A stretch of DNA of 64,000 nt from an uncultured Spirochaetota bacterium (lineage in GTDB: Bacteria; Spirochaetota; Spirochaetia; SZUA-6; Fen-1364), in NCBI GenBank assembly GCA_963734545.1, contig CAVTHO010000005.1, positions 320,001-384,000 of the forward strand, in the 5' to 3' direction. This document shows positions 1 to 64,000 of the stretch, in pieces. A program made the translations under genes and the position numbers. The stretch's first letter is position 1, and each line of letters begins with the position of its first letter. The notes under the pieces were generated by a model. That model did no database searches and was not told the origin of the DNA. It saw nothing but the letters and a program-made list of their open reading frames with translations.

Positions 1-355
1 CCACCCCGAGCCTCCGGAGAGAAGCATCGATGGCGTCCATGATGTGCTTCCGCGAAAGCCCGCGCGCATTGGGACCCGGTCCCATGGGATTGAACACCTT
101 GGTGGCGATGATGACTTCGTCGCGTTTGGCGAAATCCTTCAATGCGCGGCCCGTGACCTCCTCGCTCATCCCCAGCGAGTATATGTCTGCGGTATCAAAG
201 AAGTTTATGCCCAGCTCGATCGCGCGTTTGAAGAACGGCCGCGCATCCTGTTCGTCAAGGACCCAGTCGCGCCACTTGGACGCGCCGTACGTCATTGTGC
301 CCAGACATATTCGTGAAACCTTAAGCCCTGTTCTGCCGAGCCGTACATACTCCAA
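1..355 (-). CDS. Aldo/keto reductase (N-terminal part, runs off window)
   Basis: Manual minus-strand translation from TTG after GGAGG: MEYVRLGRTGLKVSRICLGTMTYG...GINFFDTADIYSLGMSEEVTG...VVIATKV, typical AKR motifs; not in ORF track. Confidence 0.88.
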   Translation of the reverse strand, partial: MEYVRLGRTGLKVSRICLGTMTYGASKWRDWVLDEQDARPFFKRAIELGINFFDTADIYSLGMSEEVTGRALKDFAKRDEVIIATKVFNPMGPGPNARGLSRKHIMDAIDASLRRLGV

Positions 356-436
356 TTCGTGCCTCCTGGGACACTGCAAAGCTACAAAAATCAGGCGTGT
401 CCGTCGATGCCCGAATCCGCCGGGTACGTCGGCGCC

Positions 437-1435
437 CTATTCCTTCTCGAAGGGGATCCCCAGCGCGGCAGGCGGGGTGACGTTCAGCGCGCGAAGCGCC
501 CGGGCTGCCGCTCGCCGGGCCGGAGCGGGCAATCGGGCCAGTGAGCGCTCCACCCACTCGGCATTTCCGATATTGACCAGGAGGAGCGTCAGGATCATCA
601 GGGGAAATGGCGCCACCTGCAGAACCTGCGACGGAATCCCCGGCAGGGCGGGCTGCAGGACCAGACCCAGCCACTGAAGGAGGGAGAAAAGGTAGGCGCC
701 GAGAGCGACTCGAAAGGGGCTCCATCCACCGAAGATGGTGATCGCCAGAACGATCCAGCCGATGCCATCCAGCCCTGAAATGGTCCCCTTCCATCCCGCT
801 TTCACCGACAAGGAGTAGATCGGGCCCGCCAGTCCCGCAATGCTTCCCCCCAGCACGGTATACAGGTAGCGAAGAAGGTTGACATTCGCTCCCCGCACGT
901 ATGCCGCGGCCGGCCTTTCACCGATGCCGCGCAGCTTGAGACCCGGGCGCGTGCGGAAGATGAATATCCAGGCAACGAGTATCAGGAGAAAGCTGAGGTA
1001 GGTCATGACGTCGTGCCGGAAGAAAAGCGTTCCGACGAAAGGCAGGTCACGCAGCAGAGGCACGGGAATCGTGCTGAGGCGCGGGCCGGTTTCGCCCATG
1101 ATGGGATTGCCGAGGAAGTAGGAGAGATCCCGGCAGAGCAGGGTGAGCACGAACCCGACGGCCACCTGCGACTGTCGGAGGGTGATGCTCGCAAACGCCA
1201 CGACGAGCGCCACGAGACCGCCGATTGCCGCCCCGGCCAGGAAGCCGAGAACGACACTCCGCGTGGCGAGCGCCACGGCAAAGCCGCCCATCGCGCTCAA
1301 CAGTATCGTGCCGTTCATCGACAGGTTGATGATGCCGGCGCGCTCCGAGAAGGTCTCTCCGATGACGCCGAAAAGAAGGGGCGCTGCTGCTGTCAGGACT
1401 CCGGCAAGACCGACAAGAATGAGCTCGCCGTTCAT
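437..1435 (-). CDS. ABC transporter permease (nucleoside/sugar, BPD_transp_2 type)
   Basis: Hydrophobic; GETFSERAGIINLS and RTRPGLKLRGIGERP motifs; operon context. Confidence 0.88.
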   Translation of the reverse strand: MNGELILVGLAGVLTAAAPLLFGVIGETFSERAGIINLSMNGTILLSAMGGFAVALATRSVVLGFLAGAAIGGLVALVVAFASITLRQSQVAVGFVLTLLCRDLSYFLGNPIMGETGPRLSTIPVPLLRDLPFVGTLFFRHDVMTYLSFLLILVAWIFIFRTRPGLKLRGIGERPAAAYVRGANVNLLRYLYTVLGGSIAGLAGPIYSLSVKAGWKGTISGLDGIGWIVLAITIFGGWSPFRVALGAYLFSLLQWLGLVLQPALPGIPSQVLQVAPFPLMILTLLLVNIGNAEWVERSLARLPAPARRAAARALRALNVTPPAALGIPFEKE

Positions 1436-1436
1436 C

Positions 1437-2480
1437 TCATTGCGCCTTTTTCAACAAGCGCTGCCGCGCTCCCTGCGCGAGCAACACGAACAGGACAAGG
1501 GTCCCCTGCAGGACGCCGGCCAGTGAGGAGTCCAGCTTGAGCACAATGGGAAGCTGGATGCTGCCGACATTCAGCGCGGCAAAGAACAGGGCGACAGGAG
1601 CGGCCAGCGATGCCCTGAAGTTGACCAGCATCGCCACCATGAGGCCGAGGTACCCGTAGCCGCTCGAGATCGAGGGAATCAGCCGGTGGTAGACCGACGT
1701 CACCTGCACCGCGCCGGCCAGCCCCGCGAACACGCCGCAGAGAGCGAAAGAAACCATCATGTACTGCCACGTGGGAACGCCGAGAAGAAATGCCGCGCGG
1801 GGGTTTTTTCCGACTGCTTTCAGCCGCAGGCCGAAGTATGTTCCCTGGATGAGGGAGTAGACAACGATGATGGAGAGAATCGCGACAAGAAGGGCGGACG
1901 GGCTCAGCCGGGACTGCGCCGTCAAGGTGGGCAGCCAGAGAGAATGGTCGAACGGCACGGTGCCTGACATGGACGCGACGCCGGGCCGCTTCCACGGCCC
2001 GAAGATCAACCACAGGTTCAAAGCCGTGGCCACGAAGTTCAGTCCCAGCCCTCCGAAGATCTCGTTCACGCCGCCGAATGTCTTCAGCGCTCCGGCAAGC
2101 ATCGCCCAGAGCGCTCCCCCCATGATCCCGGCAAGAAAGCTTGCCGCGATGATCACGGCCGGATTCATCCCGCTCGCCTGAAGAACGCGCAGCGCCCATG
2201 TCGCGAATATTGCCCCCACGGTGATCTGCCCTTCGATGCCGATGTTCCAGAGCCCGACGGTGAATGTGAGAAGCAGGCCGGCCGTGGCCAGGAGCAGGGG
2301 TACCCAGGAGACGAGCACATTCGCGATCACCTCCCAGGAACCCACGGCGCCGAGAACGATGTTCACGTAGGCGGCAAACGGCGGGGCCTTCGAGGCGAGC
2401 AGGACCAGGGTCGTGAGGAGGAGCGCCAGGAGGATGGCGCCGATCTGGATGAGGGCATGAGAGACGCGCGCTTCAGGCAC
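1437..2480 (-). CDS. ABC transporter permease (nucleoside/sugar type)
   Basis: GLWNIGIEGQ, GLRLKAVGKNPRAA, GYGYLGLMVAML motifs; GTG start inferred. Confidence 0.88.
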   Translation of the reverse strand: MPEARVSHALIQIGAILLALLLTTLVLLASKAPPFAAYVNIVLGAVGSWEVIANVLVSWVPLLLATAGLLLTFTVGLWNIGIEGQITVGAIFATWALRVLQASGMNPAVIIAASFLAGIMGGALWAMLAGALKTFGGVNEIFGGLGLNFVATALNLWLIFGPWKRPGVASMSGTVPFDHSLWLPTLTAQSRLSPSALLVAILSIIVVYSLIQGTYFGLRLKAVGKNPRAAFLLGVPTWQYMMVSFALCGVFAGLAGAVQVTSVYHRLIPSISSGYGYLGLMVAMLVNFRASLAAPVALFFAALNVGSIQLPIVLKLDSSLAGVLQGTLVLFVLLAQGARQRLLKKAQ

Positions 2481-3966
2481 CGGCCGCCTCTTTTCCGAGG
2501 TTTTCCCAGCCTTTTCCACCGATGAGCTCGCCGAGACTTTCCACGGACAGGCTCTCCGCCGGCAGGGGCGGGGAGACATGTCCGGCAAAGAATACGATCA
2601 CCCGATCGCTGTACTGCAGGACCTCGTCGAGATCGGCGGAGATGAAGAGGATCGCGGCACCCTGCGCGCAGCGTTCCCTGAGCTTGCCCCAGATGTAGAT
2701 CGTGGATTCGATGTCCAGGCCGCGGGTCGGGTGCTCCAGAAGTATGAGGGAAAGGGGATCGCGCAGCAGGGCAAGCAGCATGCGCTGCTGGTTGCCGCCG
2801 GAGAGGGATTCCACCGTGTGGGAGGGCGCGCCCTTGATGTTGAATGAGCGGATACGGTCCTCTGCCAGCTCCGCGGCCCTGCGCCGGTCTATGAAAAGGC
2901 CGCGAATGCCTTCGGACAGCATGAAGTGATCGCTCAAGCTCAGGCTGGGAACCAGCCCCTGCTCCAGACGGGCAGCCGGCAGGTAGGCCACGCCCTGTCT
3001 CTTGAAATAGTGGTGTGACCGGCCGGTCGCTTCGCGCCCGGCAAGGGAAATGCACCCGGACACGGGACGGCTCAAGCCGGCGCACGCGGACAAGAGGATC
3101 GATTGACCTGAACCTTCCATGCCCGCCAGACCGATGATTTCTCCGCTGCGGGCCTGGAGCGTCACATCCTTGATCTGCAGGCGCGCCCCTTCGAGGGACA
3201 ACCCGGTCACAGAAAGAACGGCGGCGCCCGGCGCGGTCGAGGGCCGCGCCGAAAACGCGATCTCCCTGCCGAACATCATCTGCACGAGCCTTTTCGTCAC
3301 GTAGGGGGGTTCGGAAATGCCGGTCAACGAGCCCTGGCGCAGCACGGCAACCCGGCTGCAGAGGAACTCGATGTCCTCCAGCTTGTGGGAAACGAAGATG
3401 ATCGTCATTCCCTGCGACGCGAGCTTTTTCAGCGTCGCAAAGAGCTTCTCCTTCTGCGGCTGGCTGATGCCGGTCGTCGGCTCATCCAGGATCAGGACAC
3501 GGGCCCCGCACCAGAGCAGCCGGAGGATCTCGAGCTGTTGACGCTCGCCCACGGTCAGCGTGTCGACGTAGGCGTCGGGGGAAAGTCCGAACTCGAACTG
3601 GGCCGCCAGATCGAGAAACTGGCGCGCCGCCGTCCGCCGATCCGGGAACAGCCCCCCCTTGCGGCCGAGGATGAAATTGTCCAGCAGCTTCATCGGAGGA
3701 AAGTCCAGCGGATCCTGATGCAGCATTCCGATGCCCAGGCTGATCGCGTCCGCCGGTGAATGAATCACGACAGGTGCGCCATCGAGAGCGATAGTGCCGC
3801 TGTCGGGAAGGATGAAACCGGAAAGAACCTTCATGAGAGTGCTCTTACCGGCCCCGTTTTCACCCAGGATTCCCTGGATCGTGGCCGGGGGGATGGTCAT
3901 GGTTATACCCGCATTGGCATGAACCGGGCCGAAGGACTTGTGGATACTTCGCAGCTCGACTTGCAT
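2473..3966 (-). CDS. ABC transporter ATP-binding protein, tandem-domain CUT2 type
   Basis: Walker A GENGAGKST, ILDEPT, LSGGNQQ. Confidence 0.92.
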   Translation of the reverse strand: MQVELRSIHKSFGPVHANAGITMTIPPATIQGILGENGAGKSTLMKVLSGFILPDSGTIALDGAPVVIHSPADAISLGIGMLHQDPLDFPPMKLLDNFILGRKGGLFPDRRTAARQFLDLAAQFEFGLSPDAYVDTLTVGERQQLEILRLLWCGARVLILDEPTTGISQPQKEKLFATLKKLASQGMTIIFVSHKLEDIEFLCSRVAVLRQGSLTGISEPPYVTKRLVQMMFGREIAFSARPSTAPGAAVLSVTGLSLEGARLQIKDVTLQARSGEIIGLAGMEGSGQSILLSACAGLSRPVSGCISLAGREATGRSHHYFKRQGVAYLPAARLEQGLVPSLSLSDHFMLSEGIRGLFIDRRRAAELAEDRIRSFNIKGAPSHTVESLSGGNQQRMLLALLRDPLSLILLEHPTRGLDIESTIYIWGKLRERCAQGAAILFISADLDEVLQYSDRVIVFFAGHVSPPLPAESLSVESLGELIGGKGWENLGKEAAGA

Positions 3967-3982
3967 GATGGGTTCTATAACG

Positions 3983-4010
3983 GAGGGGCGAGACCGAAGC
4001 CTCGCCCCTC
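3983..4010 (-). terminator. Stem-loop between BMP and ATPase genes
   Basis: GAGGGGCGAG...CTCGCCCCTC inverted repeat downstream of BMP stop. Confidence 0.5.
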
Positions 4011-4032
4011 AAAGTTGATACGGAGTCTGAAA

Positions 4033-5235
4033 CTACTTGGAGACGCTCTGTCCCACCATGCCCTCGAGGAGCTGGGGCAGGTACCAGATCTGCTGATCCG
4101 TTGCCGTCTGGCCGTTTTTCAGGTACGCGGTGCCGTCCTGCAGGTTCAGCGGGCCCTTCCAGAGGTTCAGGCCCCTGGCGAGCTCGGCGGTGAACTTGTC
4201 CACCGCGGCCGCGGCCGGCCGGGACAACGCGGCGCCCTTGTTGAAACCGACGGCCGACGTGTCGGCGCTGTTGATGTTCGACCAATCCGGGCCGTTCCAT
4301 TCAAAGTGGGAGCGATAGGTGCCTGTCATGGCAGCCTTGACGGTCTTGGCATACGCGGGGCCCCAGTTGAAGTAGGGCACGCCCAGGGCCACGCCGGGGC
4401 CTTCGTCGATTGCGTTGGCGTAGTCGTACGGAATCGCCCATACCTTCTTGCCCTGCCCGGCAAGCTTGACGGCCTCGGTTGTGGCTTCGGTTGTGTCGAT
4501 ACCGGAGACCACCACGTCGTAGCCGCTATTGAAGAAGTCATCCGCGACCTGCGACGGGTCGGACGTCACGCCGGGAATGTTGAACCAGAACCCGATCCAG
4601 GTGACTTTGAAGCTCAGCTTCGACGCGTCTTTCTTCAGGTAGTTCACCCAGGCGTAGCGCGCTCCCAGGTACACCGAGGAAGCGAGGCGCCGGGTCTCCG
4701 CATTGATGAGCGGCCCCAGGTAGCCGATCTTGCCGGTCTGGGTCGTCATGGCGGCGGCCACGCCCGCGATCATCTTGGTAAACTCCATCCTCCCCATGAT
4801 ATTGACCATGTTGGGAAGGGCCTGGTAGTCCTTGCCGTCCTTCCACACCTGGCTGCCCGAGCTCATGATGACGAATATGTCCCCGTGAGCCTGGGCGAAC
4901 TTCACCGCTTCGTCGCTCATGTCGTCAGAGCTGAAGATGACGAGCTTCGCGCCTTTGGCCACGAGGCTCTCGGCAAGCTGTGAAGCGGTCGTGCCCGGGC
5001 GGTCCGCGGGATTGACCTTGTCCAGGTAGATCATCTGCGTACCGGGGACCTTGGCCACGACGTACTGGATCCCGTCATAGTGGGCCTGACTCCAGCCGTG
5101 GTCATTGTAGGGACCGACGAGCAGGAGGCCGATGGTGAGGCTGCTGCCCGCAGCCGGTGGCGCGCTTTGCCCGTAGGCTGTCGCGGCAACGGCAATGGCT
5201 GCCAACAGCAGGAAGAGCCTGCAAAACTTACGCAT
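4033..5235 (-). CDS. BMP-family ABC substrate-binding protein
   Basis: Signal peptide MRKFCRLFLLLAAIAVA; VGPYNDHGWSQAH, TQTGKIGYLG, VTWIGFWF, YFNWGP. Confidence 0.88.
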   Translation of the reverse strand: MRKFCRLFLLLAAIAVAATAYGQSAPPAAGSSLTIGLLLVGPYNDHGWSQAHYDGIQYVVAKVPGTQMIYLDKVNPADRPGTTASQLAESLVAKGAKLVIFSSDDMSDEAVKFAQAHGDIFVIMSSGSQVWKDGKDYQALPNMVNIMGRMEFTKMIAGVAAAMTTQTGKIGYLGPLINAETRRLASSVYLGARYAWVNYLKKDASKLSFKVTWIGFWFNIPGVTSDPSQVADDFFNSGYDVVVSGIDTTEATTEAVKLAGQGKKVWAIPYDYANAIDEGPGVALGVPYFNWGPAYAKTVKAAMTGTYRSHFEWNGPDWSNINSADTSAVGFNKGAALSRPAAAAVDKFTAELARGLNLWKGPLNLQDGTAYLKNGQTATDQQIWYLPQLLEGMVGQSVSK

Positions 5236-5353
5236 TTTCCTTCTCCTTTGCCGGGTCGTGCTCTCTATGAAGCACGGCATATGTATGGGATCGAACGAGA
5301 GTATACAATACGGGTACAGGCCCCCGCAAGCTCGCTGCCGGGACAGGAACCTC

Positions 5354-6628
5354 CTAGGGACGGACCCTCTTCCTGTCACGCGGGAAGAGCGTGGCCTCCT
5401 TGACGCTTGCCAGGCCCAGGATCTTCTGCGTCAGCCGCTCCATTCCGATGGCAAAGCCCCCATGCGGCGGACAACCGTACTTGAATATGGAGAGGTAGTC
5501 GGAGAGTCCGACCGGATCCAGCCCGAACGCTTTTGCGCTTTCCACGAGCATCTCGTATTGGTTGATCCGCATGCCCCCGGACGTGACCTCCAGGCCGCGA
5601 AAGAGCAGGTCGAATGCGCGGGTCTTGTTGTTCTCCGCCGGGTATGTATAGAAAGGCCGGGACTTGCGCGGATAGGCGTACACAAAGGCCGCCTCGATTC
5701 CTTTTTCTTTCAGGGCCCATTCGCAGAGAGAGCGTTCGGCCTCTGGCGTTATCTCATAGACCTTTTTTCCCATCTCCCGGGAGACGATCTCACGAGCCTC
5801 GTCATGGGAGACACGCGGGATTGCGGCGCACAGCGCGGGATCCGGAACCGCGGCATGCCATGCATCCAGGTCCCGCTGGTTTGATTCCCTGATGCCGCGG
5901 AAAATGGCGGCAAGGATCCTGGTTTCAAGGTCCATGAGCTCCTGCTCGCTCTCGATGAAAGCCATTTCCACGTCCAGGGAAACGAACTCGTTGATGTGCC
6001 GCGGTGTGTCGTGCTTTTCCGCCCTGTAGGCAGGACCGATTTCGAATACGCGCTCCATGCCCGAAGCGATCATGACCTGCTTGTACAGCTGCGGCGACTG
6101 CGTCAGGTAGACCTTCGTATCGAAGTATTCCACTGAAAACAGGCCCGTGCCCCCTTCGGTACCCGTTCCTATCAGCTTGGAGGTCTTTATCTCGCTGAAC
6201 CCCTCGCTGCGCAGGTGCGCGGCGAAGCAGCGCAGCAGGGTCGACTGGATCCGGAAGATCGAAAGGATGGCCGGGTTGCGCACCGAGATCATCCTGTTGT
6301 CCAGAATGGCCTCGAGGTTCGTCTTGCCGGGGTCCTGGTTCACGGGAAAGGGAAGGTCGGCGGCGGCAGCGGAGATGACCTCCAGTGTCCTCACCCGAAC
6401 CTCGAAGCCACCGGGGGCTTTCTCATTGGCCGCGGCGCTGCCCTCGACACGGATGACCGACTCGAGGGTCACTTCGGGCCGGGCGTCGAACACCAGTTGT
6501 GCGCTCCCGCTTCGATCACGCAGCAGCACGAACGATACCCCGCCCAGGTCCCTGATCCTGTGCACCCACCCGTACAGGGTGACTTCCGCGCCGACCTTTG
6601 AGGCGAGCTCAGAGACAAGCGTCCGCAT
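5354..6628 (-). CDS. aspS: Non-discriminating aspartyl-tRNA synthetase (short, archaeal/AspRS2 type)
   Basis: GWVHRIRDLGG, YLTQSPQLYKQ, YRAEKHDTPRHINEF, GCPPHGGFAIGMERL; no GAD insertion; gatCAB operon. Confidence 0.92.
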   Translation of the reverse strand: MRTLVSELASKVGAEVTLYGWVHRIRDLGGVSFVLLRDRSGSAQLVFDARPEVTLESVIRVEGSAAANEKAPGGFEVRVRTLEVISAAAADLPFPVNQDPGKTNLEAILDNRMISVRNPAILSIFRIQSTLLRCFAAHLRSEGFSEIKTSKLIGTGTEGGTGLFSVEYFDTKVYLTQSPQLYKQVMIASGMERVFEIGPAYRAEKHDTPRHINEFVSLDVEMAFIESEQELMDLETRILAAIFRGIRESNQRDLDAWHAAVPDPALCAAIPRVSHDEAREIVSREMGKKVYEITPEAERSLCEWALKEKGIEAAFVYAYPRKSRPFYTYPAENNKTRAFDLLFRGLEVTSGGMRINQYEMLVESAKAFGLDPVGLSDYLSIFKYGCPPHGGFAIGMERLTQKILGLASVKEATLFPRDRKRVRP

Positions 6629-9022
6629 TGCCCACCTCCATTCCTGCAAGCAGCTCTTCCTCGGTCTCGGAAAATGCAGAGCACATCACGAGCCGGGTCC
6701 AGGCGGACTCGGTCGTGAGCGAGCCCATCGGGATTGCCCCCTCGCGCCACAACTCGTGGGAGGTCACATAGCGGGAGAAATCGACGATTCCTTCCTGCTG
6801 GGACGTGCAGAAAAAGTGAACCCCCTTCTCCCGGGCGGCGAGGAGCGCCTTGCGCAGCGAATAGGGGGAATCGCGAAGATTGGCGGTCCCTGTGTCATAG
6901 AGCTCCAGCACGAAGTTCTTCACTCCCCGGTCCATGAGCTCGATGAGATGGTCGCCCCGCATTCCCGGGTAGACGCGCAGCATCAACGTGGAGTTGATGG
7001 CCGTCTCGAAACGGGCCTTCAGCTTCTCCCTGTCACCGGAGAGGGGCAGATCGTCGAACAGCGGTGTGCCGGCGTGGCAGGGCTTGGTCATGTTCCAATT
7101 CCTGAATCCGTCGGCCGCCATGCGCTCGAACTTGAGATTGACCGGGGAAAGAACCTTTCCGCCGAAAACCACGTACACGCCCGGCTCCCTCTCCGCGGCG
7201 GTGCGAATAGCCATGCGCAGCGTCGCAATGGCGTCGCTGCCCGGCTTCCCGCCGGCTGGAGGGAGGCGGCAAGAACGATCGGGACCAGCGGGCGGGGGAA
7301 GAGCCAGAACACGAGTGATGCGGTGTATGCCAGGGTGTCGGTTCCATGGGTCACTACGATTCCCGATGCCCTTCCCCCGCGGAGGCGCTCGTCGATTCCC
7401 GCGGCCAGGCGGGCCCAGTCTTCCGGCGTGATCTCCTCGCTCAGGATCCTTCCGACCTCTCCCTCCTCGAAAGCGATCGTGCGGCTGAATCCGCCCTCCG
7501 CCTCCACGAGGCGCATGATCTCGGAAGGATCGCCCGCCACCACGTCGCCCTGCTCGGTTTCCCTGGCCGCGATGGCGCCGCCGAGAGAGAGGATCTGGAT
7601 GACGGAAACAGCGAGTTTCTGCTTCACGAGCGCCTGGACAAGGGCCGGATCGGCCCTGCCGGAAGTCTCGCGCATCATCTCACCGATCAGGTACGTCGTG
7701 GGCCGATGATCGCCCGCCTTGATGGCGGCAACGGCCGCCGTGTTGGCCTGCAGGACCTTCTCGAGGTATGCGCCCAGCTCCGCCGGGTCAGTGATCTGCT
7801 CCCAGCCTTTTTCCTTGATGATCGTGCGAGGGTCCTTGTTCTCCGCAAAGACCATCTCCAGAACGGACTTGGCAATCTTTCCGTGTATGCGCTTTGCCGC
7901 GAGGAGAGAGAGCAGCTCGGCGAACCTGCCCGGCGTCAGCGGGCTCGCCGCCAGCGTCACGGAAGCGCGATTGAGATGCTTCTTCACGTCGGAGGCCAGC
8001 CAGAGAGCGGCGCTCTTCGCGTCCGCGCCGAGACGCACGGTTTCCTCGAAATAGTCGGCTGTGGACTTCTCGTCGCAAAGGAAGTCCGCCTGCTCTTCGC
8101 TCAGGCCGAAGGAATCGATGAACCTGCGCGTGCGGGCCTCGGGAAGCTCCACCAGGGATTCCTCGACGTGACGGAGGAACTCCTGGTCCGGCGCAAAGGG
8201 AGGCAGGTCAGGCTCGGGAAAATAGCGGTAGTCCGAAGAGCTCTCCTTGGTGCGCATGCTCTCGGTGACGTCCCGGTTCTCGTTCCACAGCCGCGTTTCG
8301 GTGGTCACGCTGCCGCCCCGTTCGAGGATCTCGGTCTGGCGTTCGATCTCGTACGAGATGGCCTTGCGCACGAATTTGAACGAGTTGAGGTTCTTGACCT
8401 CGACCTTGCTCCCCAGGCCGCGGCCCTCGAGGTTCACGGAGACATTGGCGTCACAGCGCAGCGAGCCTTCCTCCATGTTTCCGTCGCACACCCCCAGGTA
8501 CCGCACCAGCCGGCGCAGGTGCTGAAGAAATACCTCTGCCTCTTCGCCGACCTCCAGGTCCGGCTGCGTGACGATTTCAAGGAGCGGCGTGCCCGCCCTG
8601 TTGAAATCGAGCAGCGTGATCTCACCTGCGTGGATCATCTTCCCCGCGTCCTCCTCGAGATGGACCTCGCGGATGCGGACGCGCTTCTTCCGCTTGCGCA
8701 GCTCGATCTCCACCCAGCCGTCGGTGCCCAGAGGCGAGCGGAATTGCGAGATCTGGTAGTTCTTGGGAAGATCGGGATAGAAGTAGTTCTTTCGCTCGAA
8801 CATGGTGGACGCACTGAGCGTGCAGTTCAGCGCCCGCGCCACGAGATACCCCATGCCGATGGCGTTCGCGTTCAGCGCGGGGAGCACCCCGGGGTAGCCC
8901 AGGCAGACGGGGCACACATTGCTGTTGGGCTCGTCACCGAAAGCCGCCTTGCACCCGCAGAAGACCTTGGTGCGTGTCAGAAGCTGCGTATGGACCTCGA
9001 GGCCGAGGAACGATGCGTACAC
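6609..9022 (-). CDS. gatB: GatB fused to C-terminal L-asparaginase/GatD-like domain (one frameshift near 7249)
   Basis: GLEVHTQL, RKNYFYPDLPKNYQISQ, EGSLRCDANVS, YRYFPEPDL, then in frame HGTDTLAYTAS; continues in 6609..7214 frame (VYVVFGG, CTSQQEG). Confidence 0.88.
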
Positions 9023-9024
9023 CG

Positions 9025-10408
9025 CTACCTCCAGTCCGCCGGGAACCCAGGCGCATCTGGCGAGGGGAACACTTTTTCGAGTTTGCGGCACGCGGCGAAC
9101 AGGCGGCCTTCGGCAAAGGCAGGCGCGAGGAACTGCATGCCGATGGGGAGCCCGTTTTCGAGGCCCGCGGGAAATGAAAGCGCGGGAAGCCCGGCAAGAT
9201 TCGCCGCGCAGGTGAATATGTCGGCGAGCTTCTGCGAGAACGGGTCGGCCTCGGCGCTCCCGCGCGTGAAGGGGGGCACCGGATAGACGGGCATCAACAC
9301 GAGGTCGACACCGGCGAATGCCTTCTCGAAGTCGCCCCTGATAGCGGTGCGGATCTTCTGGGCGCGCAGGTAGTATTCCTCCTGGAAGCCCGAACGCAGG
9401 ACATAGGTGCCGAGCAGAATGCGGAGCTTCACCTCGTCCCCGAAGCCCTCTGTCCGTGAAGCGATGCTCATGGCCTCGGGGTTGTCGGCGCGCGCCGTGC
9501 GGTGGCCGTACCGCACGCCGTCGAACCGCGCCAGGTTGGCGCTCGCCTCGGCCGTAGCGATGACGTAGTAGGAGGAAACCACGTGATCCAGAGTCGGGAA
9601 CGACACTTCTTCGAGGTCGTGCCCGAGGTCCCTGAGCATACCTCGGGTACGCGCAAAGGTCTTTTTCACGTCAGGGTGCAGGGGGACGTCGGCTACTTCA
9701 CGCGGCACACCGATACGCAGGCGGCCGGTCTTCTCTGCGGCCGGTTGCCACGGCAGGGAAGAATGATCCATGGGATCCTGTCCGCGCATGATCTCAAAGA
9801 CCGCCTCCGTCATGTCGACGGTCTTGGCCATCACGCCGATCACCTCGAGGGAGGACGCGTAGGCCACCAGACCGAACCGCGAGACAGATCCCCAGGTCGG
9901 TTTCAGCCCGTAGACGCCGCAGAAGGAGGCTGGCTGGCGTACCGATCCACCGGTATCGCTCCCGAGGCCGAATGCCACCATGCCGCCGGCAACCGCTGCC
10001 GCAGTGCCTCCACTGGACCCGCCGGGAACGCGCGTGGGGTCCCAGGGATTCCTTGTTTCCATCAAAGCCGAATTCTCGGTCGAGGAGCCCATGCCGAACT
10101 CGTCCAGGTTTGTCTTGCCCGCTACGACGGCACCTGCCTGCTGGAGCCGCCGTACCGCCGTGGCGGTGTAGGGGGAGACGAAATCTTTGAGCATGCGGGA
10201 AGCCGCACGTGAGGCGGAAGGAGCGGACGGCAATGTTGTCCTTTACGGCGAATGGAACGCCCGCGAGGGGTCCATTCGGCGACGTTTCGACCGCGCCGAG
10301 CGCGGGGTCGATCTGAAGAAAACAGCCGAGGTCTCTCTGGCGGGCGTTGGCAAAGGCCATCCACCTTTCCCGGGGCCCTTCGGATGTCGCTGTGCCATGC
10401 CAGTCCAT
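9025..10408 (-). CDS. gatA: Amidotransferase subunit A (frameshift near 10200)
   Basis: GVPFAVKDNI, GKTNLDEFGMGSSTENS, PGGSSGG, GSDTGGSVRQPA split over two frames. Confidence 0.9.
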
Positions 10409-10448
10409 TGCACCTCCGCCCGTCTGAAGGGCGATTTCTCGAGTTTTC

Positions 10449-10727
10449 CTACAGTACGTTCGGGATGACGATGAAGCGCTCTTCGCGTTCGGGAGCGTTC
10501 CCGAGGAGCGTATCCGAGTTCGAGGGATCGATGCCCACATCCTGACGGAGCCTGTTTTCCCTCAGCAGGGCGTGCGTGGTAGGCGCCAGGCCCGCCACAT
10601 CGATCTCCTTCATGTGTGAGAAGTACGCCAGCATCTGCTCCACGGCCACGCGCAGCCGCTCCCGCTCCTCCTCGGAAAGGTTCAGGCGGGCCATGCGGGC
10701 TGTCTCGGTGAGCTCACCAGCGTCCAT
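10449..10727 (-). CDS. gatC: Amidotransferase subunit C
   Basis: TARMARLNLSEEE...LRQD...NAPEREERFIVIPNVL. Confidence 0.9.
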   Translation of the reverse strand: MDAGELTETARMARLNLSEEERERLRVAVEQMLAYFSHMKEIDVAGLAPTTHALLRENRLRQDVGIDPSNSDTLLGNAPEREERFIVIPNVL

Positions 10728-10965
10728 GTCGGTAGTTAACCCGGCCCCCCCTGCCGTGTCAAGGAGAGCGGCGGGCTCTGGTGACCAAAAGCAGGGCAGC
10801 GGAGGGAGCCGGACCATCTCCTGAGCCAATTTGCTTGACGAATGCCGCACGGAGTCCGTACATTTGAGTTTGGAGATTTGCGCTTCCGAACAGTGAAAAT
10901 GTCGAATCGAGACCTCCCGAGCCGCGCCGGAGATACTCTTTCACGTCCGAATTTGAAAATTGCGT

Positions 10966-10993
10966 TTGACGGCACGCGAGGGCATGTTACAAT
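10966..10993 (+). promoter_or_regulatory. sigma70-type promoter of glycoside hydrolase gene
   Basis: TTGACG-N16-TACAAT with TG extension. Confidence 0.6.
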
Positions 10994-11019
10994 ACGGTGC
11001 AAAATAGCGAGGAACGTGA

Positions 11020-12441
11020 GTGGTTAAGAAGGACTTTCCAAAAATACATTTTTACGATCAGGATCTTGTATCCCTCTACGATGAAACATGGAACCTCATC
11101 AAGGACTTTTGGAAAAAGGGAACATCGGCCAACGGATTCCACAGCAGGTTCTTCAGCCACCCTGACAGCACGCGCATCAATCAGTTCGACGCGTGTTTTT
11201 CCTCGTTTTTCCTCGTCTATTCGAACCGCATCTATCCCGTGATGTCCGCGCTCGACAATTTCTACTCCAAGCAGGAGGAATCAGGGGCAATCCGCGGCGA
11301 GTACCGCGCCTCGGACGGCAAACCCATTCATCCCCGGGAGAATCCCAAGGGTGTTCTCCCCCCGCTCTTTGCATGGGCGGAGTTCAACATCTACCACAAG
11401 CTCGGCGTCAAAAAGCGTATCCGTGAAGTCCTGCCGGTGCTGGAGAAGTACTTCCGGTGGATCGAGACGACCTTCAAGGCTGAAAACGGGCTCTACTCGG
11501 TGCCGCTTGCGGCAACCATGATGGAAAACTCGCCTCGTGAAGACATGCGGTACCCCATCGACTTCAATTCGCAGATGGCGCTCGCCGCGTTCTACATGTC
11601 GGAGCTGGCCGACATCATCAACGACAAGGAAACCAACTACGCCTACAAGAAGGCGTACTTCTCCCTGAAAACCAAGATCAATTCCCTCATGTGGGACGAA
11701 AGAGACGCGTTCTACTACGACCTGGACGCGTCGGAGAAGCGCCTCAAGGTGAAGACCATCGCCTCGTTCTGGCCCCTCATCGCTGAGATCCCCAACGAAG
11801 CCAGGGGGGAATGGTTGATCGAGCACCTGGTGGACCCGCATGAGTTCGGCATTGAGAACCCCTTCCCCACGCTGGCAGTCAAGGACAAGCGCTTCGATGC
11901 CCAGGGCTCCGGCTATCGAGGCTCGGTGTACCCCCCGTTCAATTACATGGTGATCAAGGGATTGGAAAAGTACAAGCGCCACGACCTCGCCCGCGAGTTC
12001 GCCATCCGGCATCTCTATCACGTGCTGGACGGGTTGTATACGAGCAACGGCAAGAAGGGCTCCCTGTACGAGGCGTATGCGCCTCACACGGAAGGCCCGG
12101 CAAAATGGCCGGGCAAGAAAGGCTTTCCGCGGACAATGTTCGTGCCGTATACGGCGCTCACCACCGTCTCGCTGATGCTGGAAAACATCATTGGCTTGAA
12201 CATCTCCCTGCCTCGAAAAACGGTCGATTGGACCATACCGACCCTTGAGGCCATGGGCATCGGGGACCTCGCCCTGAAGCGAAACCTTATCTCTATCCTC
12301 AGTGCAAAGAGCAGTCGGGGCTGGGAGGTCCACCTGGAAAGCGAAAAACTCTACTACCTGACCATCGACCTGTTCGGCGCACGGAGCAAGACCCTGCCCA
12401 TCCCCTCGGGAAAATGCTCCATCCTGGTGGACAAGCTGTAG
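11020..12441 (+). CDS. GH63/MGH1-like (trehalase-like) glycoside hydrolase
   Basis: NQFDACF, PPLFAWAE, MENSPR, MWDERDAFYYD, YRGSVYPPFNYMVIKGL, LYEAY. Confidence 0.75.
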   Translation: MVKKDFPKIHFYDQDLVSLYDETWNLIKDFWKKGTSANGFHSRFFSHPDSTRINQFDACFSSFFLVYSNRIYPVMSALDNFYSKQEESGAIRGEYRASDGKPIHPRENPKGVLPPLFAWAEFNIYHKLGVKKRIREVLPVLEKYFRWIETTFKAENGLYSVPLAATMMENSPREDMRYPIDFNSQMALAAFYMSELADIINDKETNYAYKKAYFSLKTKINSLMWDERDAFYYDLDASEKRLKVKTIASFWPLIAEIPNEARGEWLIEHLVDPHEFGIENPFPTLAVKDKRFDAQGSGYRGSVYPPFNYMVIKGLEKYKRHDLAREFAIRHLYHVLDGLYTSNGKKGSLYEAYAPHTEGPAKWPGKKGFPRTMFVPYTALTTVSLMLENIIGLNISLPRKTVDWTIPTLEAMGIGDLALKRNLISILSAKSSRGWEVHLESEKLYYLTIDLFGARSKTLPIPSGKCSILVDKL

Positions 12442-12622
12442 CCCTTCTGCGGTACTCCGCAGAGTTGGATGGCGAGGTCGGCCGAGGCCAGGGATGGCCG
12501 AAAGGCCGACTGTAGCCCTTCCGCGGTACCCCGCGGAGTTGGATGCGTGGCGCGCCAAAGGCGCGCGGAGGGCGGCAGGCGGCTGCGTAGCAGACGCCGA
12601 GAGCCGCGAAGGCGGCCGAGGT
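12438..12622 (+). repeat. GTAG REP/BIME-like composite, copy 1
   Basis: Two GTAGCCCTTCYGCGGTACYCCGCRGAGTTGGATG palindromes (12438, 12512); linkers shared with 48834-49084. Confidence 0.75.
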
Positions 12623-12623
12623 C

Positions 12624-13212
12624 CTAATACACGCTTCTACCCTTGAAGGAGCGGGCAAGCGTCTGCTTGTCGGCAAACTCCAGGTCCCCTCCCACAGGCA
12701 GACCGAACGCGATGCGCGACACTTTCACCTCCGCGTCCTTCAGAGCCTTGAGCAGATACAACGCCGTGGTCTCTCCCTCCACGGTCGGGTTTGTGGCGAG
12801 AATCACCTCGCGCACACCCCCCCTGTGGACCCGTTCCAGGAGAGAAGAGATGCGCAGGTTCTCCGGACCTATCCCGTCGATGGGAGAGATGGCACCCATG
12901 AGAACGTGGTACAGCCCCCGATGCTCATGGATGGATTCGATGGTCAGGACGTCCCGCGGCTCCTCCACGACGCAAATGCAGGAGGGATCGCGCTGGGGAT
13001 CGGTGCACATGCTGCACGGGTCAATATCCGTGTACGTTCCGCACACGCTGCAATTGCGGATTGTCCGGCGAAGCTGCGCAAGATCCTCTCGCCAGGGTGC
13101 GCGCGAGGGTCTCGTCGGCGCGCAGGAGAAAGTAGGCGATCCGGGATGCGCTCTTCTTGCCGAGACCCGGCAGCCGTGCGAGGTTGCCTATCAACCTCTC
13201 CAGTACATTCAT
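12624..13212 (-). CDS. recR: Recombination mediator RecR (frameshift near 13088)
   Basis: LARLPGLGKKSASRIAY, C4 zinc finger, YHVLMGAISPIDGIGP, EVILATNPTVEGETTA. Confidence 0.92.
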
Positions 13213-13214
13213 GC

Positions 13215-13538
13215 CTAGAATCCGAGGAATCCAGGTGGAAGGCCGAGCATTCCCGTTGCCTGGGACACCTCGTCGCGTATCTTTTCCTTCAGCCGGTCCA
13301 TTGCATCGGTGACCGCTGCCAGCACAAGGTCCTGCAGCATCGGAATGTCGCGCGGGTCCACCGCCTCCGGCGCAATTGTGATCTTCTCCACCTGCATCTG
13401 GCCGTTCATGTCCACGGTCACCATGCCGCCGCCGGCGGAGCCGGTGACATGGACGCTCTTCAGCTTCTCCTGGATCTCGCCCACCCGGGACTGCAGCCCC
13501 TGGAGCTGTTTGAACATGTCAAACGGACTGGTCGCCAT
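13215..13538 (-). CDS. ybaB: YbaB/EbfC nucleoid-associated protein
   Basis: GSAGGGMVTVDMNG, MLQDLVLAAVTDA; between dnaX and recR. Confidence 0.9.
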   Translation of the reverse strand: MATSPFDMFKQLQGLQSRVGEIQEKLKSVHVTGSAGGGMVTVDMNGQMQVEKITIAPEAVDPRDIPMLQDLVLAAVTDAMDRLKEKIRDEVSQATGMLGLPPGFLGF

Positions 13539-15069
13539 GGCCTTCACCTTTCACAACCTCGCCGCGGAACACCTTGCGGAGCAGCTCCACCCTCTGATCC
13601 ACCTCGACCGGTTCTGTCTTGATCTCATGGAAGGCAAGCCTGATCCGGGCCGGCCGGGAGAGAAGGGCTGCAAACCGGGCGGCGAGCATGTCCTTGTCTT
13701 TCAGAACTACTTCCCCCTGGAATCTTTCCTTGGCGGAGAAGCTCAGCACAAGCTCCTCCCCCTCGAGCGCGGCGTCACTCACCTTGTCGAGGGCCGACGC
13801 GAGGGCGGGTTTTTCCCTGCGCAGCGTCTCGACGATCTTTTTCAACGCCTGCCCGGGATCAACCGCGGTCTCCTCGCTGCCCGTCCGGGCCTGAACGCTC
13901 GGCGCCGCGGTCTTGCCCCCGGAAACCGCGAGGAGCTCTCCCCGCATTTCGCGCAGCGCGGCCCGTACCTCGTCAGGGCCGATCATCCGGTCAAGCTGCG
14001 CGAGCCGAGAGAGCAGCAGCTCGAGCTCGAAACGCTGGTTCAGGGAGAATCGTATGTTCCTGTACAGGGCAAGCAGGAGCTCGATGGTCTTCTCGATCTG
14101 CTCCGCGCTCAGGGACTCCCGCACTTCCCCATCGAAATCCTCCGCCGCGTAGCCCAGCAGGGTGTCCCTCGTGATCCCGCTTTTCAGGAACAGGAGATTG
14201 CGGAAGTATTCGGCCAGATTGGCGACGAACTGCTCGATGGAGACTCCGCTCGCCAGGATGGAGTCCATGCGCTCCAGCACCTTGCCCGCACCCCCCGTCC
14301 GCAGGAGCCGGGCAAACTCATTCAGCTCGTCGATGCCCAGGACCCCCAGCTTTTCACGGATCCGCTCGAAGGTGATCGCGCCCTCCGAGAAGGACACGAC
14401 CTGGTCCAGGAGCGTATAAGCGTCGCGCAGCGAGCCGGTGGCTTCCTTGGCAATCCATATCAGCGCGCGCTCCTCCGCATCAACGCCCAGCTCCTTCGAA
14501 GCCTCGCGCAGCTTCTCCTTGATTTCGCCCGTGGAGATCAGCCTGAAGTTGTACTGCTGGCAGCGGGAGCGGATCGTGGCCGGTACCTTGTGCACCTCGG
14601 TCGTGGCAAAGATGAACACGATGTACGGAGGCGGCTCCTCGATCGTCTTCAGCAGCGCGTTGAATGCGCTGTTGGAAAGCATGTGGACTTCATCGATGAT
14701 GTACACCTTGAAACGGCCCGCATTGGGGGCGAAGAGCACTTCGTCACGGATCTCCCGGACGTCGTTCACACTCGTATTGGAAGCGCCGTCTATCTCGATG
14801 ACGTCCAGCGAGGATCCGCGCGCGATTTCACGGCAGCTCGCGCAGACGCCGCAGGGAACGTCGGTCGGCCCCTTTTCGCAATTGAGCGCGCGGGCCAGGA
14901 TGCGGGCCACCGAGGTCTTGCCCACGCCGCGCGGGCCCGCGAACAGGTACGCGTGCGCGATGCGTCCCTGCCGGAGCGAGCTGGAGAGAGTTGCAGCGAC
15001 AAACTCCTGGCCGACCAGCTCCGCGAAGCTTTGAGGACGTTTTCTCGTGGCAGTTACTTCGTATGACAT
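13519..15069 (-). CDS. dnaX: DNA polymerase III subunit gamma/tau
   Basis: RPQSFAELVGQE, GPRGVGKTS, EIDGASN, IIDEVHML, NALLKTIEEPP, SRCQ. Confidence 0.95.
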   Translation of the reverse strand: MSYEVTATRKRPQSFAELVGQEFVAATLSSSLRQGRIAHAYLFAGPRGVGKTSVARILARALNCEKGPTDVPCGVCASCREIARGSSLDVIEIDGASNTSVNDVREIRDEVLFAPNAGRFKVYIIDEVHMLSNSAFNALLKTIEEPPPYIVFIFATTEVHKVPATIRSRCQQYNFRLISTGEIKEKLREASKELGVDAEERALIWIAKEATGSLRDAYTLLDQVVSFSEGAITFERIREKLGVLGIDELNEFARLLRTGGAGKVLERMDSILASGVSIEQFVANLAEYFRNLLFLKSGITRDTLLGYAAEDFDGEVRESLSAEQIEKTIELLLALYRNIRFSLNQRFELELLLSRLAQLDRMIGPDEVRAALREMRGELLAVSGGKTAAPSVQARTGSEETAVDPGQALKKIVETLRREKPALASALDKVSDAALEGEELVLSFSAKERFQGEVVLKDKDMLAARFAALLSRPARIRLAFHEIKTEPVEVDQRVELLRKVFRGEVVKGEGHGDQSV

Positions 15070-15140
15070 ACGCGGCAGCCTCCGGGCCGCAGGGAGGACG
15101 GGGACCGGGGCCGGCGCGACGCCGCCCGGTTCCCGAATAA

Positions 15141-15272
15141 GCAACCCCCTCGGCTCCGTTCAAGCCGATTACGGCTCATGAACACGCTGCTTACCGCTGC
15201 TCCCTTCCGGGTCTGACGGGGTTGGGCAGCAGCTCATAGCGTATGACCTGAACATCAACGCCAAAGGGGTTG
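15141..15272 (-). ncRNA. ffs: Signal recognition particle RNA
   Basis: Helix-8 motif CCCCGTCAGACCCGGAAGGGAGCAGCGG; terminal helix CAACCCCTT...GAGGGGGTTG; upstream of dnaX; ends approximate. Confidence 0.88.
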
Positions 15273-15274
15273 TA

Positions 15275-15361
15275 CGGAGAGAGTGGGATTCGAACCCACG
15301 GTACCCTTACGAGTACACACGCCTTCCAAGCGTGCACCTTCGGCCACTCGGTCATCTCTCC
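15275..15361 (-). tRNA. tRNA-Ser(GGA)
   Basis: Cloverleaf, long variable arm, anticodon loop TTGGAAG, GGTTCGAATCC. Confidence 0.95.
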
Positions 15362-15415
15362 CTGCGCACCCGCCATCAACCCCGGCCCACTGCAGAATCA
15401 GTATGAAAGAACTCG

Positions 15416-15502
15416 CGGAGAGAGTGGGATTCGAACCCACGGAGCCGCAAGCGGCTCAACGGTTTTCGAGACCGCCCGATTCGACCGCTCTCGCATCTCT
15501 CC
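15416..15502 (-). tRNA. tRNA-Ser(CGA)
   Basis: Anticodon loop CTCGAAA, long variable arm. Confidence 0.95.
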
Positions 15503-15592
15503 CAGAAGTCGACCAGGAAAATGCCGCCGCCCCGGGTCGCCGGAAGCGACCAAGGAGCAACAAGGAGCGGCCGCACATCACCGGGTCTTTTT

Positions 15593-15666
15593 CGTGCCCA
15601 AGAGGATTCGAACCTCCGGCCTTTGGATCCGCAATCCAATGCTCTATCCAGCTGAGCTATGGGCAC
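15593..15666 (-). tRNA. tRNA-Arg(GCG)
   Basis: GTGCCCATAGCTCAGCTGGATAGAGC; anticodon arm TTGGA-TTGCGGA-TCCAA. Confidence 0.93.
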
Positions 15667-15719
15667 ACGAGCCGTCGCGCTTTCTCGCGATTTCCCCTGC
15701 CGCTTCCCGCAGCACCCTT

Positions 15720-15959
<240 letters not shown>

Positions 15960-16054
15960 ATTTCCAGCATCCGCTTCACGCACTTTCTCGCCTTGAAAGT
16001 ATCTTCCTCACCTTTCCGCTTGCGAGTGTGACCATGGGGCGCGGGAAACGTGAC

Positions 16055-16142
16055 CGGAGAGGGAGGGATTCGAACCCCCGGAACCGCGAAGCGGCTCAAC
16101 GGTTTTCAAGACCGCCTCCTTCGACCACTCGGACACCTCTCC
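16055..16142 (-). tRNA. tRNA-Ser(TGA)
   Basis: Anticodon loop CTTGAAA, long variable arm. Confidence 0.95.
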
Positions 16143-16223
16143 CGAGCATAAGGAAATGCGCCGGCCGAAATCGTGCAGGCTCGCACGCGACCGCGCAGAA
16201 CTCACGCTCTTCCGGCATTCTTC

Positions 16224-16252
16224 ACTATACTGACTGGCCTGTGCTTTGTCAA
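16224..16252 (-). promoter_or_regulatory. sigma70 promoter of tRNA/SRP cluster
   Basis: TTGACA-N17-TATAGT on minus strand. Confidence 0.75.
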
Positions 16253-16285
16253 CAAAACGGGGCCGTTGGCCGCGGCGCCGGGCGG

Positions 16286-17149
16286 TCAGGCGAGCGTTTC
16301 CAGCAGCCTTTCCAGATCTTCCGCAGAGAAATAGGATATCTCGATCCGGCCTTTTGCCGTGGTACCGCGGACTTCCACCTTGGTGCCGAGCTTCTCGATG
16401 AGCTTCTGTTCGATTTCGTGCAGCTCCGGTACCTTGCGCGCGGCCGCGGACGTTCCCGCGCGTCCGGTTTTCACCGCTCCTCTCTTGCCTTTGTTCAGTG
16501 AGGCAGCCATGTCCTCCGCCTCCCGCACGGAGATCCCCGACTCCACGACGCGCCGCAGGAGGATCTGCTGGTCAGAGGGATTCACCAGCATCAGGAGGGC
16601 CCGTGCATGACCGGCGGTGATGCTCCCGCGCGTGAGGGCATCCTGCGCTTCGGCGGGCAGCTTGAGGAGGCGCAGCGTGTTCGTGACCGTCGATCGATCC
16701 TTGCCGACCTTCTGCGCAATCTGTTCCTGACTCAGATTGGCCATTTCCATCAGCCGCCGAAAGGCAAGAGCCTGCTCGATCGGAGTCAGGTCTTCCCGCT
16801 GCACGTTCTCGATGAGCGCGATCTCGAGCTTTTCCTGTGCGCTGAACTGCCGCACGATCACGGGGATTTTTTCCAGCCCGGCGAGCTTCGCGGCCCGCAC
16901 GCGCCTTTCCCCGGCGATGATGAGGTACCCGCCTTCCTCGTCCGCCTCGGCAAGGATGGGCTGCAGCACGCCCTTTTCCAGGATCGAGTCGGCGAGCTCG
17001 CGCAGCGATGCGTCGTCGAACTCCTGACGCGGCTGCTGGGGATTGGGCTTGAGCAGGGAAAGATGCACCTCGGCCACCGAGGAAAGATCCGTCTTCCCTT
17101 CATCGCCCAACAAGGCATCGATGCCCTTGCCCAGGGCTTTCTTAGACAT
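16286..17149 (-). CDS. parB: ParB/Spo0J partition protein
   Basis: KALGKGIDALL, PNPQQPR, GVLQPI, IIAGERRVRAA, ENVQREDL, GKDRSTVTNTLRLL. Confidence 0.95.
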   Translation of the reverse strand: MSKKALGKGIDALLGDEGKTDLSSVAEVHLSLLKPNPQQPRQEFDDASLRELADSILEKGVLQPILAEADEEGGYLIIAGERRVRAAKLAGLEKIPVIVRQFSAQEKLEIALIENVQREDLTPIEQALAFRRLMEMANLSQEQIAQKVGKDRSTVTNTLRLLKLPAEAQDALTRGSITAGHARALLMLVNPSDQQILLRRVVESGISVREAEDMAASLNKGKRGAVKTGRAGTSAAARKVPELHEIEQKLIEKLGTKVEVRGTTAKGRIEISYFSAEDLERLLETLA

Positions 17150-17897
17150 TGAGAAGGACCTCCTCCGCCAGCTTCTGGTAGCTGCGGGCACCGATGCATT
17201 CGGGATCATACTGATTGATCGGTTTGGCGAAAGACGGGGCTTCGCTGAGACGCACATTGCGGGGGATGATCGTGCGGAACACTTTTTCCTTGAAGTAGCC
17301 GGTGACTTCCTGGACGATATCGTGCGCAAGACGTGTCCGCACATCGTACATCGTGAAAAGGATGCCGCCTATCTTCAACTCAGTATTCAGTGCCTTCTGC
17401 ACGCGGTTCACGGTCTTGAGGAGAAGGCTGAGACCCTCGAGGGCGAAGTACTCGCACTGCAGGGGAATGATGACGAAATCCGCCGCGACAAGGCCGTTGA
17501 GGGTGAGCAGACCGAGAGAAGGCGGGCAATCGATGAAGATATAGTCGAACCTCTCCGTCAGGGGGGCAAGGGAGCGCTTGAGGAAATACTCCCTGTCCTT
17601 TTCGTTTACCAGCTCCACCGTGGCGCCCGTGAGATCTATGCTCGAGGGGATGATCGAGAGATTGGCAACCGAGCATTGCTGGATGGCGGCATCCGAGGGG
17701 ATCCTGCCCATGATGACCTCGTAGATTCCCTGCTGGTCCTTCTTCGCGCCCACCGCGCTGGTGGTATTGCTCTGAGGATCGAAATCCACCAGGAGCACCC
17801 GTTTGCCTGCTTCAGCGAGATAGGCTCCGAGGTTGACCGCCGTCGTCGTCTTGCCGACCCCTCCCTTCTGATTCGCGAATACGATGATCTTCCCCAT
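17142..17897 (-). CDS. parA: ParA/Soj ATPase
   Basis: ANQKGGVGKTTTAVNL, DFDPQSN, IDCPPSLG, IPRNVRLSEAPS. Confidence 0.95.
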   Translation of the reverse strand: MGKIIVFANQKGGVGKTTTAVNLGAYLAEAGKRVLLVDFDPQSNTTSAVGAKKDQQGIYEVIMGRIPSDAAIQQCSVANLSIIPSSIDLTGATVELVNEKDREYFLKRSLAPLTERFDYIFIDCPPSLGLLTLNGLVAADFVIIPLQCEYFALEGLSLLLKTVNRVQKALNTELKIGGILFTMYDVRTRLAHDIVQEVTGYFKEKVFRTIIPRNVRLSEAPSFAKPINQYDPECIGARSYQKLAEEVLLNV

Positions 17898-18084
17898 CCA
17901 AAGAGGAATACCGTATTTCCCCCCTGCTGACAATAGAAGGTGACCGACGTATACGAAACATTTGTGATGCCTTTTCATGCTGTCCGTCGAAATAATCCGG
18001 AAAGTGCTTGCGCGCACGGCGGACATACAGTATACCAATTGCCGTTCGACATCAGGGCAAAGGCATCCTTGGGAGGGGAATCTC

Positions 18085-20208
18085 GTGTTCGTATCCATCA
18101 AAAAGCGTAATGGTACTGTTGTCCTTTTCAACCCGGACAAGATCACACGGGCAATCACGAGGGCAGGCGAGGCAACAGCTGAATTCGATGAGGCCGTCGC
18201 CCAGAAGCTCATGCTCAGGGTTCTCAACCTCGCGCAACAGGCCCTTCCGGGAGAGGTTCCGTCAGTCGAGCAGATCCAGGACATCGTGGAAGAGGTCCTC
18301 ATCTCCTCCCAGTACAAGCGCACGGCCAAGGCCTACATCATCTATCGGGACCAGCATGCCCGGATCAGGGAGATCGTTTCCCGGGCGGACGTGGACCTCA
18401 TCGACAGGTATCTCGAGCGGTCCGACTGGCAGGTCAACGAAAACTCCAACATGGCCTACTCGCTCCAGGGTCTGAACAACTACGTGTCATCCGAGATCAG
18501 CAAGGTCTACTGGCTGAACAAGATCTACCCGCCCGAGATCCGTCTCGCTCACTCGGAAGGGGACTTCCATATTCACGATCTGGGGATCCTCTCCGTGTAC
18601 TGCGTGGGCTGGGATCTCGAAGATCTGCTCATGCAGGGATTCAAAGGGGCTGCGGGCAAGGTGGAGAGCAAGCCTGCCCGGCACCTGCGAAGCGCGCTCG
18701 GCCAGGTTGTGAACTTTTTCTATACCCTTCAGGGCGAGGCGGCCGGAGCCCAGGCATTCTCCCATTTCGACACGCTGCTCGCCCCTTTCGTCCGCTTCGA
18801 CGGCCTGGATTTCGACGAGGTGAAGCAGGCGCTTCAGGAGTTCGTCTTCAACATCAACGTCCCGACCCGCGTGGGGTTCCAGACGCCGTTCACCAACATC
18901 ACCATGGACCTCAGGGTGCCCGCCATGTTCCGCGACAGGCCGGTGATCGCCGGCGGGGAATACAGGGACGAAACCTACGGCGAGTTCCAGGCGGAGATGG
19001 CGGTCTTCAACCACGCCTTTCTCGAGGTGCTGGCGGAGGGTGATGCAAAGGGGCGGGTATTCACCTTCCCGATCCCCACGTACAACATCACGAAAGACTT
19101 CGATTGGGACGATCCCACCCTCGACGTGCTCTGGCGCGTCACCTCCCGCTACGGAATCCCCTATTTTTCGAATTTCGTGAACTCCGACATGTCCCCAGAG
19201 GACACCCGCTCGATGTGCTGCAGGCTGCGGCTGGACCTGCGCGGCCTGGAGGGTCACAGGGGACTGGAAAAGCGGGGAGGCGGTCTGTTCGGAGCCAACC
19301 CCCTCACTGGATCAATCGGCGTGGTGACGATCAACATGCCGCGGCTCGGCTATGTTTCGGCCGACGAAGGCGAGTTTCTCCAGAGGCTGGAAGAGTTGAT
19401 GGACCTGGCCCGGTCCGCGCTTGAGATCAAACGAAAGATGCTGGAGATGTTCATCGAGAAGAACCTCTATCCTTATACCAAGCACTATCTGCGAGGGGTG
19501 CGCGAGCGCTTCGGTCAGTATTGGAAAAACCACTTCTCGACGATCGGGCTTGTCGGCTTGAACGAGGCATGTGTGAACCTTCTGGGAACGAATGTCGGAA
19601 CCGAGACAGGGCAGCTCTTCGCGCTGCGCGTTCTGGATTTCATGCGCGAGAAGCTGATCGCATTCCAGGAGCAGACAGGAAACAACTACAACCTCGAGGC
19701 CACTCCTGCCGAGGGAACGGCGTATCGTCTTGCGAGGATCGACGCGGAAAAGTTCCCGGGTATCCAGTCCGGCAGCGCCCCGTGGGAACCGGGAACGGAG
19801 GGAGAGCCCGCGCGATTTCCTTTCTACACCAACTCATCTCAGCTCCCCGTGCAGTATTCAGACGACATTTTCGAGGTGCTCGACCTCCAGGACGAGCTGC
19901 AGACCAAGTACACCGGTGGTACCGTGGTGCACTTGTTCGTGGGAGAGGAGATCACGAATCCTCAGAACGTGAAGAAGCTCGTCAAGCTGATCTGCGAACG
20001 CTACCATCTTCCCTATTTCACCGTGACACCCACTTTCAGCATCTGCTCCACCCACGGGTACCTCTCGGGGAAACAGGAAACGTGCCCCCACTGCGGCGCC
20101 GCATCGGAGGTCTACTCGCGCGTGGTCGGCTACCTGCGCCCGGTGAATCAATGGAACGAGGGCAAAGTGGAAGAGTTCAAGGAACGGAAGACCTTCAAGC
20201 TGGCCTGA
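18085..20208 (+). CDS. nrdD: Anaerobic (class III) ribonucleoside-triphosphate reductase
   Basis: ATP cone, FHIHDL, SMCCRL, EATPAEG, C-terminal Zn site and YSRVVGYLRP glycyl-radical motif. Confidence 0.93.
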   Translation: MFVSIKKRNGTVVLFNPDKITRAITRAGEATAEFDEAVAQKLMLRVLNLAQQALPGEVPSVEQIQDIVEEVLISSQYKRTAKAYIIYRDQHARIREIVSRADVDLIDRYLERSDWQVNENSNMAYSLQGLNNYVSSEISKVYWLNKIYPPEIRLAHSEGDFHIHDLGILSVYCVGWDLEDLLMQGFKGAAGKVESKPARHLRSALGQVVNFFYTLQGEAAGAQAFSHFDTLLAPFVRFDGLDFDEVKQALQEFVFNINVPTRVGFQTPFTNITMDLRVPAMFRDRPVIAGGEYRDETYGEFQAEMAVFNHAFLEVLAEGDAKGRVFTFPIPTYNITKDFDWDDPTLDVLWRVTSRYGIPYFSNFVNSDMSPEDTRSMCCRLRLDLRGLEGHRGLEKRGGGLFGANPLTGSIGVVTINMPRLGYVSADEGEFLQRLEELMDLARSALEIKRKMLEMFIEKNLYPYTKHYLRGVRERFGQYWKNHFSTIGLVGLNEACVNLLGTNVGTETGQLFALRVLDFMREKLIAFQEQTGNNYNLEATPAEGTAYRLARIDAEKFPGIQSGSAPWEPGTEGEPARFPFYTNSSQLPVQYSDDIFEVLDLQDELQTKYTGGTVVHLFVGEEITNPQNVKKLVKLICERYHLPYFTVTPTFSICSTHGYLSGKQETCPHCGAASEVYSRVVGYLRPVNQWNEGKVEEFKERKTFKLA

Positions 20209-20230
20209 GCCTGCTCGCAGAGGCATTCAC

Positions 20231-20926
20231 GTGGTGATCGGCGGATTTCAGAAATTCTCCCTGGCTGATTTCCCGGGAAAGATCTCCGCAATCGTCTTCA
20301 CCCGGGGCTGCAATTTCAGGTGCCCGTATTGTCACAATCCCGAGCTCGTGGATCCAGCGCGCTACGCCGCAGAAATACCGCAGGAAGAAGTCCTGCGCTT
20401 TCTCGGCTCACGCACCCGCCAGCTTCAGGGGGTAGTTCTTACGGGTGGAGAGCCTACTCTGCACGATGACCTTCCGTCGTTCCTCGAGAAGATTCGACGG
20501 CTCGGATTCGCCGTCAAGCTCGACACCAACGGCAGCAATCCGGAGCTGCTGCAGCGAATCGTCCGGGATTCTCTTGTCGACTATGTGGCCATGGACATCA
20601 AGGCGCCCCTTGATGCCTATCCGCGTGTCGCGGGGGTCGCGGTAAACCTGGAAAACATTGAACGGAGCGTGCGCCTGGTGATCGGGTCAGGGCTCCCTCA
20701 CGAGTTCCGCACGACTTACGAGAGATCCCTGCTCTCGACCGAGGACATGGGGGCCATCGCCGAGCTGGTGCAGGGGTGCGCCCACTATGTCGTGCAGGGC
20801 TTCCGCCCGTCCAGGACTCTCGACCCGGCCATGCGCGCCCGTGCCAGGCCCGACCGCGCAAGCCTCCAGGAGATCCGCAAGCTCATGGAGACGAGCCGGG
20901 CTCTCTGTGCTCGTCAGGTAGGATGA
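20231..20926 (+). CDS. nrdG: Anaerobic RNR activating radical SAM protein
   Basis: GCNFRCPYCHNPEL, TGGEPT, KLDTNGS; follows nrdD. Confidence 0.92.
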   Translation: MVIGGFQKFSLADFPGKISAIVFTRGCNFRCPYCHNPELVDPARYAAEIPQEEVLRFLGSRTRQLQGVVLTGGEPTLHDDLPSFLEKIRRLGFAVKLDTNGSNPELLQRIVRDSLVDYVAMDIKAPLDAYPRVAGVAVNLENIERSVRLVIGSGLPHEFRTTYERSLLSTEDMGAIAELVQGCAHYVVQGFRPSRTLDPAMRARARPDRASLQEIRKLMETSRALCARQVG

Positions 20927-20936
20927 CGCAGCCCCT

Positions 20937-22452
20937 TCAACCAAGGACGACCTGCTCCGCGGTACAGATCACGTTGTAGAGATCTGCCGCGGTTGCCGCG
21001 TCCTCCAGCCGGCCCTCCAGAAAATCGCTTTCGAAAATCCCGGCGATGTGAGAGAGAAGAATCTGGTGGATCCGGGGCGTGTCTGCCGGTGTGAGGAGAA
21101 TGAACAGGAGATTGATGTCCTCTCCAGGAACCGGCGACGGGAGCGGGGTCTTCATGCGCGCCACGATCACCATGGGGCTCACGAGGCGGGAAAGACGGGC
21201 ATGAGGGATCGCAAGGCGCCTGCCCACGTAGCTGCTGCCGAGCCTCTCGCGTTCAGCGACAGACATGATGATCGCGTCCCTCGACACGGGAAGGTCCGAA
21301 ACCTTGATGCGCTGAAGGGCATTGCGGGTCGCGGAAAGGATGCTGGTTCCTTCGATATTCAGAAGCGTATGCTCAGGGCTCAACAAGTCCGAGAGACGGA
21401 CCGGCGGCTCCGTGGGATACTCCTCCTCTATCGTGCCGATCACCTCTTCCACCGCATCTTCCAGGGTGATAATGCCGGTCCAGCGTCCGTCTTCGGCAAA
21501 CACGAGCGCCATGTGACACGCCTTTCGCTGCATCTCGGAAAGCCGCTGTTCCAGCGGGTCTTGTTCCTTGAATTGGAGACAGGGTCGGAGAAAAGCCCGC
21601 AGCTCGCTGCTGTCCTTTCCCGCGCGCTCGGCGAGAAAGAGGTCCTTGATATGCACATACCCGAGCGGCTTCTCGGGATCCTCGCCTATCAGCGGGTAGC
21701 GAGAGAACCGATATTCCGCAACCACGCTGTCATTCTCCGATCTGGACGCCCCCAGGCGGAGGCATCTGACCAGTCGTCGTGCCCGCATCGCATTTCGCAC
21801 GCTCAAGGTCCCCATGTCGAGAACGTTTTCTATGTGAAGGAGGCGCCGAAACGAGAGCATGCCGCTCGACTGGGACTCGTCGAGTATGATCCTGATCTCC
21901 TGCTCGGAGTGGATGCCGTGCCCGGTGACCGGCGGCAGGCGGAAAATGCGGAGAATTCCATTGACAGTGCTGTTGAGCAGCCAGATGGGAGCAATGAAGA
22001 TGTATCGGAAAACCACCATCGGAAACGCTGTGAACAGGGCGGCCTTCTCGGTCCTTCGAATTGCGACAGATTTCGGTACGAGCTCTCCAATCACGATATG
22101 CAGGAACGACACGAGCAGGTAGGCGACCGCAACGGCGATTCCGTGGGCCGTGACTGTCGTAGCTATTCCAGTAATGCCGATCCGTTTTACGACAGGGAAC
22201 AGGAGCTCGGCAAAAGCGGGCTCACCCACAAAGCCCAATCCGATGCTCGCCAGCGTGATACCCACCTGGCACACGGAAAGGTACTCATCCAGGTGGGCCT
22301 GGATCCGCTCCATCGTTTTGCGCTTTCCGGTTGCCCGCTGAGGCGAGAGCCTCGATCTGGGTTGGCCTTGCCTTGACGGCTGCGAACTCGGCAAGCACGA
22401 AGAACGCATTGAGAAGAATGAGCAACAAGGCGAGCAGGAGATAGAGCGCCAT
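20937..22452 (-). CDS. CNNM/DUF21-CBS (HlyC/CorC-like) protein with C-terminal PTS EIIA domain (frameshift near 22318)
   Basis: LLNAFFVLAEFAAVKAR, CQVGITLASIGLG, IVIGELVPK, FSRYPL, GIITLEDAVEEVIG, then RERLGSSYVGRRLAIPHAR. Confidence 0.82.
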
Positions 22453-22632
22453 CATTGGATCAGCCGGGAGACCTCCTGATCACCAGAGTAGATCGCAGCG
22501 CGCAGGTTGTGAATGGGGCCAGGGAAGCATCGCAGGATAGACTGGCGGTTTTCCTGCGCCATGGTCAACAGCTTGTCTGGGTCAGAGAACACGAGCAAGA
22601 GCCGCCACACCTCAGACGCAGGCCCACGCCCG

Positions 22633-22648
22633 AGTTTCACGTGGAACT
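22633..22648. promoter_or_regulatory. parS site 1
   Basis: AGTTTCACGTGGAACT matches the chromosomal parS core GTTTCACGTGGAAC; near parAB and oriC. Confidence 0.8.
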
Positions 22649-22758
22649 TGACGGTGAAACAACTGCTCGGTTTTCCCGGCCTATCGCGCCGAGCAAATGG
22701 CGAGCGTACAGGGAAGGCTTACCGATGGTTTCACGTGGAACTTGACGGTGAAACAACT
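22634..22758 (+). repeat. Exact 31-bp direct repeat x2 (22634-22664, 22728-22758)
   Basis: GTTTCACGTGGAACTTGACGGTGAAACAACT twice, 63 bp between copies. Confidence 0.9.
22727..22742. promoter_or_regulatory. parS site 2
   Basis: GGTTTCACGTGGAACT. Confidence 0.8.
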
Positions 22759-22770
22759 CGCTTGTAGACT
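22742..22770 (+). promoter_or_regulatory. sigma70 promoter abutting parS2
   Basis: TTGACG-N17-TAGACT, ending 12 bp before ATG 22783. Confidence 0.65.
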
Positions 22771-22782
22771 GGCGAAAGCACC

Positions 22783-23106
22783 ATGAATGACTTCGAAGAA
22801 GGCTTTCTTCTGGGCGTTCTGGTCGGCGAAGGCCACTTCGGCGGCGATGGCCGCCAGCCCCAGGTGACCCTGCGCATGCACGTACGACACGAAGAGCTCT
22901 TCCACTGGCTTGCTGCAAGCGTACCCGGCTCAAAGCTGTACGGCCCGTACCATCACGGAGGCAGGGACTACTATCAGTGGATGGTCCGAGGCAAGGCGCT
23001 GCGCGAGGAGTTACTGCCGCTCCTCACGCGTCACATGAATGAAGTAGACGCACATGTCCGAGAGCGGATAATGATCATGATAGACAGGTACAAACTCAAA
23101 GAGTAG
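22783..23106 (+). CDS. Small single-motif LAGLIDADG-like protein
   Basis: [12 protein letters not shown] resembles the LAGLIDADG helix (cf. YLAGFVDGDGS); then PQVTLRM...ELFHWL...GKLY...YYQWMVRG...LLPLL pattern. Confidence 0.65.
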
Positions 23107-23109
23107 GGC

Positions 23110-25616
23110 TTATTCTTCTTCCACGGGCCGTTGGATTCCTGCCCCAACCCGGCCTCCTCCGTCTCTGCTGGCTGTCCTGCCGCGGGCTGCTCATCCTTCA
23201 CCACCCGCGCGACACCCACCACGACATCGGGCTTCGTGATATTCACGATGTGCACGCCCATCGCGGCCTTTCCGAGTGTTGCGACCTCGGCAAGCCTGAG
23301 CTTCAGCGTGTTCCCCTGCGAAGTGATGCACACCAGATCGTCCTTGTCGCTCACGGAGAGAACGCCGACGACCTCGCCGGTCTTCTCAGAGGTCTTGTAG
23401 CAGATCTGGCCGCGTGTTCCTCTGCCGTGAGCCGAGAAATTGTCATACTCGGTTCGTTTGCCGAATCCGAACTCGCTCACCAGGAGCAGTTGTTCACCCT
23501 TTTGAATCGACGTCACACCCGCCAATTCGTCCTTGTCGGAAAGCCTGATCCCCTGAACGCCGTGTGAAGATCTTCCCATGGCGCGCACCGCCTTCTCGTG
23601 GAAACGAAGCGCAATGCCCTTCCGGGTGACCAGCACGACTTCCACCCGCCCCGTGGTGAGCAGAGCGGTGACCAGGCTGTCTCCCGGGTCCAGCTTGATG
23701 GCCACGATTCCCCGGGTCTTCGCGTTGGCGAAATCGGAAATCTTCACCTTCTTCACGACGCCCTGCCGGGTAGCCATGAGCACGAACTTGTCGTCGGTAA
23801 AATTGCGCTGGCTGACAACGGCGGTGATCTCTTCCTCGCTGCCAAGGGAGAGCAGCACCTTGATGCTCTGGCCCTTCGCCTGTCTGCTGCTTTCAGGGAT
23901 TTCGTGCACTTTGACCCAGTACGCTTTGCCCTGGTTCGTGATGAACAGCACGTAGTCGTGCGTGGAAGCGATGAAGAACTGCTCGACGAAATCGTCCTCT
24001 TTCAGTACGGCGGACGACGAGCCTTTGCCGCCCCTCCCCTGCCGCCTGTAGGCAGTGACGGGAATACGCTTGATGTAGCCGCGGTTGGAAATGAGGATGA
24101 CCATGTCCTCTTCGGTGATCAGGTCCTCGACATTGATCTGCTCGGCCTCTTCTTCCACGATCTCCGTCCGTCTCTCGTCCCCGAACTTCTTCGAAATCTC
24201 GGCAGTCTCCTCTTTCACGACGCCAAGAATCTTCGATTCACTGGACAGGAGGTCTTTCAAATGCTCGATGAGGGCGAGCACCTCGTTCAGCTCCTCGACG
24301 ATCTTCTGCACTTCCAGGCTGGTCAGGCGCTGCAGACGCATGTCCAGAATGGCCTGCGCCTGCTTCTCCGAAAAGGCGAATCGCGCCATGAGATTCACCC
24401 GCGCGGACTCGACGTTTTCCGACTTCTTGATGATGGCGATCACTTCGTCGATGTTTTCGAGGGCGATCTTCAGCCCTTCCAGTATGTGGGCGCGCTCCTC
24501 CGCCTTCGTGAGGTCGAACCTGGTTCTGCGGGTGACCACTTCCTTGCGGTGCGCGATGAAGTGCTCGAGCATTTGCTTCAGGGAGAGCGTCTGCGGAAGC
24601 CCGTTGACGAGCGCCAGGCTGATGACACCAAAGGCGGTCTGAAGCTGCGTATGCGCAAAGAGCTGGTTCAGGATGACCTTGGGTGCGACGCCTTTTCTCA
24701 GATCGATGACGATCCGCATGCCGCGCCTGTCCGATTCGTCGTTCAGGTCGACGATCCCGTCGATCTTCTTCTCTTTCACCAGATCGGCGATACGCACGAT
24801 CAAGGCTGATTTGTTCACCTGGTAGGGTATCTCGGTGACGATGATCGAGTCCTTCCCCGAGCTCCCGCTTTCCACCGATACCCTTGCTCTGACAATGATC
24901 TTGCCCCTGCCGGTCAGATAGGCATCCCGGATTCCTTTTCTGCCCAGGATGATCCCTCCCGTGGGAAAGTCAGGCCCTCGCACCGCCTTCATGAGCTCTT
25001 CGGGAGCTGCCTGGGGATTGTCGATCAGAATTGCGACGGCGGAGCAGATCTCCGTCAGGTTTTGTGGCGGAATGTTGGTGGCCATGCCGACGGCGATTCC
25101 GCTGGATCCATTGGCAAGAAGAAACGGAAAAGCCGCGGGCAGGACGAGGGGCTCTTCCTGGGATCCATCGTAGTTGGGCCCGAAATCCACCGTTTCCTTG
25201 TTGATGTCCCGCAGCATCTCCTCCGCGATGCGGTTCATCCGCGCCTCGGTGTATCGCACGGCAGCGGGCGGATCGCCGTCAATGGAGCCGAAGTTGCCCT
25301 GGCCGTCGACCACCGGGTAGCGCATGTTGAAATCCTGGGCCAGGCGGACCAGGGAATCGTAGATGGCCATGTCGCCATGGGGATGGTATTTTCCAAGGAC
25401 GTCCCCGGTAATCCTCGCGCACTTCTTGTAGGGCCTGTCGGCGTGCAGCCCCATCTCGTTCATGCCGAAGAGGATCCGCCGATGAACGGGCTTCAATCCG
25501 TCACGGACGTCCGGAAGGGCGCGCGACACGATGACCGACATCGCATAGTTGAGATAAGAGGTCTTGACCTCATCTTCGATCGCCATTGAAATGGTGCGGG
25601 ATTTCACGTCAGACAC
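23110..25616 (-). CDS. gyrA: DNA gyrase subunit A
   Basis: [44 protein letters not shown], GyrA-box QGRGGKG; ORF track extends to 23031 but the acidic tail probably ends at TAA 23110 via an indel. Confidence 0.93.
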
Positions 25617-25637
25617 GATTCGGTCTCCCTCTCAGGA

Positions 25638-28078
<2,441 letters not shown>

Positions 28079-28104
28079 ACTGGCGATAAGAAGGGGAAAA
28101 TCCC

Positions 28105-29472
28105 ATGGAGACGGGCAAGCGTAGCTACGAGGCCTTCTGGAAACAGGCCGCAAAAGAGGTTGCTCAGAACATTTCCGAGCAGGAGTTCGCCACCTGGTTC
28201 CGCGGGATCGAGTACGCGGGCAGCGGGGACTCCCAAATCACCCTTTCCGTCCCCTCGTCATTTGTGAAAGACCAGTTTTCGCAGAGATATCTCACGCAGG
28301 TGGAGGAGAAGCTGGCAGAACTTGCTGGTCACGAGCTCACTGTGAAGTTTTCCATACAGAAAAAGACCACGGGCCGCGCAGGCCACGAAGAAATCTCGAA
28401 AGGCCAGAAAGCAGAGGACGCGGGAACCCGCAAACGCCAGCACCCTCAGCTTAACAAGGAGTACACATTCGAGAGATTCATAATCGGGGAATCCAACTCT
28501 TTTGCGGCAAATGCCGCGCTCGCCATCTCCAGGAACCCCGGAACCGGCTACAATCCCTGCCTCATTTACGGCGGGGTCGGCCTTGGAAAGACACACCTCG
28601 TTCAGGCCATCGGCAATTCGGTCTACCGCGAGTTTCCGGATCTGAAAGTGGCCTATGTGACCGTGGAGACCTTTGCCAACGAGTTCATCCTTTCGATCCA
28701 AAAGAAGACCGGGCACCAGTTCAAGAACAAGTACCGGCTGGTGGACGTCCTTCTGATCGACGACATCCAGTTTCTTGAAGGCAAGGAAGGGACCCAGGAG
28801 GAGCTGTTCCACACCTTCAACGCGCTCTACGACGCCAACAAGCAGATGGTCTTCACGTCGGATCGGCCGGTATCAGAAATCCGCAGCCTCTCCGACAGGC
28901 TGCGCAGCCGGTTCGAAAGAGGCCTGAACGTCGACCTGCAGCCGCCCAACTACGAGACACGTATCGCCATCCTCAACCGGAAGGTCGAGGAGAAGAAGGT
29001 GAAGATACTCGACGAGGTCGTCGAGTTGATCTGCCGCAATATCAACACGAACGTAAGAGACCTCGAGAAAGCTCTCACCAAGCTCATAGCCTACGCGGAG
29101 CTGGTCAACAAACACATCACGCTGGATATCGCGCGGCAACAGCTCAAGGACTTTTTCGCGCAGCCCAGCCAGAAGAGCATCACCATCGAGCTGATCCAGA
29201 AGATCGTTTCCGACTATTTCGGACTGTCCTACAAAGACCTGCGCGGAAAACGCAGGACCAAGGCAGTGGCATTCCCGCGGCAGGTGGCAATGTACCTCTC
29301 CCGGGAGCTCACCGAGTATTCGACCACAGAGGTCGGCGCGGAGTTCGGGGGCAGGGACCATACGACGGTCATGCACGCCCGGCAGAAGATAGAGGACAGA
29401 ATGAAGCTGGACCCGAATCTCGAACCCACGCTCCAGGGGCTGGTCAAGAGAATCAAGGAAAACAATGCATAA
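28105..29472 (+). CDS. dnaA: Chromosomal replication initiator DnaA
   Basis: YNPCLIYGGVGLGKTHL, LLIDDIQF, QEELFHTFN, FGGRDHTTVMHA. Confidence 0.97.
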   Translation: METGKRSYEAFWKQAAKEVAQNISEQEFATWFRGIEYAGSGDSQITLSVPSSFVKDQFSQRYLTQVEEKLAELAGHELTVKFSIQKKTTGRAGHEEISKGQKAEDAGTRKRQHPQLNKEYTFERFIIGESNSFAANAALAISRNPGTGYNPCLIYGGVGLGKTHLVQAIGNSVYREFPDLKVAYVTVETFANEFILSIQKKTGHQFKNKYRLVDVLLIDDIQFLEGKEGTQEELFHTFNALYDANKQMVFTSDRPVSEIRSLSDRLRSRFERGLNVDLQPPNYETRIAILNRKVEEKKVKILDEVVELICRNINTNVRDLEKALTKLIAYAELVNKHITLDIARQQLKDFFAQPSQKSITIELIQKIVSDYFGLSYKDLRGKRRTKAVAFPRQVAMYLSRELTEYSTTEVGAEFGGRDHTTVMHARQKIEDRMKLDPNLEPTLQGLVKRIKENNA

Positions 29473-29746
29473 TGCCTGGGGACACCCTGTGCATAGCCGA
29501 CACCAAATGACCCCTTTGTCTGAGGACTGCTCTGTTGACAGGAAGGCTGTCATTGTGCGAAATCGCGATGAGGGAAAGAAAAGAATGGCGCATGTGGGCA
29601 ACCTGGGGAAAAGCGGACGCGGTTGTGCCGGAAGACATCTCGTTCACCAGACAGGAATTGGGCTGCTTATCCACAAGTCACCGGTGCCTACCGGTACTAC
29701 CGGTATTCTAGAATTCATTAAAAGCTAGGATAAGAAGGAGACGAAT
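29473..29746. promoter_or_regulatory. oriC part 2 with putative basal unwinding system
   Basis: Perfect TTATCCACA at 29667 followed by GC spacer, trio-like CTACCGGTACTACCGGTATTCTA and AT-rich stretch before dnaN. Confidence 0.72.
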
Positions 29747-30853
29747 ATGAAATTCACCTGCTCGCGTGACGACCTTCTCAAGGAGATTTCGATAGCACAG
29801 GAGGTCATATCCTCCAAGAACTCCCTTTCAGTTCTCTCCAACGTCCTGCTGACAGCCGGAAAGGGTGCCGTGAAGCTCCAGGCCACGGACCTCAAGGTCG
29901 GATTCGAAACGAGCCTTCCCGTGGATGTCGTGCAGGAGGGAACGACGACGGCCTTCTGTGACAAGTTGTTGAATATCCTGAGGTCTCTCCCGGAAGGAGA
30001 GGTGGAACTGGAGCAGGCTGATCCGACCATGCTCCGTATTCGACCGCTTTCGAAGAAAGTCGATTTCCAGCTTCGCTGCATTCCTTCAGACAAGTACCCC
30101 GAGCTTGCGCGCGCTTCCGAGAATATGTATTTCGACTTTCCCCAGAAAGACTTCATCGAAATGGTGTCCAAGACCCTGTTTGCGGTCTCGGATGACGAGA
30201 CCCGATATTTCATGAACGGGATATTCCTGGAAAAACGGGATGACAACCTGATCATGGTTGCCACGGATGGCCGGCGCCTCTCCTATATCTCCCGTCGCAT
30301 TCCGGTGCGCATGGAGAATCTGAAAGGTGTCATCCTGCCCCCGAAGATCCTCACGATCGTGAGAAAGCTCTCCTCGGGAGAGGGTTCGCTTTCACTCGCC
30401 CTGACGGATAAGAACGTTTTTGTCCGCATGGGAGCCACACATCTCTCCTCGAATCTCATCGACGGTCAGTTCCCCGACTACCGAAGGGTCATTCCCGACG
30501 CCCAGAAGTACAGGGCATTCGTGGAAAAGAAGGCGCTCGAAGACGCCCTGCGCCGCGTGTCCCTGCTCGTGGAGCAGAAGTCACGCAAGGTTGTGTTCTC
30601 CCTTGCGGACGGGGCTCTCACTGTCTTTTCCAAGGAGAGCGAGCTGGGCGTTGCGACGGAAGAGCTTCCCTGCGAGTACGAGGGGCCCGAGATGTCCTTC
30701 GCCGTGAACTGCCTGTACATGAGCGAGCCGCTGCGCGAGCTGGCAGTGGAGAAGGTTCTCCTGGAGTTCAGCGACGTGAACAAGGCCATCACCCTCAAGC
30801 CCGTTCCGGAGGACGGTTATACGAACGTCATCATGCCCATGCAGCTGGATTGA
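29747..30853 (+). CDS. dnaN: DNA polymerase III beta clamp
   Basis: LQATDL, FAVSDDETRYFMNG, MVATDGRRLS, LIDGQFPDYRRVIP, VIMPM. Confidence 0.96.
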   Translation: MKFTCSRDDLLKEISIAQEVISSKNSLSVLSNVLLTAGKGAVKLQATDLKVGFETSLPVDVVQEGTTTAFCDKLLNILRSLPEGEVELEQADPTMLRIRPLSKKVDFQLRCIPSDKYPELARASENMYFDFPQKDFIEMVSKTLFAVSDDETRYFMNGIFLEKRDDNLIMVATDGRRLSYISRRIPVRMENLKGVILPPKILTIVRKLSSGEGSLSLALTDKNVFVRMGATHLSSNLIDGQFPDYRRVIPDAQKYRAFVEKKALEDALRRVSLLVEQKSRKVVFSLADGALTVFSKESELGVATEELPCEYEGPEMSFAVNCLYMSEPLRELAVEKVLLEFSDVNKAITLKPVPEDGYTNVIMPMQLD

Positions 30854-31935
30854 TGGGCTTTGAGAGGCTGAGGTTCTATAATTTTCGCAATCTGAGAGAT
30901 CGAGAGCTCGACTGCCGGTCGCGGGAGATCTTCCTCGTCGGGGAAAACGGCCAGGGCAAGACCAACTTGCTGGAAGCGGTACACCTGCTTTCGCTTGGCT
31001 CGTCATTTCGGGAGAAACGGGAGTCCGCATTTGTGCGTGACCCTTCGTCAGCCACTGGTCTGCATGGCCGGGTGACGAGCCCCGAGCGGGGAGAAAAGAC
31101 CCTGTCGCTTCGCTTGTCTCCCGGGCACAAGAAAGAGTTCAGGGTCAACGACAAAGCGCTCGCCGAGCGCCGGGACCTCCTTTCGGAGGTCCTTTGCATT
31201 GCGTTTGTCCAGCAGGATATGGATTTCGTGACGGGGGCTCCCGAAGACAGGCGGAGGTTTTTCGACCAGACACTGGTGCTTTCTGACCTCTCGTTCCTGG
31301 ACTCCCTCCGCGACTACCGGCGCGTGCTCAGAGCGCGGAACCTCTGCCTCAAGGAAGACAGGGAGGATCTCCTTGACGTCTATGATGCGCAGCTCTCCGG
31401 CCTGGGCCTTTCCCTGCAGGCCAGGCGGGCCGGGCTCGTCGCGGAGTTCAATGGCGTGTTTTCGCCCCTCTTCCGCGAGATAACGGGCAGCGAAGAGGGC
31501 CTGCAAATCCGCTATCGGCCTTCCTGGGGCGGGCTCGGCAATGTGGATGACGTCATGGCCCACCTTGCCGCCCAAAGGACCCGTGATCGTCTGCTGGCGG
31601 CCACAACTTCGGGTCCTCACCGGGATGCCTGCTCCTATATTCAGGCGGGAAAGGACTACACGCATCTCGCCTCCACGGGGCAGCTTCGGCTCTGTGCCCT
31701 GGTGCTCCGTGTTGCCCAGGCCCGATTCCTGGCAGACAGGACCGGCCGCAAGCCGATCCTGCTGCTGGACGATGTGCTCCTCGAGCTCGATCCCGTCCGG
31801 AAAAGGGAGTTCATTGCCCGGTTCCCCCCCTATGAACAAGCCTTCTTCACTTTCCTGCCCGACGAAAGCTGGCAGTCTTTCAGGACACCCGATACCCTGG
31901 TGCTCACGGTCGCAAATGGAGATTTTCTGCCGTGA
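30850..31935 (+). CDS. recF: DNA replication/repair protein RecF
   Basis: NFRNL, GENGQGKTNLLEA, RRRFFD, GPHRD, ASTGQ, PILLLDDVLLELD. Confidence 0.93.
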   Translation: MMGFERLRFYNFRNLRDRELDCRSREIFLVGENGQGKTNLLEAVHLLSLGSSFREKRESAFVRDPSSATGLHGRVTSPERGEKTLSLRLSPGHKKEFRVNDKALAERRDLLSEVLCIAFVQQDMDFVTGAPEDRRRFFDQTLVLSDLSFLDSLRDYRRVLRARNLCLKEDREDLLDVYDAQLSGLGLSLQARRAGLVAEFNGVFSPLFREITGSEEGLQIRYRPSWGGLGNVDDVMAHLAAQRTRDRLLAATTSGPHRDACSYIQAGKDYTHLASTGQLRLCALVLRVAQARFLADRTGRKPILLLDDVLLELDPVRKREFIARFPPYEQAFFTFLPDESWQSFRTPDTLVLTVANGDFLP

Positions 31936-32225
31936 AGAAAGTCGGCGAAATACTCAAAGACTTCCTCCGGGAGAAGGGCTGGCTGGCGGGAAATCCGTAC
32001 GAGCCGCTCTTCGCGGAGTGGAAGCTGATTGCCGGTGAGGCCCTGGCGGGACATTCGCGCCTGGTGGATGTGCAAAACGGCATACTCCTGGTGGAGGTGG
32101 ACCACCCGGGGTGGCTGCAGATGCTGCAGCTTCGCAAGGCCTCCATCCTGGCTGCAGCCAGACGCACGGCTCCCCTGGCAAGCGTGGAGGGCATCAGGGT
32201 GCGCCTTGGCGGGGGCGACCATTGA
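31932..32225 (+). CDS. DUF721/DciA family protein
   Basis: WKLIAGEALAGHSR...GILLVEVDHPGWLQML; follows recF. Confidence 0.8.
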   Translation: MKKVGEILKDFLREKGWLAGNPYEPLFAEWKLIAGEALAGHSRLVDVQNGILLVEVDHPGWLQMLQLRKASILAAARRTAPLASVEGIRVRLGGGDH

Positions 32226-32313
32226 CAGAGAGGCGTCAATCACCCTATATTCTCGGGGATATCCCTTTGATAAGAACACCTGCTCGTCAGGATAACCAAG
32301 GAGCATTTTCCAG

Positions 32314-32469
32314 ATGAAACGAACCTACCAGCCCAGCAAAACCAAAAGGACGAGAAAGTTCGGTTTTCGGGCGCGCATGGCCACCAAGGGCGGACGGCTC
32401 GTTCTGAAGCGCAGGCGCGCAAAGGGACGTGTCAAGCTCACGGCCTCGGATGAGAAGAAGCCTTACTAG
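32314..32469 (+). CDS. rpmH: 50S ribosomal protein L34
   Basis: Manual translation [39 protein letters not shown]. Confidence 0.96.
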
Positions 32470-32800
32470 ACAGGAAAGACTCCGCAGAAGCAGGGATATC
32501 AAAGGGTTGTTCACCGCGGCGAAGCGGATCGAGTCGCGCGGGCTGAAGCTCCTGTACAAGAACAACGGCGGTCCTGCCACACGGTTTGCGGTCGTGGTGG
32601 CACGGGGATGCGGCGGAGCAGTCAGGAGAAACCGGGAGAAGCGGATCACCCGGGAGGCTTATCGGTCTCTCAAGGAGTTCGTGGTCCCCGGCACTGACCT
32701 GCTTTTCCTGATCACCCGGTTCGGCGCGCAGTTTGCCGAAAGGCGCTCCCTCATGGAGCAGCTGCTCGGCCGCGCGGGCCTGCGAAGCAGAGCGGATTGA
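32450..32800 (+). CDS. rnpA: Ribonuclease P protein component
   Basis: [34 protein letters not shown]. Confidence 0.9.
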
Positions 32801-32807
32801 GAAGGCA

Positions 32808-33017
32808 GTGAGGTTCTTCGCGGTTCTCCTCATTACGATCTACCAGAAAATCATATCTCCCGCGTTCCCCCCTTCCTGCCGCTATGTTCCCACTTGCTCC
32901 CAGTACGCAAAGGAAGCAATCGTCAAGCACGGTTTTTTGAAGGGATCGTACCTCGCCGTCCGGAGACTTCTCCGGTGTCATCCATTTCATGCGGGCGGGT
33001 ACGACCCGGTTCCCTGA
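32808..33017 (+). CDS. yidD: Membrane protein insertion efficiency factor
   Basis: [33 protein letters not shown]; start approximate. Confidence 0.92.
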
Positions 33018-33029
33018 GAAGAAGGAATT

Positions 33030-34922
33030 ATGGACAGTAAGACAATTCTAGCCGTCGTGATCTCGGTGGTCATCATCGTCGCGAGCATGGTGCTCACGCC
33101 GGTGCTCTTTCCGCCGAAGCCCACGGTACCCGAGACGACGCAAAGCAGCGCTCCTAAACCCGCCGCGACGGAAGGTGGTCAGGGAGCACAGGTGACCCAG
33201 GCTCCCGCGCCGCAGCCCGCCCAGGCGCAGGCCGCGCAGCAGGCGCCCGCCGCCACGAGCGCGCTCACAGCTGCCGTGACGGGGAAGGTGGTCCCGCTGC
33301 CGGAGTCGGCCCCACCCTCCTCTCAGCCGAGGTCCATAGAGAGAGATACCGATCTCTACACGCTGACCTTTTCCAGCAGCGGCGCCACGCTTTCTTCCGT
33401 AAAGCTGAAGAAGTACAAGAACCTGGACGGGACACCGGTGGAGATGGAGTTGCTGCCGAAGACCGAGACGGCGGGCACTCTTCCGTTCGCCATTGCATTC
33501 GGTGACTACAAGGCGGAACAGCTCAATGTCCCCTTTGTGCTGACCGAGCGGAGCGATGCGAAGCAGTCCACATTCGATTTTTCCCGGACATTCCTTTCCC
33601 CGACCGGAGTGCCGTTCACCCTGCACAAGACATACCTGTTCGACAAGGACGAGTATCTCTTCGAGCTGCGCGTCACGATCGAAAACTCGGTGAACGATTT
33701 CCCCGCGCTGGATTTCAACGGGTTCGCCTACACGCTGACCTTGGGACCCCAGATCGGGCCTCACTACGTGAAGCTGGACAATACGCACGACTCACGCAAT
33801 TACGCGTTCTACGCAGACGGCAAGCGGCAGGACCCCAAAGTGGGCATGGGGCAGGTGAAGGAGCTGGACAAGAAGGTGACCTGGGCCGGTATCGTGGGCA
33901 AGTACTTTACCGCCATCGCGGTCCTGGATGCCACCGACTACAAGCTCGTGTACGATTCGCGCAAGATCGCGGACGGGTTCGACCACTCCGCCATCTCTTT
34001 CCAGCGGCCCGTGTTGAAGAGCGCGAAGACAACGGACACGTTCCGTTTCTACATGGGGCCGATGAAGAAGGAGATCCTGGCGAACTACAACGACTCCGCC
34101 AAGAATGCGTTCGGCATCTCCGGTCTGCATGCGGACGAGGTGGTCACCTCGTCGATACTCATCGGGTGGCTGGCCACACTGATGAAGTATATCCTGGACT
34201 TCTTTTATCTCCTCATCCCCAACTATGGAATCGCCATCATCCTTCTCACGATTCTCACGAAGGTCGTCTTTCTCCCGCTGACCTTCAAGAGCTCAGAGTC
34301 AATGGCCAAGATGGCCACCCTGAATCCCAAGATGACGGAGATCCGGACCCGGCTGAAGGGCAAGCCGGACAAGATGAACCAGGAGATTGCAGAGCTGTAC
34401 AAGCGGGAGAAGATCAACCCGCTTTCCGGCTGTCTGCCGCTTCTCCTCCAGATGCCTGTCTTCTTTGCACTGTACAACCTGCTGCAGAGCCATTTCGAGC
34501 TGCGCGGCGCGATGTTCATTCCGGGCTGGATTCCCGATCTCTCCGCACCCGAATTCATCCTGACCTTTCCCTTTGCCATCCCCCTCGTGGGCTGGACAGC
34601 GCTTCGATTGCTGCCGCTGCTGATGGTGGCGAGCCAGATCCTGTCAAGCAAGTTCACGCAGCCATCGGGCGCGCCGCAGCAGGGCGGCGCCCAGGCAAAG
34701 CTTTTCGCTTACGCGCTGCCCATCGTGTTTCTCTTCATCCTCTACGATATGCCTTCAGGTCTGGTGCTGTACTGGACCGTCCAGAACATCCTTTCCACGG
34801 CCCAGCAGGTGTACATCAACCGGCTGCGCAAGAGGAAGGAGGAGGAGTCGGGTCAGACTCCGGTCGTGGTGAAGGCGAGCGTCAAGACGGGTGAGAAGTC
34901 CGGTATCAGGACGGGGAAATAG
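33030..34922 (+). CDS. yidC: Membrane protein insertase YidC
   Basis: NYGIAIILLT, INPLSGCLPLLLQMPVFFALY, WIPDLSAP, PSGLVLYW. Confidence 0.95.
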   Translation: MDSKTILAVVISVVIIVASMVLTPVLFPPKPTVPETTQSSAPKPAATEGGQGAQVTQAPAPQPAQAQAAQQAPAATSALTAAVTGKVVPLPESAPPSSQPRSIERDTDLYTLTFSSSGATLSSVKLKKYKNLDGTPVEMELLPKTETAGTLPFAIAFGDYKAEQLNVPFVLTERSDAKQSTFDFSRTFLSPTGVPFTLHKTYLFDKDEYLFELRVTIENSVNDFPALDFNGFAYTLTLGPQIGPHYVKLDNTHDSRNYAFYADGKRQDPKVGMGQVKELDKKVTWAGIVGKYFTAIAVLDATDYKLVYDSRKIADGFDHSAISFQRPVLKSAKTTDTFRFYMGPMKKEILANYNDSAKNAFGISGLHADEVVTSSILIGWLATLMKYILDFFYLLIPNYGIAIILLTILTKVVFLPLTFKSSESMAKMATLNPKMTEIRTRLKGKPDKMNQEIAELYKREKINPLSGCLPLLLQMPVFFALYNLLQSHFELRGAMFIPGWIPDLSAPEFILTFPFAIPLVGWTALRLLPLLMVASQILSSKFTQPSGAPQQGGAQAKLFAYALPIVFLFILYDMPSGLVLYWTVQNILSTAQQVYINRLRKRKEEESGQTPVVVKASVKTGEKSGIRTGK

Positions 34923-34980
34923 GGGCTGGGTACAGCCAAGAAGGGGCTGGGTACAGCCAAGAAGGGGCTGAGTACAGCCA
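34921..34980. repeat. 21-bp tandem repeat, about 3 copies
   Basis: AGGGGCTGGGTACAGCCAAGA repeated. Confidence 0.85.
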
Positions 34981-35012
34981 GCACGGAGCATTCCAGGTCC
35001 AAGGAGACTGAC

Positions 35013-35753
35013 ATGATAGTGAAAGAGTTCGAGGGGAAAAACGAGAAGGAAGCCATCGACAGGGCCATCGAAGAGCTGGGTCTCGACAGGAATGAGATCG
35101 ATTTCGAGATCGTGGAAACAAAGCGGCCCGGAATCCTCTTCCGCGGCGGCAAGGTGAAGATCAGGGTACATCTCACCGAGGAACCGGACGAGATGGATGA
35201 GGAGGGCGACGCCGCGGAGCCGGGCAATGAGCTCGGCGGCCGAAAGCCTTCTCCCCGGCCGGCCCCTGCCGCGATAAACGGCGAGTTCGAAGGGAAAGTC
35301 ATCGACTTCACGGTCGGTCTTCTTGACCGGATGGGCTTCCCCGCCGCGGTCAAGGTGAATTTCCGGGAGGAAGGCCGGGTCGGGCTCGACATCGAGAGCG
35401 ACGGCTCGGGCATCCTCATCGGCAAACAGGGCAAGACCCTCGAGGCCCTGCAGTTCATCGTCAATCTCGCCGCCGGCCGCATGGATACAGAGCCGACCAG
35501 AATCGTATTGGACACGCAGGACTACCGGAGCCGCCGGGAGCGAAGCCTGATTCGCATGGCAAACCAGGTTGCCGAGCAGGTGCGGAGAAGCAAAGGATCG
35601 CAGCTTCTTGAGCCTTTGAATCCCTTCGAGCGAAGGCTCATCCATACATCCCTTGCGCGCTACGGGGACATCGAGACGGTGAGCGAAGGGGATGGCCTGT
35701 ACAAGCGCATCAGGGTGATCTGGCGCAATGAGCGGGATGGCCGCCGGGAGTAG
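35013..35753 (+). CDS. jag: Jag/EloR (KhpB) RNA-binding protein
   Basis: Jag_N, KH (ILIGKQGKTLEALQ), R3H (FERRLIH). Confidence 0.92.
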   Translation: MIVKEFEGKNEKEAIDRAIEELGLDRNEIDFEIVETKRPGILFRGGKVKIRVHLTEEPDEMDEEGDAAEPGNELGGRKPSPRPAPAAINGEFEGKVIDFTVGLLDRMGFPAAVKVNFREEGRVGLDIESDGSGILIGKQGKTLEALQFIVNLAAGRMDTEPTRIVLDTQDYRSRRERSLIRMANQVAEQVRRSKGSQLLEPLNPFERRLIHTSLARYGDIETVSEGDGLYKRIRVIWRNERDGRRE

Positions 35754-35756
35754 ACA

Positions 35757-35987
35757 ATGCCGATCTTCGAATACGAATGCCGGGAATGTCGGAGCTCCTT
35801 CGAGCTCCTTGTGCGATCGGACACGACCATCGCGTGCCCGACCTGCGAGAGCGCGCGCGTCGTGAAGAAGCTGAGCCTGTTTGCCGCGCACGTAAAAAGG
35901 GCGGAGGGCGCCCTGCCGAGCTGCCACACCGGCGGCCGCGGGTGCGACCTTGGCAGGTGCGGCTCCGGCTTCTGCGGCGTGGACTGA
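35757..35987 (+). CDS. FmdB-family zinc ribbon protein
   Basis: MPIFEYECRECRSSFE...CPTCES, Cys-rich tail. Confidence 0.85.
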   Translation: MPIFEYECRECRSSFELLVRSDTTIACPTCESARVVKKLSLFAAHVKRAEGALPSCHTGGRGCDLGRCGSGFCGVD

Positions 35988-36123
35988 TCGCAAAGCCCTG
36001 TTGAATCGGCAGCTTCCCGCAAGGCCGCGCGGGAGGCACGTCCGCCCGGCGGGCCGCCTCCGCTCCTGTTCCGCCATTCCAGTTGCTTCTGAAGTGTTTC
36101 CCTCCTGACGCACGTCGAAAGAT

Positions 36124-36152
36124 TTGACACCTCAGTATGCCCCGAGTATCGT
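36124..36152 (+). promoter_or_regulatory. sigma70 promoter of ECF sigma cluster
   Basis: TTGACA-N17-TATCGT. Confidence 0.6.
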
Positions 36153-36205
36153 GGGAAGGTGATTGACCGCGGGATTGCCGCGCCATTGGAGAAACGATCC
36201 AGCAG

Positions 36206-36763
36206 ATGACGGATGAGCAGATCATCGGCCGTGTGCGAGGCGGCGAAACCCGAATGTTCGGCGAGCTCGTCCAGCGCTATCAGGACCCGGTGTTCGGCAT
36301 GGCGCTGCGCTTCGTCGGCGGCCGCGGGGACGCTGAGGATGTTGCCCAGGAGGTCTTCCTGCGCGCATACCGGGGCCTGGACGGCTTCAAGGGAGAGGCG
36401 AAGTTCTCTACCTGGATCTATCGCATTACCTTCAACCTCTGCGCCGACTGGCTGCGAAGGAACAGGAGGGCTGACCGGAGAGCCGTGACGATAGAAGAAG
36501 CCGGCGAGGTGGCGGACGGCCGGGTGAACCTGGAGGAAGGGATGCTGGAGACGGAGAAGCGGGACAAGGTCAGGAGAGCGCTGGATCGTCTTGACGAGAG
36601 GTACCGCAGCGTCGTCGTGCTTCTCTACTATCAGAAGATGTCCTATGAGCAGATTGCCGCGGTCCTCGCGCTGCCTGTGAAGACCGTGGAGACACGCCTG
36701 TACAGGGCTCGAAAGATGCTGCGGGAGAGTCTGGAGCGCGGCGAAGAGGGAGGCGTTGCATGA
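36206..36763 (+). CDS. ECF sigma-70 factor
   Basis: DAEDVAQEVFLRAY, FSTWIYRI, MSYEQIAAVL, TVETRLYRAR. Confidence 0.92.
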   Translation: MTDEQIIGRVRGGETRMFGELVQRYQDPVFGMALRFVGGRGDAEDVAQEVFLRAYRGLDGFKGEAKFSTWIYRITFNLCADWLRRNRRADRRAVTIEEAGEVADGRVNLEEGMLETEKRDKVRRALDRLDERYRSVVVLLYYQKMSYEQIAAVLALPVKTVETRLYRARKMLRESLERGEEGGVA

Positions 36764-37269
36764 GATGCGCACAGGTGGACCGGCACGTGGAGCGTTTCGT
36801 TGATGGGGCGTTGGTCACCTCGCTGGCGGAGCGGATCGAGGCGCATGTCCGGTCCTGCACGCGATGTGCCGCCCGGATTGATGCGGCGCGCGCGCTGCTG
36901 AAGGGATTCAGGGCGCCCCCGGACCGCGCACCGCCGGGGTTTGCCGCGCGTGTGATGGATGCGGTGTACCGAGAGGCCCTTGCAGGCGGACCCCGGCGGG
37001 CCGTCTCGGAAAGCCCGAGGGCATTCCCGTCTCGCATGCCTGCCCTGATCTATCGCAGGCTGGGTCTGAGCTTCGTGCTGACCGCGGGCGTTCTTGCCGC
37101 GAGCCTCTTCATCCCCCGCGCGGCCTACCCCGGCCTGCTCGGGACAGGATCCGTGGCCGCAGTGCTCTCCCGGGAAAGCAGCGTCGCGGTGCGGGACGCG
37201 CTGAACGGGGCCGATTCCGCCGTGCGGGGCATCCTGCGCGAGCAGGCAGATGGAGGAAGCGTACGATGA
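36760..37269 (+). CDS. Zinc-binding (zf-HC2) membrane anti-sigma factor
   Basis: MRC...HVRSCTRC plus one TM helix; overlaps sigma stop. Confidence 0.82.
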   Translation: MRCAQVDRHVERFVDGALVTSLAERIEAHVRSCTRCAARIDAARALLKGFRAPPDRAPPGFAARVMDAVYREALAGGPRRAVSESPRAFPSRMPALIYRRLGLSFVLTAGVLAASLFIPRAAYPGLLGTGSVAAVLSRESSVAVRDALNGADSAVRGILREQADGGSVR

Positions 37270-37925
37270 CGTGCATGAATCATTTGAAGACCGAGGCCGT
37301 GGCGAACTGCGCAGAGTGCGGAAGGTCTTTCTGCGCCGCCTGCATCGTTGAGCTCGACCAGAGGAGCTGGTGCCGGGATTGCCTTGCCAGAATCGTGAGC
37401 AGGACCGGGGCCGGCGCGCGCGTGCATCCGGGGTGGCGGAAACTTGTTGCGGCGCTTCTCAGCATCGTGCCGGGGGCGGGACACATGTTCCTGGGCCTCA
37501 TAGGCAAGGGCTTCACTCTCATGGGCCTTCTCTTTGTTTCGGTCTTTCTCATCATCCTCTACTCCGACGCCACCGGCATGTACTGGCTGACCGCCTACCT
37601 GATCCCGACCCTTTCCGTGCTCTTTCTGTCCTATGCGGTCTTTGATGCCATGGCCATTTCCGACGCGCGGAGGAGCGGGAGGGAGCTGCCCGCGACCGAT
37701 GACGATACCATGAATGCGGTCTGGGAGAAGGTTCTCATGAACCGGCGCACCGGCGGCTGGGTCCTGCTCATGGCCGGAATCGTCGGCATCCTGCACCTGT
37801 TCTCCGAGCCTCTCAATCTGTGGACCCGGACCGTGCTCGCCTTGCCCTTCCCCCTCACCGGGCTGGTCATTCCGGTGATCCTGCTGGTTCTTGGTATCCT
37901 CCTGCTGCAAAGAAGCCGAAAATAA
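37266..37925 (+). CDS. B-box-like zinc finger membrane protein
   Basis: CMNH...CAECGRSFCAAC...CRDC, LLSIVPGAGHMFLG, several TMs. Confidence 0.7.
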   Translation: MTCMNHLKTEAVANCAECGRSFCAACIVELDQRSWCRDCLARIVSRTGAGARVHPGWRKLVAALLSIVPGAGHMFLGLIGKGFTLMGLLFVSVFLIILYSDATGMYWLTAYLIPTLSVLFLSYAVFDAMAISDARRSGRELPATDDDTMNAVWEKVLMNRRTGGWVLLMAGIVGILHLFSEPLNLWTRTVLALPFPLTGLVIPVILLVLGILLLQRSRK

Positions 37926-37941
37926 CAGCAGGTAAGAGAAC

Positions 37942-38739
37942 ATGCAGAAGACCGGTATCGCGGTCTGGGACCAGGTCGAGATAGCACAAAGAATATGCGC
38001 GGCGTGGCGCTTCCCCCTGCGGAGCATCTGGGTGGAGCGCATCGAGATGGAGTGGCATGCGCTGTCGCTGCCGGAGCCGGGAGACAGGGCGGAAGCGCGC
38101 AGCATGTTCATCCCGCGCACGCAGAAGCCGACGTCCTCCCAATGGCGGCACTACCTTCACCGGGAAGGTGATCTCGTCCAGCCGACCCCGGTGCTCCCGG
38201 ACAGGCCCATGGTGGTGCGTCCCGACCGGGCACTCACCCTCCTGCCGGGGCAGAACACGATATTCTTTCTCGAGATCCCTGTCTGGTTCAGGCTCTCCAC
38301 GATCGGACCCCGGGCCGCGCGGATATTCGAGGAACCTCTCTGCGTGCTCACGCGCACGTGGTTCGGCGACCCGGTGACGGGCGAGCTCTGCTGGGGCCTC
38401 GCGGCCCGCCTGCATCATTCCATCGACTCGGTGGAGCCTTCCGCCTGGAATGCCGTGTGCCCGCTCATGATCGAAAACGATTCGGACACCGACCTCGATT
38501 TCGAGAAGATCTGCCTCCACGTGGAGAACCTCAGCATTTTCCGGGGGACGTTGCGCCTCTGGTCCAACAGTCTGAATGTGATTTTCAAGGGTCCCGACCA
38601 GGCCACACAGATCGAGATCGTGCACGCGCCGCCGGCCTTCGAGCCCGGGCTTGCGCTGGCCAGCGCTGCCCGACAACCGGCGGCGGGCTGGAACATACGG
38701 AAGACCTTCGGCATGCTGAAGTATTTCACGGACTTCTGA
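37942..38739 (+). CDS. DUF432-like protein
   Basis: PVLPDRPMVVRP, FLEIPVW, LTRTWFGDPVTGELC; precedes MscS. Confidence 0.6.
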   Translation: MQKTGIAVWDQVEIAQRICAAWRFPLRSIWVERIEMEWHALSLPEPGDRAEARSMFIPRTQKPTSSQWRHYLHREGDLVQPTPVLPDRPMVVRPDRALTLLPGQNTIFFLEIPVWFRLSTIGPRAARIFEEPLCVLTRTWFGDPVTGELCWGLAARLHHSIDSVEPSAWNAVCPLMIENDSDTDLDFEKICLHVENLSIFRGTLRLWSNSLNVIFKGPDQATQIEIVHAPPAFEPGLALASAARQPAAGWNIRKTFGMLKYFTDF

Positions 38740-38752
38740 GGACACCACAGGG

Positions 38753-39574
38753 ATGATTCAGCAAATCGCGACATGGCTGCAGTCGATTTCTCCCGAGGTC
38801 CTGACAAAGGCGCTGCGGGTCACCCTGACGATCCTGCTCGGGCTGTTCGTGGTCAGGGTGCTGGCCGTGGTGACGCAGCGCTTCATCATGCGCAAGTCGA
38901 CTGCCCAGAGGCAGATGATCGCGCGCAAGGTCATCAGCTACACGGGCTTTTTCCTGGTGCTGATGGGAGTGCTCAGCGAGCTGGGTCTCAAGCTCACCGC
39001 CCTCCTGGGCGCGGCAGGGATCGTGGGGATCGCGGTCGGGTTCGCCTCCCAGACGAGCGTGTCCAACATCATCAGCGGTCTCTTCCTCATCTCTGAAAAG
39101 CCTTTCGGCGTGGGTGATGTGATCAGGATAGGGAGCACCACCGGGATCATACAGTCGATCGACCTTCTCTCCATCAAGATCCGCACATTCGACAACATGT
39201 TCGTGCGCATCCCGAATGAAAAGATTCTCAGCTCCGAAGTGACGAACATCACGCGATTTCCCATTCGGAGGATGGACATCGTGTTCCAGGTGGCGTATGA
39301 CCAGGATCTCTACAAGGTGCACGAGCTTCTTGCGAGGATCGCGCGCGACAACCCCTGGAGCCTGGACGAACCGGTTCCCGTCATCCTCTTCTCGGATTTC
39401 AAGGAATCGGGGATCGAGGTGCAGCTCGGGCTCTGGTTTGCCAAGAGCGATTTCATGGACCTGAAGAACTCGATCATGAAGGATCTTCCCTCCATATTCG
39501 CCGCCGAGGGGGTCAGATTCGCGCACCCCAACCGTCTGGTGCAAATCGTGGAGGGATCCGCCGCTACCTCTTGA
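38753..39574 (+). CDS. mscS: Small-conductance mechanosensitive channel family protein
   Basis: AAGIVGIAVGFASQTSVSNIISG, EKPFGVGDVI, RTFDN..VRIPN. Confidence 0.9.
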   Translation: MIQQIATWLQSISPEVLTKALRVTLTILLGLFVVRVLAVVTQRFIMRKSTAQRQMIARKVISYTGFFLVLMGVLSELGLKLTALLGAAGIVGIAVGFASQTSVSNIISGLFLISEKPFGVGDVIRIGSTTGIIQSIDLLSIKIRTFDNMFVRIPNEKILSSEVTNITRFPIRRMDIVFQVAYDQDLYKVHELLARIARDNPWSLDEPVPVILFSDFKESGIEVQLGLWFAKSDFMDLKNSIMKDLPSIFAAEGVRFAHPNRLVQIVEGSAATS

Positions 39575-40844
39575 TGATCTGCTCGCGCCGCGGGCCGACG
39601 GAGATCCACTTGATCGGGGTACGGATTCTTTTTTCGATGAAGAGAACGTATTCACGCGCGCGCGGCGGAAGGTCCTCGAACCTGCGCACGCCCATGATGT
39701 CCGTCTTCCATCCCGGCAGCTCCGCGTAAACGGCCGAAGCCTTGTCCAGGAGCCGGGAGACAGGGAAAGCGCCCGTCGTTTTTCCGTCGATTGTATAGTC
39801 CGTGCACACGGGGATCGTGTCCTTGTAGCCCAGGACGTCGAGATTGGTGAGAGCTGCCTCGGTCGCCCCCTGGACCCGGCAGCCGTAAGAGGTCGCCACG
39901 CAGTCGAACCAGCCCACCCTGCGGGGTCTTCCGGTCGTGGCGCCATACTCTCCCGCGTCCCCGCCGCGCCTTCTCAGTGTCTCTTCTTCCTCGCCGTGCA
40001 GCTCGGTGACGAACGGTCCGGCCCCCACGCAGCTCGAGTATGCCTTTGTCACGGCCACCACCCGCGTGATGGCCCATGGAGGCAGCCCGGCCCCTACCGC
40101 ACCGAAGCCTGCCAGCGGCGAGGAGGATGTCGGGTAGGGATAGATCCCGTGATCGGGGTCGCGGAGCGTTCCGAGCTGACCCTCGAGGAGGATCGTTTTT
40201 CCCGCCTCCACGGCGTCCGTGAGGAGAGTGGTCGTGTCGGCAACATAGGGGGCCATCCTGTCACGCACGGCCGCCACCTGCGCCATGATCTCCTCCACGG
40301 AGAGCGGCGGCTTGCCGTAGAGCTTTTCCAGCACCACGTTTTTCTGCACAAGGGTCTTGGCGAGACGCGCCCGCATGAGAGGCTCGTCGAACATCTCGTT
40401 CACCTGCAGCCCGAGCTTCAACGCCTTGTCCGCATAAAACGGGGCGATGCCGGATTTGGTCGAACCGAAGCTCTCTTTTCCCAGCCTCTCCTCTTCCAGT
40501 GAATCAAAGAGGATGTGATGGGGCAGGAGCACCTGGGCGCGCTCGGACACCCGGACGTCCGGCCGGGGCACGTCCCGTGCAAGAAGCTTCTCGATCTCGG
40601 AAAGAAATGCGCCGACATTCACCGCGACGCCCGGACCCAGTATGTTGATCACCCCGGGATAGAAGACCCCGGAAGGCAGGAGGTGCAGCGCGAACTTGCC
40701 GAACTCGTTGATGATCGTGTGCCCCGCGTTGTTCCCGCCCTGGTAGCGGACGACGAAATCCACTTCACGTGCCAGGTAATCGGTGATTTTGCCTTTTCCC
40801 TCGTCACCCCAATTGGCCCCCACAACCGCAATGACCGGCATCAT
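39564..40844 (-). CDS. purA: Adenylosuccinate synthetase
   Basis: GANWGDEGKGKITD, RYQGGNNAGHT, EYGATTGRPRRVGWFD. Confidence 0.96.
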   Translation of the reverse strand: MMPVIAVVGANWGDEGKGKITDYLAREVDFVVRYQGGNNAGHTIINEFGKFALHLLPSGVFYPGVINILGPGVAVNVGAFLSEIEKLLARDVPRPDVRVSERAQVLLPHHILFDSLEEERLGKESFGSTKSGIAPFYADKALKLGLQVNEMFDEPLMRARLAKTLVQKNVVLEKLYGKPPLSVEEIMAQVAAVRDRMAPYVADTTTLLTDAVEAGKTILLEGQLGTLRDPDHGIYPYPTSSSPLAGFGAVGAGLPPWAITRVVAVTKAYSSCVGAGPFVTELHGEEEETLRRRGGDAGEYGATTGRPRRVGWFDCVATSYGCRVQGATEAALTNLDVLGYKDTIPVCTDYTIDGKTTGAFPVSRLLDKASAVYAELPGWKTDIMGVRRFEDLPPRAREYVLFIEKRIRTPIKWISVGPRREQIIKR

Positions 40845-40906
40845 GCCCCCCTTCCCGCGCGAGGCCTCATGGTACAGGAATGAGCGGCGCGTGCAAAGGC
40901 AGGTAC

Positions 40907-41701
40907 CTACTGAGGCGGGGCCGGAGTCGGCGGGGCCGGAGTCGGTTCAGCAGGCGGAGACGGCGGCGGCGAGGGAGACGGTTCAGGAGGAGGCGGTGTC
41001 GGCAGCGCAGGACGCGGAGCCGTGAGCGCGGCAAGGGCCGCATTCAGCTCCGGAATGAAAAGGGAGCCCGGGTGGTCCTTTATTGCCGAGGTGAGGAAAG
41101 CGGTCTGCTGCGTAAGGTTTTTCGAGGCCGCGGCGAGCTGGAGAAGGATGGCAGCCTGGACGTCGTCCGGATTCGATGAAACCCCCTCGTTTCGCAGATA
41201 GACGTTTCGAAGGAGTATCTTCGCCGTTGCGTCGAAGCCGGTGACCCTGATGAAAGACATGCCGCCGGTCTCCGAGGCGATGGCGACGATGCTCAACCGG
41301 GGGATCGTGGAAGTAGTGGCAGCCGTGTTGTTCGGGGCCTCGTAGATGGCGGCGGTGTCCGTGGTGACGACGGCGAGGATGGATTTCGATATCACGAGAT
41401 CCGCCCGTACCCATCCCTCGCTGCCCGTGTCCCGCTTGACCGGCATGAAATCACGTTCCTTTCCGGCTTGAACGGCCTTGGTCGCCTGGCCAAGGAGCGC
41501 GAGCTTCTCCCCGATCGGCAGGGTTCCTCGGGGAATGAGCGCCCCCTGCTCCATGCTGAACAGGGGCAGATCCGCCATGATGACAAAGGCGCTTTTCGCG
41601 TCCGCCACGACCGATGGGGGGACCGGGCGCGCAGGTTTTGGCTGACAGCCGAGGAGGGGAAGGAGAGCGAGGAGCGCGGCGGGGACGAGTGCGCGTCTCA
41701 T
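40907..41701 (-). CDS. Putative lipoprotein with SH3-like domains and Pro-rich tail
   Basis: Lipobox LLGC; GSEGWV; Pro-rich C-terminus. Confidence 0.6.
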   Translation of the reverse strand: MRRALVPAALLALLPLLGCQPKPARPVPPSVVADAKSAFVIMADLPLFSMEQGALIPRGTLPIGEKLALLGQATKAVQAGKERDFMPVKRDTGSEGWVRADLVISKSILAVVTTDTAAIYEAPNNTAATTSTIPRLSIVAIASETGGMSFIRVTGFDATAKILLRNVYLRNEGVSSNPDDVQAAILLQLAAASKNLTQQTAFLTSAIKDHPGSLFIPELNAALAALTAPRPALPTPPPPEPSPSPPPSPPAEPTPAPPTPAPPQ

Positions 41702-41763
41702 GGTCACCTCCGGGGAAACTTTCTTTCGCGTCACGGTACGGTGATCTTTCCGCGCTGTCAATC

Positions 41764-41850
41764 CATCCGCGAGCTCTTGCGCGAACTTGCGCAGTTGCGG
41801 GTTTCATCCGCGAGCACTTGCGCGAACTTGCGCACGTGCGGGCGAGCGGG
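41764..41850. repeat. Two 41-bp tandem units related to the 27601 repeat
   Basis: CATCCGCGAGCWCTTGCGCGAACTTGCGCA at 41764 and 41805. Confidence 0.75.
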
Positions 41851-41853
41851 CAC

Positions 41854-41883
41854 AAAAAACCCCGGCTCTCGCCGGGGCGTTTT
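41854..41883 (-). terminator. Intrinsic terminator after gap
   Basis: CCCCGGC-loop-GCCGGGG stem followed by T-run on minus strand. Confidence 0.7.
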
Positions 41884-41897
41884 CGTCCGCTGCGGGG

Positions 41898-43034
<1,137 letters not shown>

Positions 43035-43043
43035 TTATGCGCT

Positions 43044-43490
43044 TCAGGAATCTTCCAGCAGCTTGAACACCGTATCGGTGGCCTGTGCATGGATGATTGC
43101 TTTTCGCTTTTCCTTGTTCCTGATGATGAGCGTGAGCTTCGCCAGGATGCGCAGGTAGTTCTCGTGCTCCTCGGGACCCGCAATCAGGAATGCCAGATGG
43201 ACGGGCTTCTCATCAAGGGATTGCCACTCCACGCCGTCTCTGAAAACGCCTATGGTGATGAAGAAGTCCTTGACCCATTTGCTCTTGATGTGCGGGATGG
43301 CCACGTTCTGGCCGATGCCCGTCGTGACGATGTACTCCCTGTCGAGAACCGCGTTCTGGAATTGCTCGAAGTCGATGACGTGCCGCGGATCGTCCGAAAG
43401 TGCAATGAGCTTTGCCAGGGCATCCTGCTTGTCGCGCGCCTCGAGGAACGCGATACGATCCCGCGCGATATAGTCTTTTAAATTGATCAT
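43044..43490 (-). CDS. PTS EIIA (Ntr/Fru-type) domain protein
   Basis: DREYIVTTGIGQNVAIPH, WQSLDEKPVHL. Confidence 0.88.
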   Translation of the reverse strand: MINLKDYIARDRIAFLEARDKQDALAKLIALSDDPRHVIDFEQFQNAVLDREYIVTTGIGQNVAIPHIKSKWVKDFFITIGVFRDGVEWQSLDEKPVHLAFLIAGPEEHENYLRILAKLTLIIRNKEKRKAIIHAQATDTVFKLLEDS

Positions 43491-43541
43491 CTCGCCCTTC
43501 AATTTATCGAATTATGGCGAGTGGTGCAAGGCCGCGGCCGC

Positions 43542-44642
43542 TCAGACCAGGTCGGCCCAGACGATGCCCTCGCCGTCCGGAATGCGTCTCTTCGCGCGCG
43601 CGCCCACGACGATGCCGAGGAACTCCGGGCCCAGACCCGGGCGGAGGACCTTTTCCGTGCGCAGGACGGCCACGTCGTTCTCCGCAATCGTCTCTCCGGG
43701 TGAAATCTCGCGCAGGGCGTGGAGCGACCGGTTGGTGAGCCCGTAGTTGTGAAGCTCCGCGCCGGCCAATTCCTTCACGCCGGTGCCGAGCACGGCAGAC
43801 ACCCGGTCATGCCCGTATTCATTCTCCAGCCGCGCGCGCACCACCCTCTCCGTCTCGGTCTCGGCGGCGCGTATTGCCCGCACCATGCGTCTGAACTGGT
43901 CCGGCTCGAGAGCGATCGGATCGTCCAGGCCCGATCCATCCCTCGACAGCGTGAAGTGCTTTTCCACGACGCAGGCGCCGTTCAGAACGGCCAGGGCGGG
44001 CACCAGAACGGGATCCAGCGAATGATCCGAAAGTCCGACCTCGACTCCCAGAACAGCTTTCAGACTGGCGAGAACGGATACATTGTACTGTTCCTCGGGC
44101 GCCGGGTAGGACGTGAGGCAGTGCATGAGAACGGTATTCCGCTTTCCGACAACCCGGAGTGCGCGCTCGATATCGCCGAGGCTGGAGACTCCGGATGACA
44201 GGAAGAGAGGCAGCCCGTAGGATGCCACTTCCTGCAGGAGGGGCAGGTGGTTCAGCTCGGGGGAGGCGATCTTCAGCGCGTGCACGTCCATGGACTTGAG
44301 CTCGCGCGCGCTCCGGATGCCAAAGGGCGAGCACAGGAAAAGCGCCCCGCGCTCCTCGGTGGCAGCCTTGAGCCCGGCATAGAATGAGCTGTCTCTCTCC
44401 AGGGTCCTGAACTGCTCATAGAGGGCGACCTTGCCCGTCGGAAGATCGACGCTGCCCGACCGCGGATGGAGGATTTCCTCCGCGTGCACGAGCTGGAACT
44501 TGATGCAGTCCGCCCCGGCGCGGGCCGCCGCTTCGATGAGCAGGCGCGCCCTGCCGGCGTCCCCCTGGTGCGACGTCCCGATCTCGGCGATGACGAGGCA
44601 CGGCTTTCCCGCGCCGACGTCCCTGTGTGCAAATCTCACCAT
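43542..44642 (-). CDS. NeuB-family nonulosonic acid synthase with SAF domain
   Basis: VIAEIGTSHQGD, KFQ, KIASPE, HCLTSYPAP, GLSDHS, VEKHFTL. Confidence 0.88.
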   Translation of the reverse strand: MVRFAHRDVGAGKPCLVIAEIGTSHQGDAGRARLLIEAAARAGADCIKFQLVHAEEILHPRSGSVDLPTGKVALYEQFRTLERDSSFYAGLKAATEERGALFLCSPFGIRSARELKSMDVHALKIASPELNHLPLLQEVASYGLPLFLSSGVSSLGDIERALRVVGKRNTVLMHCLTSYPAPEEQYNVSVLASLKAVLGVEVGLSDHSLDPVLVPALAVLNGACVVEKHFTLSRDGSGLDDPIALEPDQFRRMVRAIRAAETETERVVRARLENEYGHDRVSAVLGTGVKELAGAELHNYGLTNRSLHALREISPGETIAENDVAVLRTEKVLRPGLGPEFLGIVVGARAKRRIPDGEGIVWADLV

Positions 44643-44675
44643 TGCTACTAGGATCGGTGCGTGAGCGCCGGAAAC

Positions 44676-45221
44676 TCAATCCCTGTCTTTACGGTCGAGG
44701 TCCTTGAATATCCTGCTGCCCACCGTGCCGCGCTGGCCCTGATACTTGCCGGTGTAGGGAGTGCGGGTCGCCCTGTCCATGAATGCGAATACGATCTGGC
44801 AGATCCGCCTGCCCGCGCTCAGGCGCAGGGGAAGCCTGTTCGCGTTGAACAGCTCCAGGGTGATGGTGCCTTCGAAGCCGGGATCGACCCACCCCGCATT
44901 CTGGATGAAGAGGCCCATTCTCCCGATCGAGCTCCTGCCCTCCACGAACGCCGTGACATTCGACGGTATCCTGACCACCTCGACCGTGGTGGCGAGCAGA
45001 AAGGAATGCGGCGGGATGATGATCTCGTCTTTCTCTATCTGCACGTAAGGGAGCTCTGCGTCCAGGCTGAGACTCTCCAGGGTGTTTTCATCGATCTTGA
45101 GAAAATGCCGGCCCAGCCGCAGGTCGATGGAGGCAGGCTGCACCTGGTAGGGTTCAATCGGCTCCACGACGATGCTTCGTTCCGCGATCATCTTTCGGAG
45201 CGTCTCGTCCGAGAGGATCAA
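44676..45221 (-). CDS. dcd: dCTP deaminase
   Basis: QPASIDLRLG, EGRSSIGRMG, AGWVDPGFEGTITLEL, GKYQGQ. Confidence 0.94.
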   Translation of the reverse strand: MILSDETLRKMIAERSIVVEPIEPYQVQPASIDLRLGRHFLKIDENTLESLSLDAELPYVQIEKDEIIIPPHSFLLATTVEVVRIPSNVTAFVEGRSSIGRMGLFIQNAGWVDPGFEGTITLELFNANRLPLRLSAGRRICQIVFAFMDRATRTPYTGKYQGQRGTVGSRIFKDLDRKDRD

Positions 45222-46657
45222 TCGTGCGCTCCCCGGGACAGGCTCTCCCGGATCAACCGGGATTTCAGCTCGCTCATGCCGTCGGAAAGGGAGACCTTGT
45301 ACACGTGCGGGTTGATCAGACGCTTGTACGTGTCATCCAGCCGATCCAGCTCGCTGCGCGCGCGGGTCTGAATGGCCGCGATTTTCGGCAGCTCTCCGAC
45401 AATGCGCCCTTCCTTCATGCGCAGGCCGAGCAGGGGCGCCATGTGCGCATAGTTCGCCAGGGTGAAGGACCTGTAGTCTCCCATGGGGTGGTGGAACGTG
45501 TATGCCCTGCCGGGCACCACCGGCTCTTCCTCCAGGCAGATGAGATCCGCAATCGGGCTGCCCCCGCCGTTCGAGAATCGCCAGATCTGCTTGATGCCGG
45601 GGTTGGTCACTTTCTCGGGATTGTTCGACACCTTGATGGTCGGGAGCCAGACGCTCCCGACCCGCTTGGCGGCGATTTTGTACACCCCCGTGAGAGCGGA
45701 GTCCCCCCCGCCGGTCACGAGGTTCGTGCCGACGCCCCAGCTGTCGATCGGCGCTCCCTGCGTAATGAGCTGATGGATGATGTGTTCGTCCAGCTCGTTG
45801 GAGGCGACGATGTCTGCGTCGACAAGACCCGCCTGGTCGAGACGCGCACGCACCACCTTGCTCAGGTACTCGAGGTCCCCGCTGTCCAGCCTGACGCCGA
45901 AGTGCGAATGGCCCGCTTTCTTCAGCTTCTGTCCCACGGCAATGGCGTTCTCGATTCCGCTGCCCAGCGTATCGTAGGTGTCGATCAGGAGGATGGCACC
46001 GTCGGGGTAGACTTCCCCGTACTTCTCGAACGCCTCCCGCTCGTTTGCGAATGCCATGATCCATGAGTGCGCCATTGTCCCCCGCACCGGGATGCCGAAG
46101 CGTTTGCCGGCAAGGGTATTGGAGCTGGCTGTCGCGCCGCCGATGAACGCCGCGCGGGACGCGGAAAGCGCGCCGTCGATCCCCTGGGCGCGGCGCAGGC
46201 CGAACTCGATTATCGCCCCGCCATTCGCCGCAAGCCGGATCCGCGCCGCCTTCGTGGCAATAAGAGTCTGGAAGTTGAGAACAGCCAGGAGAACGCTTTC
46301 GATGAGCTGCGCTTCCATGAGGGACGCGTGCACGCGCACGAGTGGTTCCCCGGGGAATGCCAGCGTGCCCTCTTCCATGGACCAGATATCCCCGCGAAAG
46401 CGGAAATCCGCCAGGTAGTCCAGGAACGTCTTGCGAAACACGCCGAGGGAGTCGAGGTAGGCGAGGTCATCCGGGGAAAAGGTGAGGGACCCGACCAGAT
46501 CGAGGGCGGTCTCCAGCCCGGCGAACACCGAGAACCCCCCGCCAAAGGGCTGTCTGCGGAAGAACATGTCGAAAACGACACGGGGATTCTCCTTGTGGAG
46601 AAAGTACCCCTGCATCATCGAGAGCTCGTAGAAATCAGTCAGGAGAGTGACGTTCAT
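45218..46657 (-). CDS. pncB: Nicotinate phosphoribosyltransferase
   Basis: LLTDFYELSM, EFGLRRAQ, GTMAHSW, LIDTYD, RLDSGDL. Confidence 0.94.
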   Translation of the reverse strand: MNVTLLTDFYELSMMQGYFLHKENPRVVFDMFFRRQPFGGGFSVFAGLETALDLVGSLTFSPDDLAYLDSLGVFRKTFLDYLADFRFRGDIWSMEEGTLAFPGEPLVRVHASLMEAQLIESVLLAVLNFQTLIATKAARIRLAANGGAIIEFGLRRAQGIDGALSASRAAFIGGATASSNTLAGKRFGIPVRGTMAHSWIMAFANEREAFEKYGEVYPDGAILLIDTYDTLGSGIENAIAVGQKLKKAGHSHFGVRLDSGDLEYLSKVVRARLDQAGLVDADIVASNELDEHIIHQLITQGAPIDSWGVGTNLVTGGGDSALTGVYKIAAKRVGSVWLPTIKVSNNPEKVTNPGIKQIWRFSNGGGSPIADLICLEEEPVVPGRAYTFHHPMGDYRSFTLANYAHMAPLLGLRMKEGRIVGELPKIAAIQTRARSELDRLDDTYKRLINPHVYKVSLSDGMSELKSRLIRESLSRGAHD

Positions 46658-46665
46658 GGGGAGTA

Positions 46666-46738
46666 TGGAGGATGGGGGATTCGAACCCCCGACCTACAGA
46701 TTGCGAACCTGCCGCTCTACCAACTGAGCTAATCCCCC
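46666..46738 (-). tRNA. tRNA-Ala(CGC)
   Basis: GGGGGATTAGCTCAGTTGGTAGAGC, loop TTCGCAA, G3:U70 pair. Confidence 0.93.
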
Positions 46739-46844
46739 TCAGAGGAGACGTGGCGCCCCCTCCCGGCGCAACTATAAGCAACGTAACGGATTGAGGTCAA
46801 GACCCCGGAGGGTGAGGGCGCGGGAAGCTGTCCCTCATGTCGAC

Positions 46845-47057
46845 TCAGGAACCACGCTCGAGCTGCTTGAGATTGCCTTCCGAGTCATGCTTATCGATAA
46901 AATCCGACATGCGCTGATGCTGTGTGAACAATTCGTCAAATTGCAGCTCCGTCATGCCCAACCCAAGACAGCGCGCTTTCAGGTTGCCGCCGAGGATCTT
47001 GCACAAGGCAACGGAGTTGTCGAAGACTCTTCTTGCTTCTGTATCGCTCATACTCAT
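46845..47057 (-). CDS. Small hypothetical protein (70 aa)
   Basis: ATG after AAAGGTG; plausible composition; no recognisable family. Confidence 0.45.
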   Translation of the reverse strand: MSMSDTEARRVFDNSVALCKILGGNLKARCLGLGMTELQFDELFTQHQRMSDFIDKHDSEGNLKQLERGS

Positions 47058-47103
47058 TGTAACACCTTTCAATATAACATCTTCATTGCGAGTTGTCGCT
47101 CCC

Positions 47104-47697
47104 TCAAAGCATGTTGGCGTGCGGGGAGGCCGTGTGCGGAAATCCGGCCGCCGCCCTGGCCGCCGCAGCTCCGGCGCCCCAGGCCACTTCATTCGCAAGG
47201 CGCGCCCCTTCCCACTCGATACGCTGAACAGGGATGAACAGGTCCAGACCGATGCTCTGATTCCAGCCCGCCGCGGTCCCGGTGGACTCGTGGGAGCGGT
47301 CGTCATAGAAATACACACAGTCAGTGGCACCCTGAAAAACCGCATCGTCGTACAGGGGGATCACGTATCTCCAGTCTTCCGTGGGATCGTATTCGTCGTT
47401 TCCGTTCCGGTCATCCCACAGGATCAGGTAGAGGTAATGCCCGGCCGACGGGGTGAGCGAGGAGACGTCGACCCTCAGGGAGAAGCTTCCCCCTGCTGTG
47501 CCGAAAGAAGCGACGCTGCTGACCCGGCGCGCGGGGGGGCATTTCGGTCTGAGCTGGGAGGCGTAATAGAAATCGTGGCAATTCGTGTAGAAGCACCCCA
47601 GCTTCACGTCTGGAGGCGCGTCACCTATGAGCAGGACTTCACCTTTGACCGTCCATTTTTCCAGAGACTGGGGAGCAAGTCTACAGGGAGAAGCCAC
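47104..47697 (-). CDS. Hypothetical protein with Ca-binding-like loop
   Basis: LILWDDRNGNDEYDPTED; start uncertain. Confidence 0.5.
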   Translation of the reverse strand: MASPCRLAPQSLEKWTVKGEVLLIGDAPPDVKLGCFYTNCHDFYYASQLRPKCPPARRVSSVASFGTAGGSFSLRVDVSSLTPSAGHYLYLILWDDRNGNDEYDPTEDWRYVIPLYDDAVFQGATDCVYFYDDRSHESTGTAAGWNQSIGLDLFIPVQRIEWEGARLANEVAWGAGAAAARAAAGFPHTASPHANML

Positions 47698-47831
47698 GAT
47701 TCTTCAGAGGAGCAAAAGGGACAACGGTGACGACATCGCGAATCTCCTCGCTCGAGTTTTGAGACGGATTATATCACGAGCTGTCAAGAGACGATTGCAG
47801 GGGCAGCGCCCGTTCATGCTATAGTGCGCGG

Positions 47832-48833
47832 ATGCAAAAGACGGTCGGTGCATGCTTTCTGATTGTCCTGGCTGCGCTGTGCGTGAGCGCGGCGCCGAAT
47901 GCGGCCGCGGATGACAACCGGCTGAGCTTCTTTGTCGAGCCGCTTCTGCAGAAAGGCCTCGGGGGAACCGCGTACGATCTGTACTACGACAAAGGAGGCG
48001 GACAATCAGACCTCAGCCGCCTGGAGTTTCCGATGGCTTCACTGGAAGCGGGCATCACCGCGGGTCTCTCGATCGAGAAGAACGGGAAGAAGGCGTGGCT
48101 CTTCGAGGCATCGATTGCCCACTCCACCCTCGCCTGGCAGGCCCGGATGCATGACTACGACTGGTTTGGTCTGTCAGGCTATCCGAGCATTCCCTGGAGC
48201 TATACCTATTCCATCGATACGACGACGAGCTGGCGTGCCTCGGCGGACGCGGCCTGGACGTTCAGCACTCTCGGGCCGCTCTCGCTTTCCCTCTATGCAA
48301 CCTATCGTTACCAGTATGCCTTTCACGTTGAAGACACATTCACCGGCTGGCAGTATGACCAGGTCGCCGGGACTGACTTTACCCTCGTCCCATGGTTTGT
48401 GGACCCGGCGCCTGCTGGCATTGAATACACGCTCACCGCCCATGAGCCCGGGCTGGGGCTCTTGGCTGACATGGAGGCTCTGCCGGGGCTGAGCCTCGAG
48501 CTCCGCGCGGCTTTTACGCCGGTCTATATTTCCGACGTCGACGATCACAAGCTGCGGACAAAACTGTCTACCGCATCGGGTTGGGGTGCAGGCCTGTACG
48601 CCAACCTCAGGGCGGTCTACCAGTTTCCCAAATACTACAAGGGCTTTTCTTCCTATATCGCCCTGGATGGCGAGCTCATCTATTATTCGGTATCCACCAC
48701 CCAGACCCAGTATTGGTACGGCAACCTTGATGCGGCCAACGGCGCCCCCCAGGGAACGAGGTATACCGGCGTCGGGCATGTTGTCACCAGCACGCAGTTC
48801 CAGATTGGACTGAGGTTCGGTTTCGCGTTCTAG
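47832..48833 (+). CDS. Omptin-family outer membrane protease
   Basis: Signal peptide, LSRLEFP, MHDYDW and DVDDHKLR catalytic-type motifs, C-terminal Phe. Confidence 0.78.
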   Translation: MQKTVGACFLIVLAALCVSAAPNAAADDNRLSFFVEPLLQKGLGGTAYDLYYDKGGGQSDLSRLEFPMASLEAGITAGLSIEKNGKKAWLFEASIAHSTLAWQARMHDYDWFGLSGYPSIPWSYTYSIDTTTSWRASADAAWTFSTLGPLSLSLYATYRYQYAFHVEDTFTGWQYDQVAGTDFTLVPWFVDPAPAGIEYTLTAHEPGLGLLADMEALPGLSLELRAAFTPVYISDVDDHKLRTKLSTASGWGAGLYANLRAVYQFPKYYKGFSSYIALDGELIYYSVSTTQTQYWYGNLDAANGAPQGTRYTGVGHVVTSTQFQIGLRFGFAF

Positions 48834-49084
48834 CGCGAGGCCCTCCAGCGCCGCGCCTGACGCGCTTGCTCGTCGGCCCTCGCCATCCAACTCCGCGGGA
48901 TACCGCGGAAGGTCTACGGGCCTCCTTGCGCAGGCTCTCGGCGTTTGCGCTGCAAACGCCTGCCGCCCTGGGCATCCCTGTGCTCGTCGGCCCTCGCCGT
49001 CCAACTCCGCTGAGTACCGCGGAAGGGCTACGGTGCGCCTTCCGTGCATCCCTGCACGCGGCGCACCTCGCCATCCCTGGCTAC
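48834..49084 (-). repeat. GTAG REP/BIME-like composite, copy 3
   Basis: GTAGCCAGGGATGGC then two GTAGMCCTTCCGCGGTA..CMGCGGAGTTGGAYGGCGAGGGCCGACGAGC units. Confidence 0.75.
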
Positions 49085-51522
49085 GCGATAAGCACCTGGG
49101 GCGCCTCCTGCTTCACCTTGTCGGTGAGCGCCGCCTTGAGCGCATCGTCGATCTTGTCCACCAGGACGAAGCTCATCTTGCTCCTCACATCCTGAGGCAG
49201 ATCCTCGAGGTCCCGCTCATTCCGCTTTGGAAGGATGACGGTGGTCAGTCCCGCTCGATGGGCCGCGAGGACTTTCATCTTCACTCCGCCGATTGGCAGG
49301 ACGCGCCCGCGCAGGGTCACCTCGCCCGTCATGCCGACATCTCCGCGGACCGGCCGGCCCGAGAACAGGCTGGCAATGGCCATGGTCATGGCCACGCCGG
49401 CTGAAGGGCCGTCCTTGGGCGTGGCCCCTGCCGGCACGTGTATATGCAGATCCGTCTGGGCGAATGTGTCAGGATCCACGCCGAGCTCCACGGCCTTGGA
49501 GCGCACGTAGCTCAGCGCAATGCGTGCGCTCTCCCGCATCACGTCACCCAGCTGCCCGGTGAGGGTGAAATCGCCTTTGCCCTTCATCCGGGTTGCCTCG
49601 ATGAAGAGGATGTCCCCTCCGACCGGGGTCACGGCAAGACCGGTGGCGATGCCGGGGATCTCGATAGATTCGGAGGTTTCCGATTCGAATTTCTCCTTGC
49701 GAAGGAGCTCACGCACGACATCGGGTGTAATCTCCACGGCCACACCGCTTTCCGTCCCGCTTCCCGCGGCGATCTTTGCCACGCTCTTTCGGCAGATGGC
49801 GCCCACCTGGCGCTCGAGGTTGCGCACGCCCGCCTCACGCGTGTAGTCCTGGACGATCTTGCGCAGCGCCTCCTCGGTGAACACGACCTCGCCCTCGCGC
49901 AGCCCGTTGGCCGCGAGCTGCCGCTTCACCAGATGCTCCTGCGCTATCTTTACCTTCTCGTGCTCCGTGTAGCCGTCCAGGTGGATTATCTCCATCCTGT
50001 CGCGCAGCGGCGCGGGGATGGGCTCGAGCTGGTTGGCCGTGGTGACGAACATCACGTCGCTCAGGTCAAAGTCCACGTTGAGGTAGTGGTCGCGGAACGT
50101 CCCGTTCTGCGCCGGATCCAGCACTTCCAGCAGCGCGCTGGAAGGGTCGCCGCGCCAGTCGCTTCCCACCTTGTCGATCTCGTCCAGCATGAACACGGGA
50201 TTGCGCGTGCCGGCGCGCTTGATGGCCTGCATGACCCGGCCGGGCATGGAGCCGATGTAGGTACGGCGGTGGCCGCGGATTTCCGCCTCGTCGCGCATGC
50301 CGCCCAGGCTCATCCGCGTGAACTTGCGGCCCAGCGCCCGGGCAATGCTCTGCCCGAGGGAGGTTTTGCCGACACCGGGAGGTCCCACGAAACAGAGGAT
50401 GGCGCCCATCGCCTTTCCCGTTTTCCCGTCCTCCGCTCGGTCTTTCTGAATGCCGCGTTCCTTGAAGAGCTTGCGCACGGCGAGGAACTCGATGATGCGG
50501 TCCTTCACCTCCTGCAGATCGTAGTGGTCCTCGTCGAGCACCTTGCGCGCGTTGACCACGTCCAGCTGATCGTCGCTGGAGACGCTCCAGGGCAGCTCCA
50601 CCATCCAATCGAGATACGTCTTGATCATGGAGTGCTCGGCCGCCTGGGGAGGCATGCCGGAGACCCGCTTCAGCTCACGCTCGGCCTCCTTGCGCGCTTC
50701 TTCGGGCAGGTTGGCCTTGGCGATCTTTTCCGTGTACTCGGCCACGATGGACGAGGAATCGTCCATCTCTCCCAATTCCTTCTGGATCGCTTTCATCTGC
50801 TGGCGGAGGAAGTATTCCCGCTGGTCCTTTTCCATTTCCTCCTTCGCTTCCGTCCTGATCTTCTGGCCGAGGCTCAACACCTCTTTCTGATGGCCCAGCT
50901 GGGCGATGAGGGCGCGGAGCTTTTCCTTCACCGAGTCCATCTCCAGTACCCTCTGTGCCTCGGCAGGCTCGAGCTGGCCATTGGCTGCCACCAGGTACGC
51001 GAGGTATCGAGGATCGGTGATCGTGGCGAGGAATCGGGCCGCTTCATTGGGGATATTCGGGGAGAGCTCCACCACCTCGCGTCCCAGCTCGCGCAGGCTC
51101 GCCATGAGCGCTTCGATCTCGAGGTCGGATTCTACCGTCTCGGGAGCGGGCGTGATGCGGGCCCGCAGATACTGCTCGGAGGGAATCCAGTGCAGGACGC
51201 GGAAACGCTCCAACCCCTGGACCACGACTTGCATGGTGCCGTCCTGCCCGCGCACCACGCGCAGTATCCTCGCCACGGTGCCGATCTCGTGCACCTGGCC
51301 GGGGAGCGGTTCTTCGATCGTCGCGTCCTTCGACGCGACCAGGCCGACCAGGTTGTCCGCCTGCATGGCGTCCTCCACGAGCTTCACGGATCGGGCAATG
51401 CCCACCGCAAGCGGGATGACGGAAAAGGGAAATGCAACGGTATCACGCAGCGGCAGGATCGGGAGCTCCTTCGGGATGCTCACCGATTGCTCGCTGTTTT
51501 TCGGTCTCAAGAAACTTGCCAT
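49081..51522 (-). CDS. lon: Lon protease
   Basis: LPILPLRD, GPPGVGKTSLG, RGHRRTYIG, PKDGPSAG, MTGEVTLRG, IGGVKMK. Confidence 0.96.
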   Translation of the reverse strand: MASFLRPKNSEQSVSIPKELPILPLRDTVAFPFSVIPLAVGIARSVKLVEDAMQADNLVGLVASKDATIEEPLPGQVHEIGTVARILRVVRGQDGTMQVVVQGLERFRVLHWIPSEQYLRARITPAPETVESDLEIEALMASLRELGREVVELSPNIPNEAARFLATITDPRYLAYLVAANGQLEPAEAQRVLEMDSVKEKLRALIAQLGHQKEVLSLGQKIRTEAKEEMEKDQREYFLRQQMKAIQKELGEMDDSSSIVAEYTEKIAKANLPEEARKEAERELKRVSGMPPQAAEHSMIKTYLDWMVELPWSVSSDDQLDVVNARKVLDEDHYDLQEVKDRIIEFLAVRKLFKERGIQKDRAEDGKTGKAMGAILCFVGPPGVGKTSLGQSIARALGRKFTRMSLGGMRDEAEIRGHRRTYIGSMPGRVMQAIKRAGTRNPVFMLDEIDKVGSDWRGDPSSALLEVLDPAQNGTFRDHYLNVDFDLSDVMFVTTANQLEPIPAPLRDRMEIIHLDGYTEHEKVKIAQEHLVKRQLAANGLREGEVVFTEEALRKIVQDYTREAGVRNLERQVGAICRKSVAKIAAGSGTESGVAVEITPDVVRELLRKEKFESETSESIEIPGIATGLAVTPVGGDILFIEATRMKGKGDFTLTGQLGDVMRESARIALSYVRSKAVELGVDPDTFAQTDLHIHVPAGATPKDGPSAGVAMTMAIASLFSGRPVRGDVGMTGEVTLRGRVLPIGGVKMKVLAAHRAGLTTVILPKRNERDLEDLPQDVRSKMSFVLVDKIDDALKAALTDKVKQEAPQVLIA

Positions 51523-51602
51523 GATGTTCACTCGTCCTTTCGCTGGGGAGAAGATACTAGCACATTCCGAATTCACAAAATCGCCCCGCAGCAAGATCCG
51601 GG

Positions 51603-51631
51603 TTGCAGTCCCCCTTTCCTGCCGCTACATT
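51603..51631 (+). promoter_or_regulatory. sigma70 promoter, leaderless spacing
   Basis: TTGCAG-N17-TACATT-N6-ATG. Confidence 0.6.
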
Positions 51632-51637
51632 CGCCGC

Positions 51638-52531
51638 ATGGGCATGACCGACATACTTCTTCTCCTGGGGCTTTCCGCCATCTGGGGGAGCTCGTTCATC
51701 TTCATGAGGTACCTCGCTCCCCTCATCGGCCCCGTGGCAACCGCGGACATGAGAATGCTCCTGGCAGGGGTCGTCCTGGCCCTGTTCTTCCTTGCGCTCC
51801 GATTCAAGTCGGACTGGAGGAAAAACTGGCGGCACTTTCTCGTGATCGGGCTCGTGAACTCTGCCATACCCTTTGTCCTCTACTCCATTGCCGCCTTGTA
51901 CCTGCCGGCCGCCATGGAGGCGATATTCAACTCCATGTCCCCGATGTTCGGCGCGCTTTTCGCGGCCCTGTGGCTCGGGGAAAAGCTGACGCCGCGAAAA
52001 ATCGTCGGGCTCATCCTCGGCATTGCGGGAGTGGCGGTGATGAGCAGCCTCGGCAACCTGCCCGCGAATCTTGAAACGACCCTTGCGATCCTGGCCTGCC
52101 TCCTGGCGCCGATGTGCTATGGCCTGGCCGGCGTCTACATCAAGAAGCGGGCGGCCGGCGTGAAGCCCCTGGCAATCGCCGGGGGAAGCCAGCTCCTGGG
52201 CGGTCTCGCGCTGATGCCTTTCCTGCTGGTTTCCCCCGTCACCGTGTCCGCCCTCAGCGCCCGGGTCGTCCTCCTGATCGCGGTGTTCGCCCTGCTGTGC
52301 AGCGCCCTGGCATACGTGATCTACTACAAGCTGATTGCCGATGTGGGTCCGACCCGGGCGCTGACGGTGACGTTCCTGATTCCTGTCTTCGGGATGTTCT
52401 GGGGGGTCCTGTTGATCGGAGAGCGGATCACCGTGAGCATGGTGGCGGGGGCGCTGATCATCCTGGCCGGAACTTTTCTTGTCACGGCCCCCCGCCGGAA
52501 GGCCGCGCTCAAGACGGAGAGGGCAGGCTGA
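51638..52531 (+). CDS. EamA/DMT family transporter
   Basis: LSAIWGSSFIF, about 10 TMs, LTVTFLIPVFGMFWG. Confidence 0.9.
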   Translation: MGMTDILLLLGLSAIWGSSFIFMRYLAPLIGPVATADMRMLLAGVVLALFFLALRFKSDWRKNWRHFLVIGLVNSAIPFVLYSIAALYLPAAMEAIFNSMSPMFGALFAALWLGEKLTPRKIVGLILGIAGVAVMSSLGNLPANLETTLAILACLLAPMCYGLAGVYIKKRAAGVKPLAIAGGSQLLGGLALMPFLLVSPVTVSALSARVVLLIAVFALLCSALAYVIYYKLIADVGPTRALTVTFLIPVFGMFWGVLLIGERITVSMVAGALIILAGTFLVTAPRRKAALKTERAG

Positions 52532-52565
52532 GTCGGGGAAGCCGCCACGCGCCGGGGCGTGCCGC

Positions 52566-52814
52566 TCAGAGGATGTCTTTGCGTTTCTGGTCGAACTCCT
52601 CCTTGTCGATCTCACCTTTGGCATAGCGCTCTTTGAGGATCGCGAGCGCCGAGCTGTCATTGGCGGACGAGCGCGATTGGTGCGCCAGGTAGCGGATGAG
52701 AAAAACGATGGCCGTCACGACCAGCGCCCAGAACACTATCATGACGATTGGCCCGACCCAGGACATCCAGGGCTGCATGTGACCGTAGCCGAACCTTCCC
52801 AGACCATACCACAT
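52566..52814 (-). CDS. SHOCT-domain membrane protein
   Basis: One TM plus ALAILKERYAKGEIDKEEF. Confidence 0.85.
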   Translation of the reverse strand: MWYGLGRFGYGHMQPWMSWVGPIVMIVFWALVVTAIVFLIRYLAHQSRSSANDSSALAILKERYAKGEIDKEEFDQKRKDIL

Positions 52815-52913
52815 AGCGGACTCCTCGTGCTCAATCATAACGGACAGGGACCGGAGAGGCCAGTTAAGTTACCTTAATCCGCCCATAACAGAACGATAAC
52901 GGGTGACAGGCGG

Positions 52914-54453
52914 CTAGTGCGGCTCCCCGGCGCGCCTTATTGCGCGGACCGTGGAGAAGTAAGCGGCGATCCTCTGGCCGGACAGGAGATGCGTGGAGAA
53001 AAGGGATTCCTCCAGGACCTCGGTGACAAGGGTGAGCTCACCGCTCTTGTCCGGGAAGAGAGCGGCGAGCCGGGAACTGTATTCACGCGGGGCATCGAAT
53101 CCGCGGCACGGTACGCCTCGGCTCTCCCCCCACTCGAGCAGCTGCACCCAGGCCCTGAGGACCCTGCTCGTCTGAAGCCTCTTTCTCCGCGGCAGGGCGT
53201 GGGAAGCAAGGCCGTACGCCGCGGTTCGCGCGTCATTCTCCGCGTCATCGCTTCTCCTTTTCGGGCCGTCGCGGCCCACGGAGGCCAGCCAGGTGCGAAT
53301 GCGGCGCGCGAGCCGGCGGCAGGCGCGGACAAAATCGTCCAGCTTGCGGCGGATGAAGTCGACCAGGCTGCGTTTGCGCACGCTGGCCAGGAAGTCCTCA
53401 GAGAGCAGCGGGGAGACCAGAAAGAAGTAGAGCCCCAGGATGAGCGTGATGCGTATCAGCCGGCCCAGGATGAAGAGAAAGAGAAGGAAAAGCGGGGTGG
53501 GCGAAGCGCCGGAGATCGTGCGGGTCATTTCCGCATACCGCTGCTGCTGTTCGAGGATGGTGCGCACGGGATCGAGGAGACTCCAGATCGGTATTGCAGG
53601 GAATGAGCGGAAGAGTCTTTCCAGAAGAGCCAGAAGCGCCGCAAGGGGAAGGGGGGCATCGTTGCGCGAGAGAAGCAGGACGAGCGGAATACTCACCAGC
53701 GGCATTGCGACGATGGTTCCCAGCCGGGACCATTGGAACCGGGCCGGCACAACGATCCCCTCGCCCAGGAGAAGCTGATCCTGCACGTACATGTTCATGG
53801 TTCCCGTGACCAGGAAGCCGAAGAACGCGTGGGAGGCGGCGAGGACCGGCGCCGCCAATCGCATGGGGACTTTCAATGCGGCTGCGAAGAGCAGCAGAAT
53901 GAAAATCACGGCCTGGAAGAGAGCCTCGACGAGCTTGACCGCGCGGAGGGAACGGGCGGAGATCTCCGCCTGCAGGGAGGCGTCCCGAAGGGCGTGGAGC
54001 ATCTCCTCGCCCTTCCTGCCGGCAATCGGCGCTGAGGAGGATCTCCCTTTCCCGCAGGCATCGGTGCAGGGCCCACACGCACATCCACTGCGCAAGGGTG
54101 AGGCCGAGCGGGTAGACGAAATCGACGTGCGCGAGCACCACCCTTTGGGTCTGGATGCCCCGCAGCGCGGCAAGGGCGAGCCATACGACGACCATGACAG
54201 CCAGAAGCTCCCTGAGACGCGCCAGGATCCCCGCGCGTTCCACGAACAGGACGTTCGCCGTGACGGCCTCTTCGGCGCCGACGGCAAGGAGAACCAGGAA
54301 GAACAGCGGCGAGGGAAATGCCAGCGTGGGGAGGATGCTGCGGGCAATCGAATCCAGACAAAGGAGGAAGAGAGAGGGAATGGAGATCGCGATCAGCGGG
54401 TGGACCGTGGAACGATGGAGGCGCAGGTAGCCGTCAGTGATCGATGAGCTCAT
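52914..54453 (-). CDS. Multi-TM protein with DUF4129-like C-terminus (frameshift near 54030)
   Basis: Hydrophobic; C-terminal RAWVQLL...APREY...EESLFS; MoxR/DUF58 context. Confidence 0.6.
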
Positions 54454-55603
54454 TGCCATATTCTGAAACGACAAAGAGGGGAAACTCGCTCGTCGGGAGC
54501 TCCCGTCTGGCCGGGGAGTCCCCACCCATGAGGAACAGTTCGACCGTATTCCCTTTCTGTTTCACCTCCCGCAGGAATGCATGCTGCACGTCCGTCAGCA
54601 GAGGGGTGATCACCTTTATCTGCGTGCGGACGGGGATGTCCACGCCGGACGCGTACAGAAGGCGCGTGAAATCACCGGTGGCGCGGGAAACATCCATGCG
54701 CGCGAGCATCTCCAATATTGCCGCCGCGTGGCCCGCCGCTCCGCTGATGCGCGCAATCGGCATTCCCCCTTCTCCCTTCATGGAGCCGGAGGCGATCAGT
54801 CCGATCTCCTGACCAAGGGAGAAGAAGTGCATGACCAGGGAAGCAGCCATGACCGCGGCCCGCTCCACCCAGAGAGAGCGGAACCGAAAGGGATAGTCCT
54901 CACTGTTCATGTTCATCAGGATCAGCACGGGAGCGAAAAGGAAGGGGACATACTCCATGGTGTGCAGGCTCCCCAGTCGGGCGGAAACCTTCCAGCTTAT
55001 CTTGCGCGCATCGTCGCCCGGCACGTACTCGCGAAGCGAGCGGTAGCGCGTGAGGTCCTCGTACAGCCGATCCTGGCTGCGCACGTTTCCTGCCGGCAGG
55101 CCGGACGACAGCGGCAGTCGGAGGGGAAGCACCTCGGGATAGATGATCAGCCGCTCGATCTCGCCGTAGGACCGCCTCCACGGGAAAAAGCCCAGGGGAT
55201 CGGAGCCGAGGAGAGCCGCCGGTCCGACGGAGTATTCGCCCCTGTGCTGGCTTTCGATCGTGTAGGAGATCCTTCGCTTCTCCCAGGGGCGGAGTCGAAT
55301 GACGAACTTGCCCGGTTCACGCGAGAACAGGGGGCCGATCGTGTCGATCAGGCTGACTCCCGGCACGGGGAACGGGCTCCTGTTCTCGACGGTCAGCACG
55401 ATCTGGATCGGATCGAATCGATGCGCGCGGAGAAGGAGATCGTGACGCCGCACAACCAGGGCCCCGGCCAGGAGACGGGAATGCGCAAACGAGAGACCGA
55501 GCACGGCGAGATAGAGAAGAGAAATGATCTGGAGAATCCGGAAGGGGAAGAACAGGAGGACCGAGAGGAGAAAGAGCGAGAGCGGCAGCCGAATCGTCTT
55601 CAC
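54434..55603 (-). CDS. DUF58 domain protein
   Basis: SDPLGFF, IYP, LREYVPGDDARKISWKVSAR. Confidence 0.85.
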   Translation of the reverse strand: MKTIRLPLSLFLLSVLLFFPFRILQIISLLYLAVLGLSFAHSRLLAGALVVRRHDLLLRAHRFDPIQIVLTVENRSPFPVPGVSLIDTIGPLFSREPGKFVIRLRPWEKRRISYTIESQHRGEYSVGPAALLGSDPLGFFPWRRSYGEIERLIIYPEVLPLRLPLSSGLPAGNVRSQDRLYEDLTRYRSLREYVPGDDARKISWKVSARLGSLHTMEYVPFLFAPVLILMNMNSEDYPFRFRSLWVERAAVMAASLVMHFFSLGQEIGLIASGSMKGEGGMPIARISGAAGHAAAILEMLARMDVSRATGDFTRLLYASGVDIPVRTQIKVITPLLTDVQHAFLREVKQKGNTVELFLMGGDSPARRELPTSEFPLFVVSEYGNELIDH

Positions 55604-56553
55604 TTCTCGACTTTGACCACCGGCACTTCGACCGACTCGCTCACGTCCCGGAGAATTTCCTCGGCGGTGATTCCCTTCACCATGGACTCGGGCCTCAGGA
55701 TCACCCTCTTGATGCAGGCCGGCAGCAGCATCTCCTTGACGTCCTCCGGAATAACGTAGTCACGGCCCCGAATGGCGGCAAGGGCCTGGGCGCTCTTGTA
55801 GAGGGCAAGGGAGCCCCGCGGGGAAATCCCGAGCCTCAGCCGCGGCTCGCGGCGGGTCACGGTGGACAGGTCGAGAATGTAGTCGCGTACGGCAGGGCTC
55901 ACGTGGACCTGGACGACCGCTTCCTGCATCTCCCGCACAGCCGGGAGATGCGTGACCGCCTCGACGTCGAAGACCGGGTGCGTGGTCCGGCGCTGGCTCT
56001 CCAGGATCTCCGCCTCCGCGCGTCGATCGGGGTAGCCGATCCTCAGCGCCAGCAGGAACCGGTCTTTCTGCGCCTCGGGCAGGGGGAACGTGCCCTCGAA
56101 CTCCACGGGATTTTCCGTTGCCATGAGAAAGAACGGATCGGGCAGCGGGATGCGGTTTCCGTCAATGCTGATCTGGTTTTCGGCCATCGCCTCCAGGAGC
56201 GCTGACTGCGTGCGGGGCGTGGCGCGGTTGATCTCGTCGACCAGAACGACGTTTGAGAGGATGGGGCCTTCACGGAAGGAGAACTCGCCTGTCTTGGGAT
56301 TATAGACCGACACTCCCAGAATGTCCGCCGGCAGAAGGTCGGGAGTGCACTGAACGCGTTTGAAGGTCCCGCCGAGGCTCTGGCCGATGGCGCGCGCCGC
56401 GATTGTTTTTCCCACGCCCGGCACGTCCTCGATGAGCACGTGTCCCCTGCAGAGGAGGGCAACGAGCAGCTTTTCCACCACGTCGCCCTTGCCGTAGAAG
56501 GCTCTTTCCGTGGACTTCCTGATCAACTCCGACCACTCGCGGACTTTTTTCAC
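55600..56553 (-). CDS. MoxR-family AAA+ ATPase
   Basis: GHVLIEDVPGVGKT, CTPDLLPADILG, DEINRATPRTQSALLE, EGTFPLPEAQKDRF. Confidence 0.93.
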   Translation of the reverse strand: MKKVREWSELIRKSTERAFYGKGDVVEKLLVALLCRGHVLIEDVPGVGKTIAARAIGQSLGGTFKRVQCTPDLLPADILGVSVYNPKTGEFSFREGPILSNVVLVDEINRATPRTQSALLEAMAENQISIDGNRIPLPDPFFLMATENPVEFEGTFPLPEAQKDRFLLALRIGYPDRRAEAEILESQRRTTHPVFDVEAVTHLPAVREMQEAVVQVHVSPAVRDYILDLSTVTRREPRLRLGISPRGSLALYKSAQALAAIRGRDYVIPEDVKEMLLPACIKRVILRPESMVKGITAEEILRDVSESVEVPVVKVEK

Positions 56554-56581
56554 CCCTGGTTCTCCCCTCTCCTTCTGTCCC

Positions 56582-57992
56582 TCACATCTCGAACATCTTT
56601 CCCGGATTAAGAACCCCGTCGGGATCCAGCGCGTTCTTGATGGCCCGGAGGGTGGACAGGTGCGCGGGGCTGAGATTCCGGAGGAAATACGCGCGCCGGG
56701 AGAGGCCGATTCCATGCTCGCCCGAGATGACGCCCCCGCGGCCGACCACGTCGCTGTAGATCGCCTCCCTTGTCCTGTCGAGTCTCTCCCGCCAGTCCGG
56801 CAGGTCCGGGCCGACGATCCCGTCCACGAGCAGGCCGCGGAGAAAATGCGTGTGCACGTTTCCGTCAGCCGCGTGGCCGAATGTCGGCAGCGAGACGCCG
56901 AGCCGGACTTCCAGATCGTGCACGAGGCCAACGTGCGCGGCGATCTCCGACCTCGGCACGCAGACATCGAACAACTCAGCAGTCGCCGCCCTGACTCCTT
57001 CGTAGAGCATGCTGCGCAGTTCGAGGATCTCCGCCTGCCTGCTCTTCTGGTCCGTGAGGAGCACATCAAGGGCGCCGGCGGTCTCCAGCACAGCGCCGAT
57101 GGATTCGGCCTGGGCGAGCGTGTCCGCCTCGTCGCGGCCGTCGACGATGATCATGAGCGATGCGTCGCCCTCACGTGCCGGCCACGTCTTGTTCAAAAGA
57201 CGTTCTGCGGCCCGCATGACGGAGTTCTCCACGAACTCGACGGCGCACGGCAGAATCCCCCTGGCCAGAATGGCGGGAACTGCTTCGATTGCCTGCCGGC
57301 TGGTGGGAAAAGGTGCGACGATCGTCTGGATGGACCCCACCGGCGGGAGGAGCCCGAGGGTGATCCGGGTGATCACTCCCAGGGTACCTTCGGACCCGAT
57401 CATGAGGTCCATGAGGTGGTAGCCTGAGCTGGACTTGATGTACTTGCCGCCCAGGTCGAGGACCTCCCCGCTGGCAAGCACGACCTGAAGGCCGAGCACG
57501 AAACGCCGCACGGTGCCGTACTTTACCGCGCGCGCTCCTCCGGCATTGGCGGCCACCGCTCCGCCGACAAAAGCCCCCTCGTCTCCGGGGTGCGGGGGGA
57601 AATAAAGGGACATGTTCTGCACTTCCTCATAGAGCCTTTTCAGGCTCACCCCTGCCTGCACGGTGATCGTGAGGTTCGCGCGGGTCGGCGTCGATTACGC
57701 GATCGAGGAGCTCCATGGAAAGGACGATTCCCCCGGGAGAAGCGATGCACCCCCCGACGAGACCCGTGCCGCCTCCGCGTACCGTGAGCGGGACCTTCTC
57801 GCTGCGGCAGAGCCTGACGAGAGCGGCAACCTCCCGCTCATCGGCGGGCTTCACGACCGCCTCGGGCAGCGCGCCGGAGGGGTCGCGCATGAACTCGTCG
57901 TGTCCATACGGCTCGACTGCGTCAGCGTCCGTGAGCACACGGTCTCCCGCAATCTCCCGTGCTTTCTCCCACCATGATGAGCGGAGCGGCAT
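56582..57992 (-). CDS. FAD-linked oxidase, GlcD/D-lactate dehydrogenase family (frameshift near 57680)
   Basis: RGGGTGLVGG, NAGGARAVKYG, GSEGTLGVIT, GHAADGNVH, SGEHGIG, DPDGVLNPGK. Confidence 0.88.
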
Positions 57993-58016
57993 TGCTCCTC
58001 CTTACGGGTGAGCGGC

Positions 58017-58943
58017 TTACACTTCGATCGTCGTGCCCTCCTGGGCAACGGTGACCTTCATGCTTGTTTTCCCCTTGAGCGTCGCGACATATGCGCGATG
58101 CAGGCCCGCCAGCTCCCGATCGGTGCGCAGGGGCTCATGATGGAAGAGCACGAGATGCTTGACGCCCGCCTTGTGCGCGGCGCCTATGGCCCATCCGAAA
58201 TAGCTGTGGCCCCACCCGATCTTCCCCGCAAAGTATTCCTTTCTCGTGTACTGGGTGTCATGGACGAGCAGATCAGCCCCCTCGAAGAACTTCTGAACCT
58301 TCTCGTTCTCCTCCCGGGCGGCAAGCTCACCCTCCTTGACCGCGGCCGCGTCGTAGCTCGGATCCTCGGGGCTGATGTCGAAGAAGTTGCGGTACGGCTC
58401 GTGATCGTACGCCGTGCAGAAGACTTTCCCCTGGAACTCGAACCTGTATCCGAGCACGAGGATGGGGTGATTCAGGTACTTGGTGGTGACCGTCAGGCCG
58501 CCTCCGAGATCGAGGCTTCCTTCCTTGAGCGAGATGTATTCGATTTTCGCGCTCAGCTCCTCCAGCCGCACGGGAAAATAGCGGTAGCGAAGCTGTTCTC
58601 CCACTATCTTCTCCAGCGTGTCATCTTCGTAAGAGACGGGACCGTAGATGTCCAGCTCCGTTGTCGGGATGAAGATGGGCGTGAAGAAGGGGAAGCCCAT
58701 GATGTGGTCGAAGTGGGTATGCGTCAGGAATACCTTGGTCTTGATGGGGCCCCGGGGGAAGTCCTTCTTCATGATGTGCCCGGCCAGCTCCCGCACACCC
58801 GAGCCCAGGTCGAGGACGATCAGCCTGTCCTCTTCCCCGAAGCGCAGCTCGAGGCATGAGGTGTTGCCGCCGTACTTCACCGTGGTGGGGCCGGGCACCG
58901 GGATCGAGCCGCGCACCCCCCAGAAGGTCAAGCGGATGGCCAC
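58017..58943 (-). CDS. MBL-fold metallo-hydrolase
   Basis: WGVRGSIP, YGGNTSC, THTHFDHIMG, GWGHS, LFHHEP. Confidence 0.9.
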   Translation of the reverse strand: MAIRLTFWGVRGSIPVPGPTTVKYGGNTSCLELRFGEEDRLIVLDLGSGVRELAGHIMKKDFPRGPIKTKVFLTHTHFDHIMGFPFFTPIFIPTTELDIYGPVSYEDDTLEKIVGEQLRYRYFPVRLEELSAKIEYISLKEGSLDLGGGLTVTTKYLNHPILVLGYRFEFQGKVFCTAYDHEPYRNFFDISPEDPSYDAAAVKEGELAAREENEKVQKFFEGADLLVHDTQYTRKEYFAGKIGWGHSYFGWAIGAAHKAGVKHLVLFHHEPLRTDRELAGLHRAYVATLKGKTSMKVTVAQEGTTIEV

Positions 58944-58953
58944 GCCGGTGCTC

Positions 58954-59826
58954 CTACTGGGACACGCTCAGAAAGATCTTGGCCTTGTCGATCTCGCTGT
59001 TGGCTTTCTCCTCGACAGCCTCCAGATCATCCAGGGTGATGCCGAGCTCTTCGAATACGCTCGGGGAAAGCTTCTCCGGGTAGCGGTCACCCGAGAACCC
59101 GATCTGGTAGGTGTTGGCGAAGAAGTTCGCCGCCGCCACGGTGAGAAGCACTTCCCGGTGCGTGCCCGGGTAGGCATCGAGGAAGTGATGGAAGAAAACG
59201 ACGTCCTCCATGACGGGGCCAAGGTTCCAGTTCTTGATGATGAGCCTGCCCACCTCGCAGTGATTGACCTCCATGGTGCGCTCCTCCAGGAGGTACAGGG
59301 GAGCGTGCTCCTTGTCTGTAAGGGAAAGGGCAGTCACGTACTCAGCCGACAGCTTGTTGTTCAGCGGGATCTTGCCGATGTCGTGCAGGAGCCCGGCCAC
59401 GAAGTACTCCTCGAGCTGCTTGGGGTCCTTCCTGCGTTTGACGGCAATGAGCTTGGCGGTCACCCCCACGCAGAGGGAATGACGCCAGAATCCGTCGATG
59501 TTCAGCGCCTGGAAACTGCCCTTCTTGGCGAGCTGACCGAGGACCGCGGTGGACAGGGCGAGATTCTTCACCGTGTTGATCCCCAGCATGATGATAGCGC
59601 GCACCAGGCTGGTGATCTGGGTGTTCAGGCTGTAGTAGGCGGAGTTGATGAGCTTCATCACGCGGCCCATGAGCACCGGGTCCAGGCTGATGACCTGGTT
59701 GAGATCTGAAGGGGAGGTCTTGGGGTCATTGGCGATCTGGAGGATCTTGGACACCGTGATGGGCAGGCTGGGCATCTTGGCGATGTAGGTCTGAATGATG
59801 GCGAGGACCCGATCTTTATCCTGCAT
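58954..59826 (-). CDS. HDOD domain protein
   Basis: MPSLP, DPVLMGRVMKLINSAYY, FWRHS, AGLLHDIGK. Confidence 0.9.
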   Translation of the reverse strand: MQDKDRVLAIIQTYIAKMPSLPITVSKILQIANDPKTSPSDLNQVISLDPVLMGRVMKLINSAYYSLNTQITSLVRAIIMLGINTVKNLALSTAVLGQLAKKGSFQALNIDGFWRHSLCVGVTAKLIAVKRRKDPKQLEEYFVAGLLHDIGKIPLNNKLSAEYVTALSLTDKEHAPLYLLEERTMEVNHCEVGRLIIKNWNLGPVMEDVVFFHHFLDAYPGTHREVLLTVAAANFFANTYQIGFSGDRYPEKLSPSVFEELGITLDDLEAVEEKANSEIDKAKIFLSVSQ

Positions 59827-59829
59827 ACC

Positions 59830-62800
59830 CTATTTCAGACTCCCCATCTGGGCGACGACAGACTCGATCCGCTCTCTCATTGCCGCGGCCACCGCCTTGT
59901 CCGGGTGCCACGCTGAAAGGTCCTTGAGGTAAGAAAACGTGTCGACGATCAGGGAGCGCGTCATGGGCTCTTTCCTGTGAGGGACAACCGGCAGGAAGTC
60001 TTCTGCGATCTTTTGTCGCAACCCTTTTTTCCCCGCCAGCTGCGCCTTGAGGGACTCCATGGCAAGGCGCTCATTGCTCCCCCGAAACCGTTTCTTGTCG
60101 CGTTCGGGAAGATAATCTGACAGTTTTTCCAGATAGTCAAGGAGATCGCCGGGGTGTGAACGCGCTGCCCCGCCCTTGTCCAGCTTGTCCCGCACGCCAT
60201 CCAGGTAGTCGCGAAGCTCCTGGCGCACATCCTCGCCGGTGCGGGGGGATTTTCCGGGTTCGCGCGTCGGAACAGGCTCCGTCGGCAGGAGCGGCTCTTC
60301 TTCCGGTTCCTCCCGCGCAACCGGCGCCCGGGGCGCGGGAGATACCGGGGATTGAGCGCGCCGGGGTGCTGCCGGTTGCGGCGCCGGCCGCGGCGCAGCC
60401 GGGGCAGAAGGCGCAGGTGTGCGAGCTGCTCGCGCGGGCGGTCTGGAGGCGGGGCGCCGAGCCGCGGGTGGTTGAGCCGCCTGCGCGGGCGGCCTCGGCG
60501 CGGGACTGGCAGGCCCAGGCCGCCTCCCTGCTGCCGGTGAGGGCTGGAGCGCCGCGGTCCCGGTCGCGCGACGTTGTGCCTGCCGTTGCGTAGTCGGTTG
60601 CGGTTCGGGAGGCCTGTCCGACGTCGGTTCGGTCTCCGGCTCCAGGGACAGCGGCTCCGGCTCCAGGGACAGCGGCTCCGGCTCCAGGGATAGCGGCTCC
60701 GGCTCCAGGGATAGTGGCTTCGGCTCCAGAGACGGCGGCTCCGGCTCTAGTGACAACGGCTCTGTCTCCATGGGCAGCGGCTCTGTCTCCATGGGCAGCG
60801 GCTCCGTCTCCAGTGACAACGGCTCCGGGTCCCATTCGACCTCGGGCTCCGGCTCGGACACGGAAAAGGGCTCCAGGACGAGCCCGCCCGCCTGTGAAGA
60901 CTCGCGCTTCGCGGGCATTTCGCTCTGCACGAAATCGCTGCGCCTGCGTCTCGGGGGCCGCTCCGGCTCCTCCTCCGCCAGGTCCGCCGCCGCGTACCGG
61001 GGGAGGCCTTCGGATTGCGGCGTCGCTGCCGGCGCATCCACAACGATCGGCCTCAGGGGAGCGGGGCCGGCCTGCATGGCCTCGGGCCGCGGCATGTTCA
61101 CGATAATGGGGGGCGCCTGTGGAGGGTACTGGCTCTTCTCATCGACCTTGCGGGAGAGGGACTTCATTTCGTCGAGCAGCTTGTCGACGATTTTCGACTG
61201 TGCCGCTGCTGATTCCTTCAGCGAATTGGCAATCAGGGACTCGGTCTGGGGGGACAGGGTAAGCTGAGACTGCTGCGGGGGCTGCACAGCCTGCGGGGAC
61301 GGGGCAGGCGGAGGGGACGGCGCGGCCGGGGCCGGGGCGCCGGCAAGGGGGGCTGCATCTGATAGGGCTGCGGCGAGAACGCCGGGGGCGCGCCCATGAG
61401 CGCGGGTCCCTGCTGCCCCCAGGCCTGCTGCGAGGGAAGCTGCGGCTGCGGCTCGAACATCTGCAGGGCAGGATTCTCTTCATAGAGCTCCTGGTCCTTC
61501 AGGAGGTTCACCAGGTTGGGCGGCCGCTCGTCCTCGATGGAGACCGATTCCTCCGGGATCGATTCGTCGACCTCCTCCAGCTGCAGCTCTTCGTCCGTTT
61601 CCCGCACGGCGAAGACGGGCTCCATTCCTCCCACGTTGATGATCGGGACCGCCTCTTCCTCCAGAGGCTCGATGTCCTCGATCATGATCGCATCATCTTC
61701 CGGCTTCACCCTTTCGGGCGGAGCGGATTCCACGGTGAGCTCCCTGAGCTTGCGGATGGTTTTCTCACGTTCGTCGCGGAAATCCTTCTCGTGTTCGGAG
61801 ATGGCCTGCTCGTATTCATCCATCGCCCGGCTGAGCGCTTCCATGTCCTGGGGATCCGCGCTCTGCTCGAGCCTGTTGATCAGACCTTCCATGGTGTCGA
61901 TGGCCTTCTGCGGCTCGCCCAGCTCGCGATAGAGTTTGGCCAGACGGGAGCTGGCATCCTTGTCCTCCGGAAACGCCTCCCGCACCTCGCTCAGGGTCTG
62001 CGCCGCCTGCCGAAGATGGCCCTGCTTGGTATAGATGTCCGCGAGGAGGATCCTTGCCCGCGGGTCGTCCGGCTTCGCGGAGAGATAGCGCTTCACCTCT
62101 TCGTGTGCCCGGGCAGTATCACCAGATTCCTTCCAGAGGAACGCGCGGTCCAGCCGGAAGTCGTGGTCCTCGCCGCCGAGCGCCTCGAGCTTTTCGAAGC
62201 ACTCCAGCGCTTTTCTCTTTTCTCCCGCCCTTTCGTACGTCACGGCGAGCCCTTTGAGAGCTTCCCGTGTGCGCCGGCTGCGCGCCGAGGAGCGCCGTGT
62301 ATTGTTTGATTGCCTCGGGGAAATTCTCCAGTCCGCGAAGGATGCCGGCGAGACGCAGGCGCGCCTCTCCGTTGCCCGGCTCCATGGACAGCAGTCGGTT
62401 CAGCTCCTCCATCGCTTCGGTCAGCCTGCCGTCGCGCTCCAGAAGCGAAGCGAGGTTCTCCACCGCCTGCGCGTAGTGAGGGTCGGCCTTCATGGAATGG
62501 CGATACGCCTCGGCCGCCTCTTCCCGCCTGCCCTGTGCCGCCATCACGACGCCGAGGTTGTTCAGCGCCCGTGCGTTTCGGGGATCCGTGCGCAGCGCCT
62601 CGCGGAGCGTCTTCTCGGCTGCGCGCTCATCTCCCAGGCCGTGCAGCGTGACGCCGAGATTGTTGAGGGCATCAGTCCAGCCCGGCTTGGCCCGCACGGC
62701 GGCATCGTATTCCTCGCGCGCTTCCTTGATCTTGCCGATCCGCTCGTACACGACGCCGAGGTTGTAATGCAGGCGCGGCTGGTTGCTGTCTGCCTGAAGC

Positions 62801-63303
62801 CCTTTCTGATAGGTGCGGATGGCGTCACCGTATCTGCCCGCCGCCTCCAGCACAGTGCCGAGATTGATATACGAAGCGACGAAAGTGGGATCCACCGCAA
62901 TGGCCTTCTGGAAATTCTCCTCGGCCAGCGCGTTGTTGGCGAGCGATTTGTAGACGTTGCCCAGGTTGTAGTACACGTCGCCGCGTCGGGGCGAGAGATT
63001 GATGGCTTTCTCGAAATGCGGGATGGCCTCACCGAACGACTGGATTCTCTTGAAGATCACACCCAGATTGTTGTGCGCCTCGGTGTAGTCGGGTTTGAGA
63101 TCCACCGCTTTCTGGAACAGCTCGATCGCCTTGCGGAACCTGCCGGTCTTTTCGCACACGCTTCCCAGGAGATTGTACGCCACCGGTGATTCGGGCAGGA
63201 CCTCCAGGATACGCATGGCCAGCTTCTCCACGAGCGTGAATTCACCCATTTTGAACGCATTGCGCGCCCGGGTGAGGATCTCCGCCGTGGTCATGGGCTT
63301 CAT
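59830..63303 (-). CDS. Large TPR protein with acidic/Pro-rich linker (frameshifts near 62265 and 61300)
   Basis: Many TPRs (YNLLG, HNNLG, YYNLG); three overlapping ORFs 62119-63303, 61233-62243, 59830-61287 appear to form one gene. Confidence 0.72.
60635..60830 (-). repeat. Coding 21-bp tandem repeat (EPEPLSL-type heptads)
   Basis: GGCTCCGGCTCCAGGGAYAGC and variants, about 9 units. Confidence 0.85.
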
Positions 63304-64000
63304 CTATAGATCCTCGACGGACGGGCGCTCACCTCGGGACCAAACTCGCTTTGCTGCTTCGGCTCCGAGGAGTCGTACGCGGTCACGGCAAAGTAGTACA
63401 GGCTCCCGTTTTCCAGGCCGTCGACTACGATGGTCGTGGCGGTCCCTGCGTCGATGGGAGAATCGCCCTGCGCCGCGCCGCGGCCGAGGAAGTTGTGCGG
63501 CTCGCCCCCGTAGTAGACGAGATAGCCTTTTACGCCGAGATCGTTCACTGCGCGCCAGGCGAGAGTCACCTTCCCGTTGCCCGGGGTCGCCGTGAGCCCC
63601 GCGGGCGGAGCAGGGGGCGGGTTGGGCTCGTAGACCACGCTGAGAGCAGACACGCGCGGCGACTGCGCGCGGCGGCCGTCCGGGTACAGCTCCACCCTGA
63701 GCTGGATGTAGCGGGCTTTGAGGGTGTCCTTCAAATCCGCGCCGGGAGTAAAGGGCACCCAGTCGGTCGGGCCGCCGAGAAGCGGTTTGCCGTTCCACGT
63801 ATCCGCCGTCTTGTAGTAGTACTCCACGGAAGTATCCGAGGGCGTTGAAGCAACCGCCTCGATGCGCGCAATGCGCGTGGAGGAAAAGCCGAGGTCGATG
63901 ATCCGTGAAGTGGCCGACCCCGTCTTCCCCAGAAAGCGCGAGATGACCGGGTCATCGACGGCGCGGCGGGAGACCCGCAGCTCATCGAGGAAACCGGTGA
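63300..64000 (-). CDS. Protein with C-terminal fibronectin type III domain, probably LamG upstream (partial)
   Basis: PPAPPAGLTATPGNGKVTLAW...GLENGSLYYFAVTAYD; GFLDELRV at window edge. Confidence 0.7.
   Translation of the reverse strand, partial: TGFLDELRVSRRAVDDPVISRFLGKTGSATSRIIDLGFSSTRIARIEAVASTPSDTSVEYYYKTADTWNGKPLLGGPTDWVPFTPGADLKDTLKARYIQLRVELYPDGRRAQSPRVSALSVVYEPNPPPAPPAGLTATPGNGKVTLAWRAVNDLGVKGYLVYYGGEPHNFLGRGAAQGDSPIDAGTATTIVVDGLENGSLYYFAVTAYDSSEPKQQSEFGPEVSARPSRIYR

Follow-up and report, generated by a model that had tools for sequence, protein, structure and literature searches.

Investigation of the window, a stretch of 64,000 nucleotides from the genome of an uncultured Spirochaetota bacterium, revealed an operon with the order gatC-gatA-gatB::asnL-aspS, in which gatC and gatA lie directly upstream of a fusion gene on the same strand. 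In this gene (9022..6609, minus strand) a complete GatB runs on into a type-I-asparaginase-fold domain, referred to here as asnL. The features of the locus are as follows:

10449..10727, minus strand: gatC, about 92 aa if started at the Met that relatives share in the alignment (Pfam GatC, E 3.1e-15; start set by DNA alignment to the related locus L015)
9025..10408, minus strand: gatA, the amidase subunit (Pfam Amidase, E 3.9e-121 on the ORF 9025..10233; the N-terminal piece lies in another frame)
6609..9022, minus strand: gatB::asnL fusion gene, 804 aa once the one-base break is read through
7613..9007, minus strand: GatB body, with GatB_N at about 9007-8174 (Pfam E 3.7e-113) and the GatB_Yqey tail at about 8056-7613 (E 3.7e-41)
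6612..7600, minus strand: asnL, both lobes of the type-I-asparaginase fold, about 5 linker residues after the GatB tail (Pfam Asparaginase and Asparaginase_C)
7574..7576, minus strand: GCC, coding for Ala where asparaginases have their nucleophile Thr (GGAIA vs GGTIA in the alignment to 1WLS)
7433..7441, minus strand: Ser-Glu-Glu, replacing the canonical Asp-Ser-Ser/Thr substrate-binding stretch (family column counts)
7334..7348, minus strand: HGTDT motif with the second catalytic Thr and the Asp, kept in the sequence
7131..7133, minus strand: Lys matching that of the asparaginase triad (LKFERM vs SKIRSM in the alignment to 1WLS)
7248..7250, minus strand: G run, site of the missing base and frame break (GGG in the window vs GGGG in the relative L008)
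5354..6628, minus strand: aspS, archaeal-type non-discriminating AspRS (two NCBIfam aspartate--tRNA(Asn) ligase models, 507.2 bits against a cut-off of 353 and 402.9 bits against 368.4)
11020..12441, plus strand: MGH1-like glycoside hydrolase, a divergent neighbour used as a synteny marker (Pfam PF22422, E 1.5e-31)

The fusion gene is likely to start at a GTG at 9022, which lies 3 nt past the gatA stop (TAG 9027-9025) and is preceded by GGAGG, while the aspS ATG at 6628 overlaps its end by 20 nt. As assembled, the gene falls into two open reading frames on the minus strand, one at 7088..9091 with GatB_N, GatB_Yqey and the N-terminal part of Asparaginase (E 4.7e-22, profile positions 2-117 only), the other at 6609..7214 with Asparaginase_C (E 4.7e-11). 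The motifs GLEVH, FERKNYFYPDLPKNYQISQ and HLEEDAGK, which we take to be the catalytic motifs of GatB acting as kinase/transamidase on Asp-tRNA(Asn), are visible in the window product. The protein of the same-genus relative L008, whose GatB part is 95% identical to the window product, exceeds three NCBIfam GatB equivalog cut-offs (NF004012, 606.6 bits against 338; NF004014, 581.8 against 414; TIGR00133, 548.2 against 314.8). The genome has no GatB_N match besides the fusion protein. All amidase motifs of gatA are present in the same operon, so that this part of the initial annotation stands, although gatA is not intact as assembled, being interrupted by a one-base insertion (TT for T) near 10200-10201, where L015 has one T fewer.

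The two frames of the fusion gene join at the G run 7250-7248, which reads CCGGC-GGGAAG in the window and CCGGCGGGGAAG in L008. With an X placed at the break, the window product has 804 aa, no stop and no other lesions, and aligns without gaps to the 804-aa protein P0152 (763/804 identical). The extra base is present at 7247/7250 in 3/3 bridging contigs of other metagenomes (runs X1, X3 and X4; the X2 contig stops at 7250 and does not bridge the break), and one base fewer is found at 10202 of gatA in 2/2 bridging contigs (X1 and X4), all of these contigs representing related populations, mostly 90-99% alike, and not the source sample itself. In six relatives examined, the fused ORFs, 803-809 aa from likely starts, are intact, and frameshifts also occur in rpoC and in the bacterial-type aspS of this 10-contig assembly. 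Since the bridging contigs and the relatives are in frame and gatA, rpoC and the bacterial-type aspS are frameshifted as well, comparison of these sequences indicates that an assembly error, by which one base was lost from the G run, almost certainly underlies the break near 7249. The initial annotation, which read an extra base there to obtain about 804 aa, missed this, as it did the gatA interruption, which is an assembly error too. A programmed frameshift at 7249 was excluded, the relatives and other metagenomes being plainly in frame. The apparent break is thus a warning of one-base indel errors in essential genes of this assembly.

Regarding its distribution, the fusion was found at 22 of 80 GatB loci, and an asparaginase match lay within open frames of at least 800 aa in 17 of 40 relatives. 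A total of 38 cluster representatives were obtained at E <= 1e-30, and the best 120 database matches are mostly 794-822 aa long and carry the Pfam domains, confirming the proposed GatB-asparaginase fusion by full-length homologs. Among the 38 strong representatives no free-standing asnL was detected, each being either a fusion or a fragment that includes the GatB tail; matches of 321-373 aa start in the last part of that tail domain or inside asnL and therefore resemble pieces of fused genes. Of the proteins that do stand alone, the nearest (P0042, P0043, P0049, P0055 and P0099) fall under every named family cut-off. Descent from an adjacent lineage of standalone asparaginase-like proteins was considered and set aside, a locus search with P0043 returning only three distant archaeal (DPANN) loci at 29-31% identity. 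The dN/dS between the window and L008 is 0.044 for asnL and 0.046 for the GatB body (dS about 0.55), and asnL is held by purifying selection as tightly as the GatB catalytic body.

In the putative active site of asnL, the Ala of the window sequence SLGGAIA (GCC, 7576-7574) is aligned opposite the Thr of GMGGTIA in the P. horikoshii asparaginase 1WLS, and HGTDT is retained at 7348-7334, in agreement with the earlier reading of LGGAIA for TGGTIA. This change is conserved across the family, the nucleophile column containing A 157, S 5, T 3, G 2, V 2, R 1 and 15 gaps among 185 rows, that is, Ala in 157/170 members with a residue there; the 185-row counts given here and below are dominated by close relatives, with 120/185 rows coming from one search. 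Thr is kept in three members (e.g., P0012 and P0030) and Ser is found in five (e.g., P0009). Further alignment to 1WLS places an Asp of asnL at its flexible-loop Tyr and Leu-Ser-Glu at its Asp-Ser-Thr. The remaining pocket columns are nearly invariant: S 174, E 173 and E 164 of 185 for Ser-Glu-Glu, T 165, D 174 and T 174 of 185 for the Thr-Asp-Thr of HGTDT, and K 142 and R 33 of 185 for the triad Lys, with the second Thr lost as well (HGLDT) in seven distant family members. Because the nucleophile Thr is replaced by Ala and the loop Tyr is gone, asnL appears unable to hydrolyse Asn or Gln by the mechanism of the asparaginase family. The near-invariance of Thr-Asp-Thr and Lys/Arg exceeds what a scaffold would need, so that some residual chemistry or specific binding may persist.

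The AlphaFold2 model of the L008 asnL has a pLDDT of 93.4 and a pTM of 0.92, and Foldseek gives TM scores of 0.77-0.80 to archaeal type I asparaginases. Prediction of an asnL homodimer scored 0.84, 0.84 and 0.83 in three runs vs 0.00 for the best control, with at least 90% of contacts shared between runs and a partner pLDDT of 84; in calibration the mark was reached by 20/30 solved homodimers and 1/23 monomers, and the tool itself warns that such a score may come from solved asparaginase dimers already known to the model. The Ser-Glu-Glu stretch lies within the predicted interface (residues 61-68). Modelling thus predicts that asnL forms a dimer of the asparaginase type, which fits the oligomerisation scaffold suggested in the initial annotation.

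A derived form of the fusion is present in Treponema/Gracilinema (L026, L028, L031, L033, L041, L065 and L078), at the same genomic place as the operon-type fusion. The derived proteins share with the window product the three-part architecture and the GGAI motif, and their asnL is 46-52% identical, but their GatB motifs are degenerate (e.g., SLEVR for GLEVH and SLRIR for LLEIV); the residues affected presumably have catalytic roles. Neither gatC nor gatA nor aspS was detected within the flanks of the derived fusions (7/7 loci). The glycoside hydrolase neighbour is found upstream in 11/15 operon-type, 5/7 derived and 5 unfused loci, and in Gracilinema caldarium (L026) the gene next to the derived fusion shares 60% identity with that of the window. 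One MAG with a derived fusion (L078) also contains an unfused gatA-gatB-aspS cluster elsewhere (L053). Since the derived form has lost gatC, gatA and aspS and its GatB motifs are degenerate while asnL is retained at 46-52% identity, sequence comparison suggests that the role of asnL is partly independent of GatB chemistry, and that a second, tRNA-linked role exists.

The reading that we favour, and consider reasonably probable, is that the locus encodes, in one intact gene, the GatB subunit of a GatCAB enzyme with a non-hydrolytic, dimerising asnL that perhaps binds a ligand and is no second source of ammonia; that is, asnL probably pairs or regulates the enzyme without supplying ammonia. The YqeY tail of GatB binds tRNA. 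GatCAB and the co-translated non-discriminating AspRS would make Asn on tRNA(Asn), and the C-terminal 330 residues would form a type-I-asparaginase-fold domain, most likely as the "intimate" asparaginase homodimer. With a linker of only about 5 residues between asnL and the tRNA-binding tail, the asnL dimer would bring two GatCAB complexes together, comparable to archaeal GatDE, in which two GatE are paired through a dimer of GatD, and a paired GatCAB would correspond to AspRS, itself a dimer. An amino-acid-like ligand may still be bound, without turnover, in the interface pocket formed by Ser-Glu-Glu, Thr-Asp-Thr and Lys/Arg. A pseudo-enzyme is the best fit of the three roles proposed initially, given the Ala in 157/170 members and the absent loop Tyr.

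Partly overlapping with this reading is the proposal that asnL is an amino-acid sensor, whose kept pocket would bind free Asn, Asp or Gln unhydrolysed and tune tRNA-dependent Asn synthesis to supply. Such sensing is allowed by the near invariance of the pocket outside the nucleophile position; true asparaginases with a Thr-to-Ala mutation have been solved with bound Asn (PDB titles 7c8x and 5dnc), and regulation would be useful in the presence of redundant routes, the genome encoding AsnRS (478 bits), GlnRS (675 bits) and an AsnB-like enzyme (430.8 bits), all above cut-offs. However, the Gln/Ser/Thr-to-Glu changes of the Ser-Glu-Glu stretch shift the charge of the pocket, and the derived form retains asnL though its GatB motifs look inactive, perhaps leaving nothing to regulate, so that pure sensing is regarded as somewhat unlikely. 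A more speculative and rather unlikely extension is that the nucleophile-less pocket recognises an aspartyl/asparaginyl group, whether free or attached to tRNA(Asn) at its 3' end, and acts as a substrate/product-sensing hand-off device on the tRNA-binding tail of GatB, its tRNA-linked binding having outlived the amidotransferase in Treponema/Gracilinema; if true, asnL would represent a new class of pseudo-enzyme handling aminoacyl-tRNA.

Alternatively, AspRS or the aminoacyl end of Asp-tRNA(Asn)/Asn-tRNA(Asn) could dock onto asnL, which would then stabilise a transamidosome-like complex or pass the product on. The 20-nt overlap of aspS with the fusion gene in the window is consistent with this, as are the position of aspS close behind asnL in 15/15 operon-type loci (by tblastn coordinates its start lies no more than about 35 nt from where asnL ends), the attachment of asnL directly to the YqeY tail and the retention of tail and asnL in the derived form while the GatB catalytic motifs decay. 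Unfused spirochaete operons share the gatB-aspS order without asnL, however, and the derived form has no adjacent aspS, which makes docking a quite improbable role.

The second ammonia source envisaged in the initial annotation, an active amidohydrolase with another nucleophile (e.g., the Thr of HGTDT) that would feed GatB as GatD feeds GatE, is very unlikely: the Thr-Asp-Lys triad is kept (T 165, D 174, K or R 175 of 185) and a few members have Thr or Ser at the first position, but Ala prevails there in 157/170, the loop Tyr is lost, the second Thr is lost too in some members (HGLDT), the amidase motifs of GatA are complete in the same operon, and asnL sits on the tRNA-binding tail, away from the GatB catalytic cradle as judged from domain order. 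Finally, that the operon is a decaying pseudogene, with real frameshifts in gatA and gatB::asnL and a GatCAB made dispensable by AsnRS, GlnRS and the AsnB-like enzyme, is scarcely credible, since the two frameshifts inside 3 kb of a single operon, to which those redundant direct pathways might lend weight, are missing from all bridging contigs of other metagenomes (3/3 and 2/2), come without stops or further lesions and with a dN/dS of about 0.045, and are matched by those in rpoC and the bacterial-type aspS, which point to indel errors of the assembly.

Full-text literature searches, with subscription journals and supplements outside their scope, returned no papers on a GatB-asparaginase fusion. 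Databases label the fusion proteins only "GatB", and the feature is therefore invisible to annotation-based surveys. If asnL pairs GatCAB or senses an amino acid, tRNA-dependent asparagine synthesis would gain a further level of architecture or regulation, and asnL would be a clean natural case in which an enzyme fold has become a module for binding or scaffolding.

Regarding known systems, the ammonia for an enzyme of the GatB family comes from the amidase GatA in bacteria and from the asparaginase GatD in archaea. To our knowledge, characterised GatB proteins have no such extra domain of about 330 aa. The genome encodes AsnRS, GlnRS, the AsnB-like enzyme and a second AspRS of bacterial type in addition to the operon, and in Thermus thermophilus and Deinococcus radiodurans GatCAB and a non-discriminating AspRS likewise occur alongside AsnRS, GlnRS and a bacterial-type AspRS, as set out in PMC4206432. 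The window resembles these bacterial systems in its complete GatB_N and YqeY, its gatC and gatA upstream and the adjacent archaeal-type non-discriminating AspRS, and differs from them in the extra domain on GatB and in the AsnB-like gene.

According to PMC2330236, GatD and the asparaginases have a Thr nucleophile and a Thr-Lys-Asp triad, and in the alpha2beta2 complex GatDE a homodimer of GatD forms the base for two GatE. GatD shares with asnL the asparaginase fold joined with a GatB-family kinase/transamidase, as well as the homodimer, which for asnL is predicted; the GatD structure 1zq1 ranked seventh in Foldseek with a TM of 0.75 to asnL. GatD is, however, a separate subunit with a Thr nucleophile, whereas asnL is a C-terminal fusion to GatB with Ala in that place, beside GatA. 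GatD models (TIGR02153 and NF003217) gave asnL 110-115 bits vs cut-offs of 310-324, with the match starting only at profile position 51-69, so that asnL may lack the N-terminal part specific to GatD, and true GatD controls scored 474-640 bits. In trees the fused domains formed one clade (support 100 in FastTree and 99 in the quick IQ-TREE run) and the four GatD rows another, although forcing asnL and GatD together cost 15.85 lnL with an AU p-value of 0.236, so that a joint clade is not rejected. The GatD likeness noted in the initial annotation holds only for the fold and the predicted dimer.

The closest matches of asnL in both sequence (E 3.6e-33 to 1e-30) and structure (TM 0.77-0.80) are the type I asparaginases of Thermococcales, from P. 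horikoshii (1WLS), P. furiosus (4Q0M) and T. kodakarensis (5OT0). These share with it both lobes, HGTDT and the triad Lys, and the predicted asnL interface uses the same active-site elements; asnL differs from them in its Ala at the nucleophile, in its Asp for the loop Tyr and in never being free-standing among the strong representatives, and it likewise does not reach the cut-off of 260.5 bits of the asparaginase model TIGR00519 (119.4 bits for L008 and 130 for L012). Set beside the textbook alternatives GatCAB and GatDE, the bacterial GatB of the window has GatA at hand and carries a strongly conserved asparaginase-fold domain minus its nucleophile.

In the window, gatB is fused at its C-terminal end to a type-I-asparaginase-fold domain (asnL), and the fusion gene belongs to an operon with the following members and neighbors:

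~10727..10449, reverse strand: gatC, operon member
10408..9025, reverse strand: gatA, operon member, split by an extra T
GTG at 9022 to TGA at 6611-6609, reverse strand: gatB::asnL, operon member
6628..5354, reverse strand: aspS, overlapping the preceding stop by 20 nt
4033-5379, reverse strand: Bmp/PnrA-like ABC-transporter substrate-binding lipoprotein gene, directly downstream of aspS
11020..12441, forward strand: MGH1-like/trehalase-like glycoside hydrolase, divergent from gatC

Pfam matches in ORF 7088..9091 comprised GatB_N (E 3.7e-113), GatB_Yqey (E 3.7e-41) and Asparaginase (E 4.7e-22, covering the initial 117 of 193 profile positions), while Asparaginase_C (E 4.7e-11) was detected in a different frame, in ORF 6609..7214; three-frame translations place the frame switch between ...SLQPAG and KPGSDAIATL.... 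The coordinates, the motifs (SLGGAIA, HGTDT) and the length estimate all hold as given in the initial annotation, which had described GatB fused to an asparaginase/GatD-like domain with its first catalytic Thr replaced.

Regarding the frame switch, DNA alignment revealed that the run at 7250-7248 is one G short, the window having CCGGC-GGGAAG vs. CCGGCGGGGAAG in the same-genus genome G002 (locus L008). Contigs of four wetland metagenome runs (X1 to X4) were aligned onto 6500-10900, and the extra base was present in all three contigs spanning the break (X1, X3, X4), the X2 contig stopping at 7250 and hence falling outside the bridging count. Read with X at the break, the window product has 804 aa and no stop, and aligns without gaps to the database protein P0152 (804 aa; 763/804 identical). 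On the same strand, gatA is split into two frames by an additional T near 10200-10201 (TT vs. a single T in G002), which is absent from both spanning metagenome contigs (X1, X4); this insertion, unnoticed in the initial annotation, is an assembly error. The breaks in the fusion gene and in gatA are thus almost certainly errors of assembly, which is a new result here; a real, strain-specific lesion keeps barely any probability, and keeps it because the bridging contigs derive from related populations rather than from the source sample. The assembly (10 contigs, 89% complete) has further frame switches outside the window in two essential genes, in rpoC (G000:C9:92248-96520) between model positions 909 and 911 and in a bacterial-type aspS (G000:C6:223727-225476) at position 510. 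One-base indels seem to be frequent in this assembly, so an apparent frameshift anywhere in this genome should be verified with reads before it is accepted.

GatB::asnL is a genuine, conserved fusion. Full-length fused homologs were looked for in relatives, and unbroken ORFs of 803-809 aa from their likely starts were present in the six examined; in 17 of 40 relatives the asparaginase match lay within an ORF of 800 aa or longer, a count covering long frames only, and in two further loci (L013, L014) the C-terminal 576-578 aa were contained in one frame. Among 80 GatB loci of species-representative genomes, asnL was found directly behind GatB in 22, the named holders of which are all Spirochaetota, Gracilinema caldarium and Treponema MAGs from termite guts among them. 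Of 400 further Spirochaetota genomes, sampled evenly, 12 contained asnL at E <= 1e-32, all in the class of the window and within three family codes (8/50, 2/4, and 2/2). A search of 1.84 billion cluster representatives gave 38 matches at E <= 1e-30, which are either fused proteins of ~790-817 aa or fragments still beginning with the GatB tail, ordinary asparaginases scoring below the fused proteins. A word-indexed search returned 673 matches; most of the 120 listed are of 794-822 aa with Pfam domains, and the only name given to any of these 120 is 'GatB'. Public databases already contain the family, labeled as GatB; full-text literature searches found no paper on the GatB::asnL fusion.

Two forms of the fused gene were distinguished. 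The operon form, gatC-gatA-gatB::asnL-aspS with canonical GatB motifs, is present in fifteen loci and in the window, and the derived form, a lone fused gene with gatC, gatA and aspS absent nearby, in seven loci of Gracilinema and Treponema (L026, L028, L031, L033, L041, L065, L078), for example at L026:5911-8394 in Gracilinema. In the derived form the GatB part is just 36-44% identical and has degenerate motifs; its asnL is 46-52% identical and retains GGAI. Whatever its role, asnL is thus retained where the GatB motifs look inactive. One MAG contains both an unfused gatA-gatB-aspS locus (L053) and a derived form (L078). The glycoside hydrolase of the window has 60% identity to the gene abutting the derived form in Gracilinema, and such a gene lies upstream in 11 of 15 operon-type, 5 of 7 derived and 5 unfused loci, the four operon-type loci without it having short upstream flanks. 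Because this neighbor is shared, the derived form is most simply the operon locus that has lost gatC, gatA and aspS; the synteny that ties the two forms together is a new result here. The divergent pairing of glycoside hydrolase and gatC is conserved in fused and unfused spirochaete gatCAB loci, and no functional link between the hydrolase and gatCAB is evident.

By sequence, the window protein is a member of GatB in a GatCAB/ND-AspRS setting, and its asnL domain is nearest to type I asparaginases of Thermococcales (E 3.6e-33 to 1e-30), followed by GatD (1.6e-21). Although asparaginase-like in fold, it falls short of the curated threshold of each family (119-130 bits vs. 260.5 for type I asparaginase, 110-115 bits vs. 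310-324 for GatD) and does not qualify as a member of either. Aligned with the Pyrococcus horikoshii enzyme 1WLS, asnL has Ala at the Thr of GMGGTIA and Asp at the loop Tyr, and retains HGTDT and the Lys (LKFERM vs. SKIRSM). The second Thr of TGGT is taken here to be the nucleophile, which fits the Met at the first position of the 1WLS motif. Conservation of the Thr-to-Ala change was looked for in 185 family sequences, the column counts of which are not independent, since 120 are close relatives out of the word-indexed search: the nucleophile column has A in 157, S in 5, T in 3, G in 2, V in 2, R in 1 and a gap in 15. The Ser-Glu-Glu columns are kept in 174, 173 and 164 sequences, the HGTDT columns in 165 (T; L in 7), 174 (D) and 174 (T), and the triad Lys in 142, with R in 33. 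A few members retain Thr (P0012, P0030) or have Ser (P0009), and HGLDT and HGADT represent further decay in distant members. Five proteins (P0030, P0032, P0036, P0037, P0039) form a distant fused branch with 32-35% asnL identity and canonical-looking GatB motifs; all except P0030, which has Thr at the first position and HGADT, have GGAI, and HGTDT is replaced by HGLDT in P0032, P0037 and P0039 and by GGLDS in P0036. When the window is compared with L008 (dS 0.54-0.56), dN/dS comes to 0.044 in asnL and 0.046 in the GatB body; at larger distances the values are 0.09-0.22 vs. 0.08-0.20.

Regarding the origin of asnL, a FastTree phylogeny was built from 102 rows (23 domains taken from loci, 8 fragments, 4 GatD sequences, confirmed as true GatD at 474-640 bits, and 67 free-standing asparaginase-like representatives, each selected because it had one long match), omitting the full-length representatives P0004-P0039 and two-stretch matches. 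The fused domains formed one clade (31 rows, support 100) amid a few divergent free-standing proteins, with GatD elsewhere in the tree, and a quick IQ-TREE analysis of 50 rows concurred (fused 99, GatD 99). A constraint that joins the fused domains with GatD lowers lnL by only 15.85 (p-AU 0.236), so asnL may nevertheless be sister to GatD.

The AlphaFold2 model of asnL (pLDDT 93.4, pTM 0.92, 98-row alignment) gave as top Foldseek matches asparaginases of Thermococcus and Pyrococcus (TM 0.77-0.80), with GatD (1zq1) at rank 7. Homodimer predictions scored 0.84, 0.84 and 0.83 vs. 0.00 for the best control, a score that, given the many solved asparaginase dimers, shows likeness to these and not actual pairing of asnL; in calibration, the mark used was reached by 20 out of 30 homodimers of solved structure and by one out of 23 monomers. 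The runs share at least 90% of contacts, with a partner pLDDT of 84. The predicted interface, comprising residues 61-68 (Ser-Glu-Glu), 96-98 (Thr-Asp-Thr), 167-170 (beside the Lys), 211-224 and 244-257 (YDTGTA...), is the active-site face of asparaginase intimate dimers.

The best-supported reading, judged rather probable, is that asnL is a non-hydrolytic homodimerizing module: tethered by ~5 residues to the tRNA-binding tail of GatB, it would dimerize without hydrolysis and so pair two GatCAB complexes opposite a dimeric AspRS. The near-invariance of the pocket points to continued binding of an amino-acid-like ligand, and the Foldseek list includes genuine asparaginases carrying the Thr-to-Ala mutation and solved with Asn in place (7c8x, 5dnc; PDB titles), which indicate that the nucleophile change can leave substrate binding intact. 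The same pocket would suit an amino-acid sensor, a possible but unlikely role that overlaps with dimerization and docking, or a docking site for charged tRNA or AspRS, which overlaps with the other readings and is quite improbable. A second ammonia source is very unlikely, given the missing nucleophile and the apparently intact GatA alongside.

The genome encodes redundant Asn and Gln routes, a new result here. The aspS of the window is of the non-discriminating archaeal type (507 bits vs. a cut-off of 353; 403 vs. 368), and AsnRS (478 bits), GlnRS (675 bits), a bacterial-type AspRS (599 bits), an AsnB-like enzyme (430.8 bits summed) and a single GatB are also encoded. A GluRS-like pair of adjoining matches lies in differing frames at C7:1000587-1000945. 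A second, short asparaginase N-terminal-domain gene lies outside the window (L002, G000:C5:242658-245984; match C5:244158-244484); its match contains an internal TGA in this genome, and in most relatives the equivalent match (profile positions 2-162) sits in a frame that stays open for just 165-198 aa, so that the type looks like a conserved stand-alone half-asparaginase.

[quoted passage not shown] In the synthetase set, the window genome resembles Deinococcus radiodurans and Thermus thermophilus, for which PMC4206432 gives the same combination of AsnRS, GlnRS, GatCAB and a second, archaeal-type AspRS, GatCAB there serving tRNA-dependent asparagine synthesis.
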